NCBI GenBank assembly: GCA_041656935.1
Contig: JBBACQ010000004.1
Location: 8,557-72,556, forward strand
Direction: 5' to 3'
Source of the DNA: Patescibacteria group bacterium
Lineage (GTDB): Bacteria > Patescibacteriota > Patescibacteriia > Patescibacteriales > UBA12465
Length of the DNA: 64,000 nt
A program made the translations under genes and the position numbers. Of the stretch, positions 1 to 64,000 are shown piece after piece; the stretch's first letter is position 1, and every line of letters begins with the position of its first letter. The notes below the pieces were generated by a model. That model ran no database searches. It had not been told where the DNA came from and saw nothing but the letters and a program-made list of their open reading frames with translations.

Positions 1-355
1 TAGTACTAGAAAAATCAGATTCGGCCGTTTTGTTTTCTGATGTAACAGCCTCGGGCAAGCCCAAAGACTGATCGACCATGGTTTCCTTCATTAAATAATT
101 ATCAGAATATTCTTTTTTATTTTTCTCTACAAAATCAAATAATTCCTGAAAATTTGTGGCCTTTTTAATTTTACCGCTCTTATTAGAATTAAAAACCTCT
201 CCCAAATCAAAATTATAAACCACTGGATTATCTTCCGAATTAATATCCTTTTTAGTTAAGTCCATTATCTTTAAAACGATGAAAGAAAGAACTAAAAACC
301 CAGCTATAATCAACAAAATTAAGGTCTTAGTTTGATTAATTTTAATTTTTTCCAT
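1..355 (-). CDS. Partial CDS: start codon at 355-353, open to the window edge. Hypothetical membrane-anchored protein with an N-terminal hydrophobic helix (TKTLILLIIAGFLVLSFIVL).
   Basis: Hand translation of the minus strand from ATG at 355 shows no stop down to position 2. No recognisable motif. Confidence 0.4.
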   Translation of the reverse strand, partial: MEKIKINQTKTLILLIIAGFLVLSFIVLKIMDLTKKDINSEDNPVVYNFDLGEVFNSNKSGKIKKATNFQELFDFVEKNKKEYSDNYLMKETMVDQSLGLPEAVTSENKTAESDFSST

Positions 356-683
356 ATTTTTCGAAGTTATATTAATGATAAATAATAGTCTTTTATATTA
401 CACTAGTATTATAATATAAAAAAGACAAAAGAGCAAAATAAGGCTATTTTTGACACTTTACAAAGAAAAAATCTTATGATAAGCTGGTATTAAAGATTGT
501 TCTAAAAATATAACAATTTTTACAAAAATAATTAACCCCTGTTTTTAGGAGAATAAAATAATGACTGGTTTAAATAAAAACTTTAAATACTCTCAAAATA
601 AAAACAAAAATATTGATTTAGTTTTTTAAAAAGAACTATTTTACATTATTATTTTTATTGATCCTAAAACGGAATAAAAAAAT

Positions 684-2198
684 ATGGAATATGTTATTTA
701 TTTAGCAGTGGTTGTTGTTGGTTTTTGGGGCGGATACCTATACTACAAGAAAATATCTTCTAATAAAATAGAAGGAGCTCAAAATAAAGCTGAGAAAATA
801 ATCAACGAAGCTAGAAACAAACAAAAAAAATACGAATTAGAAGCTCAAGAAAAAGCTCTAAAAATAATTGAAGAAGCCAAAAAGGAAGAAGCCGTTAGAC
901 GTAAAGAAATAAATGATTTACAAAGAAGATTAGAAGAAAGAGAAACAGCTTTTTCTCAAAAATTACTAGCCTTAGAAGAAAAACAACAAAAGTTATACGA
1001 CAAGGTTAACGAGGTCCAAGAGATTAAAGAAAAAATAAAAGAAATCCAAGAAAATCAAATAAAAAAATTAGAAAAAATTGCCGGTTTAACACCCGAGCAA
1101 GCCAAGGAAATATTGTTAAAAAACATTGAAGAAAAAAACAGTGAGGATTTATTAGTTAGAATGACCAAACTTAAAAATGAATCTGATGATATCTTAAAAG
1201 AAAAATCAATGGATTTATTAGCTAACACCATCCAAAGATTAGCCCCTAATTATACGGCCGAATTAAGTACTACTACGATTGATTTGCCTAGCGATGAAAT
1301 GAAGGGACGAATTATCGGACGCGAAGGCCGAAACATTAAATCAATTGAACAAATGACTGGGGTTGAAATTATTGTTGATGATACCCCTAATGCTATTACC
1401 ATTTCCGGATTTTCTCTAATTAGAAGACACGTTGCCAAAAAGGCCTTAGAATATCTTATCAAAGACGGGAGAATTCATCCCACCAAAATTGAGGATGCCG
1501 TTAGTAAAGCCAAAATTGAGCTATCAAATGATATTAAAAAAGCTGGTGACGAAGCTGTATATGAATTAGGCGTAGCCGGATTTGATCCAAAACTAACTCA
1601 AATTATAGGAAGACTTAAATACAGAACTAGTTATGGACAAAATGCCTTAGAACATTCCATTGAAGTAGCTCATCTATCTGGTATGTTAGCCAGAGAATTA
1701 GGAGCTGATGCTAATTTAGCTAAAAAAGCTGGATTATTGCACGATATTGGAAAAGCTGTAGATCACGAAGTACAAGGAAACCATACTGAAATTGGCCGAG
1801 ACATTTTAAAGAAATTTAATATGCCGGAAGAAATTATTGCTCCGGTAGAAACTCACCATGATGATAATCCTCGCACTTTATTATCAGTAATAGTAAAAAC
1901 AGCTGATGCTATCTCTTCAGCTCGACCAGGAGCTCGACATGATTCTTACGAAAACTATATTCAAAGATTAGAAGAGCTGGAAAGAATCGCTAATTCTTTT
2001 GAAGGAGTTGAAAAAAGCTATGCTATTCAAGCTGGTCGTGAAGTTAGAATATTTATCTCTCCGGAAAAAATAGACGACTTAAGATCTTACGAATTAGCTA
2101 GAGAGGTCGCTAAAAAAATTGAACAAGAATTAAAATATCCTGGAGAAATAAAAGTTAATATAATAAGAGAATTAAGAGTTATAGAATATGCCCGCTAA
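684..2198 (+). CDS. rny: Ribonuclease Y, with an N-terminal TM helix, a KH domain and an HD domain.
   Basis: KH motif GREGRNIKSIEQMTGVEIIVDD. HD motif HSIEVAHLSGMLARELGA...LLHDIGKA. Coiled-coil N-terminal region. Typical length. Confidence 0.9.
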   Translation: MEYVIYLAVVVVGFWGGYLYYKKISSNKIEGAQNKAEKIINEARNKQKKYELEAQEKALKIIEEAKKEEAVRRKEINDLQRRLEERETAFSQKLLALEEKQQKLYDKVNEVQEIKEKIKEIQENQIKKLEKIAGLTPEQAKEILLKNIEEKNSEDLLVRMTKLKNESDDILKEKSMDLLANTIQRLAPNYTAELSTTTIDLPSDEMKGRIIGREGRNIKSIEQMTGVEIIVDDTPNAITISGFSLIRRHVAKKALEYLIKDGRIHPTKIEDAVSKAKIELSNDIKKAGDEAVYELGVAGFDPKLTQIIGRLKYRTSYGQNALEHSIEVAHLSGMLARELGADANLAKKAGLLHDIGKAVDHEVQGNHTEIGRDILKKFNMPEEIIAPVETHHDDNPRTLLSVIVKTADAISSARPGARHDSYENYIQRLEELERIANSFEGVEKSYAIQAGREVRIFISPEKIDDLRSYELAREVAKKIEQELKYPGEIKVNIIRELRVIEYAR

Positions 2199-2490
2199 AA
2201 AATTTATAAACCAAAAAGATTTAGCTGAAATTATTAACTCTAAAAAGGACTTTAATTTGGGCAAGAAACAAATTGAAAAAATAATTAAAGTTCTAACTGA
2301 TGTTATTACTGAACAATTAAAAGCTGGAAAAACTGTAAAAATTACTAGTTTTGGAGCTTTTATTCCAAAAACCAGATATGCTCGAGGCGGTGTTAATCCA
2401 AGATCTCCTCAAGAAAGAATAAAAATACCAACTGTTAAAATAACCAAATTTAAAACCGGAAAAAAACTGAAAGATGCCCTAAAAGGTTAG
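2188..2490 (+). CDS. hup: HU/IHF-family DNA-binding protein.
   Basis: About 100 aa. Contains GFGAF-like [27 protein letters not shown], the beta-arm signature. Overlaps the rny stop by 11 nt. Confidence 0.85.
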
Positions 2491-2498
2491 GGCAAAAA

Positions 2499-2572
2499 GT
2501 GTCCATAGCTCAACTGGATAGAGCGCCTGGCTTCGGACCAGGAGGTTGTGGGTTCAAATCCTGCTGGACACA
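2499..2572 (+). tRNA. tRNA-Arg (anticodon UCG). No encoded CCA.
   Basis: Hand-folded cloverleaf. Acceptor gtgtcca/tggacac. D-arm gctc..gagc. Anticodon stem cctgg/ccagg with loop cTTCGga. T-arm gtggg-ttcaaat-cctgc. G37 is consistent with a CGN reader. Confidence 0.7.
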
Positions 2573-2719
2573 CTATATTCAATTTTCAATTTTCAATTAT
2601 CAATTATCAATGGTTTCGTCGCGTGCCACATATCGTAAATAAATAGTTTACGGGATACGAGGACAATTGCTAGTTATAAAATTAAACATTGAACATTAAA
2701 AATTAATAATTGAACAAAT

Positions 2720-2795
2720 GGCTGGGTAGCTCAGCTGGTTAGAGCGTAGCACTCATAACGCTAAGGTCGAGGGTTCGAGCCCCTCCTCAGCCACC
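2720..2795 (+). tRNA. tRNA-Met (anticodon CAU). Elongator-type G1-C72 pair; a lysidine tRNA-Ile2 is not excluded. CCA is encoded.
   Basis: Acceptor ggctggg/ctcagcc. Anticodon loop cuCAUaa. T-loop ttcgagc. 3' ..acca. Confidence 0.75.
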
Positions 2796-2859
2796 ATCAC
2801 CTCCCCGCAAAAACGGGGAGACAACCAAACCCTGTCATCCCCGCGAAAGCGGGGACCAC

Positions 2860-2935
2860 GCGCTGTTAGCTCAGCTGGTAGAGCAGCTCCCTCTTAAGGA
2901 GAAGGTCAAAGGTTCGATCCCTTTACAGCGCACCA
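2860..2935 (+). tRNA. tRNA-Lys (anticodon CUU). CCA is encoded.
   Basis: Acceptor gcgctgt/acagcgc. D-arm agctcagctggtagagc. Anticodon loop cuCUUaa. T-arm aaagg-ttcgatc-ccttt. Confidence 0.75.
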
Positions 2936-2960
2936 AATTTTGATAACTTAAATTAAATAT

Positions 2961-2994
2961 AAAAAAAATCGACCCTTGTAGGCCGATTTTTTTT
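2961..2994. terminator. Bidirectional intrinsic-terminator-like hairpin between the tRNA cluster and the convergent pilin gene.
   Basis: aaaaaaaatcgaccc-ttgta-ggccgattttttttt. Stem of 7 bp with one mismatch. Flanked by an A-run and a T-run. Confidence 0.45.
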
Positions 2995-3013
2995 ATACTA
3001 AATATTCTATAAA

Positions 3014-3466
3014 TTAATCACAAACTCCTTCTACTGCCATATCTAGAATACCTCCTGGAGTAGCACATTTAACACCGGCAGCCAAACCACCAACTTGTCC
3101 ACCTAAACAGAAAGCTAAAGTATAAGAGGCCCCCGAATCGTCTTGAGTATAGGCGTAAGTATTACTAGCCGAAACACAATCCCCATCAGCTGGTGTTGGA
3201 GCTGTTGGCACGATAGCCATGTAGACATTAGTTCCACTGCCAATTTCTCCACCATCAAAAACGGAAGAAGCTGGATATTCTTGCCAGTCATTAAAATAAA
3301 GTTCAAAGGAGGTTTGAAGTTGTCTAACATCAGCTATTCTTTTAGCATCACGAGCATTCTTTCTAGCATTTTGCAAGGCAACTACAGCTAAGGTAGCTAA
3401 GATACCAATAATAGCTATTACTACCAATAACTCAATCAAGGTAAAACCTTTTTTCTTATTAAACAT
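3014..3466 (-). CDS. Type IV (class III signal) pilin/pseudopilin, paralogue 1.
   Basis: N-terminus [24 protein letters not shown]: prepilin cleavage/methylation motif G|FTLIEL with Glu+5. C-terminal Cys pair (GVKCATPGG...CD). Confidence 0.8.
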
Positions 3467-3563
3467 AGTTTTAAAAAGATATTATTATTTTTATTTAAAC
3501 TAATAAAAATAATAATAAGAAGTATTAAATTTTATATTTTAAATTATCTATAAATATATCTTA

Positions 3564-3592
3564 ATTATACCTAAAAAATAACGAAAGGTCAA
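3564..3592 (-). promoter_or_regulatory. Proximal sigma70-type promoter for pilin paralogue 1. Copy 1 of a 47-nt direct repeat.
   Basis: On the minus strand: TTGACC, 17 nt, TATAAT. Plus-strand ggtcaa at 3587-3592 and attata at 3564-3569. Confidence 0.6.
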
Positions 3593-3622
3593 ATAATATT
3601 AATCTATATTAAATATATCTTA

Positions 3623-3651
3623 ATTATACCTAAAAAATAACGAAAGGTCAA
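3623..3651 (-). promoter_or_regulatory. Distal duplicate promoter. Copy 2 of the repeat.
   Basis: Identical TTGACC, 17 nt, TATAAT. Plus-strand ggtcaa at 3646-3651 and attata at 3623-3628. Confidence 0.6.
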
Positions 3652-3663
3652 ATAATACAAGCC

Positions 3664-4134
3664 TTAATCGCAAGAAGTGGTGGTAGAGATAATCCCTCCC
3701 GGAGTAGCACATTTAACACCAGCCTCTAAAGAGCCGACATTTCCCCCTAAACAAAACTCAATAAAATAACTGCTCCCCGAATCTAATTGCTGATAACGAT
3801 AGGAAATAGTACTGCTACAAATATCACCATCAGCTGGCGAAGGAGCGGTAGGGACCACATACATATAAACGTTAGAACCACTAGCAATCTGAGAACCAGA
3901 AACCAAAAGAGCCGGATAGCCCTGAAGATCATTGAAATAAAGTTCTAAGCCCGTTTGCATCTGACGAACATCATAAATTCTTTTAGCATCACGGGCATTT
4001 CTTCTGGCCCCCTGTAAAGCAACAATCGCCAAAGTAGATAATATTCCAATTATGGCGATAACAACTAACAATTCAATTAGAGTAAAACCAGAAACGCTAG
4101 CTTTTGTTTCTTTGTTCTTCATAAAAGTATTCAT
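3664..4134 (-). CDS. Type IV pilin/pseudopilin, paralogue 2.
   Basis: [44 protein letters not shown]. Conserved N-terminal 60 aa and C-terminal [17 protein letters not shown] block shared with paralogue 1. Divergent middle. Confidence 0.8.
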   Translation of the reverse strand: MNTFMKNKETKASVSGFTLIELLVVIAIIGILSTLAIVALQGARRNARDAKRIYDVRQMQTGLELYFNDLQGYPALLVSGSQIASGSNVYMYVVPTAPSPADGDICSSTISYRYQQLDSGSSYFIEFCLGGNVGSLEAGVKCATPGGIISTTTSCD

Positions 4135-4192
4135 AAAAAAGATAAAGCTCTATTAATTAAATAATACCATAAAAAACAAAATAGCTCAAATA

Positions 4193-5641
4193 CTATTTAT
4201 TAACAATTTTAATAATTTCTTCTTTAACAATTAAACGATCATCCCAAGGTTTTTTTTCACCATTAGCTAAACAAATAGCCTGTTCACAACCCTTACCGGT
4301 AAGCAAAAGCAAATCTCCTTCTTGAGCTAATTGCACTCCCTTTTTTATAGCCTCTCGTCTGTCTAATATTCTAAAAAGATTGGTTCCCTCTTCTTTACCG
4401 ACACTTTTAGCTCCATTAGCAACTTGGTTTATAATATCTAGAGGATTTTCATCATAGGGGTCTTCATTACTAACAATAACATAATCCGCTTTAGCTCCAG
4501 CTATCTTTCCTAAAACTTCTCGCCGATCTTGATCTCGTCCTCCCCCAGCTGAACCTAAAATATGAATAATTTTTCCCTGATACCCAGAGTTAAATAAATT
4601 CTCCTTAAAAAAATAAATTAAATTATATAACTTTTCCATAGCTGTGGGCTCATAAGCATAATCAACAATCACCAAAAAGTTTTGCCCAATATTAATTAAT
4701 TCTAAACGACCAGGAATATTTTTTACCTTTTCTAAACCTGAAACTATTTTATCAAAATCAATATTATTTAAAATCAACGGCAAGCATAGTGTTGGTAAAC
4801 AATTCAAAACATTAAAATCTCCCCATAAGGATAAATTTATTTTTTTAAAATTTGAGGGAGCATCATTATTTTTTTTAGATATAAAATTGAAAGAAGTACC
4901 TTCAGGGTGAACGGAAATATTTTCATAAAATACTCCTAAGCCGTTGAAATTTTTTCTAATTTTATCGAAATAAAAAATCTTTTCTTCCGACCAAAAAGAA
5001 GAGAAATAAAGAGATTCAGCATCATCACCGTTAATAATCGAAGTTTTTTTAACCCGAGTTAAATCAATTTTAGTTAAATTATTCTTAGCTTTAACAATCT
5101 TATTATTTACATCTAAAAATTTAGCCCGACACCTTTTGAGATGAAAAAAAAGCTCTCCTTTAGCTTTTTTATAATTATCGAAACTACCATGCGATTCAAT
5201 ATGTTCAGGATAAATCCCAGTAAAAACTAAAATATCATAATTTATGAAACGATGACGAAATTGTCTAATACCCTCGGAGGTAGTTTCTACTATAGCGTAA
5301 GAACAACCATTTCTAACCATTCTCCGCAAAATCCTTTGAGTAAAAAATGGCCCCACCATGGTCATTTTTTTATTATTAAGCCATTCATTTTCTCCATCAC
5401 TAAACATCGCCGTAGAAGTATAACCGGTTTTATAGCCACTATCACTTAAGGCTTTGGCCATTAAATAAACTGAACTGGTTTTGCCCGAGGTTCCCGTGAT
5501 ACCAATAACAACCAATTTTTCGCTGGGAAAACAATAAAAAAATGAGGCTAAAAAGCTAGATAAAAAATGATACCCCGGTTGAATTTTCCGATATAATTTA
5601 ACTGGAATAATTTTTTTAAAGTAAAATAGAAATTTGTTCAT
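4193..5641 (-). CDS. Mur-ligase-family protein, MurE-like ATP-dependent amide ligase. Exact substrate unresolved.
   Basis: P-loop VIGITGTSGKTSS. DYAYEPTAMEKL resembles the DYAHTPDAL motif of MurE/MurF. Central and C-terminal Mur ligase architecture. Confidence 0.6.
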   Translation of the reverse strand: MNKFLFYFKKIIPVKLYRKIQPGYHFLSSFLASFFYCFPSEKLVVIGITGTSGKTSSVYLMAKALSDSGYKTGYTSTAMFSDGENEWLNNKKMTMVGPFFTQRILRRMVRNGCSYAIVETTSEGIRQFRHRFINYDILVFTGIYPEHIESHGSFDNYKKAKGELFFHLKRCRAKFLDVNNKIVKAKNNLTKIDLTRVKKTSIINGDDAESLYFSSFWSEEKIFYFDKIRKNFNGLGVFYENISVHPEGTSFNFISKKNNDAPSNFKKINLSLWGDFNVLNCLPTLCLPLILNNIDFDKIVSGLEKVKNIPGRLELINIGQNFLVIVDYAYEPTAMEKLYNLIYFFKENLFNSGYQGKIIHILGSAGGGRDQDRREVLGKIAGAKADYVIVSNEDPYDENPLDIINQVANGAKSVGKEEGTNLFRILDRREAIKKGVQLAQEGDLLLLTGKGCEQAICLANGEKKPWDDRLIVKEEIIKIVNK

Positions 5642-5647
5642 AAATAG

Positions 5648-7147
5648 TTATTTGGAGAAATATTTACCAAAGTCGTCGTCGCTAATATTATTAATCTGAT
5701 TATTTTTATTTTTTTCCTCATCAGTTTTTATTTTTTTATCTTTCTCGACACCAGAAATCGAATCATCATCTGAAATTTCTATACGACTATTATCTTCTTC
5801 AGCTTCTTCATCTTCTGATCTCTCGCCTGCCTCAATCTCAGAATTTAAATCCTCTTCCAAAAATTCTACATCATTATTATTGTCACCATTATATTCTTCC
5901 CCTTTCTCATCCTCTATGTCATCATTCGAATTATCTTTGTTTTCTATCTCTTCTATATTATTTTCATCTTCGTCATTATTTTCATCTTCTTCAGAATTAT
6001 TTTCTAATTCTTCAAAAACTAGCGGGCTCTCCTCTTCTTTATAAAGATAATCGTTAGGGCTCTTGCTGGCAGACCTATTATGAATTGGGGTTGAAGAAAA
6101 AGGATTAGACAAAGTATTTTCATATTGCTCTTTAGAAACCATTATCTCTCTAGGTTTAGAACCATTGCTCGGACCAACCATCCCTAATTCCTCTAACATA
6201 TCTAAAATACTGGCCGCTCTAGAATAACCAATTCTCAATCTTCTTTGTAAAAAGGAAGTGGATGCCTTACCGCTAGACAAAACAATTTCTTTAGCCTCTT
6301 CTAACAATTCGTCTTCATCTCCCATTAAACCATCTAAACCAACTCCACCGATACCACTAACTTTTTGTCTCTCAGTTATTCCCTCTAAATAATCAGCGGT
6401 TCCATATTTTTCTTTTATATAAGAAACAATAGAGCTGATTTCTTCATCACTAACATAGGCTCCTTGTATTCTTTTTGGTTTAGATAATTCAGCGGTAGTA
6501 AAAAGCATATCTCCTTTACCTAACAATTTTTCAGCTCCCGAAGAATCTAAAATTGTTTTAGAATCTACCGCCGAAGCCACTGAGAAGGCAATTCTGGCTG
6601 GAGTGTTGGCCTTAATCAAACCAGTAATAACATCAACGCTGGGTCTTTGAGTCGCTAATATTAAATGAATACCAACCGCTCTAGACATTTGAGTTAATCT
6701 AATAACACTGCTTTCAATATCCTTAGAAGCCGAAACCATTAAGTCAGCCAACTCATCAATAACAAAAATAATATAAGGTATTTTTTCTTTTCCATTTTGA
6801 TTATAAGTTTGAATATTCTTCTTGCCCGCCCGATTTAACATTTCATAACGACGATCCATTTCGTTTAAACACCATCTTAAAGCATTGATAGTTTTGCTAA
6901 CTTCAGTAATAACTGGAGTTAGAAGATGAGGAATGCCATTATAGGTCGGAAGTTCTACTCTTTTAGGGTCAACTAATATAAAGCGTAAATCATCAGGATT
7001 GTTTTGATATAGTAAACTGACAATAATGGTATTTAAACAAACCGATTTTCCAGAATTAGTCGCTCCGGCCACTAATAAATGAGGCATCTTAGCAATGTCA
7101 TAGACTATATTTTTTCCAGAGACATCTTTTCCTAGGCCGCCATTAAA
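5648..7147 (-). CDS. ftsK: FtsK/SpoIIIE DNA translocase, C-terminal segment. Carries the RecA-like motor and winged-helix gamma domain, then a roughly 130-aa acidic tail. The frame is open upstream of the annotated Met back to 7147.
   Basis: In-frame upstream of MPHLL reads FNGGLGKDVSGKNIVYDIAK MPHLLVAGATNSGKS (Walker A). FVIDELADLM (Walker B). Gamma domain SFLQRRLRIGYSRAASILDMLEELG. Confidence 0.8.
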   Translation of the reverse strand, partial: FNGGLGKDVSGKNIVYDIAKMPHLLVAGATNSGKSVCLNTIIVSLLYQNNPDDLRFILVDPKRVELPTYNGIPHLLTPVITEVSKTINALRWCLNEMDRRYEMLNRAGKKNIQTYNQNGKEKIPYIIFVIDELADLMVSASKDIESSVIRLTQMSRAVGIHLILATQRPSVDVITGLIKANTPARIAFSVASAVDSKTILDSSGAEKLLGKGDMLFTTAELSKPKRIQGAYVSDEEISSIVSYIKEKYGTADYLEGITERQKVSGIGGVGLDGLMGDEDELLEEAKEIVLSSGKASTSFLQRRLRIGYSRAASILDMLEELGMVGPSNGSKPREIMVSKEQYENTLSNPFSSTPIHNRSASKSPNDYLYKEEESPLVFEELENNSEEDENNDEDENNIEEIENKDNSNDDIEDEKGEEYNGDNNNDVEFLEEDLNSEIEAGERSEDEEAEEDNSRIEISDDDSISGVEKDKKIKTDEEKNKNNQINNISDDDFGKYFSK

Positions 7148-8313
7148 TTAGTTTGTCTATTTTTGAAGTCTCTCTCTTCTAAAACTTCTCTTAAACCAAC
7201 AATAGCCTTAGTTTTGTTAGGGACCTCAATTCCAATTAAAGATTTGCCCGGTATTGGAGCTTCAATTCTAATCGGATGCGCCGCTAAAGCCAATGATAAA
7301 TCATTATTCAAGGCTGTTATTTTTGAGACCTTTATACCCTCTGAGGGTTTAAAAGTATATTGAGTTACAGTTGGACCAACATTAACTCCCCCCATTTCTA
7401 CTAAGATACCAAAATTCTCTAAGGTCCTTTGTATTATTAAAATATTTTTATCAATATCTCCACTAGTGGCCTTATTAATTTTATTGCTTAAAAGCTCCAA
7501 CGGTAAATCAATTTTAATTTTTTTAGTTTTCCAATTAACATTTTCTCTTAGGACTTCTTCTTTTTTCCCTAAATCCTCAGTTCTGTTATTAGAAAACCCT
7601 ATTTCTTTTTTAACAAATAAGACATCCTGATCTTCCGCTAAATTATCATCTTTATTTTTTTCATTTTTTATTTCCTCTTCATAATTATTTTGATTTTCAT
7701 CTTCGGTCGAATATGAATCTTCCTCCGAAATATCATTAATCTTAAAGAAATTAGAAATTGATCTAAATATTTGAAATAAAAAACTTTTTGACCCCACCAA
7801 ATGAGACAAAGTAACATTAAATAATAATATAAGCGACAGGGCTAAAATTGCTAAAATCACCACCAATCCTCCCCAAAAGCCCAAAGAGTTTTCTAAAAAA
7901 AGTGATAAGTAAAAACCTAAGTATCCCCCGCCCAGTCCTTCGCTGGCTTTAATTTTGGCAATATCATTTTTATAGAAAAAATGTAGTAATGATGAAATAA
8001 AGATAAAAAATAATGACAAACCAAAATAATTAGACTTCTTAGAAAAAAATTTATTCTTTTTATAAATAGCGATACTCAAAATGATCAATAAAAAAGGAAA
8101 AAGCCACTTACTCCAACCAAAAATTAAGGACAAAATATCATCTAAAAACAAACCAAAGCTACCAGAAAGAGAAAAAAGCGATAATAAACTCAGTAAACCA
8201 AAAACAAAAATCAACAAGGCAATAATGCTTGTTTTTATAATAATTTCCTGATTTCTATCATCTTTTAAATCAGGCTCTTGCTCATTATGGTCTTTTTGAC
8301 GTTTTCTCTTCAT
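7132..8313 (-). CDS. ftsK: FtsK N-terminal segment: polytopic membrane domain, linker and the start of the motor. It ends at a TAG that the downstream segment bypasses by a -1 shift.
   Basis: Multiple TM helices. Ends ..NRQTNLMAA*. The -1 frame continues LGKDVSGK.. without a stop. See findings. Confidence 0.7.
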   Translation of the reverse strand: MKRKRQKDHNEQEPDLKDDRNQEIIIKTSIIALLIFVFGLLSLLSLFSLSGSFGLFLDDILSLIFGWSKWLFPFLLIILSIAIYKKNKFFSKKSNYFGLSLFFIFISSLLHFFYKNDIAKIKASEGLGGGYLGFYLSLFLENSLGFWGGLVVILAILALSLILLFNVTLSHLVGSKSFLFQIFRSISNFFKINDISEEDSYSTEDENQNNYEEEIKNEKNKDDNLAEDQDVLFVKKEIGFSNNRTEDLGKKEEVLRENVNWKTKKIKIDLPLELLSNKINKATSGDIDKNILIIQRTLENFGILVEMGGVNVGPTVTQYTFKPSEGIKVSKITALNNDLSLALAAHPIRIEAPIPGKSLIGIEVPNKTKAIVGLREVLEERDFKNRQTNLMAA

Positions 8314-8364
8314 ACCTATGGATTATAACAAAAATAATAGATTTATCAAATAAATCTAAAAACC

Positions 8365-9267
8365 TTAGTTTATTATTTCTTCTATTCGTCTTAAATACTT
8401 GCTATCTATCTGAAACCAATCACCAGAACTTTGAATCGGATAATTATTGCCTTCAAAACGATGAAAATCTGATCCCCCAGTAGCAATTAGATTTAATTTA
8501 ATTGCTAAAAATTGGGCATGCATAATAGCTCCAATAGAATGATGGGGCGACAGAACTTCAATCCCATCAATCCCTAACTCTTTTAATTTTTCCGTCATAT
8601 TCCGACCAAACTTATTAAATTTACCAGGATGGCAAAAAACTAGTTGACCGCCAACTTTCTTTTTAATTTTAATCAGTCTTTCAGCGTTTATATAAGATTC
8701 GCTTAGAATACCAATTTTTTTATTAAAAAATAACTCTCCCAAAATATCCTCTTCTCTCAATGGCAAAATTAATTTACCACTAAAATTTTTTTTGCTCTTC
8801 CTTCGATTTTTAATATTCTTTAAAACTAGATTATAATTATGTTTTTTTTCTATTATCTTATCCCCTAAACGATTAACCGGGATATAATTCTTAAAAAGAG
8901 ATAAAAGATTTTCAATATCAATTTGGTAACCCCTTTTCTTTAATTTAGTTAAAATATTTTTTACCAAGAGAGCTCGACGATAACGAGCTGATTCTAAAAG
9001 ATCTTGCAACTCTTCATTTTTAGCATCAAAATTATACCACAAAAAATTTAATTTTCTTCTCTTGTATTTAACATAAATCTCTAAACCAGGAATAGTTTTA
9101 ATTTTATGCTTTTTAGCTTCCCTTTGAAATTCACCCAAGCCAATTGTGGTATTATGATCAGTTAAGGAGGCAACCCGCACCCCTCTTTTTTGGATAAGCT
9201 TTACTAATTCCTTGGGGGTTAAATAGCCATCAGAAAAATTAGAATGAAGTTGTAAGTCTATCAACAT
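8365..9267 (-). CDS. PHP-domain metal-dependent phosphoesterase.
   Basis: N-terminal IDLQLHSNFSDG..LTDHNT (PHP motifs I/II). Later ..FCHPG.. and GGSDFH. Confidence 0.65.
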   Translation of the reverse strand: MLIDLQLHSNFSDGYLTPKELVKLIQKRGVRVASLTDHNTTIGLGEFQREAKKHKIKTIPGLEIYVKYKRRKLNFLWYNFDAKNEELQDLLESARYRRALLVKNILTKLKKRGYQIDIENLLSLFKNYIPVNRLGDKIIEKKHNYNLVLKNIKNRRKSKKNFSGKLILPLREEDILGELFFNKKIGILSESYINAERLIKIKKKVGGQLVFCHPGKFNKFGRNMTEKLKELGIDGIEVLSPHHSIGAIMHAQFLAIKLNLIATGGSDFHRFEGNNYPIQSSGDWFQIDSKYLRRIEEIIN

Positions 9268-9270
9268 ATT

Positions 9271-11487
9271 TTATTTTATTTTAAGTTTGTTTTTAGTTTC
9301 TGCGATTAAAACTTCGGCTCGATCTGGTTTAGGATCATGTCTAAGAAGCCAAAAAACTGAAGTTCGAACAGCCGTCCAGTGATAATAAAGTTTGACTCTC
9401 TCTTTTAATCTAATATTATACTTAATCTTAGCATTTTTACAATAAGTTTCTATAAAGAAATCTTTAATTTTCTGAATATAACCTTTAGTATAATTATATC
9501 TAATTAGCTTATACTCTAATTGCTGAATAAAAGTCCCTAGATCTCGAGCAAAATCAGAAACACAAATATCGGTAAAATCAATCATAGCAATTTTTTGCCG
9601 ACCAATTTTTATAATATTCTCGGGATGAGCATCACCATGTATTAACCACCTTTTGGAAGATAACTCAAAAAAATCATCTTCTAAATCAATTAAAAAATCA
9701 TATATTTTTTGAATATCTTTCACATACTTATCATTGTATTTCTCTTCTATTTTCCTTAAAATATCACGATAACCGGGGACAACTGTTTTTATCCGATTAT
9801 TTTTTTTATTTAAATTTATAGAATTAGAAATCGGAGTTTTATGTAATTTAGCTAACCACTCAGCTGTTTTTTTAACTGTTTTTTCTATGTCCTTCTTATT
9901 ATTTTTCTTAATATAATGCAATAAACTTTCACCCTTAACTCCTCGATAAAAAGAAGCATTAAAATATTTAGAATAAAACATCGGTTTAGGCACTGTTAAG
10001 AATCCTCTAGAAAAACCACTATTCCATAAATAATTTAAGGTATCATAAACATTTTTTCGTGGTTCGCTAGAATGAGCCGTACAAAAAAAGGATAAGGCCT
10101 TGGTCTTCAGTTTCTTTGATTTTTCCGAAGAATAAGAGAAAAAGGTTTTGAACTCTAAAACAACGTGATAAGTACTTTCCCAAATATAATCTTTATGATA
10201 AATTATTTTTATTTTTTCTATCTTTTTAAAATCGGGATAAAATGGCAAAATTTTTCTATTAAACAAATCTAAAACATATTTATCACGTAATAATTTATTT
10301 ATTTTATTATTAGTATTTAATTTATTCCTAGAATAATAATTCCAATGCTTCGCCCAAACAGATTTCTTTATAGCTACAAAAATATTTTCTGATTTTATTT
10401 TCTCCGAATGAGAAGTGGAAAATTCTAAAGATCGAATGGACCGAATTAATTCATTAGCTCCTCTTTCTATTTCATCGGGGTTCCAAGCATACGGACCAAA
10501 ATTATGTTTAAAATCATTAGCGCTGGCCCACCAGAAGGTACAACTAGCCAATCCCCTCACCAAATGCCAACGTGACCAATTATAATTTTCATCTTTTCTG
10601 TATTTACTCCCAAGATTAATAGACATATTAGCTAATTTCCATAATTTCATATGAATTTCGTTCTTTTTATCATGCCACAAATGATAAGGTTGTTTTTCTC
10701 TTAAGTTTTTTTCGTTTGACTCCCAATTACTTTTTCTAATATTTATTTTTTCCGGATTTTTAAAACCAGCTATATATTTAGAAATTAAAGTTGTTTTGAT
10801 TTCTTTAATCGCTAAAACTTCTTCTAATTTCTTCCCTAAATCTTGATGTCTTAAACCATAAAGTTCGCCATCAGTTCCACTAATAATAACCTTTTTGTCA
10901 TGATTTTTGTTTTTTTCTAAAAATTTAATAATCTCATCGGGAACATAACAATTAGAAAATTTTCTCGACCGAAATATTACTTTTAAGCCACTATTTTTAT
11001 CTAAATAAACTTTTTCGGGATCCAGCTTTTTTTTATTTTGATAAGATATTTCATCTAATATCAACCAGCTATATCCAAGTTTTTTCACAATTTGAGCTGT
11101 CTCGGGACTATAAGCCATTTCCGGCAAAAAGAAGCCTTTAAGTTTAGCCTTAGGAAAATATTTTTTTAAAATTGTTTCATTTTCTTTTATTTGCCAAACG
11201 ATTTCATTTTCTTTTAATAAGGGAAGTAAAGCATGATAAGAAGCGGAACCGGTTAACTCAATCTGACCTTTATCAATTAAAACATTTATTCTCTCTATTA
11301 AATCAAGATATTTTAGTTCTACTAACCTAGAGACTAAACAAGCTGAAATATTAATAGTGAATTTAGAGTTTGGATTTTTTTCTAAAACTTCTATAATTCT
11401 CTTATAACTAAGATCACTTGCCTCTTTTATTTTATAGGCATCCGAGTTGGCGGGTTGATAACAATGTAAAAAATTTATCCACAACAT
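9271..11487 (-). CDS. Fusion protein: N-terminal GH57-family glycoside hydrolase domain plus C-terminal protein-kinase-like (APH/maltokinase-like) domain.
   Basis: Matches GH57 conserved regions: HCYQP, GQIELTG..YH, PEMAY, GTDGELYG, WWASANDF. Kinase Brenner motif HGDAHPENI and IDFTD near the C-terminus. Confidence 0.65.
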   Translation of the reverse strand: MLWINFLHCYQPANSDAYKIKEASDLSYKRIIEVLEKNPNSKFTINISACLVSRLVELKYLDLIERINVLIDKGQIELTGSASYHALLPLLKENEIVWQIKENETILKKYFPKAKLKGFFLPEMAYSPETAQIVKKLGYSWLILDEISYQNKKKLDPEKVYLDKNSGLKVIFRSRKFSNCYVPDEIIKFLEKNKNHDKKVIISGTDGELYGLRHQDLGKKLEEVLAIKEIKTTLISKYIAGFKNPEKINIRKSNWESNEKNLREKQPYHLWHDKKNEIHMKLWKLANMSINLGSKYRKDENYNWSRWHLVRGLASCTFWWASANDFKHNFGPYAWNPDEIERGANELIRSIRSLEFSTSHSEKIKSENIFVAIKKSVWAKHWNYYSRNKLNTNNKINKLLRDKYVLDLFNRKILPFYPDFKKIEKIKIIYHKDYIWESTYHVVLEFKTFFSYSSEKSKKLKTKALSFFCTAHSSEPRKNVYDTLNYLWNSGFSRGFLTVPKPMFYSKYFNASFYRGVKGESLLHYIKKNNKKDIEKTVKKTAEWLAKLHKTPISNSINLNKKNNRIKTVVPGYRDILRKIEEKYNDKYVKDIQKIYDFLIDLEDDFFELSSKRWLIHGDAHPENIIKIGRQKIAMIDFTDICVSDFARDLGTFIQQLEYKLIRYNYTKGYIQKIKDFFIETYCKNAKIKYNIRLKERVKLYYHWTAVRTSVFWLLRHDPKPDRAEVLIAETKNKLKIK

Positions 11488-11499
11488 AATAATTTAGAT

Positions 11500-12957
11500 T
11501 TAATTTTTGATAGCCCTCTTATATAATTTAATATATTTCTGGGCCGGAATTTCCCAGCTACTTGATTTACGCATAGCTCTAACAATTAATTCCGACCAAT
11601 TTTTTTTATATTTATAATTTTCTAAAGCCCTAATTATCGCCATTAAAAAAGAAAATTCATCTTCATGTTTAAAAGTAAAACCGGTGCCTTTGTTAGTAGT
11701 CGGGTTAAAATTAGACACCGTATCATAGAGACCACCGATATCTCGGACAATTGGGATACAACCATAACGCATAGCAATCATTTGATTTATTCCACAGGGT
11801 TCATAATTAGACGGTAAAATAAAAAAATCAGAACTAGCATATAATAAAGTTTCCTTATTTTGATCAAAGGGAATCCACAACATTTTTTTAGGATGTTTTT
11901 TATGCATCTTTTTTAAATTTTTTATGTATTCAGCATCACCGTCTCCCATAAAAATAATTTGAACATCCAGTTTCAAAAAATAAGGTAATAATTTTAAAAT
12001 AATATCGAAGCCTTTTTGGTGAGCAATTCTAGAAGTCGAACAAAAGAGAGGAATATCAGCCTCCACAGTAAAACCAAATTTTTTCTGGAGATATTTTTTG
12101 TTTTCAGCTTTTAAATTAAAATTATCGAAACCATATTGTTTAAATAAACCACTGTCTTTTTGGGGGTTATAGGAGTTATAATCAATTCCATTAATAATCC
12201 CAAATAAACGATCCTCTCTATTCTTTAAAATTCTATGAAGATCTTGACCAAACTTCTTAGTCATAATCTCATCGCGATATCTTTCACTCACCGTATTAAT
12301 AATATCAGCTGACAAAATAGCTCTCTTGGCAAAGTTAATATTAACAATATCTGGGTTATCTAATAAAGGAATATTTTTTCTTCCATAATCTTTTTTGTTT
12401 AGAGGAACACTATACCAAGCTCGACTCATCTGAAAGGCTAAATTATGGATAGTAAAGATAATTTTGGCCTTTCCTAAATTCTTGGTATAACGAAATTTAT
12501 TTTTAATAAAATAAGGAATTAATCCAGTATGCCAATCATGACAATGGATAATATCAGGCTGATGGTCTAATAAATTCAGAAGCTTTAAAGAGGCAACATT
12601 AAAAACCAAAAATCTAATATTATCTTTTACCGAAATATAAATTTTTTTAGATTTAGAAAAATGTTCCTTACTTTCAACAAAATAAACCGGCAAACCATCT
12701 ATTAATTGCCCCTTCCAAAAATTAACCTTAACGGAATTAGCCGAATCGACTACTACATTAACATCTTTATAAATTAGCTTTAAATTATGCTTATCCTTAT
12801 CGATTAATTTCCCGTAGAGTGGAGTTATAACCGAAACCTGATGGCCTAAACGAAAAGAAGCCTTCGGTAAACTACGAGTAACATCACCTAAACCACCCGA
12901 CTTTGAGAAAGGTGAAACTTCAGAAGCAAAATGTACTATCTTTAATTTTTTGGCCAT
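11500..12957 (-). CDS. glgA: Glycogen (starch) synthase, GT5.
   Basis: N-terminal KIVHFASEVSPFSKSGGLGDV (E-x-P-x-x-K-[ST]-GGL-[GA]-DV signature). GT-B C-terminal half. Confidence 0.85.
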   Translation of the reverse strand: MAKKLKIVHFASEVSPFSKSGGLGDVTRSLPKASFRLGHQVSVITPLYGKLIDKDKHNLKLIYKDVNVVVDSANSVKVNFWKGQLIDGLPVYFVESKEHFSKSKKIYISVKDNIRFLVFNVASLKLLNLLDHQPDIIHCHDWHTGLIPYFIKNKFRYTKNLGKAKIIFTIHNLAFQMSRAWYSVPLNKKDYGRKNIPLLDNPDIVNINFAKRAILSADIINTVSERYRDEIMTKKFGQDLHRILKNREDRLFGIINGIDYNSYNPQKDSGLFKQYGFDNFNLKAENKKYLQKKFGFTVEADIPLFCSTSRIAHQKGFDIILKLLPYFLKLDVQIIFMGDGDAEYIKNLKKMHKKHPKKMLWIPFDQNKETLLYASSDFFILPSNYEPCGINQMIAMRYGCIPIVRDIGGLYDTVSNFNPTTNKGTGFTFKHEDEFSFLMAIIRALENYKYKKNWSELIVRAMRKSSSWEIPAQKYIKLYKRAIKN

Positions 12958-12976
12958 ATCTTCTAAATTAACTAAG

Positions 12977-13456
12977 TTAAAAAGTTTTTAAATTAGAAGC
13001 GCAAATGGCTGCCGCCAAAGCATCGGCGGCGTCATCAGATTTAGGAGCCTCTTTTAAATTCAAAATTAATTGGACCATTTTTTTTACTTGCTTTTTATCA
13101 GCTCGACCGAAATTACAAACTCCCTGCTTAATTTGCAAAGGGGTTAATTCTAGCAACTTCAAGCCGTTTTTTTTCACATTCAATAAAATTACCCCGCGAG
13201 CTTGTCCTACAATTAAAGCGGTTTTAGCATTAGTATTAAAAAACAACCTCTCTATTGATACCAAACTTGGTTGGTACTTGTCAATTATTTTTTGTAGCTC
13301 ATCATTAAGCTTTTCTAACCTATCCGGTAGCTCCTGCTGAGAAGATGTTTTTATCGACCCAAAATCAAGACACTCTAATTTATCTTTTTCTACTGAAATT
13401 AAACCGAAACCAGTGTCGGCTATTCCGGGATCAAGTCCTAAAATAATCTTTTTCAT
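12977..13456 (-). CDS. ruvC: Holliday junction resolvase RuvC.
   Basis: ILGLDPGIADTGFGLI N-terminus. C-terminal DDAADALAAAICAS. Confidence 0.85.
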   Translation of the reverse strand: MKKIILGLDPGIADTGFGLISVEKDKLECLDFGSIKTSSQQELPDRLEKLNDELQKIIDKYQPSLVSIERLFFNTNAKTALIVGQARGVILLNVKKNGLKLLELTPLQIKQGVCNFGRADKKQVKKMVQLILNLKEAPKSDDAADALAAAICASNLKTF

Positions 13457-13468
13457 AAGAATATAGAA

Positions 13469-13834
13469 TTATCCCTTCTTTTCTAGAAAAGAATCGTTTT
13501 TTACTATTTTTTTAATAATAAAATAAAGTAAGGCCATTATTATTAAAAAAACTAATAACGAACTTATAACTTTCCCTAATTCAAAATCAACCTCTCTAAT
13601 AGTAAAACTTAAATTTTCTAAATTATCTTTAGAAATAAATAAGCTAATAAACGGCATAAAGAGACCATTGACGATGGCGTCAACTAAATCTTTAGAAGCT
13701 TGCCCAATAATTAAACCAATGGCTAAGCCTAAAACCGAATATTCTTTTAAAAAAGACAATAATCCTTTTAAGAAATTTTCTGGTGCTTCCTTAATTTCAC
13801 TAATCGCTTCTGGCTTTTTTTCTTCTGTCATCAT
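13469..13834 (-). CDS. mscL: Large-conductance mechanosensitive channel MscL-like.
   Basis: FLKEYSVLGLAIGLIIGQASKDLVDAIVNGLFMPFI matches the MscL TM1/periplasmic-loop consensus. A second TM follows. Length 121 aa. Confidence 0.65.
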   Translation of the reverse strand: MMTEEKKPEAISEIKEAPENFLKGLLSFLKEYSVLGLAIGLIIGQASKDLVDAIVNGLFMPFISLFISKDNLENLSFTIREVDFELGKVISSLLVFLIIMALLYFIIKKIVKNDSFLEKKG

Positions 13835-13867
13835 ATTTTTTTATTATTAACAAATAAAATCTAAAAA

Positions 13868-14548
13868 CTATTCTATTTCTGTCCCCTTAAATTTCTGACC
13901 GGAGAAATATTTATTTAAATTACCCAAATTTTGCCCATTCAAAACGACGACTTTTTTATTGCTCTTTTTACATCTAACAGAAGCTACTGGATCGAAAGGA
14001 GCACTCATCCCCGGTTTCCATTTTTTGCCAATCAATGACAAAAAATCAGACCATCTAATTTTTTCAATTTTTTGGGCTCCGGAAAATTTATTAGGATCTC
14101 GGTCATAAACATAATCAATATTAGACAGATTAATTATTTTTTCCACTTTATAAATCTCAGCTAATAATACCGCTACAAAATCAGAAGAATTCCCCGGTAG
14201 ATAACCACCCGAAAAAATCAAAGGTTTAGTTGTTTTTACTTTAACTTTAGGATCAGAAATTATTTTTTCAAAGGCTAAGTCAGAAAAAATTGATTTTAAT
14301 AAATAAGCATTTAAACGAGTAGCATAAATTCCTAAATAATCTTGATCATATTCACTTAAATCTTTTCTTATTTCTCTAGCTGAATAAATATATTTCCGCG
14401 CCGTTTGGCCACCGCCAACCACAATAATAAACTTATCGCCTTTTTCAACCCGATTTTCAATTATCTTCTTAAATTTCTTCAAAAAACCGACGTTAACCCC
14501 ATCTTTTAGAGAAACAATTGATCCTCCCAAAGATAAAACGTAAAACAT
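13868..14548 (-). CDS. pyrH: Amino-acid-kinase-fold enzyme, most likely archaeal-type UMP kinase.
   Basis: LSLGGS N-terminus. FIIVVGGGQTARKYI resembles the archaeal UMPK VVVGGGKLARKYI. Length 226 aa. Confidence 0.6.
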   Translation of the reverse strand: MFYVLSLGGSIVSLKDGVNVGFLKKFKKIIENRVEKGDKFIIVVGGGQTARKYIYSAREIRKDLSEYDQDYLGIYATRLNAYLLKSIFSDLAFEKIISDPKVKVKTTKPLIFSGGYLPGNSSDFVAVLLAEIYKVEKIINLSNIDYVYDRDPNKFSGAQKIEKIRWSDFLSLIGKKWKPGMSAPFDPVASVRCKKSNKKVVVLNGQNLGNLNKYFSGQKFKGTEIE

Positions 14549-14648
14549 AATTTTCTATTAATCTAAATTTATAAATCTTTCAAAATTTTATTTTAAAAAA
14601 CACTTGAAATAAATCTAAAAGAATTATATAGAAGAAAATTTGGAAAAA

Positions 14649-15695
14649 TTATTTATTCTCCCTCTTATTATACTCCTCTAAAATTTTAGATCGAACTTCT
14701 TTCAATAATTTTTCTTGAGCTTTTAATTGAATTTTGGCATTCTCGCGACCAATTCCTAATTTTATATCTCCGAAGCTATAAGAATTACCTGACTTTTTAA
14801 TGACATTATACTCAACTCCTAAATCTAATAAATCACCGGCGACTGAAATGCCCTCGTTGTACATAATATCAAACTCAGCTACTTTAAAAGGAGCGGCGAC
14901 TTTATTTTTCACTAATTTAGCCTTAACGCGATTTCCAACAATCTTTTCACCTTGTTTTATTTGAGCACTTCTTCGCACCTCAACTCGAACTGATGAATAA
15001 AATTTTAAAGCATTACCGCCACTAGTTGTTTCCGGATTACCAAAGAATACACCAATTTTATTTCTAATCTGATTAATAAATATTACTACTGTTTTTGATT
15101 TAGAAATTATACCAGTTAATTTTCTAAGAGCTTGGCTCATTAAACGAGCTTGAAGCCCCATGTGTTGATCTCCCATATCTCCCTCAATTTCCTTTTGCGG
15201 AACTAAAGCAGCGACACTATCCACTACCACCACATCTACGGCATTAGAACGAACCAAGGTCTCTACGATTTCCAAGGCTTGCTCTCCAGTGTCCGGCTGA
15301 GAAATAAGCATCTCTTTGATATTAATACCAATTTTTTCAGCATAATCAGGGTCTAAAGCATGCTCAGCGTCTACAAAGGCGGCTACCCCACCAGTCTTTT
15401 GAACCTCAGCTACGATATGTTGAGCTAGAGTAGTTTTTCCGGAAGATTCTGGTCCAAAAATCTCTATAACTCGACCTCTAGGAACACCTCCAACTCCAAA
15501 AGCTAAATCTAAAGATAAACAACCAGTAGAAATTACATCGACATTTGTTTTCCGAGCATCACCAAATCTCATAATAGCCCCTTCACCAAATTTACTTTTA
15601 ATTTGCTCCATGGCCAATAAAGTAGCTTCGGCTTTATTACCCTTCAGCTCTTTAATTTCATTTTTAACTTCTTTAACTTTCTTGTCTTTTAACAT
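14649..15695 (-). CDS. recA: Recombinase RecA.
   Basis: [40 protein letters not shown] pattern present, with Walker A and the L1/L2 region. Confidence 0.95.
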
Positions 15696-15875
15696 AGTTT
15701 TATAATAACTATAATTTTTTTTAAAAAAAACATTATAATTATTCTTTTTAATAATTAAAATAAATTAATAATATTATAAGTTTTTCGATCTAAATAAATT
15801 AATAGTATTATAAAGTTTTACCGATGAAAACAAATTAAATTAAAATTAAAATTAATATAAATTAATAATTAGATA

Positions 15876-18446
15876 TTAATCACAAGGAGTAACTGAAGGA
15901 GCACCGTTACAACAAAAAGGAATAGCGGGAGTGGCCGTACAACCTGGACCGACACTAGGTTTAAAACAATTTTGATAAACATCTTTCACACCTGACCCAA
16001 CTCTAGATTTGTAATCAGCTCCCTCAAAAAACTTTCCATGATTTATGTAAGCGCTGGTCTTATCAGGCTCCCCATCAACAGGGTCAATGTCTAGACCCTT
16101 AGAAGATATCCAATATCCAACTAATTGTCCACTTATTAAATTAATTAAGGAATGAACAACATCTTTAACCCCATTATTTATAGTAACAGCTCCAGTTTTT
16201 AAACTACTGGCCATCATTAACTTATTAAATTCAATAATAATAGGATCGTATAAATCTACTGCTGTAGCTTGAACGGCCGGAGAAATATTGCTGATAATTG
16301 GTGGATCAGTCTCAATTTTATCGCTGATCCAAAAAGACCATCTCAAATTATCCCCCATATTAATATCAGGACTATTTAAATTATAAAAAGTAACGGGGCC
16401 ATAAGAATAGCCGTCGCCATTACCATCGAAAGAATTACCGGCGGAGTCCATTATTCCATCCATCAAAGATAGGTTCGATAATGGATAACGCTTAGCCTGA
16501 CTATTAACACAAATATTATCGGTACAAGTTAAAAAGGGACTTTTGTTAAGACAATTAGCATCATCTCCCTGACAATCAAATAAACTGGCCGATTTTAATT
16601 GAACTTCTAAATTACTATTAGCGGGCAAACAATAAATATCTTCTCCACAACCATTAACTCCGCATTTAACATCTGACTGAAATTCTACCGTTTTATAATT
16701 AGAAGAAATAGAAAAATTTCCAGCTAAATAATTTCCGACACACACCGTTCCGTCACAATTATAAGATTGGCATTCATTGTCTTCAACACAAGCTTGACCA
16801 GAAGATTTAGCCGAAGCAGATTTATTTATAATTTTAATGTAATCATAAATATCATCGCTGTTTCCCGAAACCATTAAAGGATTGACTGCTTCGTTAAAAT
16901 TTATTTGAACAACACTATTCATTGGTTGATCTTTTTTATCATTTATAACGACCTGCTCACTTTTATCTCCCCCACCACTGAAAGGAATAACCGAAATAGC
17001 ACTAGAATTACTAGAAGATAAGGCGATGCTATTACCACTAACTCCACCAACCTTAGCCGTTAAATTAATAATAGTTGTCCCTGTTTGATAAGAAACATTT
17101 ATATTAGGATGGTTAGCTAAAACTACACTAATCTCTTGCGCTAAAACAATAGGGTTAGAATTAACTGAAATATTATAAGCATCGCTCGAACCATTGATAA
17201 AAGTATAGACATAAGATCCAACAGTCAAAAAATCAGCTAAAATTCTCTTTTTAACTACCACCGACCACGAGCTTCCAGCTGTAAAACTAGGATCTAATTC
17301 CATTTTAAAATAATTAACAAAATTAACTTCATTATCGACAATATCAAAAAGACCTAAATTACTACCACCACTAGATAATTGAGCTTTGGTTCTATTTAAA
17401 TCAACCACCACATTAAAATTAAGATAATCTCCATTATAATTAGGATTAATATCAGCCGTAGCCGTAGCGGTTCCAATAATATTACTAATGGAAACAATGC
17501 TGGCTGGTTGAAAATAATTAGGCTCGCCTAAAACACCCAAAGAGGCTGTAGCAAAAAGTAGCTCTGAAATTAAATTCTTTTCGTCCTTAGTATCATCAGC
17601 TTGTGGGAAAACACTCCCTACTTCTGGTGGAGTTAAATCTAAAAGATTACTAACCTCAAAGCCCCATAGGAAGAAATTGGCCGAACAATTAGAAAAAATA
17701 CTAGCTGATTCGTCTAGCTTTAAAACATCACTGGAAAAATAAACTAAATATTTAGAAAAACCATTTTCGTTGCCCAATAAATTATCTGGATAGAAAACAA
17801 ATGTTTTATTATCAGCCGTTGAAAAACTAAAAGAAATTGGTTCAGAACAAGCTCTAGTAATAATATCAAATTTATCTTCTTCGCATAATACAACACTAGA
17901 ATTAGAAATAGAAGTAGAGGCGACTTCCTCCTTAAAGGTAATCATAATCATGGTATTTCTAGGAACATTCTCTTGATCAGGCTCAGGATAAACACTTTCA
18001 ACGCTACAATTTCCAATGGCTCCTAGACCAGTCTGAAAAAAAGCATTTCTAGAAGTATCTACTCCTTGATTGGAATAGTTATCGGGAAACAAACTTCTAA
18101 AAATAAAAGTGACGATACCCCAAGAAATTAATATTATTGCTAGACCAATAATAGCACTTTTCAATAAGCGCTTAGCTTTGTCAACTTTCTCTTCATTGCC
18201 CTCAGAGGTCATCCACAAAAATCCCCCATAAATATTTAAACTAACAGCAATAATTGCTAATAGACCTAAAAAGATATTAATAATTTTAACTACAATTGTT
18301 CGAGGATCGGTCGCCTTTAAAACTATCTCGCTATCAACCTCAGATATTCCGACAATATCTCCCGCCAAAACTATTCGAAGACCGACTAAAAAAAGACCTA
18401 AACAAAAGAAAGAAAAGAAAAGAAGTATTTTTCTATTTTTTATCAT
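15876..18446 (-). CDS. Large (856 aa) membrane-anchored, Cys-rich, predicted extracellular protein. Function unknown.
   Basis: Three N-terminal hydrophobic helices, the last two forming a hairpin (..GGFLWMTSEGNEEKVDKAKRLL..). Long Ser/Asn/Thr-rich body. C-terminal Cys-rich modules (CVEDNECQSYNCDGTVC, CGVNGCGEDIYC, CQGDDANCLNKSPFLTCTDNIC). Confidence 0.55.
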   Translation of the reverse strand: MIKNRKILLFFSFFCLGLFLVGLRIVLAGDIVGISEVDSEIVLKATDPRTIVVKIINIFLGLLAIIAVSLNIYGGFLWMTSEGNEEKVDKAKRLLKSAIIGLAIILISWGIVTFIFRSLFPDNYSNQGVDTSRNAFFQTGLGAIGNCSVESVYPEPDQENVPRNTMIMITFKEEVASTSISNSSVVLCEEDKFDIITRACSEPISFSFSTADNKTFVFYPDNLLGNENGFSKYLVYFSSDVLKLDESASIFSNCSANFFLWGFEVSNLLDLTPPEVGSVFPQADDTKDEKNLISELLFATASLGVLGEPNYFQPASIVSISNIIGTATATADINPNYNGDYLNFNVVVDLNRTKAQLSSGGSNLGLFDIVDNEVNFVNYFKMELDPSFTAGSSWSVVVKKRILADFLTVGSYVYTFINGSSDAYNISVNSNPIVLAQEISVVLANHPNINVSYQTGTTIINLTAKVGGVSGNSIALSSSNSSAISVIPFSGGGDKSEQVVINDKKDQPMNSVVQINFNEAVNPLMVSGNSDDIYDYIKIINKSASAKSSGQACVEDNECQSYNCDGTVCVGNYLAGNFSISSNYKTVEFQSDVKCGVNGCGEDIYCLPANSNLEVQLKSASLFDCQGDDANCLNKSPFLTCTDNICVNSQAKRYPLSNLSLMDGIMDSAGNSFDGNGDGYSYGPVTFYNLNSPDINMGDNLRWSFWISDKIETDPPIISNISPAVQATAVDLYDPIIIEFNKLMMASSLKTGAVTINNGVKDVVHSLINLISGQLVGYWISSKGLDIDPVDGEPDKTSAYINHGKFFEGADYKSRVGSGVKDVYQNCFKPSVGPGCTATPAIPFCCNGAPSVTPCD

Positions 18447-18539
18447 ACTAAAGTGATTATTTATAAATTGATAATAAATTGCTAATTTGCAATTTTTATA
18501 TTATTATTATAGCATAAAAAATAAAATAATTGAATATTT

Positions 18540-19991
18540 ATGAATATTGAGCGAGTTATCAAAAAAGCTCAAGAAACTAACCCAAATATTAATACCGATA
18601 TAATTCTGCGGGCTTATAATTTTGCCGAAAAAGCTCACCGGGGACAAAACAGGAAGAGTGGTGAGCCCTATATTGAACATCCGCTTCATACTGCTTTTAA
18701 TTTAGCCCAAATAAAAGCTGACCTCCCTACCATAGTTGCCGGAATATTACATGACGTTCCCGAAGACACCGATTATACTATTGAGGATATAAAAGAAAAT
18801 TTTGGTGAAGAAGTTTGTGGTTTAGTAGAAGGAATAACAAAATTAGGGAAAATAAAATATCGAGGCATCGAACGATATCGGGAAAATTTAAGAAAAATGT
18901 TTTTAGCCATGGTTGATGATATTAGAATAATGTATATAAAATTTTGTGATCGCCTCCATAATCTACGTACCCTGGATTCTTTACCAGAAAATAAACAACA
19001 AAGAATAGCTAAAGAAACTTTAGAAATTTATGCTCCGATTGCCGGGCTCTTGGGTATCTGGCGATTAAAATGGCAGATGGAAGATATTTGTTTTAAATAT
19101 ATTTATCCTAAGGAATATAAAAAGATAGAATACAAATATGAAATTGAAAAAAAATCAGAACGAAACCAGTTTTTTCAAAGAGTTAAAAAAATATTAGCCA
19201 AAGAATTAACAAAAACCAAGATTGATTATGAAATCACAGCTCGTTTTAAACATCTTTACAGTATCTGGGAAAAGATGCAAAGAAAAGATCGAAAATTTGA
19301 TGAAATTTATGATGTGTTTGCCTTAAGAGTTTTGGTTAATAATATTGAAGACTGTTATAAGGTTCTAGGTATTATTCATTCTATTTGGAAGCCAATCACT
19401 AATCGCTTTAAAGATTATATTGCTGTTCCTAAGCCCAATGGCTATCGTAGTCTACACACTACTATTATTGGCCCCGAGAATAAGGCAACTGAGTTTCAAA
19501 TTAAAACTAAAGAGATGCATGATGAGTCAATCTACGGATCTCAGGACCATTGGAGTTATAAAAATGAAAAATTAGAATATAAAAAACCTTCCTGGATTAA
19601 AGAAATTTTAGAAATTCAAAAAGAAAATGCTAATGCCAAAGATTTTGTTCGAGAAATAAAAGGAAATATATTTCAAAATAGAATATTTGTTTTCTCTCCA
19701 AAAGGAGATGTTATTGAGCTCCCCGAAAAATCAACTCCGATCGATTTTGCTTATGCTATCCATACTGATGTCGGGAATAAAGCTGTTCAGGCTTTAGTTA
19801 ATGAAAAAATAGAAAGCCTTGATTTCGAATTAAAAAATGGAGATTTGGTAGAAATAATAATTGATAAAACCAGAAAGGGACCAAATAGTAATTGGCTTAG
19901 TTTCGCCAAAACAAAACACGCCGTAAATAGAATAAAACAACATTCGCAAAATAAAACTCTGGATAAATTCAAAAAAATGTTTAATAAATAA
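18540..19991 (+). CDS. rel: Short RelA/SpoT homologue (HD hydrolase, synthetase and TGS domains; no ACT).
   Basis: HRGQNRKSGEPYIEHPL..HDVPEDT (HD). YSIWEKMQRK..FDEIYDVFALRVLV (synthetase). TGS-like C-terminus. Confidence 0.85.
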   Translation: MNIERVIKKAQETNPNINTDIILRAYNFAEKAHRGQNRKSGEPYIEHPLHTAFNLAQIKADLPTIVAGILHDVPEDTDYTIEDIKENFGEEVCGLVEGITKLGKIKYRGIERYRENLRKMFLAMVDDIRIMYIKFCDRLHNLRTLDSLPENKQQRIAKETLEIYAPIAGLLGIWRLKWQMEDICFKYIYPKEYKKIEYKYEIEKKSERNQFFQRVKKILAKELTKTKIDYEITARFKHLYSIWEKMQRKDRKFDEIYDVFALRVLVNNIEDCYKVLGIIHSIWKPITNRFKDYIAVPKPNGYRSLHTTIIGPENKATEFQIKTKEMHDESIYGSQDHWSYKNEKLEYKKPSWIKEILEIQKENANAKDFVREIKGNIFQNRIFVFSPKGDVIELPEKSTPIDFAYAIHTDVGNKAVQALVNEKIESLDFELKNGDLVEIIIDKTRKGPNSNWLSFAKTKHAVNRIKQHSQNKTLDKFKKMFNK

Positions 19992-19994
19992 AAA

Positions 19995-20020
19995 GAAGCG
20001 CTAATAAGCGCCTCTTTTTT
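19995..20020. terminator. Bidirectional intrinsic terminator between convergent rel and rpsU.
   Basis: gaagcgct-aata-agcgcctc (8-bp stem, one mismatch) followed by tttttt. Confidence 0.55.
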
Positions 20021-20036
20021 ATCGAAAATAAAAAAA

Positions 20037-20261
20037 TTATCTAGTTTCTTTTAATTTACCAGTTTTTCTTAAATACTCAAACTTCTTTCCCAGCTCTAAT
20101 CTAGCTAGAGCTGATTTTTTGTTCTGAATACTAGTTTTCTTTTTAGCGTATGTTCGTTTTTTCTTGAAAGATTCAAGTCTTTTGTTATTTTTTAAACTAT
20201 TCTTGAAACGTCTTAAAAAAGCTTCAAAACTTTCACCTTTTTTTCTTTTTAAATCAGCCAT
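20037..20261 (-). CDS. rpsU: 30S ribosomal protein S21.
   Basis: ESFEAFLRRFKNS matches the S21 E.FD.ALRRFKR core. Basic, 74 aa. Confidence 0.7.
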   Translation of the reverse strand: MADLKRKKGESFEAFLRRFKNSLKNNKRLESFKKKRTYAKKKTSIQNKKSALARLELGKKFEYLRKTGKLKETR

Positions 20262-20373
20262 AAAACACCCACCTTTCTATATATGGTTAAATAAACCATA
20301 AATTAAATAATTTATTAGTATAAATTTTATAACACATTAATTTTAAAAAATCAAGCGCTGACTAATAAAACTT

Positions 20374-21747
20374 CTAAGAGCAAGCGATGCTCTTTTCTAA
20401 TCGATTGATTAAATCCTTCCGAGCAATAATCTCTTGGACTCCCGATTCTATGTCTCGGAACAAAATAGTCTCTTCACTTAATTCTTTACGGCCTAAAATT
20501 AAAACAATTTTGGCCTTCAAATTTCTAGCTTCTTCTAATTGATCTTTTAATCCATCTAGATGAAAAGCCTGCTTAACATTAAATCCTTTACTTAAAAGTT
20601 CTTTAAACAAAAACATCGATTTGGCTTTAGCTGAGACATCAATCTGAGCTAAAAAGATGGCGTCCTTATCGTCTTCAATGAATAAATTATTTTCTTTAGC
20701 TTTAATTAAGGTTCTTTCAATACCGCCACTAAAACCAAGTAAAGGAATTTCTCGACCAGCTAAGCTAGAAAAAACATTGTCATATCTTCCTCCTCGTCCT
20801 AGGGTTAATTTAGGATTGGCTTCCCCATTTTTGTCAATCGGCCAAATTTCAAAAATTAAATCATTATAACAATTAAGATCTCTGGTTAGATAGGGATTAA
20901 AATTATAATTTATTTCCATTTCATCTAAAAATTCCATGGTTTTATAAAAACGAGCGCTACTCTCTTCTGATAAGAAATCAACTATTTGAGGCATCTCAGC
21001 TCTAACTTTCAAACATTCCTCTTCTTGACATTCTAACAACGATGACGGAGATTTAAAAATATTTTTTTTGCACTCATTACATAATTTGCTACGACGACCT
21101 CGTTCTTTTAAGAACTTAGAGAATTTATGAAGAAATTCTTTCTGACAATCGAAGTCTCCCATACTATTAATCTGGACCTGAACATCAATTTGCAATTCTT
21201 TAAAAATATTAAAAACTAAAAATATTAAGAAGGCATCGGAAATCGGTTTGGGATCATTTATAATGCTGAAATTAAATTGTCCGAATTGACGATAGACTCC
21301 CCCCTTAACCTTTTCTTGCCTAAAAACCGGTCCGACAGAAAAGAATTTTAGTGGACCAACTAAATTATTTAAATTTCCATGTTCTACTAAAGCCCGAACC
21401 ATTCCATGAACTAAATCTGGACGTAAGGCCATCTTTTCAACCGAAGATTGATCTACCAAGAAAAGACTTTTAATTTTATTTTTATCTAAAATCTTTTTAT
21501 AGAAAGAATAGTCTTCTAGAATTGGAGTCTCTATCTTACCAAAACTATAACAAAGAGCTGTTTCTTCTATTTTTTTAATAATCGGATTAAGAAACTTATA
21601 ATCAGACGCTAAAACATCTTTCATCCCTAAAAGACGAGAAAATTTCTTGGAAGAAAAAACCTTAGGGGCAGTTTTTAACTTCTTACTTTTGTTGATATTA
21701 TTAGGTTTAGAATTGGTTTTGTTTTTAACATTTTTTTTTCTACCCAT
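20374..21747 (-). CDS. hisS: Histidyl-tRNA synthetase (class II) with a roughly 40-aa Lys-rich N-terminal extension.
   Basis: GMKDVL..IETPILE (motif 1). LRPDLVHGMVRAL..FSVGPVFRQEKVKGGVYRQFGQ (motif 2). GRGGRYDNV..GFSGGIERT (motif 3). Confidence 0.85.
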   Translation of the reverse strand: MGRKKNVKNKTNSKPNNINKSKKLKTAPKVFSSKKFSRLLGMKDVLASDYKFLNPIIKKIEETALCYSFGKIETPILEDYSFYKKILDKNKIKSLFLVDQSSVEKMALRPDLVHGMVRALVEHGNLNNLVGPLKFFSVGPVFRQEKVKGGVYRQFGQFNFSIINDPKPISDAFLIFLVFNIFKELQIDVQVQINSMGDFDCQKEFLHKFSKFLKERGRRSKLCNECKKNIFKSPSSLLECQEEECLKVRAEMPQIVDFLSEESSARFYKTMEFLDEMEINYNFNPYLTRDLNCYNDLIFEIWPIDKNGEANPKLTLGRGGRYDNVFSSLAGREIPLLGFSGGIERTLIKAKENNLFIEDDKDAIFLAQIDVSAKAKSMFLFKELLSKGFNVKQAFHLDGLKDQLEEARNLKAKIVLILGRKELSEETILFRDIESGVQEIIARKDLINRLEKSIACS

Positions 21748-21753
21748 ATAGTT

Positions 21754-22323
21754 TTAGTTAATATAATTAGTATTATAAAAATTGTGATATTTAAAAAGAG
21801 TGAAACGATTAAAAGGCCATCCACGAAGCAAAACTCTTCCGGTAATAAAACTTCTATTTAAAGGACCGAAAGTTCTGGAATCTTTAGAAGCATAACGATT
21901 ATCTCCTAAAACGAAAAACTCATTTTCTTTTAAAGTTGTGTTCTCATCTTCTATGCTATAGGTTTTAATTGTATCGGATAAATAAGCACTCTCGACTAAT
22001 TTAAATCCTTCGGGGTTTTCTCGATTAAAAATGAAAATATCGCCGTCGATCATTTCAATAGTTTCTCCGGGTAGAGCAATAATTCTTTTTATAAAATATT
22101 CTTGAGGATTTTGTGGATAACGAAAGACAATGATATCTCCTCTTTCCGGATCACTAAAACGATAAGATATTTCATCAATGATTAAATATTCATGGTCATG
22201 GAAGGTTGGCTCCATAGAAGCTCCCTTAACATAAAAAGGTTGAATTATGAAATATCTAATGGGTAAAATTATTACTAAAGACACCACAACTATTTTAATA
22301 AAGTCCAAAAAGTTTCTCAACAT
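21754..22323 (-). CDS. lepB: Signal peptidase I.
   Basis: GASMEPTF (Ser box). RGDIIVFRYP. VLGDNRYASKDSRTFGP (boxes D/E). Confidence 0.85.
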   Translation of the reverse strand: MLRNFLDFIKIVVVSLVIILPIRYFIIQPFYVKGASMEPTFHDHEYLIIDEISYRFSDPERGDIIVFRYPQNPQEYFIKRIIALPGETIEMIDGDIFIFNRENPEGFKLVESAYLSDTIKTYSIEDENTTLKENEFFVLGDNRYASKDSRTFGPLNRSFITGRVLLRGWPFNRFTLFKYHNFYNTNYIN

Positions 22324-22415
22324 AAAATTTAAAAAAATTTAGACGAACAGATAAGTTCGAGAAAATAAATAATTATTTATTTATACTTATAAAATAGCAA
22401 AAAATAGATTAAAAA

Positions 22416-23546
22416 TCAAATAATAAACATGGCGTCACCATAACTAAAGAATCTGTATTTTTCATTTATAGCTTCCTGATAAATTTCTAAAGTTTTTTCT
22501 CGACCAATTAAAGCGCTAATTAGGACAATTAAACTAGATTGGGGAAGATGAAAGTTAGTTATTAAACCATCAACCATCTGGAATTTAAAGCCAGGATAGA
22601 TGAAAATGTTGGTAGAAAAAGTAATCGGGTCAACCAATATCCCTGTCGCTCCAGCATCCCTTTTTTTGTCACTCCAATAAAAACTGGAACCAGCGCTCCC
22701 TTGGGCAAGACTCTCCAGTATCCGAACCGAAGTAGTGCCGACAGCAATAATGCGACGACCCTCTTTTTTAGCTTCGATTATTTTCAGTAAAACTTCTTGA
22801 GAAACTTCCGCCTCTTCACTGTGCATCTGATGGTCTAAAATATTCTCGGTTTTAATTGGCGAAAATGTTCCTAAACCCACATGCAAAGTCCCCTCTAATA
22901 TTTCTATACCCTTGCTCTTTATTTTTTTTAAAAGTTCATCGGTAAAATGAAGGCCAGCTGTTGGCACAGCTGACGAACCGATTTTATCATCCTGAGCATA
23001 AACCGTTTGATAATTTTTGATATCATTTTGATTTCGCTCTTCTCTTTTAATATAAGGCGGTAATGGCGTCCAACCAATTTTTTCTATTATTTTTAAAAAA
23101 TCCTGATAATTTTTATTGAAAATTACTTGGCGCACCCCATTATTATCATTATTATCGTTTTTATCATCGCCAAAAATCTGTTCATCATTTTTTATAATTG
23201 TAGCTATCAAATTATCTGGCAAAACCAATTCTGCCCCATCCTTAACTCGTCCACCAATCAAGCACTGCCAAATATTTTTTTCCTGACTAATATTTTTTAA
23301 TAAAAATATTTCTACTTCTCCCCCAGTTTTCTTGTGAGCTTTAAGACGCGCTGAAAAAACTTTAGAATTATTGACGAACAAAACATCCCCAGGGTTCAGA
23401 TAATCAACAATATCGTAAAATTTCTGATGATTAATTTTTTGGGTTCGACGATTGTAAATTAAAAGACGGGAATGATCCCGTGGGCTAACTGGCTCCTGAG
23501 CAATTAGATCGGAGGGCAGATTGTAATTAAAATCGGAGAGTTTCAT
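22416..23546 (-). CDS. queA: S-adenosylmethionine:tRNA ribosyltransferase-isomerase.
   Basis: MKLSDFNYNLPSDLIAQEPVSPRDHSRLL..GDVLFVNNSKVFSARL. Confidence 0.9.
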   Translation of the reverse strand: MKLSDFNYNLPSDLIAQEPVSPRDHSRLLIYNRRTQKINHQKFYDIVDYLNPGDVLFVNNSKVFSARLKAHKKTGGEVEIFLLKNISQEKNIWQCLIGGRVKDGAELVLPDNLIATIIKNDEQIFGDDKNDNNDNNGVRQVIFNKNYQDFLKIIEKIGWTPLPPYIKREERNQNDIKNYQTVYAQDDKIGSSAVPTAGLHFTDELLKKIKSKGIEILEGTLHVGLGTFSPIKTENILDHQMHSEEAEVSQEVLLKIIEAKKEGRRIIAVGTTSVRILESLAQGSAGSSFYWSDKKRDAGATGILVDPITFSTNIFIYPGFKFQMVDGLITNFHLPQSSLIVLISALIGREKTLEIYQEAINEKYRFFSYGDAMFII

Positions 23547-24685
23547 TAAGTAATAAAATCTAAATAATTATTTTTATTTACCGAATTAAATTCAACATTA
23601 TTATAGTTTTCTAAAAAATCTTTTGGCAAATCCTTTTTAATCTTATTCCATTTAAACTCAAAAGCATAAATTTTCCCATCCCTGTCTTCTATTAAGTCTA
23701 TTTCTTTGCCCTCATAATTTCTCCAGAAATAATAATTATTTACTAAATTATCTTTCTTATTTTTTTCGATAACCAAAAAATTTTCAAAAAGAGCTCCAAT
23801 ATCATCTCTATTATCCAAAGAGTTAAATTGAGAAATCAGAGCATTTCTAATTCCATTATCTAAAAAATAATATTTTGATTTAGTATTTATTTCGTTTCTC
23901 ATGTTCCTGCTAAAACCGCTTAAACTTTTAATAACAAATCCTTTTTCTAAAATATCTAAATATCTGTCTACTGTTTTAACATCCAGGGAAACTTTTTGAG
24001 CTAATTCATTCAAAGAAACCAAATTCCCAACCTGAAAAGCTAACAGCTTTAAAAGATTAAGAAGTTTTTTACTAAATTTTATTTTATCTAATTTTAAAAT
24101 ATCTTTCAATAAATAAGAATCAACTAATTCATTTAATAGTGCCACCTTCTCTTCTTTATTTTTGGCCAAAACAACATCTGGGTAAGAACCAAAAATAAGG
24201 AAATCTTCTAATTTTTCTTTTAATTCATACTTATTATACAAGGTAAGCAATTCTGATTGAGAAAATGGATAAAGCGTTATAGTTTTTTTTCTTCCGGTTA
24301 AGGGTTCACCAATTTCTTGAGATAATTCAAAAGATGAGGACCCTGTTACTAAAACATAAATATCCTTTACCTGATCAACTATTATTTTTAAAGCCTTCCC
24401 AATGTTTTTTATTTCTTGAGCCTCGTCAATAACAATTAAATCATAACCATCGACATATTCTTTTATTTTTTTAAAATCTAAGGAGTTTAATAATTTCTGC
24501 AATCTTATATTTTCTCCATTGTCTAGCTTATATTTTAAATCGGTTTTTTCTAAAAAAATATTTAGAAGAGTTGTTTTTCCAACTCTTCTTGGACCATAAA
24601 CAATAACAACTTTATTTTTTTGTAATATTTTATTTAAATCAAACTTCCTAGAAATCATAAATATATTATTAAGATTTAATATCAT
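23546..24685 (-). CDS. AAA+ ATPase of the DUF4143/COG1373 type.
   Basis: Walker A VVIVYGPRRVGKTTLL. Walker B LIVIDEAQ. C-terminal DUF4143-like region. Confidence 0.7.
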   Translation of the reverse strand: MILNLNNIFMISRKFDLNKILQKNKVVIVYGPRRVGKTTLLNIFLEKTDLKYKLDNGENIRLQKLLNSLDFKKIKEYVDGYDLIVIDEAQEIKNIGKALKIIVDQVKDIYVLVTGSSSFELSQEIGEPLTGRKKTITLYPFSQSELLTLYNKYELKEKLEDFLIFGSYPDVVLAKNKEEKVALLNELVDSYLLKDILKLDKIKFSKKLLNLLKLLAFQVGNLVSLNELAQKVSLDVKTVDRYLDILEKGFVIKSLSGFSRNMRNEINTKSKYYFLDNGIRNALISQFNSLDNRDDIGALFENFLVIEKNKKDNLVNNYYFWRNYEGKEIDLIEDRDGKIYAFEFKWNKIKKDLPKDFLENYNNVEFNSVNKNNYLDFIT

Positions 24686-24687
24686 TA

Positions 24688-24716
24688 TTATAGCTCAAAT
24701 CCATAAATTTGTCAAA
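24688..24716 (-). promoter_or_regulatory. Consensus sigma70-type promoter upstream of the ATPase-queA-lepB-hisS gene string.
   Basis: Minus strand TTGACA, 17 nt, TATAAT. Plus-strand tgtcaa at 24711-24716 and attata at 24688-24693. Confidence 0.5.
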
Positions 24717-24782
24717 TTTTATGGAGTAGCACTCCATAAATTAGGTTAAATTTATTCTTTTGTCTTAAGATTTAAAATTACC

Positions 24783-25793
24783 CTATTCGCTCAATTTAGG
24801 CTTAAAGCCTAAATGTTTAAAGGCCTGCTCAGTGGCTAAACGACCTCGGGGAGAGCGATCTAGGAAGCCGATTTGCATTAAATAAGGTTCGTAAACATCT
24901 TCAATGGTAGCCATATCTTCTCCGGTTGAGGCCGCCAAAGTATTCAAACCCACTGGCCCCCCACCAAATTTCTCAATAATAGTATTTAATATTTTTCTAT
25001 CAACATAATCTAAACCATACTCATCAATATTTAAAACTTCAAAAGATTTTAGGCAAATATCCTTATCGATTACTCCCCGACCTTCAACTTGAGAAAAATC
25101 ACGAACGCGTTTTAATAAGCGATTAGCAATACGAGGAGTCCGACGAGAACGATGAGAAATTAATTTGCTGGCCTCTTCATCAATTTCAATATTTAAAATT
25201 CCGGCACTACGATTCACAATTTGTTCAATATCACCAACATTATAAAAATCTAAATGATGAATAATGCCAAATCTATCACGCAGTGGAGCTGATAACATAC
25301 TGGCTTTAGTAGTTGCTCCGATGATGGTAAATTTTGGTAAATCCAAGCGCAAGGTTCGAGCTCCCGGGCCCTTACCCATTATTAAATCTAAGGCGTAATC
25401 CTCCATGGCTGGATATAAAATCTCTTCAATAGTTTTATTAAGTCGATGAATTTCATCAATAAATAAAATATCACCTTCGCTGAGATTGGTTAAAATAGCC
25501 GCCAAGTCTCCGCTTCTTTCAATAGCCGGCCCAGAAGTTACTTTAATATTAGCTCCTAATTCGTTAGCCAGGACGTGAGCTAAGGTTGTTTTACCTAATC
25601 CTGGAGCTCCATAAAACAAAACATGCTCAATTGGTTCATTACGCTTTAAGGCTGCCTTAATGGTAATATTTAAATTGGTCTTAACGCTATCTTGGCCAAT
25701 ATATTCGCTAAAGGACTTGGGACGTAAACTCAAATCAAAAGCCTGATCGTTATTTGTTTCTACTGGACTAATTATTCTATCTTCATTATCCAT
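24783..25793 (-). CDS. ruvB: Holliday junction helicase RuvB.
   Basis: [36 protein letters not shown]. Sensor and arginine-finger regions. Confidence 0.95.
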
Positions 25794-25877
25794 ATTATAT
25801 TTATAAAATAAATTATTAACACTCTAAACAGCACCGCTGTTCCTATATAATAACACTATAATTGGCTTCAAACAACC

Positions 25878-25906
25878 TTGACATTATATTTTAAATATGA
25901 TAATAT
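25878..25906 (+). promoter_or_regulatory. Candidate sigma70 promoter for the 26054 gene.
   Basis: TTGACA, 17 nt, TAATAT. Confidence 0.4.
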
Positions 25907-26053
25907 CGACCATTAAAACTAGTTCCTTGAAAACAATCTTTTTTCATTTTAATAACGGTAATATTAGGTTAATTATTTAATTTATTTAATTAGGAAAATT
26001 TAGATAAATTAAATAATTAACTTAATATCTAACCTCTAAAAAAATGAAATGAA

Positions 26054-26911
26054 ATGAAAGAAGTTAAAAAAATTGTTCAAAATTATTTCTTGTCTTTTAG
26101 CGAAGGAACGGGAGCTGGTCATGGTCTTGTTTTTTATTGTCTTTTTTTATTTGCATTATTTATTTTTATTTTTTCACTCCCCTTAACGGAATGCTTGTGT
26201 GATCCCTTCTATAAAACATTCGGAATTATAGCTGGGTCAATCGCTTTTGGCTTCCCTATAGTGAGCTACCTATTGTGCAAAATAACAAGTCGCAAATTTA
26301 TTTCAGTCCCACCAGAAAAAAGAAGTTGTCACGATAGTGCGCTTCTCTTAGTGAGAGACGAGCAGGTCATCTCTAGAATAGGCGTGGCCTTCGGTTATCA
26401 AGAGGAAAAAATAAATCTCCAGAAGCCAATCTGGAAAAAAGGAATAATTTACCAAATAGTCACCGGCTGGAAGGGAGTTGCTTATTGGCACTATTCGAAA
26501 AACGATGAAAATGGAAATACGGAAGATGTATTTGTTATTGAAACCGAAGTTTCGGGCCGACACAAAAACTCCACAATTACAATCCCCGTAAAAATAAAAA
26601 TTTACACAGGAGAAGAATTCGATCCGATTGAAGTTTTTAACAAAATCTCCCCTGGCCCAAAGGAAACTACTATACTCCTCGGGAAGTATCTCCAAGATTT
26701 TTTCGTTAGAATAAACGAAAAAAATCAGGAAGGAATCCAAAAATTAATAACCGAATATGCTGAAATGAAAATTTCTGATTCGGTTTTAATGAGTGAGATA
26801 GTTGATCTCCTAATTTTCCCGGAAAAACTATTTTCCAACATTGAAGATGTCCAGATATGTTTGGACACTCCAATAACCACTTCCTGCAAGGGAATGGTCT
26901 GCGGAAAATAA
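26054..26911 (+). CDS. Hypothetical membrane-associated protein with no recognised domain. G+C is higher than neighbours.
   Basis: ORF with one or two N-terminal hydrophobic helices and multiple Cys. Coding-like composition. Confidence 0.5.
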   Translation: MKEVKKIVQNYFLSFSEGTGAGHGLVFYCLFLFALFIFIFSLPLTECLCDPFYKTFGIIAGSIAFGFPIVSYLLCKITSRKFISVPPEKRSCHDSALLLVRDEQVISRIGVAFGYQEEKINLQKPIWKKGIIYQIVTGWKGVAYWHYSKNDENGNTEDVFVIETEVSGRHKNSTITIPVKIKIYTGEEFDPIEVFNKISPGPKETTILLGKYLQDFFVRINEKNQEGIQKLITEYAEMKISDSVLMSEIVDLLIFPEKLFSNIEDVQICLDTPITTSCKGMVCGK

Positions 26912-26930
26912 CAAAAAATCGGGGAAACCT

Positions 26931-26958
26931 AAAGGAAGCCAACCAGCTTCCTTTTTTA
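26931..26958 (+). terminator. Intrinsic terminator after the 26054 gene.
   Basis: aaaggaagc-caacca-gcttccttt followed by a T-run. Confidence 0.6.
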
Positions 26959-26991
26959 TTTATTCGAAATAAATCAATATTAAATAATCTT

Positions 26992-29940
26992 TTACTCCCG
27001 AAATTCACAAATTCCCTTAAAATCACAATAACCACAATTGAAAGACGAGGGCTTAGGAATAAACTCTCTCTTCTCTATTTCTAAAATACTATTTAATAAC
27101 CACTCCTCCATTTTTTCAATATCCTTATCTTTAGCAGAAAAGCTTAATTTACTGCCATCCTCTAAATAATAATAGGTAAGCTTATCAATTTTAATCCCAA
27201 AAGAAGCTTCCGCTACTATTTTGTATAAAACCAATTGCCGTTTATCACCAACTTCTAATTTTTCTTTAGCCGACCCCGTCTTGTAATCAATAATCTCAAA
27301 ACTACCGTCGGCTAATTTATCAACTCGATCAATTTTACCTTTAATAAAATAATCTTTAAATTTAAAACGAAAATCTTTTTCTAAAAAATAGACCTTCGGC
27401 AAATCTTCAGCCATTAAATCTTGAAAGAATTTTTTCAATAATTTTAATCCTTTCTGCCGATAATCATCTGAGACTTTTTTACTACCATACCCCTCGTCCC
27501 GCCAAAACTTTTCATACCAGCCCAATAATTTTTCTTCACTTAAATATTTTCCTAAATCTTTTTTCTTATTAATTTCCGTCAACAAACCGTCCGATATATT
27601 ATTGTTACTAATAATTGGCAATAAGAAATTATATAAAGTATCATGGATAACTCGCCCAAAAGCTAAACTAGGTTTGTCTTCAGAAGATGGAATTTTTAAA
27701 ATATGTGCATACTTATATTGCAAAGGACATTTATCAAAGGCAGCAAACTGAGAAAAAGAAAAATGAGCTGGCAATTTATATTTTTCTATCTCTTTTTTAA
27801 TCTCTGGTTTTTGTTCAACTGTTTTTCTTAAGTCCTTCATAAACTCTAATTCCGAAAAATTAATTTCCTTTACCTCTTCTAAATTAACCTTAGCCTCAGC
27901 TAAAAAAGCTGACGGTCTTTTATCACGAGCTCCTCCGTAATTTTTAGCAGAGGTTAAAAACAAACTTTCTTTAGCTCGAGTCATGGCCACATAAAATAAT
28001 CGCCTTTCTTCTTCAATATGAAAATTATCACTAAACTCTGTTTTTTCTTTTATTAATTCAAGGGCTAAAGGAATTTTTTCCGACCGCGAATCACTAGGAA
28101 AACGACGTTCTACTAAATCAACCAAGAAAACATGCTTAAACTCTAAACCCTTAGCTGAGTGCACCGTCATAACCTTAACTGTATCAACATCAACAAAATC
28201 ATTTTTTAATTCTCCCGCTTCTCCCGCTTCTAACTCAAAATTTAATAGCTCAATAAAATCCTTTAAGCGTAAATCTTCCCCACCTTCCTCAAACTTTTTT
28301 ATTTTTTGATAAAATTGATTGATATAAGAAAAAATTTCTCGATCCTTTTCGTGATGTAAATTTTTTAAAATTTCAGCGTCATAAATAAACTTAACAAAAA
28401 TAAAACTTAATTTTTTATCGGCAACCAAGGCCCTATGGGCTTCTACTAAATTTAATAATTGGCTAATCTTGGGCAATGATTCAGAGCTAATGTCTTTTAC
28501 CTTATCAATATTTTTTAGAACTTCATATAAGGACCAGTATCTTCTCTTAGCTTCAAGATTTAAATTTATTAAATCAATATTAGGAATTTTAAACTCTTCC
28601 ATATTCAAAACTCGAAATAAGGCCGAAGATTCTTTGTAATTATCTAATAATTTAAAATAAGAAATAATATCTAAAATAATCGGTTTATGATATAAACCTC
28701 TCAAAGAAACAAAGTGATTAGGAATATTCAAACGGCTCAATTCTTTAGAAAATTTGTCAGCCGTATCATTAGTGCGACATAAAATAGCGAAATCTAGCCA
28801 ATTGGTTTCGGGGTTGGCTTCATAAATCTCTAATATCTTAGAACTAACATAACTCAATTCGTCAGAATCTGATAAAAAATTAAAAGATGAAATTGCCGGT
28901 TCTGAGCTAGAAAATTTCAAACCCGATTCTAATTTTTTATTTACCCCTAATTTCACCTCTAAACGATTGGGATTATTATTCTGAATAAAATTATAGGCTA
29001 AATCTAATATTTCCTGACGAGAACGATAATTTTTATTTAGAATAATCTCTTTAGCCTGGGGATAATCATCTTTAAACTGCATAATATTAGAAATAGAGGC
29101 TCCCCGAAACTTATAAATAGACTGGTCATCATCACCGACCACCATTAAATTATTTTTGTCCCCAGCTAGAATTTTTATTAATTCATACTGAGATAAATTA
29201 GTATCTTGAAACTCGTCCACCATTAAATATTTAAATTTTTCTCTATAAATTTTCAAAATATTAGGTCGCTCCCGAAATAATTTAATCGTATAATTTATTA
29301 GATCACCAAAATCTAAAAAATTATTATCAAAGAGTAACTTATTATATAATTTAAAAGCTCCCGCCAACTCTTCTAATCTTTCAATCTCCAATTTTTCTTC
29401 CACCCCGCCAGTTTTCTTTATTTTGTTTTTTTCTAACTTCACAAAGTCATCATATTCCGCGGGAGAAATATTTTCATCTTTTAAACGAGAAAAATGACTA
29501 AGTAATTCTTTTATAAACTTATTGGGATTCCCAGCACTATAATAATATTTTAAATTGAACAATTCTAAATTCTTTTTTATTAAAACCCACTGAGAAGTGC
29601 TGTTTAATAATTTAAAATCAGGACTTAAACCAATTTCTAAGGCCTGCTGTCGTAAAATTCGCTCTCCTAAACCATGAAAAGTGCCGATCCATAAATCAAC
29701 ATAACCATAAGGTAAAACTTTATCAGCTCGTTCTATCATTTCTCCGGCCGATTTTTCGGTAAAAGTAGTAATTAATACCTCATCAGTTTTGAAGCCTTTC
29801 TCCATTATTAGATAGGCCAAACGATTAATTAAAACTGTAGTTTTTCCAGTTCCTGCTCCCGCCACTACTAAAAGAGGCCCGTCTTCATGTTTGACGGCTG
29901 ATAATTGTTCTTTGTTTAGTTTTTTTAATTCTTCGTTCAT
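26992..29940 (-). CDS. UvrD/PcrA-like SF1 helicase fused to a C-terminal PD-(D/E)xK (RecB/Cas4-like) nuclease with a Cys cluster.
   Basis: Walker A VVAGAGTGKTT. Helicase motifs through VDEFQDTN. C-terminal ..IDYKTG.. and CGYCDFKGIC plus an earlier Cys, consistent with an Fe-S-type nuclease domain. Confidence 0.8.
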   Translation of the reverse strand: MNEELKKLNKEQLSAVKHEDGPLLVVAGAGTGKTTVLINRLAYLIMEKGFKTDEVLITTFTEKSAGEMIERADKVLPYGYVDLWIGTFHGLGERILRQQALEIGLSPDFKLLNSTSQWVLIKKNLELFNLKYYYSAGNPNKFIKELLSHFSRLKDENISPAEYDDFVKLEKNKIKKTGGVEEKLEIERLEELAGAFKLYNKLLFDNNFLDFGDLINYTIKLFRERPNILKIYREKFKYLMVDEFQDTNLSQYELIKILAGDKNNLMVVGDDDQSIYKFRGASISNIMQFKDDYPQAKEIILNKNYRSRQEILDLAYNFIQNNNPNRLEVKLGVNKKLESGLKFSSSEPAISSFNFLSDSDELSYVSSKILEIYEANPETNWLDFAILCRTNDTADKFSKELSRLNIPNHFVSLRGLYHKPIILDIISYFKLLDNYKESSALFRVLNMEEFKIPNIDLINLNLEAKRRYWSLYEVLKNIDKVKDISSESLPKISQLLNLVEAHRALVADKKLSFIFVKFIYDAEILKNLHHEKDREIFSYINQFYQKIKKFEEGGEDLRLKDFIELLNFELEAGEAGELKNDFVDVDTVKVMTVHSAKGLEFKHVFLVDLVERRFPSDSRSEKIPLALELIKEKTEFSDNFHIEEERRLFYVAMTRAKESLFLTSAKNYGGARDKRPSAFLAEAKVNLEEVKEINFSELEFMKDLRKTVEQKPEIKKEIEKYKLPAHFSFSQFAAFDKCPLQYKYAHILKIPSSEDKPSLAFGRVIHDTLYNFLLPIISNNNISDGLLTEINKKKDLGKYLSEEKLLGWYEKFWRDEGYGSKKVSDDYRQKGLKLLKKFFQDLMAEDLPKVYFLEKDFRFKFKDYFIKGKIDRVDKLADGSFEIIDYKTGSAKEKLEVGDKRQLVLYKIVAEASFGIKIDKLTYYYLEDGSKLSFSAKDKDIEKMEEWLLNSILEIEKREFIPKPSSFNCGYCDFKGICEFRE

Positions 29941-29997
29941 GTTTTTAGTGGGCCAATATCAACCCGTCAATACTAACCTATATATCATTGAAACTGA

Positions 29998-31269
29998 TTA
30001 ACTAATTTTTAAAATACTATTAACCTTCTTAACATCCTTAATATCACCAATAACTGCTAAATTTAAATTTTTATCTAGAAATAAATTTTGAGCTACTCGA
30101 CGAATATCCAATAAGGAAACTTTTTTAAATTTTTTCAAAGCTTCTTCTGGTGATAAAAAATTAGATCTTAGGGGAAACTGTCGGCCATACCAAGAACTAT
30201 AGTCATCACTTCCCTCCATACTAACCACTAATTTCCCCGATAATAAATCTTTAGCTCTTTTTAATTCCTTTCCCGAAACTAATTCCTTTTTAATTTTTTG
30301 ATATTCATTTAAAATAATTTTAATGGCCTCGAATAATTTTTCTTTTGGCACACCCGCCTGAACAGTGATATAACCACTATCAGTATAAAATTCGGTACTA
30401 GCTCGGACATAATAAGCCAATCCTCGACGTTCCCGTAATTCAATAAACAAACGAGAGCTCATTGATCCCCCTAAAATAATTGACAACAACTTTAGAACAA
30501 TCTCATCTTTATGATTGGCCGGAACCGTCCTAAAACCTAAAGATAATGTCATTTGGTCAGTTTTTTTGGTCTTTATCTTATAACTGGGTTTAGTTTGTTT
30601 TTCTACTACTTTAACTTTATCTTTATAATTATTTTTGGAAATTTTACCGAATTTTTCTTCTAAGGTTTTTTTAATTTCCCGCTCAGAAAAATTGCCTGCC
30701 AAAAATAGACCAGCACTTTTCACTCCATATTGAGTTTGAAAATATTTTATAAAATCTTCCCGTTTAAAACTAAGAACACTTTTTTTAGTTCCAATAGTGT
30801 CACGACCAGCCGGAGTGTCACCATACAAGCAATTTTCAAAAACATCTTCAATGCTCATCATGGGGTTATCTTCATACATATTCATTTCTTCAATAATCAC
30901 TCCTTTTTCCCGTTCAATTTCTTCGCTATCAAATTTAGAATTTATTAACATATCACTCAAAACATCAATCGCTATACCAATTTTATTTTGCGGAGCCTTA
31001 ACATAATAGCCGGTATATTCTTTCCCGGTAAAAGCATTAAATTCGGCTCCAATTGAATCGAGCTCCGTCGATAAGGCTAAAGTATTAGGTCTTTTTTGAG
31101 TTCCTTTAAAAAATATATGCTCTAAGAAGTGGGATAAACCAGCTGTCTTGCTATCCTCATATTTAGACCCCGTCTTATACATAATTAAAATTGTGACCGT
31201 TTTCAAATTCGGCAATTTTACTGAAAAAACGGGTAAACCGTTTTTTAATCTCATTTGTTTCATTTTCAT
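29998..31269 (-). CDS. M16-family (pitrilysin-like) zinc peptidase.
   Basis: Inverted zinc motif HFLEHIFFKGT (HxxEH). Typical length. Confidence 0.8.
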   Translation of the reverse strand: MKMKQMRLKNGLPVFSVKLPNLKTVTILIMYKTGSKYEDSKTAGLSHFLEHIFFKGTQKRPNTLALSTELDSIGAEFNAFTGKEYTGYYVKAPQNKIGIAIDVLSDMLINSKFDSEEIEREKGVIIEEMNMYEDNPMMSIEDVFENCLYGDTPAGRDTIGTKKSVLSFKREDFIKYFQTQYGVKSAGLFLAGNFSEREIKKTLEEKFGKISKNNYKDKVKVVEKQTKPSYKIKTKKTDQMTLSLGFRTVPANHKDEIVLKLLSIILGGSMSSRLFIELRERRGLAYYVRASTEFYTDSGYITVQAGVPKEKLFEAIKIILNEYQKIKKELVSGKELKRAKDLLSGKLVVSMEGSDDYSSWYGRQFPLRSNFLSPEEALKKFKKVSLLDIRRVAQNLFLDKNLNLAVIGDIKDVKKVNSILKIS

Positions 31270-31385
31270 AATGTTTATTTAGAAGCTATTTATAAGCTAA
31301 ATTTGGTTATTATTAAATTTATTTTAATTATAGCAAATATATGGTAGAATTAAAACATCTATAAACTATTAATCTTTATAATAAT

Positions 31386-32102
31386 ATGGCTTACAAAATC
31401 AAAGATCACAATTTAATAATCAACCAGAACAAAAAGTACAATATTATTGCTGTTAAAGACCGAGCTGAAGATGATAAACCGAGAGAAAAAATGTTAAAAT
31501 CAGGTGTGGAGACCTTGAGCTCAGCTGAACTTTTAGCAATAATTTTAAATGCGGGCACTAAGAAAGAGGAAGTTCTAAACATGGCTCATCGCATTTTAAA
31601 AGAATACGGCAAGAATTCTATTATTAATGAAAAAAATCCAATTAACCTAGAGAAGGAGTTTGGTCTTCCATTGGTTAAATCATGTCAGATAGTAGCCTGC
31701 TTTGAATTAGGCCGAAGATTTTTCAAAGAAGAAAAAGTCGGGACTATAACAATAAGGAATGCCAAACAAGCTTTTGAACATTTGAAAGATATGGCTAAAT
31801 TAAATAAAGAAAATTTTAGAGGACTTTATTTAAACAGTCGCTACAAATTAATTCATAGCGAAACAATTTCTATCGGAACATTAGACGCCAGTATTATTCA
31901 TCCTCGAGAAGTTTTCCGCCCGGCGATTGAACACGGAGCCAGTGCTATTATTGTGGCTCATAACCACCCTTCGGGAGTTCTAAAAGCTACCACCGAAGAC
32001 TTGATGGTTACTGAAAAATTAAAATCAGCCGGAGATTTATTAGGTATAGAGTTGCTCGACCACTTAATAATTTCTAAAAATAAATTTATCAGTTTGATAT
32101 AG
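31386..32102 (+). CDS. radC: RadC-like JAB/MPN-domain protein.
   Basis: HhH-like LSSAELLAIIL. JAMM-type HNHPSG motif. Confidence 0.85.
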   Translation: MAYKIKDHNLIINQNKKYNIIAVKDRAEDDKPREKMLKSGVETLSSAELLAIILNAGTKKEEVLNMAHRILKEYGKNSIINEKNPINLEKEFGLPLVKSCQIVACFELGRRFFKEEKVGTITIRNAKQAFEHLKDMAKLNKENFRGLYLNSRYKLIHSETISIGTLDASIIHPREVFRPAIEHGASAIIVAHNHPSGVLKATTEDLMVTEKLKSAGDLLGIELLDHLIISKNKFISLI

Positions 32103-32207
32103 CCGATTATTGATGGCGAATACTAAAATTTTAAAATACATCTTTTAAAAAATCTTCAACTTAGGGAAAATATTTTTTTTATTCCTTAACTAATTAAAAC
32201 TTAAAAA

Positions 32208-32441
32208 ATGAAAAAAAATAATTATAAAATTAAAGACTTTTTTTATTCTCTCCGAGATAAAAAAACTACTAATTTTCATATCGAAAAAAATGATTACTTT
32301 GGAACCCTAGCAACTATTATTGGATTAATTAATCAAGCTGAAATCTTACAAGATGAAAAGGAATTAAAAAAAATATTATCAAACCTAAAAAAAGATCTCC
32401 TCTACTTACAAAAAAACTTCGTTATAAATAAAAAAACCTGA
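32208..32441 (+). CDS. Small hypothetical protein (77 aa).
   Basis: ORF only. Followed by a hairpin and T-run. Confidence 0.3.
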   Translation: MKKNNYKIKDFFYSLRDKKTTNFHIEKNDYFGTLATIIGLINQAEILQDEKELKKILSNLKKDLLYLQKNFVINKKT

Positions 32442-32470
32442 TTTTTTTTATCAGGTTAATCTAATTTTTT
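32430..32470. terminator. Bidirectional hairpin terminator between convergent genes.
   Basis: aacctgat-ttttttt-atcaggtt flanked by A/T runs. Confidence 0.45.
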
Positions 32471-32480
32471 TATTTTTTTA

Positions 32481-33335
32481 TTATCTAACAGAAGAATTTC
32501 TTCTGTTTTTTTCCAGTGCTTTAGCGATTAAGTAGGGGTCCACCTTTGAAGGTGTTTGGGCCGGAGATTTTCGGCATCCTCGGCAATATAAGTAACCAGC
32601 TGAATGAGCGAACCACTCTTTTTCCTCGCCAACCTTTTTTACTACTTCCAAAACCTCTGGGACATCAGCTCTGGCATTGTTTTTGACCAGCACTCCGAGA
32701 TTATTTCCGTCCACATAGATGACGGCTTCATATTTTCCACTCTTAAGAAGTTTATTTCTGGCCGAAAAAGCTAGGTCTTCTTTTATCACAATAGCAGTTT
32801 TACCTACCGAAATAATAGAAGAATAAAAGCTCTTTTTATCCTCTTGCTTTCTTTTGTTTAAGAGGAACATCCCGTCCAGAATTTCGAACATTCTTCGGCA
32901 AACAATCTCATCGTTGTTTTTGTGGAAAGATTGGAGTGACCGTAAGGCGAATGACAAGGACAAAAAAGGAATTTCTCCCTTTGGATAATCTTGATGATCC
33001 TCCAAGTCAACCATAGAACCGGAATCATTCCGGTCAACGAAGATAACCAAATTCCTAAGAATTTCCTTGGTTTCCTCACCACCATATTTCTGAACTATTT
33101 CCTTAAAACAAGAGTGGACCTTACCACTCCGATCTCTTCGGCCTTTGATACCATATCCCCCGGCATTAATATCCAGGGCTAAATCATCAAATTTAATACC
33201 ACGACCATCCCAAGAAGCGGGAACAAAATCTATCGGAGTTTCTTTTTTAGTTATAAATCTCAAAGCAAACCAAACCGACACCACCGCATCGATATCAACC
33301 GACACATGAGTCAGAATTCTTTTGACTTCTTTCAT
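32481..33335 (-). CDS. Hypothetical protein, tentatively a degenerate DHH-like phosphoesterase. G+C higher than neighbours.
   Basis: N-terminal THVSVDIDAVVS resembles DHH motif I. A later EDHQD could be a degenerate DHH motif. Weak evidence. Confidence 0.35.
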   Translation of the reverse strand: MKEVKRILTHVSVDIDAVVSVWFALRFITKKETPIDFVPASWDGRGIKFDDLALDINAGGYGIKGRRDRSGKVHSCFKEIVQKYGGEETKEILRNLVIFVDRNDSGSMVDLEDHQDYPKGEIPFLSLSFALRSLQSFHKNNDEIVCRRMFEILDGMFLLNKRKQEDKKSFYSSIISVGKTAIVIKEDLAFSARNKLLKSGKYEAVIYVDGNNLGVLVKNNARADVPEVLEVVKKVGEEKEWFAHSAGYLYCRGCRKSPAQTPSKVDPYLIAKALEKNRRNSSVR

Positions 33336-33374
33336 TTTTTATCTCCTTTTATATTTAATTTTTAATGAATCTAA

Positions 33375-34655
33375 TTAATCGGATACTATATCACATTTAA
33401 AATAAAAAGTCAAGGATATAATAAAAAACATAAATAATAGGCCAAAAGGCAGGCTCCATAACCAATGATCTAAGGTCATAAACACGAAAAGCCCTATAAA
33501 CACAGGGAAATAGTAAATATTAACTATATTTTTTCTGATGATACATAATAAGAAAGAACAGAAGAAAATAAAGCCCCACAAACCAATCTCAGCCCAAGAT
33601 AATAAAAAAACATTATGGACTGGTTGAGCTTGATAGGCCTTCCAATCCGGATTTAAAGCCAAAAGTTCATTGTGATAAGACCCCAAACCAACTCCTATCC
33701 AAGGACTGTCTTTTATTATCTTAAAAGATGTTTTTAATTGGTCCGATCTTTCATCGATAGATATTTTTTCTAAACGGGAATCAATCTTAAAACGATTAAT
33801 TAATAATGGCTGAAAAACGAAGAAAAAAACTAAAAGAAAAACAAGGGAAAAAGAAAAAACAGGAAGATATTTTTGAAAGTTCTTTTTTTCGAAAAAAGAG
33901 ACAAAAAATAAAAATAATAATGACAACCCTAAGGCCAAATAAGCTCCCCGAGAAAAAGATACTAATAGGGCTAATAATAATAAAGCTAAAGATAAATAGA
34001 AAAAAATTTTCTTGGGAAGAACAAAATCATTTTTATAAAAAAATAAAATTAAGAAAATTACTCCAAAAAACATCAAAGCCCCAAAAATATTAGGATGCTC
34101 GGTTCCACCATAAGCTCGCCCAAATCTCCCCCAATCATTTTCCACCACCGAAACTCCCAAAACTGAAGCCGAATGACTAGCGATACCTAAATATTTATTA
34201 GAAAAAGTTTCTTGACTGAAGAATTGAAAAATTCCTAAACCGGCCTGTATTAAAATAGCTAATAAAAAGACCGAAATAATTTTTTTAAAATTAAATTTAA
34301 ATTGAGTCATTAAAAATAACAGCCCAATAGCTAATAAAAATAAAAAATATTTAAAAATAGACACTCCTCGAACACTGGAGATAAAAACAGAGATAAAAAT
34401 AAAAAACTCTAAGCCCGCCAGAATTACCCAGTATCTAGCAAAGTCGAATTTCTCAACAAATTCCCTTCGCTTATACCGGATTAAATAAAAAATAAATAAT
34501 ATTAAAATTAAACCTAAAACTAAATAATTCAAATAAAGAGCTATTTCATTATAATTGGTTTCAGCGGGGAAAATAATTAATTTTGTTTGCCAAAAGAAAA
34601 TAAAAACAAAGAAAAGAAAAGAATATTCAATTATTTTTTTTATTTTTTGTTCCAT
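33375..34655 (-). CDS. O-antigen ligase/Wzy_C-family polytopic membrane protein.
   Basis: About 10 TM helices. SFSRGAYLALGL loop motif typical of the Wzy_C/WaaL family. Confidence 0.5.
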   Translation of the reverse strand: MEQKIKKIIEYSFLFFVFIFFWQTKLIIFPAETNYNEIALYLNYLVLGLILILFIFYLIRYKRREFVEKFDFARYWVILAGLEFFIFISVFISSVRGVSIFKYFLFLLAIGLLFLMTQFKFNFKKIISVFLLAILIQAGLGIFQFFSQETFSNKYLGIASHSASVLGVSVVENDWGRFGRAYGGTEHPNIFGALMFFGVIFLILFFYKNDFVLPKKIFFYLSLALLLLALLVSFSRGAYLALGLSLLFLFFVSFFEKKNFQKYLPVFSFSLVFLLVFFFVFQPLLINRFKIDSRLEKISIDERSDQLKTSFKIIKDSPWIGVGLGSYHNELLALNPDWKAYQAQPVHNVFLLSWAEIGLWGFIFFCSFLLCIIRKNIVNIYYFPVFIGLFVFMTLDHWLWSLPFGLLFMFFIISLTFYFKCDIVSD

Positions 34656-34674
34656 ATTTGAAAATATAATAAAA

Positions 34675-35583
34675 TTATTTAATATTATCTAAACACTCTT
34701 CGTATTTTTCTATAAAAACAGATCTTCTTTCTTCTAAAAATAGTTTAATAATATTATCTTCTAATAAAACTCCTGACGATTTTCCAACCTGATCTTTTAA
34801 TTTTTTTGGCATTATTCTAAGTTGAATTTTTTTAGAAAATTTTTCAAGAAAATCTAGGAAACCGAAAGAAAAATTATTCTCTCGATTTTTCTCTTCTTCT
34901 AAAAAAGATAAATTTTGATCGTCTAAGTTTAAATTCGGCAAATATTTTTTTACCCAATAATTAGCTTTATAAAATTTACTAAAAATATTTTTATAATTAT
35001 AAATAACCTCTATCCCAGCTAACCAATAAACGGAATAAAGGTCTTTGGCGTTATAAGAATAATTTTCTAAATCGAGATTATCATTACTGATATAAAAACT
35101 TAAGCAAATTTTATTTCTTTTGGTTTTTTTATTAGGCCTCAAACCTAATGATTTAGCTAAAAAAGTGCAAAAGAATCTGGTTAACCAAATTCTTCGACTA
35201 GAAGTAATTATAAAAAAATCAATATCACTTTTTCCTCTCAAATTATGATCACCAATAATATTAGAAACTGCTATCCCCTGAATAAACGGCCACAACGAAA
35301 TAAGTCGGGAAAATCTCTTGGCTTTTTTTATTTTCTGATTAAAATAATTCAAAGTTTTAAATCTTTCTTCAACTATTGATTCTCTACCTTTAAAAAAATA
35401 AAATCCTTTTTTATTTTCAACCTTATCTGATAAATTTTCCAATTCGTCGATAATATCGCTTAGGTTAGTAGAATAATTTACATATTTAAAAATTTCATAG
35501 GTAGTTAGGGGGTGAGAAAATAAATCAAACCAGATGATGGTTTTTAATATTTCTTCTTTTAAGTTTTTATTTTCATTATTCAT
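34675..35583 (-). CDS. Hypothetical protein.
   Basis: ORF only. KSDIDFFIIT could indicate a nucleotidyltransferase-like fold; weak. Confidence 0.4.
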   Translation of the reverse strand: MNNENKNLKEEILKTIIWFDLFSHPLTTYEIFKYVNYSTNLSDIIDELENLSDKVENKKGFYFFKGRESIVEERFKTLNYFNQKIKKAKRFSRLISLWPFIQGIAVSNIIGDHNLRGKSDIDFFIITSSRRIWLTRFFCTFLAKSLGLRPNKKTKRNKICLSFYISNDNLDLENYSYNAKDLYSVYWLAGIEVIYNYKNIFSKFYKANYWVKKYLPNLNLDDQNLSFLEEEKNRENNFSFGFLDFLEKFSKKIQLRIMPKKLKDQVGKSSGVLLEDNIIKLFLEERRSVFIEKYEECLDNIK

Positions 35584-35627
35584 TGCTTATGTAATTCTTT
35601 TTATGGAACTTTTTTTAACCCTCCTTC

Positions 35628-35801
35628 GCCAAGTATAGCCACTTCGTGGCACTTGGCTACGGCGGGCAAGCATAAAAAGTGTCTAAAAAAACTTAACGAA
35701 CTAAAAAATTTTGGATTACTCACTATAGCTTTTTTATGCCACTTTTTTAAAAAAGTGGCGCAAAAACTTAGCGAACTTTAAAATTTTGGATTACTCATTA
35801 T
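35628..35801. repeat. Two tandem structured units. Each is a GC-containing hairpin followed by a conserved roughly 40-nt box.
   Basis: Hairpin A gccaagt-ata-gccac-ttc-gtggc-acttggc (35628-35657). Box 1 at 35685-35726. Hairpin B gccactttttt/aaaaaagtggc (35738-35759). Box 2 at 35762-35801. Boxes about 88% identical. Confidence 0.6.
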
Positions 35802-35910
35802 GAAACCTAGCAAAATTTTTAACTCGGCTTCGCCTCAAACAAAAAAATTTTGCACGGTTTCTACATTCGTAATTGGTCCAAAATTTTTCAACGTTCGTGG
35901 AAAAAGACTA

Positions 35911-36996
35911 TTAACCCCTAGGTTTGTCTATTTCCAATGTCTCCAAATCTGATTTTTTTTCAGTAATTCGAGCCACGTCTTTATCTATTTTTTTAAATTC
36001 CTTATAAGCACTATTATAATGATTAACCGTAGTTGACATACTGTTGCCCAATTTTTTCATAAAATCATCATAACTAAGTAGATGACGACTTAAGCTCTCT
36101 ACATTTTTACGGATATTTTTAGCTCCCTCTTCAATTTGTAAGGCGCGCAATCCTTGTAAAATTGTCTGTAAATAGGCAGCGAAAGTTGTTGGAGAAACAA
36201 TAATAACGCGCTTCTCGCCGAAAGCATAGTCAACCAAACTGCGAGTATTAACCTTGACGGCTCCAACCTCATTAATTAGTAAATCATAATAAATAGCTTC
36301 GGCTGGAATAAACATTAGAGCAAAATCCATAGTTCCCTCCTTAACTCGAATATATTTAGCCGTTTCATCAATTCTTTTCTTTAAATCATTTCTAAACTCT
36401 TTTTCTAGAACTAATTTTTTATCGGCATCGTTTTCATTTAGAATCCGATTATAATTATCAAGAGAAAACTTAGCGTCAACTGGAATTAATCCTTCCTTGG
36501 TAGTAATAACCGCATCAACGGTGTCACCGTCTTTGAATTGATATTGTAAGGTATAGGCGGTTGGAGGTAAAATATTTTCTAAAACTAATTTTAAACCAGC
36601 CTCCCCCAAATTTCCTCGCTTTTTTTGGTTGGTCAAAACTCTTTCTAAATTATTTAATTGTTCAGAAAAACTAATGACCTGCTTATTGGTCTCGTCTAGC
36701 TTGGTTAATTTTTCAGTAATCTCAGCAATTTGCTTGGATGATTGATTGGAAATCCCTTGCATTAATTGGCTGGACTTATAAGCGCTTTCTTGATTGGCTT
36801 TATGAGTTTCACTTAATTTCCTATCTAATTCTTGACGGAGGTTTTCATTTTGTCGACTCAATTCACTTAATTTTTCGGCCAAAATCAATAATTTTTCATC
36901 AGATTTCCCACCAGAAGCGTTTTTGAAAAATGAGTAAATTAAAAAACCGACTGAAGCGATTAATATGATTAATAAAATAATTACTGCTATAGTCAT
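35911..36996 (-). CDS. rmuC: RmuC-family DNA recombination protein.
   Basis: N-terminal TM. Long coiled coil. C-terminal RmuC-like domain (..FALMFIPAEAIYYDLL..). Confidence 0.65.
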   Translation of the reverse strand: MTIAVIILLIILIASVGFLIYSFFKNASGGKSDEKLLILAEKLSELSRQNENLRQELDRKLSETHKANQESAYKSSQLMQGISNQSSKQIAEITEKLTKLDETNKQVISFSEQLNNLERVLTNQKKRGNLGEAGLKLVLENILPPTAYTLQYQFKDGDTVDAVITTKEGLIPVDAKFSLDNYNRILNENDADKKLVLEKEFRNDLKKRIDETAKYIRVKEGTMDFALMFIPAEAIYYDLLINEVGAVKVNTRSLVDYAFGEKRVIIVSPTTFAAYLQTILQGLRALQIEEGAKNIRKNVESLSRHLLSYDDFMKKLGNSMSTTVNHYNSAYKEFKKIDKDVARITEKKSDLETLEIDKPRG

Positions 36997-37194
36997 ATTT
37001 TATAAGTTAATAATTATACTTTTATTATATCATAAACTTATTATATTATAAATAAAACCATAATTAAAAATAATTCAGACAAAAACATGAAAAGAAAATC
37101 TAGGCCAGATGATAAATTTTAAAATTGTATATTTTGGCTAATTTTAGCTAAAAAGTATATATAAAGACCGAAATTAGACCCTAAAAATCTATGC

Positions 37195-37225
37195 AAAAAA
37201 GAGGTTTAAATTTAAACCTCTTTTC
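37195..37225. terminator. Intrinsic terminator downstream of gyrA.
   Basis: aaaaaa-gaggtttaaatttaaacctc-ttttc. Perfect 20-nt palindrome. Confidence 0.6.
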
Positions 37226-37252
37226 ACTATATCAACAATATTTTAAACTTAC

Positions 37253-40200
37253 TTACACATAAGTAACGCTCGCTACCATATCATTTTCGTCTTTAAAGCG
37301 CATAATTCGGACTCCTTGAGTATCACGACCCAATTCATTAACTGTTTTATAAGGCAAACGAATAACCTGACCTTTATCAGAGATAATTATTAAATCCTTG
37401 CCCTCCATGGTATCTTTGTTTATAACAAAAGCATTACTAATTTTACCAGTCTTAGTGGTCACTTTAGCTGTTCGAATACCACTACCACCTCGACCCTGAA
37501 CCTTATACAAATCCAAATCCGTCCTCTTACCATAACCCTGATCCATAATGGTCAAAATTTGATAATTCCGTTTTACTCCTTTCTCAACCTTGATAATTCC
37601 CATTCCAACAACAATATCATCTTTCTTTAATTTAATACCTCGAACACCGGAAGCATTCCGGCCCATATCACGCACCTCTTTTTCAGAAAATCTTATCGCT
37701 TGGCCATTAGCAGTTATTAAACTAATATGATCAAGCCCGGAAGTTGGTTTTGACCAAATCAATTTATCATCATTCTTTATTTTTATCGCTATTAAACCAC
37801 TGCGACGAACATTAGAGAAAGAATCAATTTTAACTTTTTTAACCAAGCCTTTTTCTGTAGCGAAAAATAAATAATTATAACCGGCAATTTTATCTAGCGG
37901 TAAGATAGAAGTAATTTTTTCTCCACCAATTAACTGCAAGAAATTAACAATCGGAGTTCCTTTAGCCGTACGAGAGGCTTGCGGTATTTCATGAGCCTTT
38001 AATTGGAATACTCGCCCCTTAGTAGTAAAGAATAAAATATCATTATGGGTTTGAGTAATAAACATAAAATCAACCGAATCTTCTTCTTTGGTTGTTAAAC
38101 CGATAACACCCTTACCCCCACGAGCTTGAACCTTAAAAGTATCAGGATCTAATCGCTTAATATACCCATCCCGAGTCATCATAATCATAGTTTCTTCATT
38201 GGGTATTAAATCTTCAATATTAAAATTCTTAACACCATGAGCTACTACTTGAGTTCGACGCTCGTCCCCAAATTTTTCTCCCAATTCAGCAATCTCAGTT
38301 TTAATAATATTTCTAATTTTAGTTTTAGAAGCTAAAATTGCCTCTAACTCTTTAATCAATTTTAATTTTTCTTTTAATTCATCTTCAATTTTAATACGTT
38401 CCAAATTAGCCAAACTCTGCAATCTCATTTCCAAAATAGCCACCGCCTGTCTTTCGGACAACTTAAATCTCTTTATTAAACTTTCCTTAGCTACGTCTTT
38501 ATCTTTTGAAGCTTTAATAACTTTAATAACTTCGTCAATATTTTTTAAAGCAATCATTAAACCTTCCAAAATATGAGCTCTGTCCTTGGCCTTATTTAAT
38601 TCAAATTCAGTCCGACGATAAATTACATCTTGACGATGTTTAATATATTCCTCTAAAACCATTTTTAAAGTTAATACTTTAGGTTGAATTCCATCAATTA
38701 AGGCTAAAATATTAACATGGAAGGTGCTTTGTAAAGCAGTATTTTTGTACAAGCTATTTAATATTTTTTTCGGATAAGAATCTTTTTTCAAATCTAAAAC
38801 AATGCGAACGCCCTCTTTATCAGACTCGTCTCGTAAACCTCTAACTCCATCTAACTTTTTATCTTTTACTAAATCAGCAATTTTTTCTACCAAAGTCGCC
38901 TTATTAACCTGATAAGGAAGCTCGGTAATAATTATTTGGAAATTTCCATTTTTCTCCTCTTTAATATCAGCCCTTCCTCGACAAACAATTCCACCCTTAC
39001 CGGTAGCATAGGCATTCAAAATATCTTTTTTATCATAAATAATTCCACCGGTTGGGAAATCAGGCCCTTTGACATGCTCCATTAAATCCTCCACCGTAGA
39101 GTCTGGTTGGTCAATTAATAAATTTATTGCTCCTAATAATTCTTTTAGATTATGAGGCGGAATATTAGTGGACATACCGACCGCAATTCCCATCCCTCCG
39201 TTTAGGAGTAAATTAGGTAATTTAGCCGGTAAAACTTGCGGTTCTTTTTGTGAGCCATCATAATTAGGAATAAAATTAACGGTATCTTTATCAATGTCAA
39301 ATAATAATTCTTCTGTAATACTAGCTAATTTTGCTTCAGTATTATGATTTATAAAACCATTAGCTACAAAAGAGTGACAAGTGCTCCCTACTTTAATAGA
39401 ATAAACATTTTCTTTTTCGACCTGAGTTTCAACTAGCTTCACCTGATTAAAAAAGTAATGATTTTCTAATAAGTAATCGACCATTTTCAAGTCAGAAGAA
39501 TTTAAAATGCTCTTTAATTTACAATAATTTTTTCTTAAGCTATTATAACGATCAAAATTATTTTTAACTATAAAACTATTTTTATAATTTAATCTTAAAT
39601 AATTGTTTAAAAATGGAATAAAATCATTATGGCTTAAACGAGTAGTATTAATCTCCGATATCTTAGATAAAATCTCTCTTTTACGTTGAGAAAAAAAGTT
39701 AATATTTTTTTGAAAATTTACAATACTATCAACTCCCGAGATTATTAATTTATAACAAGCATTTCTCTTATCCTGATAAGGCGAAGTGGTAACTACACCA
39801 AAATTTAATAAAACTGTTTTCAGCTGATTGATAAGTTTTTTGCTTTTAGAATTATAGTTTAATTCAATTGATTTTCCGCCGTGTCTTTGGTCTTTTTTAA
39901 AAGAAACCGAACCATCACCCTCAAATAAACCTCGTAAAAAAGAACTTATTACTGCTCGGCTAGACATTAAAACTGAAAAAGGAATTTCTTTTTTATCAGA
40001 TAATTTAGTAGCCAAGCCAATTTCTTGTAAAAATTCCACAATATTTTTTTCATAAATACAAAGCTCCGGACAATTACCCTTCAGAACTCTTTCATATAAT
40101 TTAACTCCCGGAAATAACTGAGAAATTATATTTCGAACCTTGCCATAAAAATCTTTATCTGAATTACAGAAGAAAAATTTGTTTTGGTGGAAAGACCCTT

Positions 40201-41212
40201 CTGATACTAAAGCTCCTAAAAGAAAAGCTAGGTCTTTATTCATTTTTTTAGGTAGGGTAATTTTTTTACTCTTAGGGCTTTCTAAAGGAAAAAACTTTTC
40301 TAAACTTAAATCATTTTTAGAAAATAGCGAAGCCGAACGGCTTAAGGGCAAGAAATCATTTTTATTGATATTTTCTAAAGCTTTCCAATAAAAATAGGGC
40401 TGACCAAATTCATTTAAACCCCATAATAATAACGGATGATTAAATGAACCCCGAATTTCATAGCCCTGCTCAGTGGTTATTTTTATAATTGAATGCTTAC
40501 CAGAATCGAAAAATTTAGTAGCTGGCTTAACCTTCCCTTTATAATTTAAAATATTTATTTTTATTTTATCTCCACTTTTAGGGGCAAGATTTTTTATTTC
40601 CACTATCCCTTTATCGGTTAAAAGTAGAGTATCACCAGAAACACAATATCTCATCGCGGCGGCATTATCACCATCCATCGAACCAAAGTTTCCCTGACCA
40701 CGAACCAAAGGATAACGCATTGAGAAATCCTGAGCCATACGAACCATAGAATCATAAACAGCACTATCACCATGCGGATGGTATTTACCTAAAACTTCTC
40801 CCACCACAGTAGCTGACTTACGAAATTTAGCGCTAGCCTTTAAACCAATATCCCACATAGCATACAAAATACGACGATGAACTGGTTTCATACCATCACG
40901 GACGTCAGGCAAGGCGCGAGAAACAATAACGCTCATGGCGTAATCTAAATAAGAAGAACTCATCTCTTCGCTAATAGACTGATTTTGTACTAAACCGTAT
41001 TCGGTTTGACGACGACCATTACCATTAACTGCTGAATCAACCACGGCTTCATCACCATTAAGATCAGCCTCAATAACTACCGCATCTTCTTTAATAACGG
41101 GAGCTTTTTTTTCAATTATATCTTTCTTAACAACCTTTTTGTTTTTAGAAGTCTCTGCGCTGGAAGAAACTTTTTTGGGTGTTTTATCTTTTTTGTCTTT
41201 TTCTTTTTTCAT
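37253..41212 (-). CDS. gyrA: DNA gyrase subunit A interrupted by an in-frame intein. Also carries a roughly 70-aa Lys-rich N-terminal extension.
   Basis: [32 protein letters not shown]. Active-site AAMRY followed by an intein. After the intein, TEAKL... resumes the GyrA sequence. C-terminal beta-pinwheel repeats. Confidence 0.9.
39341..40645 (-). mobile_element. Intein (435 aa) with a LAGLIDADG homing-endonuclease domain, inserted immediately after the catalytic Tyr of GyrA.
   Basis: Begins Cys (AAMRY|CVSGDTLLL) and ends ..VANGFINHN|T. LAGLIDADG-like blocks [14 protein letters not shown] and [15 protein letters not shown]. Coordinates verified codon by codon. Confidence 0.8.
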
Positions 41213-41230
41213 TTTTATATAAAATAAATT

Positions 41231-41737
41231 TTAATAATTGTTTATTTTTTCCTCTAACTCTTTAATCCTTCTTTTTAACTCGGCAATTTCCTGATCGCTC
41301 TCATCTAACTCTTCCGAAAGGATTGGTAAAGAAGAAGAATTATTAATGTTAGTAATAATATTATCAACTAATTCTTCATTTTTATTTTGGATTATTTTGT
41401 CATCGATAGCCTTTTTAATTTTATCTAAATCAGTTTCATCTAAGGTAGATTCATCTTTAATTTCAGACGCATTTTGGGATTCAATACTATTTAATAGAAC
41501 AGCAAAACCCTCCAAGGTTTCATCTACTTCTTTTTTACTCTCCGAAATATTTAAAAATTCAAAATCTCCCGCTAAAGAGACTTTATTCGAAAAAATATTT
41601 TCTAAATTAAAAGACCAAACAATAAAAATAGACAGAGTAGAAACAACGACAAAAATTAATAGCCAAAAATATTTATCTTTTTTCGCTACAACTTTTTTTA
41701 ATTTTAGCCACCAATTTTTAAAATCTAATTTCTCCAT
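41231..41737 (-). CDS. Hypothetical single-pass membrane protein with an acidic coiled-coil C-terminus.
   Basis: ORF between ndk and gyrA. TM helix FWLLIFVVVSTLSIFIVW. Confidence 0.45.
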   Translation of the reverse strand: MEKLDFKNWWLKLKKVVAKKDKYFWLLIFVVVSTLSIFIVWSFNLENIFSNKVSLAGDFEFLNISESKKEVDETLEGFAVLLNSIESQNASEIKDESTLDETDLDKIKKAIDDKIIQNKNEELVDNIITNINNSSSLPILSEELDESDQEIAELKRRIKELEEKINNY

Positions 41738-41747
41738 TTTTATAAAT

Positions 41748-42356
41748 TTATTCCTTCATGCCATCTAAATTAACATCATATAATATCTGTTCGGAAATAA
41801 GGCGATATTTAAAAAGTTCTTCGTCTTTGAACCACAGAGCTATTTCTCGACTAGCCTCATCGGGATGATCAGAGCAGTGAATTAAATTTCTAACAGCTCT
41901 TTCATCTAGATTAGATAATTCATAAGAATCAACTGTGAAATCACCTCTAATAGTCCCAACATCAGAACTAAGAGGTTCGGTCCCACCAACTATTTTTTTT
42001 ACAATTCCGACTGCCCCATTACCCTCAAAAACCATAGCTATAACTGGACCACAAGTCATAAATTTAACTAAGGCTCCAATAATATCGCGTCCATACTCAA
42101 TAGCTGGCTTTTCTATCGGCAATCCGGCCATTTTTCGATTCTCTAAAACTTTTTTTCCTTTTTCCTCAAACCAATTATCATCTTTGTCATAATGTTTCCA
42201 ACACTGACCCTCGTTCGCCATTAGCATTTTTAAACCTGTCATTTTCAAACCAGTTCTCTCTAAACGATGGACTAATTCTCCAATTAAAGACCGCTGAATA
42301 GCATCCGGCTTTAAAATAACAAAAGTTCTCTCTTTTTTAGGATTAACTGAATTCAT
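41748..42356 (-). CDS. ndk: Nucleoside diphosphate kinase with an internal insertion and duplication.
   Basis: FVILKPDAIQRSLIGELVHRLER. VKFMTCGPVIAMVFEG. NLIHCSD (active-site His). 202 aa versus about 140 typical. Confidence 0.8.
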   Translation of the reverse strand: MNSVNPKKERTFVILKPDAIQRSLIGELVHRLERTGLKMTGLKMLMANEGQCWKHYDKDDNWFEEKGKKVLENRKMAGLPIEKPAIEYGRDIIGALVKFMTCGPVIAMVFEGNGAVGIVKKIVGGTEPLSSDVGTIRGDFTVDSYELSNLDERAVRNLIHCSDHPDEASREIALWFKDEELFKYRLISEQILYDVNLDGMKE

Positions 42357-42449
42357 ATTTTTTTATTTTACTTAAATTATATTTATAAAAAAACATTTCT
42401 TATCTAATTATAAAAAATATAATTACAGCAAAATTAATTATAGATAAAA

Positions 42450-43094
42450 TTATCTTTTAAAAATTACTAAGCGCATGTCTTCGCTCGGTAAATCTTTTTT
42501 ACTTATTTTTAGTTTTTCTTCTTCATTAACTTCAATACCTAATTCTTTAATAAACTTATCAACTCCTTCAATATCTATTTTCAAATCTTTAGTCTTATAG
42601 TGCATGGGGATAACGATGCGGGGTTCAATTTGTGAAATTACCTCAACTGCTTTTTTGGCATCCAAGGTATATTTTCCACCAACTGGAACAAATAAAATAT
42701 CAACTCCGCCTAATTTTTCTAATTGCTTATTATCTAAGACCTCTCCTAAATCGCCTAAATGAGCTAAGCTTAATCCTTCAATATCAAAGCGAAAAATAAT
42801 ATTAGCTCCCCGATCTTTCCCCTCCTTATCATCATGGTAAGAACGAATTCCTTCGATAATAACTCCTTTAACATCAAACTCCCCCGCACAATCAACTACA
42901 AAAGGTTTCCCTCGAAGTGAGTTTATATTATTGTGATCATCGTGATTGTGACTAACTGAAACGATATCAGCCTCAACATTAGGAACCTTAAGGCCAGTTT
43001 CCTGACCGAAGGGATCAGTAACGATAGAAATATTTTCACCGTTTATTTTTTCCTCAATCTTAAAACAGGAATGACCTAACCAAGTAATATTCAT
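42450..43094 (-). CDS. MBL-fold metal-dependent hydrolase.
   Basis: HSCFKIE... and VSHNHDDH (HxHxDH). Downstream His and Asp ligands. Confidence 0.75.
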   Translation of the reverse strand: MNITWLGHSCFKIEEKINGENISIVTDPFGQETGLKVPNVEADIVSVSHNHDDHNNINSLRGKPFVVDCAGEFDVKGVIIEGIRSYHDDKEGKDRGANIIFRFDIEGLSLAHLGDLGEVLDNKQLEKLGGVDILFVPVGGKYTLDAKKAVEVISQIEPRIVIPMHYKTKDLKIDIEGVDKFIKELGIEVNEEEKLKISKKDLPSEDMRLVIFKR

Positions 43095-43276
43095 AAAATT
43101 AGATTATTTATTATTCTTAAACATAGAAAAAGCCAATTTCTCAGCTTTTTTACCTTTTTAAATACAGCTTAATTTAGACTATAATTATACATTAATTATA
43201 GCAAAAATTAAAGTTTCGGTCAATGCTAAAATGGTGTTTTTCTAGTTTTAAATATCTTTTTATCTATTAGGGGAAA

Positions 43277-43303
43277 TAAAAAAAGGGTATAGATATACCC
43301 TTT
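43277..43303 (-). terminator. Intrinsic terminator after the 43324 gene.
   Basis: agggtat-agat-ataccct preceded on the plus strand by an A-run (a T-run on the minus strand). Confidence 0.55.
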
Positions 43304-43323
43304 ATACTTTTGGAGAGGAATGG

Positions 43324-44511
43324 TTAGCGATATGACCGCCACTCATCCCATTTGAGAAATTTAGATTGGCTTGATTTTTCAACTAAGCCTAGGTCTAAAA
43401 TTTCCGTAGTTCTTTCTCCGTGCCCATAGACGATTGTCATGACGGGCCCTGATTTTAAACGTGCTTTGATCCTCTGGCGAGCTGGAATCACCATCCCAAC
43501 CCACTTGATTCCTGAAAATGCATCAATCTGAACCCTTTCAGAAGACCTTAAGGTGTTTTTTGGTGCTATATACTTTTCCGGTACGAAAATTGTAACATCT
43601 TCGCTACGGGTATTGTATAGGTTGACCAATGTTGTTTTGCCGGCAACCTCGCTTCCCTTAGCAAAAAACAAGGGATTGAAAGTTCCTTCATCGAAAATAA
43701 AGCTTCCATTTCTGACAATCAAGGTAACTGGAATTTCCGGAGAAATCCCCGTTGGAAGTTTCACTCTGGCAATGAAATCATAGGCTCCATTTTTGGGCAT
43801 ACGAGAAGCCAAAACTTTGATTTCATCTTTGCCACCGGGTGCTAGGGCAAACGAAACGCCCAATTCCTCGCTGTAAACAACGCATTCGTAATTAACTTCC
43901 GTACTTACTTTTAAAGTAAGACTTGGTATTCCGAGATCCTCGTCAGTGATAGTTGCCCTGAACAAAGGTCTTTCCCCAGCGAACTGAGAATAATCTTTGT
44001 CCTTTTCGATGACCGGCTCCAGCAAGAAAACCAAATTTCTTTTGATCTTCTTACCATCAAGTTCAAACTCGGCAAAACAGGTCACGTTTTTTGCACGTGA
44101 AGTGTTAATAACGAGATCAAACAAACCAGCCTCGATCATGGCGGTCGTTTTATCGGCTCCTTCGTCCATGTCGTTCATAAAGTTCAACAAGGGCAAAAGA
44201 TCTCCCGTACGAAACGAGAAGTCGAAATCAGCGATGAGTGCATTCGATTGTGGAAAGAATTCCACTTTCGACACAATACTCCCCCAATTACCCGAAAGAT
44301 CCATTTTTTTATACTCGGCCGGTGTGAGTTTCAAATTCTGAGCGAACTCAGATTTGTTCTCAATAATAATCTTGGCCAACATTGGGGCCTTGACCCCGGC
44401 TTTGTAGTCATTAAATGACTTGGCATCTTTGGTTTCCTGGGCAAAGCCAGAAAAAGATACTGCAACAAAAGATACTGCAACAATAACCAAACTAATTAAT
44501 ACTTTCCTCAT
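43324..44511 (-). CDS. Secreted hypothetical protein (395 aa) with an N-terminal signal peptide. G+C markedly above genome background.
   Basis: MRKVLISLVIVAVSFVAVSFSGFAQE signal-like N-terminus. No recognised domain. Confidence 0.55.
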   Translation of the reverse strand: MRKVLISLVIVAVSFVAVSFSGFAQETKDAKSFNDYKAGVKAPMLAKIIIENKSEFAQNLKLTPAEYKKMDLSGNWGSIVSKVEFFPQSNALIADFDFSFRTGDLLPLLNFMNDMDEGADKTTAMIEAGLFDLVINTSRAKNVTCFAEFELDGKKIKRNLVFLLEPVIEKDKDYSQFAGERPLFRATITDEDLGIPSLTLKVSTEVNYECVVYSEELGVSFALAPGGKDEIKVLASRMPKNGAYDFIARVKLPTGISPEIPVTLIVRNGSFIFDEGTFNPLFFAKGSEVAGKTTLVNLYNTRSEDVTIFVPEKYIAPKNTLRSSERVQIDAFSGIKWVGMVIPARQRIKARLKSGPVMTIVYGHGERTTEILDLGLVEKSSQSKFLKWDEWRSYR

Positions 44512-44549
44512 GATTTGTTTCCTCCATTTAAATTTAATTTTTAATAATT

Positions 44550-44599
44550 TTAATTGTTAAGCTAAACAACATCTAAATATTAGCTAACTTAACAATTAA
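44550..44599. promoter_or_regulatory. 50-nt imperfect palindrome in the 5' leader of the 43324 gene.
   Basis: TTAATTGTTAAGCTAA-n18-TTAGCTAACTTAACAATTAA. A second copy lies at 45432-45482. Confidence 0.5.
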
Positions 44600-44643
44600 A
44601 ATATTAATAATGCATGTAAAAGTACTTTTTGTTTTAATGTAGA

Positions 44644-44672
44644 ATTATAGCATATATATTTTTTTTTGTCAA
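44644..44672 (-). promoter_or_regulatory. Consensus sigma70 promoter for the 43324 gene.
   Basis: Minus strand TTGACA, 17 nt, TATAAT. Plus-strand tgtcaa at 44667-44672 and attata at 44644-44649. GGAGG RBS 9 nt before ATG. Confidence 0.6.
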
Positions 44673-44837
44673 GGCTTTTCCCAAATAACCAAATTACTGC
44701 TGTTTTAAGGGCTAAAATAGGGCTAAAGAGAACAAATCTAATAAAAACTTAAAATATAAAATAATGAATAAACTATTTTAAAAAATAATAATTTTAAAAC
44801 AATTACTCTGAAAACATCCTCCCATTAACCAGACAAA

Positions 44838-44866
44838 TAAAAAAAGCAGAAGTTATTCTGCTTTTA
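44838..44866 (-). terminator. Intrinsic terminator after the 44884 gene.
   Basis: aagcagaa-gtta-ttctgctt with A-run/T-run. The 29-nt sequence is identical to that at 45683-45712. Confidence 0.65.
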
Positions 44867-44883
44867 GACTGTTTGGGCGGAGA

Positions 44884-45402
44884 CTAAAAGTCTCCCAACA
44901 TGTCCTCGAACATTGTCTCGAGGTCATCAAAGGAAAAACTACTACTTCCACCTTTTTTCTTGGTCTTCGACTTTGGCTTATCCGAAGAAGCGATTGCTCC
45001 TTCAGTTTTTTTGGCCTCAGCTTCAGCCGTTTTTTTCTTTTGTTGGTTTAATTGCCAATATAAATTGGCAACTCTCTTTTTCTCGGCTTCTCCAGCCTTA
45101 ATCAGAGAGTCCTGAATTCTTTTGCTTTCAATATCGGCCCTTTGAAGATCGCCAATGTCGTTTTTAAGACCATTGATAACTCCATCTGTTTCAATAAACT
45201 TATCGACATGAGCGTCCAAACGATCTGAGTTCAGGTTTATTTTCTTATTTAATAACGAGTCATTCCGATACAAAGCTGTATCAGCCTTATCAAGACGATA
45301 AACCTCTTGCTTGACATTTTTCTTGCCACTTGAAAATCCTATTATCACTACCAGCAAAAAAACAACGGACACTACGGCCCCAATAATCAGATTTTTGTTC
45401 AT
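44884..45402 (-). CDS. Hypothetical single-pass membrane protein with a coiled-coil ectodomain and Lys-rich acidic tail (172 aa).
   Basis: N-terminal TM IIGAVVSVVFLLVVIIGF. No recognised domain. Confidence 0.5.
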   Translation of the reverse strand: MNKNLIIGAVVSVVFLLVVIIGFSSGKKNVKQEVYRLDKADTALYRNDSLLNKKINLNSDRLDAHVDKFIETDGVINGLKNDIGDLQRADIESKRIQDSLIKAGEAEKKRVANLYWQLNQQKKKTAEAEAKKTEGAIASSDKPKSKTKKKGGSSSFSFDDLETMFEDMLGDF

Positions 45403-45431
45403 CTTATTTTAATTTTAAAGGTTATAAAAAT

Positions 45432-45482
45432 TTAATTGTTAAACTAAACAATATCTAAAATATTAGCTAGTTTAACAATTAA
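45432..45482. promoter_or_regulatory. Second copy of the leader palindrome.
   Basis: TTAATTGTTAAACTAA-n15-TTAGCTAGTTTAACAATTAA. Confidence 0.5.
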
Positions 45483-45527
45483 AAATTTTAACCACCTTGG
45501 TAAAGATCTAAATAATTTTAATAGGTA

Positions 45528-45556
45528 ATTTTAACATATAAAAAAATATTTGTCAA
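45528..45556 (-). promoter_or_regulatory. Sigma70 promoter for the 44884 gene.
   Basis: Minus strand TTGACA, 17 nt, TAAAAT. Confidence 0.55.
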
Positions 45557-45684
45557 TAGTGCATAAATACCAATAAAAACAAGCTTTTTTATCTATTCCT
45601 CAAATTAATAGAAAATTTGTTTTTTGAAAAAAGATTAATCGAAAAGAGCAAAGCGAAGTCGTTTTTAGCCTAAAAAGAGAAAAA

Positions 45685-45712
45685 TAAAAAAAGCAGAAGT
45701 TATTCTGCTTAT
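45685..45712 (-). terminator. Intrinsic terminator after the 45732 gene. Identical to the 44838 copy.
   Basis: aagcagaa-gtta-ttctgctt. Confidence 0.65.
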
Positions 45713-45731
45713 AATTTGTCAAAAAAGAACT

Positions 45732-46283
45732 TTATCTGTCTTTTTTATAAAAGCGTTTCGGCCACCAGGGCGAAGCAGTTGGTGCTTTTTTCACGGGCAG
45801 ATTTTTAGAATTAGAATCTTCAACAGAAACCTCTTCAAAAAACCTTTCTGATACATCAGGCACAATTGGTTTTTCAATAACCTCTTTTTGATTATTTTTC
45901 CCAAGCTCTTTTTCCAAAGCCAAAATTTTTCGGTTCATTTTGCGATAAAGAGAAGCCTGCTCCTTCTCTATTTTTTCCAGCTTCTCCAGTACGACACTAA
46001 ATATCGTATCATGCTGATTCTTAGAAAAATTTAATTCCTCTACTTCTTTTTTAAAGGAATTTATTTTTTCCTCTAAATCGAAGTGGGAACCCCCGACTTC
46101 ATTTCTTAACTCAAACCTGAAATCTTGATTTTCTTTTTCGACCTCAGCTTTAACTCCTCCAATTTGAGAGCTTACGCTACCTGTCAACTTTGAAAAACCA
46201 ATTATTATGGCGATAGTTATCACCAAAATTCCACCAACAATTACCAGCACCAACGTTTTCCCCTTTTTTTCTCCTTCCGACAT
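45732..46283 (-). CDS. Hypothetical single-pass membrane protein with a coiled-coil region (183 aa).
   Basis: TM LVLVIVGGILVITIAIIIGF. Coiled-coil heptads. Confidence 0.5.
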   Translation of the reverse strand: MSEGEKKGKTLVLVIVGGILVITIAIIIGFSKLTGSVSSQIGGVKAEVEKENQDFRFELRNEVGGSHFDLEEKINSFKKEVEELNFSKNQHDTIFSVVLEKLEKIEKEQASLYRKMNRKILALEKELGKNNQKEVIEKPIVPDVSERFFEEVSVEDSNSKNLPVKKAPTASPWWPKRFYKKDR

Positions 46284-46332
46284 AATTCCTCCTATTTAAA
46301 ATTGTTAAAAAAACTAATAATAATGATTTTAG

Positions 46333-46361
46333 ACATTAATACATTTTAAAAAATAAGTCAA
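46333..46361 (-). promoter_or_regulatory. Candidate promoter for the 45732 gene, divergent from the next promoter.
   Basis: Minus strand TTGACT, 17 nt, TAATGT. Confidence 0.4.
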
Positions 46362-46371
46362 TAGCTACCCC

Positions 46372-46400
46372 TTGACACAATTAATTAAATATGCTATAAT
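46372..46400 (+). promoter_or_regulatory. Consensus sigma70 promoter for the 46513 gene.
   Basis: TTGACA, 17 nt, TATAAT. About 105-nt leader. Confidence 0.6.
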
Positions 46401-46512
46401 TAAGAATCGTAATAATCGTACCTTTAAAAAGATTAAAATTTAACGAGAAGATTAAAAAGTTCTTTTTTTAATTTTTTAGTTAAATTTTAATTAACCTATA
46501 AAAAATCAAGAA

Positions 46513-47058
46513 ATGGAAACATACGAACTGAAACAGTTGATAAGAAAAGACGGAGAGGTAATCGGAGCAGAATTCCAAAACGGACAGAAGTTAATGATCT
46601 CCCAGTGGGACCATAGCACCCTGGCCGAATTCGAAAACGTAAGTTTTCGTACTCCGGTAAAAGAGGGTAAATTTTTACAATTCGTGAATTCTCCCTTAAC
46701 CCTGAAGCCTGACGGCAATATTTGTCAGATACCTTCATATTGGAGGTACGGAGTGAAAATTGGTGGTCAAATCATTACCAGAACATTTCGCTTCTCTTGT
46801 GACGAAGGAAGTAAAAAAATAAATCAACTTCCCTTCGGCACAGATGTTGTCGGAAGGGCCAAAATTTGCCTTTCCACCAACAAAAAAACTGGAGAAAAGC
46901 GAGTGATAGTGGATTATTTCATCTACAGCGACCAAAAAGTGGTTGCCCAAAATGAAGTAAAAATCGGAGGAAAAACCAAGCCCTCCACCATCTGGACCGC
47001 ACCCATCCCCAAAACCGAAAGCAACATCGTTGTAAATAAGGTTGAACCCAAAAAATAG
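46513..47058 (+). CDS. Hypothetical protein (181 aa) with no signal peptide. G+C above background.
   Basis: ORF with an internal VKIGG repeat. No recognised domain. Confidence 0.5.
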   Translation: METYELKQLIRKDGEVIGAEFQNGQKLMISQWDHSTLAEFENVSFRTPVKEGKFLQFVNSPLTLKPDGNICQIPSYWRYGVKIGGQIITRTFRFSCDEGSKKINQLPFGTDVVGRAKICLSTNKKTGEKRVIVDYFIYSDQKVVAQNEVKIGGKTKPSTIWTAPIPKTESNIVVNKVEPKK

Positions 47059-47074
47059 ATCTCGGGTCTCAACC

Positions 47075-47109
47075 AAAAAAGCCTGTACAAAATACAGGCT
47101 TCTTTTTTT
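47075..47109 (+). terminator. Intrinsic terminator.
   Basis: aagcctgta-caaaa-tacaggctt followed by tcttttttt. Confidence 0.7.
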
Positions 47110-47185
47110 ATCTAAATTAGAGATATATTATAAACTTTATTTCGAAAACTATTCTCAGCTTCAAATCTTTTTTTCTCCTCTGCCT

Positions 47186-48568
47186 CTAAATTCGCTCTTT
47201 TAAACGATTAACCAATTCATCAATTTTAATCCTCTCCTGTTTCATAGTATCACGATCACGCCAAGTAACATCATTATTTTCCAAAGAATCAAAATCAATT
47301 GTTAAACAAAAAGGTGTTCCAATTTCATCTTGACGCCGATATCGTTTACCAATATTACCATTATCATCAAACTCACACCGCCAGTCCTTTTTTAAAATAT
47401 CAAAAACTTCCTTAGCTTTAGCTACTAGCTCCGGCTTGTTTTTCAATAATGGAAAAACGGCTACTTTTATCGGAGCTAACTTCGGCGCTAATTTTAAAAC
47501 TACTCGACTATCATCACCCTCTAATTTTTCCTCATTATAGCTATCACATAATAAGGCTAAAAAAGTTCGCCCGACTCCAGCCGAAGTCTCAATAATATGC
47601 GGGATATATTTTTTATTCTTAACCGGGTCTAAATAACTTAGGTCTTGGCCCGAACCCTTACTGTGTTGGCTTAAATCATAATCACCCCGATCATGAATCC
47701 CCTCTAATTCTTTGAAACCAAAGGGAAAATTATATTCAATATCATAAGCTTCTTGGGCATAAAAAACTAGATTTTCGTGTTGGTGCCATTTTAAATTTTC
47801 TTTTTTAATACCTAAACCGAGATAAAAATCAAACCGCCGTTCTCGCCATAAATCATAATATTTTTTAGCCTCTTCGGGAAGAACAAAATATTGCATTTCC
47901 ATTTGTTCAAATTCACGAGTACGAAAGATAAATTGTCGAGCCGTAATTTCATTACGAAAGGCCTTGCCAATTTGAGCAATACCAAAAGGAATTTTAACCC
48001 GAGTGGAATCTAAAACATTTTTATAATTAACATAAATTCCCTGACAAGTTTCACCCCGAAGATAAGTTGGTTCCTTAGTAAAATCACCAGTAAAATTTCC
48101 TAAATTAGATTTTACTAATAAATTAAAATTCTTTCCGGCGGTAAAATCTCCAGCTCCACAATTAGGGCATTTAATTTTAGCTTTATTGTCTGAAAAAATT
48201 TTATTAATTTCTTCTTCGGTCATCTTTTCATCCGCCACAATCCCCTGATCTTCTAACAAACTGTCTAAACGCAAACGACTATGACATTTTTTACATTCAG
48301 TTAAGGGATCAGAAAAACCCTTAACATGCCCGGAGGCCTGCCAAATTTTAGGACTCATAAAAATAGCACTATCTAAACCGACAATATCATCTTGAAGTTG
48401 AGTCATTTCTTTCCACCAAGCATTTTTTATATTATTAGCTAATTCTACACCATAAGGACCAAAATCATAAACAGCCGAAAAACCATCATAAATTTCCGAG
48501 GATGGAAAAACAAACCCCCGTCGTTTACAAAGGGACACAATTTTTTCTAGTTGATCTTCTTTTTTCAT
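47186..48568 (-). CDS. glyQS: Glycyl-tRNA synthetase, alpha2 (GlyQS) type.
   Basis: Class II aaRS with the GlyRS-specific N-terminal YDFGPYGVELANNIKNAWW..SGHV and a C-terminal anticodon-binding domain. Confidence 0.85.
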   Translation of the reverse strand: MKKEDQLEKIVSLCKRRGFVFPSSEIYDGFSAVYDFGPYGVELANNIKNAWWKEMTQLQDDIVGLDSAIFMSPKIWQASGHVKGFSDPLTECKKCHSRLRLDSLLEDQGIVADEKMTEEEINKIFSDNKAKIKCPNCGAGDFTAGKNFNLLVKSNLGNFTGDFTKEPTYLRGETCQGIYVNYKNVLDSTRVKIPFGIAQIGKAFRNEITARQFIFRTREFEQMEMQYFVLPEEAKKYYDLWRERRFDFYLGLGIKKENLKWHQHENLVFYAQEAYDIEYNFPFGFKELEGIHDRGDYDLSQHSKGSGQDLSYLDPVKNKKYIPHIIETSAGVGRTFLALLCDSYNEEKLEGDDSRVVLKLAPKLAPIKVAVFPLLKNKPELVAKAKEVFDILKKDWRCEFDDNGNIGKRYRRQDEIGTPFCLTIDFDSLENNDVTWRDRDTMKQERIKIDELVNRLKERI

Positions 48569-48577
48569 TTTTTTAGA

Positions 48578-50245
48578 TTAAATTTCATCTAAGGGATCAA
48601 TCCCTAAGAGGCTTAAAGCATTTTGGGCTACTAAGGCAACAGCGTAAACAAAACCCAACCGAGCTTTTTTGGTCTTTTCTTCTGCTTGAATAATTTTTAC
48701 TTTTTGATAATATTCATTAAAAGTTTTAAACAACTGAAATAAATATTTAGCAATTTCACTGGGATCATAATCTTTTTGAGATTTTATTATTATCTCTGGA
48801 TATTTAGCTAATTTAGAAACTAATTCTTTCTCCATTTTATCATTTAAAAACTTATAGTCAAGTTGAGATTGGGGCCGGAAAGAGGCTTTTCTTAAAATAC
48901 TTTTAATTCTAGCTAAACCATATAATATATATAAAGCACTGAAACCATCAAATTTAGTAGCTTCCTTAATATCAAAAGTTATTATTTTATTACTAGATAT
49001 TTTTAAGGTTTCAAATTTCAGAATAGCAATGGCTAATTTATCGCTATTTTTCTCAATTTTTTTCTCTTTCCAATCAGGGTGTCTTTTTCGGGTTTCAATG
49101 ATTAACTCCTGCCAAACTTTATTATATAATTTTTCGAAAGGAACAGCGTTTCCAGAACGAGAAGACATCATCCCCTCAGGTAAGGTTACAAAATCATAAG
49201 ACAAATGAAAAAAATTTTGTTTATACCCAGCTAAGGATAAAACTTTAAATAATTGTTGGAAATAAAGCTTTTGTCTAACATCAACGATAATATAAGAGTT
49301 TTTCAAATTTTTAAAATCTTTAGATTTTTTTTCAATTAAAGCTAAATCGGCTACAGGATAAAGAGCCGTTCCGTCGCTTCTAATAATAGGTAAAATCCCT
49401 AAATTATATTTTTCTAAATCAGCTATAATGGCTCCCTCACTTTTTTTAAAAATTCCTTTTTTTATAAAAGTATTAACCATTTTAAAACCTCTCTTAATAA
49501 CTTCACTTTCAAAATAAGTTTTCTTGAAATTAACTCCCAATTTTTTATAAATACTATTAAACTCTTCTAAACTAATTTTTCTAGTTTTCTTCCATAATCT
49601 ATAATTTTCTCCTCGTCTTTTTTCAATATCAGTCATAATGGAGGTAACCTCTCTAACAATTAAAGGATCATCCTTGGTTTTTTTAACAGTATTGGCATAA
49701 CATTTATTAAGGTTTTCACTATACTTTTTTTTATAGCTCCAAATAGCTTTGGCGGTATGAATACCAAAATCGTTGATATAAGAAACTGGAGAGGCCTTAA
49801 AACCATTAACTAAGGCTATTTTATAGATAGAATCACCAAAACAAATATTTCTTAAGTGCCCAATATGAAAATCTTTATGGGTATTAACATTACTGTACTC
49901 AAAAATATTAACATTCCCTCCGCCGGATTTATTATGGCCATACTTTTTTTTATTTTTTAAAATATCTTCTAAAATGGATTTGAATAAATATTCTTTTTTA
50001 ATAAAAAAATTTAAGTAGCCACCTAAATATGTCGAAGATTCAATTACTCTTTCTAATTTTTTATTATTAAAAATTTTTTCCTTATAATCTTCCCCAACTT
50101 TTTCGGGAGAGAGTTTCATCTCTTGGGCTTTCTTAAAAACAGGCAAAGAAAAATCCCCCCAATCAGATTTAGGTGGATAAATTAATTCTTGAGGATTAAC
50201 ATTTAATTCGAAAGCGGTTAGCTCTTTTATTTTGTCTAAAAACAT
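48578..50245 (-). CDS. argS: Arginyl-tRNA synthetase.
   Basis: HIGHLRNICFGDSIYKI..YINDFGIHT (class I HIGH region in the ArgRS pattern). MSSRSGN. DALR-type C-terminal domain. Confidence 0.8.
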   Translation of the reverse strand: MFLDKIKELTAFELNVNPQELIYPPKSDWGDFSLPVFKKAQEMKLSPEKVGEDYKEKIFNNKKLERVIESSTYLGGYLNFFIKKEYLFKSILEDILKNKKKYGHNKSGGGNVNIFEYSNVNTHKDFHIGHLRNICFGDSIYKIALVNGFKASPVSYINDFGIHTAKAIWSYKKKYSENLNKCYANTVKKTKDDPLIVREVTSIMTDIEKRRGENYRLWKKTRKISLEEFNSIYKKLGVNFKKTYFESEVIKRGFKMVNTFIKKGIFKKSEGAIIADLEKYNLGILPIIRSDGTALYPVADLALIEKKSKDFKNLKNSYIIVDVRQKLYFQQLFKVLSLAGYKQNFFHLSYDFVTLPEGMMSSRSGNAVPFEKLYNKVWQELIIETRKRHPDWKEKKIEKNSDKLAIAILKFETLKISSNKIITFDIKEATKFDGFSALYILYGLARIKSILRKASFRPQSQLDYKFLNDKMEKELVSKLAKYPEIIIKSQKDYDPSEIAKYLFQLFKTFNEYYQKVKIIQAEEKTKKARLGFVYAVALVAQNALSLLGIDPLDEI

Positions 50246-50250
50246 AGAGA

Positions 50251-51468
50251 TTATTTAGCCTTTAATTTAATAAATTGTCGTTTGCCTCGCTGGATTATCA
50301 AATCATCTTTAATTTCTATTTCTAAATTTACATCTTTGACTACTTCCTCATTTATCTTTATACCTCCCTGTTCAATTAAACGACGAGCCTCACCCTTACT
50401 AACGGCCAATTTAATATCTACTAATAGATCAACTATTTTTTTAACTCCTTTTGCTAGTGAAACCTCTAATATTTCTTCGGGGGTTTCCTTTTTTTGAAAA
50501 GTACTAATAAAATAATTTTGTGCCTCGTCGGCTAATTTAGTACCATGAAATATTTTAACGATTTCATAAGCTAATTTCATTTTTAAATCTCGGGGATTGG
50601 TTTTATCTTCCTCTAAACTTTTCTTCATCTCTTTTACTTCCATAAAATCAACTTGAGTGCAAAGTTCAAAAGCATTAATAATAACCCCATCCGGCCAAGA
50701 CATTATTTTACCAAACATCTCAGTATTTTTCTCATTCAAAAACACAGCATTACCTTCGCTTTTGCCCATTTTATTACCATCATCGTCTTCCAATAACTTT
50801 AAAGTCATAACAAATTTCTCTTTGTTATTTATAATTTTTTGCAAATCCCGCCCACACATCATATTAAACATCTGATCGTTTCCTCCAATTTCTAAATCAA
50901 CTCCCATGGTCACACTATCGTAACCCTGAGTTAAGGGGTAAAGAAACTCATGTAGATAAATAGGTTTTTCATTTTTTAATCTTTCTTGGAACATATCTCT
51001 CTGAAGCATTTGCTGGACTGTGAAATGAGAAGATAATTCAATCAACTCTTTAAAGGTAAGTTTATCATTCCATTTACTATTGTATAAAACTTTGGCTGAA
51101 TTTTTCCCAGAAAATTTTAAAAAATGAGAAGCTTGCTTTTTATAATCTTTAGAATTAGTTCGGACTTCCTTTCTAGTCAATTTTTTTCTAACCGCCTGTT
51201 TATCAGTCGGGTCACCAATCATTCCAGTAAAATCACCTATTAAAAATAAAACCTGATGCCCCAATTTCTGAAATTGACCCATTTTATTAATAGAGATAGC
51301 ATTCCCAATGTGTAAAGACGAAGCGCTGGGATCATAACCACAATATAATTTCAGGGGCTGTCCGGTCATTAATCTCTTTTTTAAAGCTTCTTTACTAGGA
51401 TAAATTTTCTCTACTCCTCGCTCTAATAATTCGTCAATAATTTGACCTTCAGTAATAACTTTGCTCAT
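50251..51468 (-). CDS. tyrS: Tyrosyl-tRNA synthetase.
   Basis: YCGYDPSASSLHIGNAI. KMGKS. C-terminal S4 domain (GEARRLIEQGGIKIN). Confidence 0.85.
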   Translation of the reverse strand: MSKVITEGQIIDELLERGVEKIYPSKEALKKRLMTGQPLKLYCGYDPSASSLHIGNAISINKMGQFQKLGHQVLFLIGDFTGMIGDPTDKQAVRKKLTRKEVRTNSKDYKKQASHFLKFSGKNSAKVLYNSKWNDKLTFKELIELSSHFTVQQMLQRDMFQERLKNEKPIYLHEFLYPLTQGYDSVTMGVDLEIGGNDQMFNMMCGRDLQKIINNKEKFVMTLKLLEDDDGNKMGKSEGNAVFLNEKNTEMFGKIMSWPDGVIINAFELCTQVDFMEVKEMKKSLEEDKTNPRDLKMKLAYEIVKIFHGTKLADEAQNYFISTFQKKETPEEILEVSLAKGVKKIVDLLVDIKLAVSKGEARRLIEQGGIKINEEVVKDVNLEIEIKDDLIIQRGKRQFIKLKAK

Positions 51469-51565
51469 ATTTTTAAAATTAGTATTTTAATTTAGGTCTC
51501 CTAAACAACTGTAAATATTGTATATTATTTATCTTTTTTTGGCAAACAAAAAAAGTCCTAGTTCT

Positions 51566-51593
51566 TTTACATTTTTAAAAAATATGTTATAAT
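51566..51593 (+). promoter_or_regulatory. Candidate promoter for the plus-strand gene string 51675-56806.
   Basis: TTTACA, 16 nt, TATAAT. Confidence 0.4.
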
Positions 51594-51674
51594 TTAACTA
51601 GCCATGAAAATAATTAAAATAATAAAAATGTTAATTAATTATCTTAAAAATTAAAAATTTTAAGATTTAAAACT

Positions 51675-52667
51675 ATGCTATCATATCGTGCTATTTTAAA
51701 ACAAGCTCTAAGAATCTCTTGGAAAAATAAATTATTGTGGTTTTTCGGCTTTTTTGCCTCTTTAATAAGTTTTACCGCTGAATTTAAAATCATTACTCAA
51801 TCTTTAAATCGAAATATGGGGGTTAGCTCTATTAATAACATTAAAACCTTCATAAATACTGGTATTTTTTCTAAAAATGCTTGGACAAATATTGTAGAAT
51901 TAATTAAAAACGATCCGAAATCAATTCTTTTCCTTATTTTTGTTTTACTAATTATTATGGCTGTTGTTGCCTTTTTCGCTTGGTTATCAACTGTTTCTCA
52001 AATTTCAATTATCGATTCAGTTAATAAAATAATGAAAGGAAAGATTGAAAAATTAACCATAAAGAAAAGTATTCAAACAGGTAATAAAAAATTCTGGCCA
52101 GTATTCCTATTAAATGTCTTTATTTCTTTAGTTGTCTGGATTTCTCATTTAATCATCGGGACTCTCTTATTATTAGCCATTGTTAAAAATCAAGCTCTAA
52201 CCGTTTTATTATATGGTTTAATTTTTATAATTTTTATACCCTTATCTCTATTTATATCTTTTGTCATAAAATATGCTATTGCTTATTCAATTATTGAAGG
52301 AAAAAAAATGGGGCAAGCTATAAAACAAGGCTGGAAGCTTTTCCTTAAAAACTGGTTAATTAGCGTAGAGATGTCAATAATATTATTTTTTGTTAATATT
52401 ATTACTTTAATATTATTATCAATAATATCGTTTATTGGGTTCTTCTTATTCTTCGGTTTAGCCCTATCAACCGTCTTTTTAATCCCATCAAGTATTTTCT
52501 TCTGGATAATAATAATCCTAGGAGGACTTTTCCTATTAGCCGTGATGGTTTTAGGTGGAGCTTTATTAAATGTTTTCCAAATTACTTCTTGGACTGATCT
52601 TTTTGTCCAATTACGAGGAGACCAAAATATTGGTAAATTAGAGAAGATATTCCAAACTCAAAAATAA
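51675..52667 (+). CDS. Hypothetical polytopic membrane protein.
   Basis: At least 6 predicted TM helices. No PilC/GspF motifs. Confidence 0.5.
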   Translation: MLSYRAILKQALRISWKNKLLWFFGFFASLISFTAEFKIITQSLNRNMGVSSINNIKTFINTGIFSKNAWTNIVELIKNDPKSILFLIFVLLIIMAVVAFFAWLSTVSQISIIDSVNKIMKGKIEKLTIKKSIQTGNKKFWPVFLLNVFISLVVWISHLIIGTLLLLAIVKNQALTVLLYGLIFIIFIPLSLFISFVIKYAIAYSIIEGKKMGQAIKQGWKLFLKNWLISVEMSIILFFVNIITLILLSIISFIGFFLFFGLALSTVFLIPSSIFFWIIIILGGLFLLAVMVLGGALLNVFQITSWTDLFVQLRGDQNIGKLEKIFQTQK

Positions 52668-52687
52668 GATATAAATTAAAATAATCT

Positions 52688-55600
52688 ATGAGTGATTTTG
52701 ACTCAATTTCTAGTTTGTTGAAAGAAAATTCAGCCAGTTCTAATGATAATAATGCTACCAAGAAATTATCGAATAAACAACAAGAAATAAAAAATAAGGA
52801 AATAGAGAAACAAACACAGGCCAGAGCGCAAACTTTAGGCCTGTCTTATATTAATTTATTTGGTTTTCCTATCAGCCCCGAAGCCCTCACTTTAATAGAC
52901 GAAGAAATTTCTATAAAAAATGAAGTTCTTTGTTTTTTTTATGATGGGGAAAATGTCAGAATCGGAACCACTGAACCCAAAAACCCCGAAATTGAAAAAA
53001 TCATAAATAATATAAATGAAAAATATCATACTAAAAGCAATCTCTATTTGATATCAAAAAACAGTTTAGAACATGGGATAAAGATTTATCAAACAATTCC
53101 TAAAAATGAAATCACTAGTAAAGGTGTCCAGATTAAAGAGGAAGATTTAGAAAAATTTAAAAACGAAATAAACGATTTTAAAAGTTTAGATAAAAAAATA
53201 AACGAAGTTAGTATTTCTGACGTAGTTACTCTGCTCTTGGCGACGGCTCTAAAATCGGATTCCAGTGATATCCATATTGAATCGGAGAGTGAAGGAATTA
53301 TAGTAAGACTAAGAATTGATGGAGTTTTGCAAGAGGCCGCCACCATAAAAAAAGAGAGTTGGAGAAAAATAATTTCTCGCATGAAAATATTAGCGGGAGT
53401 AAAAATAAATATTGACGATAAACCTCAAGATGGTCGTTATTCAGTCTTTTTAAAAGACAGTCGGATTGATATTCGATCTTCTTTTCTACCAACCGCTTAT
53501 GGAGAAAGTGTGGTTATGCGATTATTAAAATCTAGCTCGGTTAGTTTGTCCTTTGACGATTTAGGTTTAAGAAAGCATAATTATCAAATATTGAAAAAGG
53601 AAATAGAAAAACCTAATGGGCTAGTTTTAACCACTGGACCAACTGGTAGTGGAAAAACAACCACTTTATACGCTATTCTAAACCAATTAAATGATTCTGA
53701 GACCAAAATTATAACCTTAGAAGACCCAATTGAATATCAATTAACTGGCATTAGCCAAAGCCAAATAGAACCAAAAAAGGGCTATACCTTTTCTTCCGGT
53801 TTAAGATCTGTTTTACGCCAAGATCCGGATATCGTTATGGTAGGAGAAATTAGAGACATCGAAACAGCCGAAATAGCCATTCAATCTAGCTTAACTGGAC
53901 ATTTGGTTTTATCAACCTTGCACACTAATGACGCTTCGGGAGTTATTCCTCGTTTAATAGACATGGGAATAAAATCTTATTTATTAGTTCCCTCTATCAA
54001 TGCTGTGGTTGGACAAAGATTAGTTAGAAAACTTTGTCCAGAATGTAAAGAAATTCATAAATTAGATGATGAGGAAGAAAATTTAATAAAAAAAATCTTA
54101 GCAGTTATATCTCCTAAAGCTGAAGTAGAAGTTCCCAGAAATATTCCGACCGTTTTTAAAGTTGGCCCCGGATGTCCAGCTTGTAATAAAATTGGCTATA
54201 AGGGCCGAACTGGTATTTACGAAATATTCACCATGAATGATAAAATAAAACAATTAACTTCTGACAATGCCCCTTCTTTCAGAATATTGCAACAAGCCAT
54301 AGAAAGCGGAATGATTACAATGCTCCAAGATGGAATATTAAAAGTTCTAGAGGGGCAAACTAGTTTAGAAGAGATTTATCGAGTAGTCGGAAATTTTGAT
54401 TATATTGACGAATTATATGACATTGCCATTTCCGAAACTATTAGTCGAGGAATAAAAATAGAAACCAGTGAGATGGCCAAGGCTAAAGAAATATTAAAAG
54501 ATTATTCTCAGATAAATACAAATATTGAAAAAACTCCGAGTAAGGAAATAATATCTTTGCTCTTGGCTTTAGCTATTACAACTAATACTGGAGATTTACA
54601 TATTGAACCAACTGAAAAAAATGTTAAAATTCGTTTTAGAATTGACGGTGTTTTACACGATATCACCGAAATACCTAAAAATACTTTTCTACCCTTACTG
54701 GGAGAAATAAAAATACTAATTGGGTTAGAAACAAATGTTAAAAAATCATCTATTGATGGCCGATTTGCTATATCATTACCAGACAGAAAAATAGATTGCC
54801 GAGTTTCAATTATTTCGGGTGGCTACGGAGAAACTATTGTTATCAGATTATTGACTGGAGTGGAGGAAACTTTAGATTTAGAAAATATCGGTCTAGCTGA
54901 ATATAGTTTAGCTATTTTAAAAAATTCCATTAAAAAAACCAGAGGAATTATTTTAACTACTGGACCAACTGGTAGTGGAAAAACAACCACCTTATACAGT
55001 ATCTTAAAAAATATTAATACCCCTGATGTTAAAATAATAACTATAGAAGATCCGATTGAATATCAAATGGCTGGAATAATCCAGACTCAAACCAATCAGG
55101 AAGGTGGCTATACTTTTGCCTCAGCCATGCGATCAATATTAAGACAGAATCCTAATATCATGATGATTGGAGAAATCCGAGATACTGAAACAGCTAAAAT
55201 ATCATTAGAGGCCTCCTTAACTGGACATTTAGTTTTATCAACCGTTCATGCTAACAGTGCCTCTAGCGCCATATCTCGTTTTATTGGTTTGGGAGTTGAA
55301 AAATCAACCTTAGCTAACGCTTTAGAATGTTCGATTGGTCAAAGATTGGTTAGAAAAATTTGTCCTTCCTGTGAAAAAGAAGAGGTTTTAATTACCCCTC
55401 AACAACGGGAAGAAATTGAAAAAATATTAGGAAAAATAAACAATAATAAAGTTACTATCCCTAAAGAATTGAAATTTTATCGCGGAAAGGGTTGTCCTAA
55501 TTGTGGTAATATTGGCTATAAGGGCCGACTTGGTATTTATGAAATAATGGATATAAGTCCAACTATTAAAAAAGCTATTATTGATAAAGAGGTTAATGAT

Positions 55601-55717
55601 CAAGAAATTGAAAAATTAGCCGTTGAAAATGGAATGGTAACTATGTTACAAGATGGGATCTTAAAAGCTCTAGCTGGGCTAACAACTATTGATGAGGTCT
55701 TTAAAGTCGCTAAGTAA
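52688..55717 (+). CDS. pilB: Type IV pilus/T2SS assembly ATPase (PilB/GspE family) containing two complete tandem ATPase modules in one 1009-aa chain.
   Basis: N-terminal GSPII_E_N-like domain. Module 1 has LTTGPTGSGKTTTLYAIL, ITLEDPIEY, VGEIRD, LTGHLVLSTLH and CPEC...CPAC. Module 2 has LTTGPTGSGKTTTLYSIL, ITIEDPIEY, IGEIRD, LTGHLVLSTVH and CPSC...CPNC. Confidence 0.85.
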   Translation: MSDFDSISSLLKENSASSNDNNATKKLSNKQQEIKNKEIEKQTQARAQTLGLSYINLFGFPISPEALTLIDEEISIKNEVLCFFYDGENVRIGTTEPKNPEIEKIINNINEKYHTKSNLYLISKNSLEHGIKIYQTIPKNEITSKGVQIKEEDLEKFKNEINDFKSLDKKINEVSISDVVTLLLATALKSDSSDIHIESESEGIIVRLRIDGVLQEAATIKKESWRKIISRMKILAGVKINIDDKPQDGRYSVFLKDSRIDIRSSFLPTAYGESVVMRLLKSSSVSLSFDDLGLRKHNYQILKKEIEKPNGLVLTTGPTGSGKTTTLYAILNQLNDSETKIITLEDPIEYQLTGISQSQIEPKKGYTFSSGLRSVLRQDPDIVMVGEIRDIETAEIAIQSSLTGHLVLSTLHTNDASGVIPRLIDMGIKSYLLVPSINAVVGQRLVRKLCPECKEIHKLDDEEENLIKKILAVISPKAEVEVPRNIPTVFKVGPGCPACNKIGYKGRTGIYEIFTMNDKIKQLTSDNAPSFRILQQAIESGMITMLQDGILKVLEGQTSLEEIYRVVGNFDYIDELYDIAISETISRGIKIETSEMAKAKEILKDYSQINTNIEKTPSKEIISLLLALAITTNTGDLHIEPTEKNVKIRFRIDGVLHDITEIPKNTFLPLLGEIKILIGLETNVKKSSIDGRFAISLPDRKIDCRVSIISGGYGETIVIRLLTGVEETLDLENIGLAEYSLAILKNSIKKTRGIILTTGPTGSGKTTTLYSILKNINTPDVKIITIEDPIEYQMAGIIQTQTNQEGGYTFASAMRSILRQNPNIMMIGEIRDTETAKISLEASLTGHLVLSTVHANSASSAISRFIGLGVEKSTLANALECSIGQRLVRKICPSCEKEEVLITPQQREEIEKILGKINNNKVTIPKELKFYRGKGCPNCGNIGYKGRLGIYEIMDISPTIKKAIIDKEVNDQEIEKLAVENGMVTMLQDGILKALAGLTTIDEVFKVAK

Positions 55718-55737
55718 AAAATTAATATAATAATAAA

Positions 55738-56313
55738 ATGCTAGACAAAAAATTTTTAAACTCCCTTAAGAAAAATTATGCTAAAAGTAATATTGAAAGA
55801 AGACAAATAATTTCTTTAGCCAATATTGTTTTAAATAATTCTAAAAAAACTATTTTTGCCATTCACCGAAATGAATTAGATTTGGCCGAAAAAAATTTAG
55901 AAGATAACGAAAAAATAATTAAAAAAATAAATCGAGATTTTGGTGAGAACCGAGCAACCAAGGAAGGGGCTTTTATGGCCTCCCTAGAAGAATATGTTGA
56001 AGCTAGACTATTTTTTGATTTTGTAAAAACTGGTAAAATTGGGAAAGTTAAAGACTTAAACGTTCCGCTAGAATCATATATCGGAGGAATCTGTGATTTA
56101 AGTGGAGAATTAATTAGACGAGCCGTTAACGAAACTATTGAAAAAAACTTTTCTGAAATTAAAAAAATAAAAAAGATAATCAATGAAATTTTAAATGAAT
56201 TGATAGATTTTGATATTACTGGCTATCTAAGAACTAAATATGACCAAGCTCGAGGAAATTTGAAAAAAATAGAACAAATGGACTACGAAATAAGCTTAAA
56301 AAATTTAAAATAA
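55738..56313 (+). CDS. Translin-family-like protein (tentative).
   Basis: SLEEYVEARLFFDF...YIGGICDLSGELIRRAVN resembles the translin signature E.Y.EA..F...Y.GG..DL.GEL.R.A. Confidence 0.45.
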   Translation: MLDKKFLNSLKKNYAKSNIERRQIISLANIVLNNSKKTIFAIHRNELDLAEKNLEDNEKIIKKINRDFGENRATKEGAFMASLEEYVEARLFFDFVKTGKIGKVKDLNVPLESYIGGICDLSGELIRRAVNETIEKNFSEIKKIKKIINEILNELIDFDITGYLRTKYDQARGNLKKIEQMDYEISLKNLK

Positions 56314-56314
56314 A

Positions 56315-56806
56315 ATGAAAGTAGCTATTATTTCAGATATTCATGATAATTTAGCCAATCTCGGCTTTTTTTTAAATTTAACGAAGAAAGAAGAAATTGA
56401 AAAAATAATTTGTTTAGGAGATATTACTAACCAAGAAACCTTAAAAATACTAGCTCAGGGTTTTACAGGAGAAATTTTATTGGTTTATGGAAACATGGAA
56501 ATATATTCTGAGAACGATATTAAAGAATATCGAAATATTAATTATCTAGGAAGATTTGGCACCTCTCAATTAGGCAATTTTGTCGTAGGACTATGTCACG
56601 AACCGGGATTTATTAAAAACCTTTTTGAAAAAAATGAAGATTTGAATTTTATCTTTTACGGCCACACCCACAAACCTTGGCTTTCTATGAAAAACAAGGC
56701 CGTCCTTATAAATCCAGGGACACTCGGCGGAGTTTTTCAAAAAGCTAGTTATGCTATTTGGGACGATCAAGATGGTAAAATTAAATTAAAATTAATTCAT
56801 AATTAA
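56315..56806 (+). CDS. Calcineurin-like metallophosphoesterase (YfcE-like).
   Basis: KVAIISDIHDN, GD..N, GNME, GHTHKP motifs. Confidence 0.8.
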   Translation: MKVAIISDIHDNLANLGFFLNLTKKEEIEKIICLGDITNQETLKILAQGFTGEILLVYGNMEIYSENDIKEYRNINYLGRFGTSQLGNFVVGLCHEPGFIKNLFEKNEDLNFIFYGHTHKPWLSMKNKAVLINPGTLGGVFQKASYAIWDDQDGKIKLKLIHN

Positions 56807-56861
56807 AACTCTACTAGCAAAAAAATAATCTGGAAATTATAAAAACTATAAAAAGATAGAG

Positions 56862-57674
56862 CTACAACATTTTTTTAATCTTAGGAATAATTTTACCGAC
56901 TTCTTTCTCGGTAATTTTTATTATATCCAAAGAAACCTCTTTTTTAAAATAAGCTTTAAGCCTAGATAAATCAGAATATTTAGAAGTATCGGGGTTAATA
57001 ATGAAATCAGAGCTCTTCATTGAATCTTGGCTTAAATTATACAAAGCTATTTCAGCTGACCGAGTGATAATTTTAGCTAAATTTAAATCCCTATTAACAA
57101 TATTATATTTATTATATAAATTAACTGAAATTACTACATCCGCTCCCATTTTTTTAACGATATCATCAGGAACAGCATTAGAAAGAGCTCCATCAACTAA
57201 AATTTTATCCCCTAACTTAAAAGGTTTAAAAGTAAAAGGGACCGATGAGCTAGCTCTAACTGCTTGGGCTAAATCTCCTTTGGAAAAAATATGTTCTTCT
57301 CCCGAAACCAAATCAGTAGCCACCGCCCTAAAAGGAATAGCTAAATCCTCTAAGCGAGCCCCAGCAAAAATTTTAAAAAGCTCCCGCTCTAAAGTATGTC
57401 CACCCAATAAACCATATCTGAAATTAACATCACGCAAATGATGAACTTTGTGTTTTTGGAGTTCGAAAAAATCTTTTTCTAATTTTTCAACATCTTTAAA
57501 CAAAGCATAATGTGCCCCAATAACTGCCCCAACGCTACTGCCAGCAATGAAATCTATCGGAATATTATTCTTAACTAAGGCCTTAATAACGGCAATGTGA
57601 GCTGAGCCTCTAAAACCGCCACTACCTAAAGCTAAACCAACTTTTATTCTTTTTTTATCCTTGAAAAAAAACAT
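56862..57674 (-). CDS. Patatin-like phospholipase.
   Basis: GLALGSGGFRG (Gly-rich). GSSVGA (GxSxG). DGA(L) catalytic Asp motif. Confidence 0.8.
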   Translation of the reverse strand: MFFFKDKKRIKVGLALGSGGFRGSAHIAVIKALVKNNIPIDFIAGSSVGAVIGAHYALFKDVEKLEKDFFELQKHKVHHLRDVNFRYGLLGGHTLERELFKIFAGARLEDLAIPFRAVATDLVSGEEHIFSKGDLAQAVRASSSVPFTFKPFKLGDKILVDGALSNAVPDDIVKKMGADVVISVNLYNKYNIVNRDLNLAKIITRSAEIALYNLSQDSMKSSDFIINPDTSKYSDLSRLKAYFKKEVSLDIIKITEKEVGKIIPKIKKML

Positions 57675-57680
57675 AAAAAA

Positions 57681-60140
57681 TTAAATTATTTTCTTTAAAT
57701 ACTTGCCAGTATAACTTCTACTAGATTTAATAATATCTTGCGGTGATCCACAAGCAATCACTTCGCCTCCCTTGTCTCCCCCTTCCGGGCCCAAATCTAT
57801 CACCCAGTCAGCTGATTTTATTATATCTAAATTATGTTCAATAACCAAAACTGTATTGCCCTTATCTACTAAACCATGCAAAACCTTTAATAAATTTTTT
57901 ACATCTTCAAAATGAAGCCCAGTAGTTGGCTCATCTAAAATGTATAAAGTTTTCCCTGTAGCCGGACGAGAAAGTTCATAAGCTAATTTAATTCTCTGCG
58001 CCTCTCCCCCCGACAAAGTAGTAGCACTCTGACCTAATTTAATATAACCTAGTCCGATGCTATTCAATAATTCTAATTTAAATTTAATATTTTTATTTTC
58101 TCGGAAAAATTTTAGGGCCTCTTCGATATTCATCTCTAAAACTTCAAAAATATTTTTATTATTATACTTTACCCCTAACACATCCTCTTTATACCTTCGA
58201 CCAGCACACTCATCGCACTTAACATAAACATCTGGCAAGAACTGCATCTCTACTTTTAATAAACCATCCCCTTGGCATTTTTCACAACGTCCACCTTTTA
58301 AATTAAAGGAGAAGTGCCGAGCCTTAAGCCCTTGTTTTTTGGCTTCCGGCAAAGAGGCAAACAGATCTCTAATATAGGAAAAAAGACCGGTATAGGTAGC
58401 GGGATTAGAGCGAGGAGTTTTACCAATGGGAGATTGATCAATATCAATAATTTTATCTAACCACTCAGTTCCTAAAATTTCCTTGTGTTTTCCAGCTTCC
58501 TCCTTAGAACGATAAAACTTTTTATTTAAAGCTTTAGCTAAAATATCTATCATTAAGGTTGATTTCCCTGAACCAGAAACGCCACTAATAACCACCAAAC
58601 TCTCCAGCGGAATATCAACATTAATATTTTTTAAATTATTTTCACTAGCCCCTACTATCTGCAAAACTTTTTTACTGTTTTTTCGATATTTTGTCGGAGT
58701 TGATATTTTTTTATCACCAAATAAATACTGGGCGGTTAAAGATTCTTTATTCTTTTTAAATTTTTCTAAATCTCCCGCATAAATTATTTCACCGCCATGT
58801 TCTCCGGCCATCGGTCCGACGTCTATTATATAATCAGAAGATAACATCATTTTAGAATCATGTTCAATAACTATTACGGAATTCCCTTTTTTATTTAAAT
58901 TTTTTAGGGTAGAAATTAAATTTTCATTATCTCTAGGATGAAGACCAACTGAAGGTTCATCTAAAACATACATTAAGCCAACTAAATTAGAACTTATTTG
59001 ATGGGCCAATCTTAATCTTTGAGACTCACCGCCTGATAAAGTTGTCGCCGAACGACCAATGGATAAATAGGCTAGGCCTACTTTTAAAATGCTATCTAAT
59101 CTAGCGATAACTTCTTTACTAATAGGATCGAAAATATTTTTTTGAGCAGGATTATTTTTAAAAACATCATTTATTCTTTTGAAAAAAGCTCTAAGGTCCT
59201 CTATATTTAAAGAGGCGATATCATGAATATTTAAGTCCTGAAATTTCACAGCTAAAGATTCTTTATTTAAACGTTTCCCCTCACACTCCGGACAATGGAT
59301 AATTTTCATATATTGTCCTATCTTTTGTCTAATATAGCTAGAATCGGTCTCTTGATATTTATCATTTAAACCCTTTAAAACTCCCACATAAAGTTGATCG
59401 CCGTTCATTATTAAGCTTACCTCTTTTTTAGATAACTTTTTTAGAGGAAGCGAAAAATCAATTTTATGTCTAATCATTAATTTTTCTAATTCAGCCATTA
59501 GAAATCTCTGATTATCAAGATTATAATTAAGCCAAGGTTTGATGGCTCCTTGAGGAATACTTAAATTTAAATTTAAAACCATTTTAGGATCTATTTCTGT
59601 TTTTATACCTAAACCACCACAAAATTGACAGGCTCCTTGACCGGAATTAAAGGAAAAATCAACCGATTTGAAATCTGGTCGTCGCTGGGAACATTTAGGA
59701 CATTTTAAATAATATTCATTTTTATTCCCATTTTTCTTGTCATTTTTTTCTCGAACCATTTTGGTTTGGCATTGATGACAATAAGGAATCCCTAATTTAG
59801 CGAATAACAAACGTAAATAATCATAAATCTCGGTAATAGTTCCAACGGTTGACCGTGGATTATTGCTGGCCGAACGCTGATCAATGGAAATGGCCGGGAT
59901 AAGGCCCTCAATTAAATCCACATCGGGTTTATCCATTAAGCCAACAAATTGTCGAGCATAGGAAGACAAAGATTCTACATATCTTCTTTGACTTTCAGCA
60001 TAAATTAAATCAAAAACTAAAGATGATTTACCAGAGCCAGACAAACCAGTAACTACAATAAATTTATCACGCGGAATATCGAGGTCAATATTTTTTAAAT
60101 TATTAACGCGAGCTCCTTTTATTTTTATAAAATTTTCCAT
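57681..60140 (-). CDS. uvrA: Excinuclease ABC subunit A (compact, 819 aa).
   Basis: Two ABC modules ([19 protein letters not shown]). Zn-finger Cys pairs. LSGGE signatures. Confidence 0.9.
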
Positions 60141-60157
60141 TTATTTAAAAATTAATA

Positions 60158-61273
60158 TTATAAGATTGTATAAAAAAATCTAATTACACCTAAAAAAAGT
60201 TTATCGAAAAAAGATACTTCTATATTATTTTTTGTAAACTTAACCGAATCTTTTTTCCAAGTCTGAATAATTTCTTTTATCTCCTCTATTATTTTAGCAT
60301 CTCTTATGAAAACGCCAGACTCAATATTTAAACGAAAAGATAAGAAATCTAAATTTTGTGAACCAATTAAAACTTCTTTTTCATCTATTAATAAAACCTT
60401 GGCATGGTTCATTTCGTTTTGGGTATAAAAATTAATATTTGAATAGATCAGCTTATTAACGAAAGCCCGATTAATCCGATTTAAAATCTTAACATCAGTG
60501 TCTTTAGGAATAAAAATGTCTATCTCTACACCTCTTTTCTGAGCCCCATCTAATAAGGCTAATAACCATCGAGCGGGGGTAAAATAAGGGGTAATTATAA
60601 TGATGCTTTTTTGGGCTGAAATTATTTTTTCCTGATAGTAAGTCTCTAGGGTATAGATATTATTATTGGGGAAATGTTCTAGGAATTGGGCTCTAATTGT
60701 TTTAAAAATTGATTTTTTTCGATAAAGTAATATTTTTTCTTTTTTTCCGCCACTCATTTTATAGGTATAAGAAAAAGATCTTAATATATTTTTCGCCAAT
60801 AGCGGACTCACAATTTTAATCTGTAAATCAGACCAATTTATACTATTTTTTTTGATATTAACCCCACCTAGAAAAATAATTTTATTATCAATTAATAAAA
60901 TTTTACGATGAGTTCTTCTCAACCAATGACTGAAAAACAAAACTTCTACTCCGTTTTCTCGTAAATCTTTGATTATAGAGCTTTTTAATTCGGAACTGCC
61001 GAAGGAATCTAGAACCAAGATTACTTCTACGCCATTAGAAGCTTTTTCTTTTAAGGCCCCAAAAAAATTATAGGAAGCTGAAGTGTCGTCTAGAAAAATA
61101 TACATCTCGATATAGATGGAAAATTGAGCCTGATTAATTTCTCTTATCATTCCCTGCCAAGATTTTTTAGAACTTGTATATAATTTGTATTTCATATAAT
61201 TAAATATACTAGCTAAGATTATAACACTAAAAAAGAAAAAGATAAAGGATAAGAGGTGAATTGCGGAAAACAA
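60158..61273 (-). CDS. Phospholipase D / cardiolipin-synthase-like protein with two HKD motifs. Apparent TTG start.
   Basis: [19 protein letters not shown] and [21 protein letters not shown]-terminal TM. Confidence 0.75.
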
Positions 61274-61306
61274 AAAAAGAGCTATTAATAAAAATAGCTC
61301 TTTTTT
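61272..61306. terminator. Bidirectional intrinsic terminator abutting the PLD start codon.
   Basis: aaaaaaa-agagctatt-aataaaa-atagctct-tttttt. Confidence 0.55.
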
Positions 61307-61313
61307 CTAAAAT

Positions 61314-61410
61314 CCCCTAAAGTCCGTAGAGTGTTTTGAAGAACAAAAATAAGTTTGAGGAGAGAGTATTCAAAAATATTCTAGTTCTTCAGCTCTACGG
61401 GCTTTAGGGG
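61314..61410. repeat. Roughly 97-nt inverted-repeat stem-loop: 18-bp GC-rich outer stem, 8-bp inner stem, 39-nt loop.
   Basis: cccctaaagtccgtagag (61314-61331) pairs with ctctacgggctttagggg (61393-61410). tgaagaac (61337-61344) pairs with gttcttca (61384-61391). Confidence 0.8.
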
Positions 61411-61456
61411 GTTTAAAGTTATTAATGGCCTGAGTTAAAACATTTGATTTGTTATA

Positions 61457-61963
61457 CTAAAATATTTTTAAACCTAGGAGCTTAGAAACTTTTTTCACAA
61501 CCTCAATATTTTTTTCCTTAAGAAGAGAATCGCAAGAATCCGAATTCCAACAATCAATAGCTAATGACAATTCCTCATCGGTTAAATTTTCTTCATTTTT
61601 AATAATAATTTCTTCATGTTTACATTCATAATAAATAGAAATAACTTTTTTAATTTCATTTCTTAATTCTTCTAGAGAAACCTTTCTTCCTTTTAATATT
61701 TCTTTAATACTTTGAATAACCGGATCTGCTTCTATGCTTACTCTGTAAAAAGGAGAGTCTGGATTATTTTTATCTAAAAATTCAATAACAAAAATATCAA
61801 TAAAATTTGATACTTTACGCTTACCTTTTTCTCCTTTTGAAAAATTTACTCCAAGACCTAATTGCGTTAAATTGCCTCTATTTGCCCACTTTTTACAGAT
61901 GTTGTCTGGATTAATATTCGCAGGCAAACACTCTTTTTTCTCAAATATTTTCATTTCTTCCAT
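61457..61963 (-). CDS. Hypothetical protein (168 aa).
   Basis: ORF only. Confidence 0.45.
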   Translation of the reverse strand: MEEMKIFEKKECLPANINPDNICKKWANRGNLTQLGLGVNFSKGEKGKRKVSNFIDIFVIEFLDKNNPDSPFYRVSIEADPVIQSIKEILKGRKVSLEELRNEIKKVISIYYECKHEEIIIKNEENLTDEELSLAIDCWNSDSCDSLLKEKNIEVVKKVSKLLGLKIF

Positions 61964-62359
61964 ATAATTTTTTATTAAATTTAATAATATATCTAACTTA
62001 TTATACTAAACTAAAGAGCTTTTTCAAAATTTTGTAAAAATTTTGTAAAGGCCAAGTAGAAACGTCCCATCTAGTTAATTATTAAGGGTTACTAATCTCG
62101 TATCTATATTATACCATATTTTAAAAAATATGTCAAAAAAAATTAATCATTTAACCTATTTAATAATCTTCTTTTTAGTTAATAAATTGGTTTTTTAAAC
62201 CATCATCCTTAATATCAAATTATACATATTAAAAAACAATAATCCAATTCTTTATTTAACTAAAAATATGAAAAATTCCCTATCAACCCACAAATAAAAA
62301 AATTTATGAATTAAATAAGAAAGGAAAGGTTTGATATAATCGCCCCTTTCCTTTTAACC

Positions 62360-64000
62360 CTAAATTAACCCAGCTTTGCGAAGTGCCTCAGCCATAGTAT
62401 CGTTAGAATTCGAAAGGTTGTTATTATAACTTCCTCTCTCCTCCTTACGGGCTACTGGCGTAGCATTTTCTCCAAAATGATATTCGTACACATAGTACTT
62501 CACATCATTGGGATCAGCTCCGCAAAAAAAATCTGAATCTTCGCCCATCGCGCTCCAAGCTTCTTCACAATTAGCGCGAGAACGGGAACGACCACAAGTG
62601 AGTTCGTGCTCATCCAATCGCCAAGTTTCGATTTTGGCAACGTTGGCAATAAACTCTAACGTACGATCGATATCTCCCGAGAAAGCCTCCAGTAAACGGT
62701 CGGGAACATTATTGCTTTTAATTAGCTCATTCCGTTCCTGCTGGCGCACCTCGAAGAGATGAGATAAATTCACAATCAAACCTTCTGCCTGACGACAGAT
62801 TTTTTCTACTTCCACAAATTCAGCTTTTTGCAAAGCGTTACTTGCTTGGTAGATTTGATTACGAATTTCTTCACACTCTTGACGGATAAAATTTCCACCA
62901 CCAAGCTCAGACAAAGTCTTGTCAAAACTTTCCTCTAACCGAACGATAAATGCTTGCGCATTTTTATGTTCATTGTAAAGTTGAATTTTGATTTCCTCGG
63001 CCTTAACTTTTAGAATCTCAACGCGTTCGGCAGAATTTTCAAGGGTTAGCCCCTCGATCATTTCTGCTTTTAAAGCATCGAGAAGAGTGCGGAGCTTCTG
63101 CCCGGTCTCGGATAATCCTCCCCAGTATCCACCGCTACAAAACGGTTCTTCCTGAGGGATTGTAAGCAAACTAGAGATTTGACTCTCAAAATTGATCACT
63201 AGGTTACGCTGTGCTCGCTCAATTTCCTCAAGACGAGCTCTTTCAATTATCTGGCGATGTTCGCTTAAAGTGCGAGTAGCGCCATTGAAAGTCAGCTTTA
63301 CCTCTCGACCGGACGGAAGAAGTAGCTCTTCCTCCTTAGCTTTATGGAAAAATTCCTCTGTAACATCAATCTTGGCGTTAAAATTGCTCCAAGAGTCTGA
63401 ATAAGTTACAAAAAATTCTTTTCCATTAACCTCAATCACCTCAGGATTTCCTGCTTCAATAACAGTAACCTCTTCGGTTGATATTAGGTCACTCAATTTA
63501 ATTTTTAACTCTTCAGGGTTTAATCCGAGAGTTTCAAACTGAGTTAAGCTAAGAACATGATAAGGCTCCAGTACCTTCGCGTACTTCTCGCGAATGGTAT
63601 CACTATCTTTTTTGGAGATAGTTCCACCACTACGAATATACAGCGTATTGTACTGGCTCAAAATTTCGGAGTTGCTCCGATAGAGTTCATTTACAACTTC
63701 CGAAGAGGTGTAAGTACTCATCATTGCATTCACGAAAATTTTGAAGGCCTCGGCAGACCACAGTGCTGGCTTAGACACCCGAGCAATTTCTTGGCCGTTG
63801 AAGATTGTAATGTGGTCTTCAACAACACAAGCCCGCACACTGTCCCAGTGAAGGTTTTTAATCTCCTTTGAAACTAAGTGCGGGGCGATCTCGGCGAGCC
63901 AACTGGGCTCAACTTTTGATGCCATGCTTACCAGGTTAAGAGTCATAGAGCCTCTCCTAGTTTGAATCTGCAGATCAAAAGGAATTCCCACGACCCAATC
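62360..64000 (-). CDS. C-terminal portion of a larger protein, tentatively HrpA-like DEAH helicase with a long C-terminal extension. Frame open to the window edge. G+C far above background.
   Basis: Frame stays open upstream of the GTG/Met at 63991 to position 64000. N-proximal ..VEPSWLAEIAPHLVSKE resembles the DEAH-helicase OB-fold PEWL..APH segment. About 480 aa of helical extension follows. Confidence 0.45.
   Translation of the reverse strand, partial: DWVVGIPFDLQIQTRRGSMTLNLVSMASKVEPSWLAEIAPHLVSKEIKNLHWDSVRACVVEDHITIFNGQEIARVSKPALWSAEAFKIFVNAMMSTYTSSEVVNELYRSNSEILSQYNTLYIRSGGTISKKDSDTIREKYAKVLEPYHVLSLTQFETLGLNPEELKIKLSDLISTEEVTVIEAGNPEVIEVNGKEFFVTYSDSWSNFNAKIDVTEEFFHKAKEEELLLPSGREVKLTFNGATRTLSEHRQIIERARLEEIERAQRNLVINFESQISSLLTIPQEEPFCSGGYWGGLSETGQKLRTLLDALKAEMIEGLTLENSAERVEILKVKAEEIKIQLYNEHKNAQAFIVRLEESFDKTLSELGGGNFIRQECEEIRNQIYQASNALQKAEFVEVEKICRQAEGLIVNLSHLFEVRQQERNELIKSNNVPDRLLEAFSGDIDRTLEFIANVAKIETWRLDEHELTCGRSRSRANCEEAWSAMGEDSDFFCGADPNDVKYYVYEYHFGENATPVARKEERGSYNNNLSNSNDTMAEALRKAGLI

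What the first reader, a model, noticed from the sequence alone, without database searches (positions are those of the whole stretch)
52688..55717. Covalently duplicated PilB/GspE secretion ATPase (two complete motor modules in one polypeptide)
This single 1009-aa ORF contains an N-terminal GSPII_E_N-like domain followed by two full N2-plus-ATPase modules. Each module has Walker A (LTTGPTGSGKTTTLY), the Asp box (IT[L/I]EDPIEY), Walker B (GEIRD), the His box (LTGHLVLST[L/V]H) and a tetra-Cys zinc knuckle. Both modules look catalytically intact. At the DNA level they are clearly diverged (about two-thirds identity by eye) with different connecting sequence. This argues for an old tandem fusion rather than an assembly artefact. 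Canonical PilB/GspE are about 550-600 aa with one module and act as hexamers. A covalent dimer could assemble as a trimer of pseudo-dimers or as a double ring. I am not aware of this as a described architecture.
Basis: partly seen in the sequence, partly recalled or inferred. Interest (0 to 1): 0.7.

Follow-up and report, generated by a model that had tools for sequence, protein, structure and literature searches.

The report
Natural tandem-fused PilB-type pilus motor ATPase
A tiny-genome (Patescibacteria) bacterium encodes a pilus-motor ATPase with two complete, working-looking motor units in one chain; this fusion is real and conserved in many related species and offers a natural test of how these six-part rotary motors work.

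Summary
ORF 52688..55717 (+, 1009 aa) is N1 domain – [N2D+ATPase] – linker – [N2D+ATPase]. Both modules carry Walker A, Asp box, Walker B, His box and a tetra-Cys cluster. It is not an artefact. At least 170 protein clusters (90% identity) and at least 80 species-level genomes, including a closed chromosome, carry the same uninterrupted ~1005-aa gene. About 14 clusters at 50% identity extend it to other Patescibacteria lineages (Falkowbacteria, Parcubacteria, Paceibacterota). Catalytic residues are invariant in both modules, and both are under strong purifying selection (omega about 0.03). The linker keeps a remnant of a second N1 domain, so the origin was a whole-gene tandem duplication followed by fusion. 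Each module is extension-type (PilB/GspE), not PilT-like. The gene never lies in a pilus operon. In this clade it always follows a DUF7544-like membrane protein gene, and single-module orthologues keep the same partner. Most likely it forms a trimer giving a six-module ring that drives type IV filament assembly. The ring geometry and the pilus role are inferred, not shown. No paper describing this architecture was found. Verdict: a new variant of a known kind, of moderate to high interest.

The parts
51566..51593 (+). Promoter-like site (TTTACA-16 nt-TG-TATAAT, 11/12 matches) in the divergent intergenic region upstream of the membrane-protein gene. Putative start of a four-gene operon.
   Evidence: Consensus scan only; sequence read. 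Not evidence of function.
51675..52667 (+). 330-aa polytopic membrane protein, the conserved upstream partner of the ATPase. Sub-threshold DUF7544/GPDPase_memb-like; function unknown; not a PilC/T2SSF.
   Evidence: ORF. No Pfam hit at E<=1e-3; DUF7544 at 17.4 bits against a cut-off of 27. Present directly upstream (median gap 16 nt, same strand) in 74 of 75 related loci. Full-length homologue (28-31% identity, E 1e-23 to 1e-30) directly upstream of single-module orthologues in otherwise different neighbourhoods. Family of only about 205 proteins, all Patescibacteria-type.
52688..55717 (+). The tandem PilB/GspE-type ATPase gene (1009 aa plus stop).
52823..53107 (+). N1 domain (aa 46-140; T2SSE_N/MshEN-type), present once only.
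   Evidence: Pfam PF05157 at aa 50-129. AF2 pLDDT about 80-88.
53108..53215 (+). Linker 1 (aa 141-176): flexible hinge plus helices between N1D and N2D-1.
   Evidence: AF2 pLDDT below 50 at aa 138-148. Homologous to part of linker 2.
53216..53557 (+). N2D of module 1 (aa 177-290), with invariant arginines R207, R209, R250, R263, R278.
53558..54388 (+). ATPase core (CTD) of module 1 (aa 291-567): Walker A K323, Asp box, Walker B E387, His box H405/H412, Cys450/453/496/499.
54389..54541 (+). Inter-module linker (aa 568-618). It has the conserved motif G-N-F-D-Y-[IV]-D-E-L-Y-D-[IV]-x-I-S-Q-T-I-G-R-G-I-K and is a remnant of the last N1D helix plus N1D-N2D linker of the second gene copy.
   Evidence: Invariant G568, Y572, L576, Y577, S582, T584, G588. 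hhalign of aa 570-622 against aa 127-180: probability 91%, E 1.2e-6. Hinge with pLDDT below 50 at aa 581-587. The same junction occurs in deep relatives P0121-P0125, P0127-P0129 and P0131-P0133.
54542..54883 (+). N2D of module 2 (aa 619-732), with invariant arginines R649, R651, R692, R705, R720.
54884..55714 (+). ATPase core (CTD) of module 2 (aa 733-1009): Walker A K765, Asp box, Walker B E829, His box H847/H854, Cys892/895/936/939.
55738..56313 (+). Translin-family protein (191 aa), the conserved downstream neighbour (20-nt gap).
   Evidence: Pfam PF01997, E 4.5e-20. Present downstream in 73 of 76 related loci, median gap 18 nt.
56315..56806 (+). Metallophosphoesterase (Metallophos_2, 163 aa), the last gene of the co-directional unit.
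   Evidence: Pfam. Found in 68 related loci at a conserved offset.
56893..56914 (.). Terminator-like hairpin (scored on both strands) after the four-gene unit.
   Evidence: Consensus scan only.

Best explanation
This is a genuine, vertically conserved gene of Falkowbacteria-like Patescibacteria. It encodes a natural covalent dimer of a PilB/GspE-type (extension-type) type IV filament ATPase. Origin: a whole pilB-like gene was duplicated in tandem and fused in frame, and the second copy then lost all of its N1 domain except the last helix and linker. Both ATPase modules remain catalytically competent and are kept by strong purifying selection. They have also diverged at fixed positions, which indicates two non-equivalent roles. 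Proposed mechanism (inferred): three chains assemble into one six-module ring, (m1-m2)x3, equivalent to the PilB hexamer. N2D-CTD 'packing units' would form alternately within and between chains, and only three N1 domains would be present per ring. The ring would power polymerisation of type IV pilins (adhesion, twitching or DNA-uptake pilus) in this outer-membrane-less bacterium. The alternating modules may match the two homologous cytoplasmic domains of each subunit of a trimeric platform protein (the published 6:3 ATPase:platform model), or may work with the conserved upstream membrane protein. Shown: the architecture, its conservation, motif integrity, selection, mode of origin, and extension-type affinity. 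Inferred: oligomeric state, ring geometry, and the pilus substrate.
For: Real and conserved. The best 120 database clusters are all 1003-1018 aa with 100% coverage at 62-73% identity, and 50 further two-module clusters appear. 80 species-representative genomes carry the junction, and each complete locus has one uninterrupted two-module ORF. The exhaustive search gives about 14 clusters at 50% identity with end-to-end matches down to 36-46% identity. Named members are Falkowbacteria, Parcubacteria, Paceibacterota and Buchananbacteria.

Both modules active-looking. K323/K765, E387/E829, H405+H412/H847+H854, the N2D arginines and all 8 Cys are invariant in 54 sequences, and the motifs are kept in deep relatives. 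dN is 0.02-0.17 against dS of at least 0.7 in 25 independent pairs; omega is 0.026 (m1) and 0.032 (m2) in the least saturated pair.

Specialisation. 25 aligned positions are at least 90% conserved in both modules but differ between them; 94 positions are conserved only in m1 and 39 only in m2.

Origin. hhalign shows linker 2 is homologous to the N1D tail plus linker 1. The same junction is shared by deep relatives. The query's m2 groups with the m2 of P0122/P0123 (71% bootstrap), and the query's m1 and m2 are never sisters (0%).

Extension type. Each half scores PilB/GspE far above PilT: 483/491 against 184 bits for the first half, 397/430 against 167 bits for the second. The AF2 modules superpose on PilB 5TSH, 5OIU and 5IT5 at TM 0.88-0.92, against about 0.75 for PilT.

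Type IV filament context. Two class-III-signal pilin genes lie in the window. Type IV pilus components are widespread and PilQ is absent in CPR (PMC6744442).

Ring logic. PilB hexamers are built of N2D(n)+CTD(n+1) packing units (PMC5424180). In the PulE6:PulF3 model each internally duplicated platform subunit contacts the N2Ds of two adjacent ATPase subunits (PMC10790770). An unrelated protein, P0139, carries two soluble T2SSF-like repeats plus two T2SSE modules in one chain.
Against: No direct evidence exists for the oligomeric state. The AF2 monomer has pTM 0.45, and the CTD1-linker-N2D2 construct has pTM 0.62, which the CTD alone could explain. The gene is never next to pilC, pilM/N/O or pilT: no other T2SSE gene and no T2SSF-like ORF lie within +-10 kb in about 90 loci, and the Pfam-annotated relatives show no pilus-machinery genes. 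CPR pilus genes often co-localise, so a canonical PilB may exist elsewhere in these genomes and the double may do something else. Its constant partner is a DUF7544-like membrane protein, not a platform protein. Each half alone is below NCBIfam's PilB and GspE equivalog cut-offs. The published PilB mechanism uses C2 symmetry, in which opposite subunits are equivalent; in an (AB)3 ring the opposite subunits are of different type.
Confidence: 0.55

Rival explanations
1. Double-ring motor. Six chains assemble so that the six m1 modules form one ring and the six m2 modules form a second, stacked ring (12 ATP sites), as in KaiC or type II AAA+ proteins such as p97 and ClpB.
For: Tandem ATPase modules in one chain usually give stacked rings in other families (established knowledge of KaiC, p97, ClpB). 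The linker of about 50 residues, with a flexible hinge at aa 581-587, is long enough. Six N1 domains would be kept per assembly, as in canonical PilB. m1 and m2 each keep all residues needed for homotypic N2D-CTD packing.
Against: PilT/VirB11-like ATPases are known only as single rings. Their N2D face engages the platform and the pore accepts platform domains, so a second ring would have no obvious access to a membrane partner. The 25 fixed m1/m2 differences and the asymmetric constraint fit two positions in one ring at least as well. P0139 pairs two platform-like domains with two modules in one chain, which fits side-by-side modules.
Confidence: 0.2
2. Not the pilus assembly motor. The conserved pair of DUF7544-like polytopic membrane protein plus PilB-type ATPase is a separate membrane machine that has recruited a PilB-like motor, for example for uptake or export of nucleic acid or another substrate. 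The canonical pilus would use another PilB encoded elsewhere.
For: The membrane-protein/ATPase gene pair is kept in 74 of 75 loci with a gap of about 16 nt. It is also kept with the single-module orthologues although all other neighbours differ. No pilus-machinery genes lie nearby in any lineage. Recurrent neighbours are nucleic-acid enzymes: Translin and a metallophosphoesterase here; a DHH phosphoesterase, PolA, RuvB and RuvC in deep relatives. Each half is below the PilB and GspE equivalog cut-offs.
Against: Type IVa pilus genes are typically spread over several loci (PMC6668835), so the lack of an operon context is weak evidence. Deep relatives of the double lack the membrane partner and have a DHH gene upstream instead. 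In streamlined genomes, tight gene spacing and synteny can persist without a functional link. Pore-loop acidic residues (D390/E392 and D832/E834), which published models place at the platform-facing pore, are conserved in both modules.
Confidence: 0.2
3. One module is a regulatory or structural pseudo-ATPase (it binds but does not hydrolyse ATP), as with the non-catalytic alpha subunits of F1-ATPase, and only the other module drives the motor.
For: m2 is less constrained than m1: mean column identity 0.75-0.76 against 0.81-0.84, and 39 against 94 module-specific conserved positions. In the unrelated double P0139, module 1 has lost the Walker A lysine (GPTGSGTT), and in P0131 module 2 has lost its Cys cluster, so such decay does occur.
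Against: In the window protein and all 54 close homologues, every catalytic residue of both modules is invariant. Omega is equally low in both modules.
Confidence: 0.07
4. Assembly or annotation artefact: two adjacent paralogous genes wrongly joined, or a mis-assembled repeat.
For: None found. One related locus (L070) has the gene broken into pieces.
Against: The same continuous ORF appears in at least 80 independently assembled species genomes, including a closed chromosome and contigs of 0.5-0.9 Mb. The linker itself is conserved, with invariant residues. The modules share only 59.5% DNA identity, with no exact run longer than 32 nt.
Confidence: 0.01

Closest known systems
PilB, the type IVa pilus assembly ATPase (e.g. 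Geobacter metallireducens PilB, PDB 5TSH/5TSG; Thermus thermophilus PilB/PilF core, 5IT5/5OIU)
   Same: N1D-N2D-CTD organisation. [quoted passage not shown] 40-44% identity, and TM 0.88-0.92 for each predicted module. Extension-type rather than PilT-type scores.
   Different: There are two complete N2D+CTD modules in one chain and only one N1D. Each half is below the TIGR02538 equivalog cut-off. The gene is not encoded with pilC or pilMNO. T. thermophilus PilF multiplies the N-terminal domains, not the motor module.
GspE/PulE, the type II secretion ATPase (Vibrio EpsE/GspE, PDB 1P9R, 4KSR, 4KSS)
   Same: Best sequence matches in the PDB (E about 1e-104) and the top NCBIfam model. Same motifs and Zn-binding Cys cluster.
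   Different: The host lineage lacks an outer membrane and a secretin (PMC6744442), so a classical T2SS is not expected. Each half is below the TIGR02533 cut-off. The tandem architecture is also different.
PulE6:PulF3 model of the ATPase-platform complex (PMC10790770)
   Same: It gives a hexamer that is functionally a trimer of dimers: each internally duplicated platform subunit (Cyto1+Cyto2) touches the N2Ds of two adjacent ATPase subunits. This is the arrangement a covalent (m1-m2)x3 ring would make permanent.
   Different: In that model the six ATPase subunits are identical and separate chains. No platform gene was seen near the gene studied here, so the link is an inference.
Tandem-ATPase ring proteins of other families (KaiC; type II AAA+ such as p97, NSF and ClpB; F1 alpha3beta3 as an alternating ring of paralogues)
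   Same: An ancient duplication of a P-loop ATPase module gives either stacked rings or an alternating pseudo-hexamer, often with unequal roles for the two copies.
   Different: These are unrelated lineages of P-loop ATPases. None belongs to the PilT/VirB11-like family, for which I found no natural tandem form in the PDB or in the literature searched.
P0138-type single-module PilB of sister Patescibacteria (579-597 aa)
   Same: About 50% identity to the N-terminal half, 57% in the module. It has the same DUF7544-like membrane protein gene directly upstream, so it is a positional orthologue.
   Different: It ends exactly where module 1 ends, with no linker and no second module.

Membership tests
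PilT/VirB11-like secretion ATPases, T2SSE domain (Pfam PF00437) | T2SSE domain above the Pfam gathering score | tested here: met
   759 bits against a cut-off of 24.9, in two stretches (aa 175-565 and about 617-1009).
PilT/VirB11-like secretion ATPases, T2SSE domain (Pfam PF00437) | Walker A, Asp box, atypical Walker B and His box | tested here: met
   All four motifs are present in both modules. They are invariant in 54 homologues and retained in deep relatives, with rare exceptions.
Extension-type subfamily (PilB/GspE) as opposed to the retraction type (PilT/PilU) | Tetra-Cys (zinc) cluster in the CTD, and higher similarity to PilB/GspE than to PilT | tested here: met
   CxxC pairs at 450/496 and 892/936 are invariant. 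PilB/GspE models score 397-491 bits per half against 167-184 bits for PilT. Fold TM is 0.88-0.92 to PilB against about 0.75 to PilT.
Extension-type subfamily (PilB/GspE) | N-terminal N1 domain (T2SSE_N/MshEN type), one per ATPase module | tested here: not met
   One N1D (aa 50-129) serves two modules. Of the second N1D, only the last helix and linker remain.
NCBIfam equivalog TIGR02538 (type IV-A PilB) / TIGR02533 (GspE) | Score above the curated equivalog cut-off | tested here: inconclusive
   The whole protein passes (867.9 against 675.65; 908.8 against 630.25), but only because two modules add up. Each half alone fails (483 and 397 against 675.65; 491 and 430 against 630.25).
Type IV pilus / type IV filament machinery | Encoded with, or in the same genome as, the platform protein (PilC/T2SSF), PilM/N/O, the prepilin peptidase and pilins | tested here: inconclusive
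   Two pilin genes lie in the window. No T2SSF, PilM/N/O, PilT or PilD is present in the 64-kb window or within +-10 kb in about 90 related loci. Whole genomes could not be read. Type IVa pilus genes are often dispersed.
Type IV pilus / type IV filament machinery | Homo-hexameric ring built of N2D(n)+CTD(n+1) packing units | not testable with these tools
   Only monomer AF2 was available: pTM 0.45 for the full length and 0.62 for CTD1-linker-N2D2. No coordinates or multimer prediction could be obtained.
Stacked double-ring tandem ATPases (KaiC / type II AAA+-like organisation) | Two ATPase modules per chain forming two stacked hexameric rings | not testable with these tools
   Two modules per chain is met. 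Ring stacking cannot be assessed here.

The most novel reading that the evidence does not exclude
The conserved gene pair of DUF7544-like polytopic membrane protein plus tandem PilB-type ATPase is a self-contained, so far unrecognised membrane machine of Patescibacteria. It would work without a PilC-type platform and be driven by a natively three-fold (m1-m2)x3 motor whose two module types alternate between fixed roles (a C3 rather than C2 catalytic cycle), possibly in nucleic-acid uptake or processing, given the Translin, phosphoesterase, DHH and Ruv neighbours.
Probability: 0.15. Interest if true: 0.85.

Novelty: new variant of a known kind. Interest (0 to 1): 0.6.

Why it matters
PilB/GspE/PilT motors are homohexamers. 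Their catalytic symmetry (C2, C3 or C6) and their stoichiometry with the platform protein (dimer or trimer) are still debated (PMC5424180, PMC6858323, PMC10790770).

A natural covalent dimer forces an alternating arrangement of two distinguishable modules. The 25 fixed m1/m2 differences may therefore mark surfaces that are non-equivalent in the working motor. Single-module mutants (E387Q against E829Q) would give the kind of linked-subunit experiment that otherwise needs protein engineering.

The protein also shows that the type IV filament machinery of Patescibacteria, which is central to their episymbiotic lifestyle and DNA scavenging, includes an unreported motor architecture spread over many species. 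The conserved membrane partner of unknown function is a concrete lead to what this motor actually drives.

Tried and rejected
1. Misassembly or collapsed repeat: rejected. DNA identity between modules is 59.5%, exact runs are at most 32 nt, and the same ORF occurs in at least 80 species.

2. Inter-module geometry from AF2: the full length gave pTM 0.45 and CTD1-linker-N2D2 gave pTM 0.62. Both are inconclusive, and no coordinates or multimer mode were available.

3. Decayed doubles or intermediates among 711-821-aa 'single + C-terminal extension' proteins (P0173, P0195 and others): the extensions are unrelated coiled-coil or low-complexity tails with a repeated motif, not a second module.

4. 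Co-occurrence of a canonical single PilB in the same genomes, tested by matching 'longest_contig' values: the P0138-type singles sit on contigs (up to 455 kb) different from those of the doubles. This is suggestive of different genomes but not conclusive.

5. Platform-like (T2SSF) ORFs near the doubles, searched with an HMM from P0139's T2SSF repeats: none found.

6. The partner membrane protein as a PilC analogue: rejected. It has no T2SSF signal and only sub-threshold DUF7544/GPDPase_memb similarity.

7. 'Repeated independent duplications', inferred from sister modules in NJ trees (P0130 100%, P0126 93%, P0139 88% bootstrap): weakened for P0130, whose module identity is mosaic (99% nt in some windows, saturated in others). 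This indicates intragenic gene conversion, and P0130 shares the PolA-TsaE synteny of the main family. An independent origin remains likely only for P0139, which has a different phylum-type context, N-terminus and linker.

8. Recent gene conversion in the window gene itself: not seen.

9. Module 2 as a PilT-like retraction unit: rejected. It scores as PilB/GspE and keeps the Cys cluster.

10. Literature searches for tandem, fused or duplicated PilB/GspE/T2SSE: nothing relevant. The type IV filament survey and the 2024 PilB review do not mention it.


Full report
**Observation.** The window contains an ATG-initiated ORF at 52688..55717 (+) of 1009 aa, exactly as reported. Pfam finds the T2SSE domain twice (aa 175-565 and about 617-1009) and an N-terminal MshEN/T2SSE_N-type domain at aa 50-129. 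A motif scan finds Walker A (GPTGSGKT at 317 and 759), the Asp box (341, 783), Walker B (GEIRD at 383, 825), the His box (403, 845) and two CxxC pairs per module (450/496 and 892/936). Module 1 (aa 149-567) aligns with module 2 (aa 591-1009) at 44% identity over 420 columns, E 8e-128. At the DNA level, the codon-aligned identity is 59.5% (third positions 50%), rising to 68-70% in the conserved cores. The longest exact run is 32 nt. The window is 31.6% G+C and encodes housekeeping genes typical of a streamlined genome. The identical protein is on record as 'GspE/PulE family protein [Patescibacteria group bacterium]' on an 81-kb contig.

**Not an artefact; a conserved family.**
- A search of 5.8 billion proteins returned, as its best 120 clusters, only proteins of 1003-1018 aa (plus two fragments) that cover 100% of the query at 62-73% identity. 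They come from NCBI, JGI, ENA and Logan assemblies. A second search listed 50 more.
- A junction-specific query (end of CTD1, linker, start of N2D2) found the complete junction in 80 distinct species-representative genomes. They include a closed Falkowbacteria chromosome (CP066698.1) and contigs of 0.5-0.8 Mb.
- Every locus not truncated by a contig end has one uninterrupted ORF of 1003-1025 aa with two modules. One locus (L070) is broken.
- An exhaustive HMMER scan of 1.84 billion representatives (50% identity) found about 14 clusters with end-to-end two-module matches down to 36-46% identity (P0121-P0133, P0139).
- Named members are Falkowbacteria, Parcubacteria (for example KKU82539.1 from GW2011_GWA2_47_8), Paceibacterota and Buchananbacteria.
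- No PDB chain has two modules.

**Both modules look functional.** In an alignment of 54 full-length homologues, the following are invariant in both modules: the Walker A lysines (K323, K765), the Walker B glutamates (E387, E829), the His-box histidines (H405/H412, H847/H854), the N2D arginines, the pore-loop acidic residues and all eight cysteines. Deep relatives keep the motifs, with informative exceptions: P0139 module 1 has GPTGSGTT, and P0131 module 2 has lost its Cys cluster. Nei-Gojobori estimates on 25 independent close pairs give dN of 0.02-0.17 in both modules against dS of at least 0.7. In the least saturated pair, omega is 0.026 for module 1 and 0.032 for module 2. Module 1 is somewhat more constrained: column identity is 0.81-0.84 against 0.75-0.76. 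94 positions are conserved only in module 1 and 39 only in module 2. At 25 positions both modules are at least 90% conserved but carry different residues. This is the pattern expected if the two modules occupy non-equivalent roles.

**Origin.** The inter-module linker (aa 568-618) is itself conserved (invariant G568, Y572, L576, Y577, S582, T584, G588). Profile-profile alignment shows that aa 570-622 are homologous to aa 127-180, that is, to the last helix of N1D plus the N1D-N2D linker (probability 91%, E 1.2e-6). The event was therefore a duplication of the whole gene, an in-frame fusion, and loss of most of the second N1D. The same junction is present in the deep relatives P0121-P0125, P0127-P0129 and P0131-P0133. 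In bootstrapped NJ trees the query's m1 and m2 are never sisters (0%), while its m2 groups with the m2 of P0122/P0123 (71%). This points to one old origin for the main family.

Three proteins have sister modules: P0130 (100%), P0126 (93%) and P0139 (88%). For P0130 this is at least partly concerted evolution. Its module identity is mosaic, with 99% nt and 97% third-position identity in one 30-codon window and saturated third positions elsewhere. It also shares the PolA-TsaE synteny of the main family. No such conversion tracts are seen in the window gene. P0139 is probably an independent invention: it lies on a 62% G+C contig with an ECF sigma/anti-sigma pair upstream, has a Pro-rich linker, and has two soluble T2SSF-like repeats in place of N1D.

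**What kind of ATPase.** Each half scores as an extension ATPase: PilB 483 and 397 bits and GspE 491 and 430 bits, against PilT 184 and 167 bits. The AF2 model (pLDDT 79) has modules that superpose on solved PilB cores (5TSH, 5OIU, 5IT5) at TM 0.88-0.92, against about 0.75 for PilT. Each half alone is below NCBIfam's equivalog cut-offs for PilB and GspE, and the whole protein passes only because the two modules add up. It is safely a PilB/GspE-type family member, but not a certified equivalog of either. CPR bacteria lack PilQ and an outer membrane and widely encode PilB, PilT, PilC, PilM/N/O, PilD and pilins (PMC6744442). The window itself has two pilin genes with class III signal peptides. 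A type IV filament role is therefore the default expectation.

**Context.** The gene is never in a pilus operon. In the window and in close relatives it lies in a co-directional unit of four genes: the 330-aa membrane protein, the double ATPase, a Translin-like gene and a metallophosphoesterase. The membrane protein is present in 74 of 75 loci and the Translin-like gene in 73 of 76, with median gaps of 16 and 18 nt. A near-consensus extended -10 promoter-like site lies upstream, and a hairpin lies downstream (pattern matches only). No other T2SSE gene and no T2SSF-like ORF lie within +-10 kb in about 90 loci. Deep relatives have other neighbours: a DHH phosphoesterase upstream, with TsaE, PolA, RuvB and RuvC nearby.

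The nearest single-module proteins are the P0138 type (579-597 aa, about 35 clusters, also Patescibacteria/Parcubacteria/Falkowbacteria). They sit in a different neighbourhood (FtsH upstream, TsaE downstream). However, the gene directly upstream encodes a full-length homologue of the 330-aa membrane protein (28-31% identity, E 1e-23 to 1e-30). The pair 'polytopic membrane protein + PilB-type ATPase' is thus a conserved unit, and these singles are positional orthologues of the double. The membrane protein belongs to a small family of about 205 proteins, with only sub-threshold DUF7544/GPDPase_memb similarity and no T2SSF signal.

**Mechanism (inferred).** PilB hexamers are rings of six 'packing units', each made of the N2D of one chain and the CTD of the next, and ATP is bound between units (PMC5424180). 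A chain with two N2D+CTD modules and a linker of about 50 residues with a hinge (pLDDT below 50 at aa 581-587) can most simply supply two adjacent positions. Three chains would then close a six-module ring, with packing units that are alternately intra- and inter-chain and with three instead of six N1 domains.

This matches the published PulE6:PulF3 model. In that model each internally duplicated platform subunit binds the N2Ds of two neighbouring ATPase subunits through its Cyto1 and Cyto2 domains (PMC10790770). A covalent m1-m2 pair would make that 'trimer of dimers' permanent and let each N2D specialise; ten of the 25 fixed differences lie in the N2D. P0139, with two platform-like domains and two ATPase modules in one chain, independently fits a 1:1 pairing.

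I could not test the geometry. Monomer AF2 gave pTM 0.45, and the CTD1-linker-N2D2 construct gave pTM 0.62. A stacked double ring, a role outside pilus assembly together with the membrane partner, and a partly regulatory module all remain open, in decreasing order of likelihood.

**Novelty.** These proteins are in public databases under generic names ('GspE/PulE family protein', 'type IV pilus assembly protein PilB'). I found no paper that describes a tandem PilB/GspE/T2SSE architecture. The main evolutionary survey of type IV filament systems and a 2024 review of PilB do not mention one, and no solved structure has it. Tandem duplication of ATPase modules is common in other families, so this is a new variant of a known kind rather than a new category. 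Its value is as a natural linked-subunit version of a motor whose symmetry and platform stoichiometry are debated, and as a pointer to an uncharacterised membrane partner in Patescibacteria.

**Main uncertainty.** I could not read whole genomes, so I do not know whether these organisms also have a canonical PilB with PilC and PilM/N/O elsewhere. That inventory, a multimer prediction and a mass measurement are the decisive next steps.

Noticed in passing
L093:8001-11144 (protein P0139; NCBI GCA_964384625.1, contig CAYLNH010000035.1): A 1047-aa protein from a 62% G+C, non-CPR contig, with an ECF sigma factor and anti-sigma gene directly upstream. It carries two soluble T2SSF (PilC/GspF cytoplasmic-domain)-like repeats (aa about 1-225, no TM segment), followed by two T2SSE ATPase modules joined by a Pro-rich linker. 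Module 1 has lost the Walker A lysine (GPTGSGTT). This is a platform-domain x2 plus motor x2 fusion in one chain. Only one cluster is on record.
   Followed up: partly
L095:3226-6213 (protein P0130): In this double ATPase the two modules are 69-74% identical, but in a mosaic pattern. Some 30-codon windows reach 99% nucleotide and 97% third-position identity, next to windows with saturated third positions. This indicates intragenic gene conversion between the modules.
   Followed up: yes
window:37253-41212 (-): The GyrA gene (1319 aa) is interrupted by an intein with a LAGLIDADG homing-endonuclease domain (Intein_splicing spanning aa 198-624). The Falkowbacteria relative L001 has an 851-aa GyrA without it.
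   Followed up: no
window:5648-7087 (-) and 7132-8313 (-): FtsK appears as two consecutive ORFs: an N-terminal 4TM+alpha part (393 aa), and a motor+gamma part (479 aa) whose FtsK_SpoIIIE match starts at model position 38. This could be a frameshift, a real split or a missed insertion.
   Followed up: no
window:3014-3466 (-) and 3664-4134 (-): Two adjacent type IV pilin-like genes with class III signal peptides ([19 protein letters not shown] and [17 protein letters not shown]), next to a tRNA cluster. No pilus machinery genes lie nearby.
   Followed up: partly
window:15876-18446 (-): An 856-aa protein with an N-terminal T4SS_pilin domain (PF18895) and a Big_5 Ig-like domain. It may be a surface or conjugation-type pilin fusion of the kind reported for the Patescibacteria type IV secretion system.
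   Followed up: no
proteins P0173, P0195, P0182, P0212, P0191, P0266, P0194 (single-module PilB, 711-821 aa): A clade of single-module PilB-like ATPases has 140-260-aa C-terminal tails with a twice-repeated motif (roughly L-[IV]-[DE]-Y-L-x-x-L-E-x-E-Q-x-x-x-P-x-[IV]-G-[IV]-A-x-[KQ]-[IL]) and no Pfam match.
   Followed up: partly
protein P0141 (774 aa): A PilB-like ATPase fused at its C-terminus to a double zinc ribbon and a response-regulator receiver domain.
   Followed up: no
loci L007, L008, L011, L013 and many others: Many species-representative MAG records that clearly carry this Patescibacteria-type locus are titled 'uncultured Gammaproteobacteria bacterium', and one is titled 'Candidatus Nanoarchaeia archaeon'. 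The record titles are evidently generic or wrong and should not be used for taxonomy.
   Followed up: no
L087:8710-9879 and L088:8823-9974; L089:13015-13497; L094:11639-12613: Deeply divergent double ATPases are flanked again and again by nucleic-acid enzymes: a DHH-family phosphoesterase directly upstream in two lineages (35% identical to each other), RuvC directly downstream in another, and RuvB, PolA and TsaE nearby. In the window the neighbours are Translin and a metallophosphoesterase. This may be only conserved housekeeping synteny, or it may hint at a link with DNA uptake or processing.
   Followed up: partly
L070:7758-10782: This is the only related locus in which the double ATPase gene is broken, into pieces of 239 aa and 625 aa. 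It is either a pseudogene or an assembly error.
   Followed up: no
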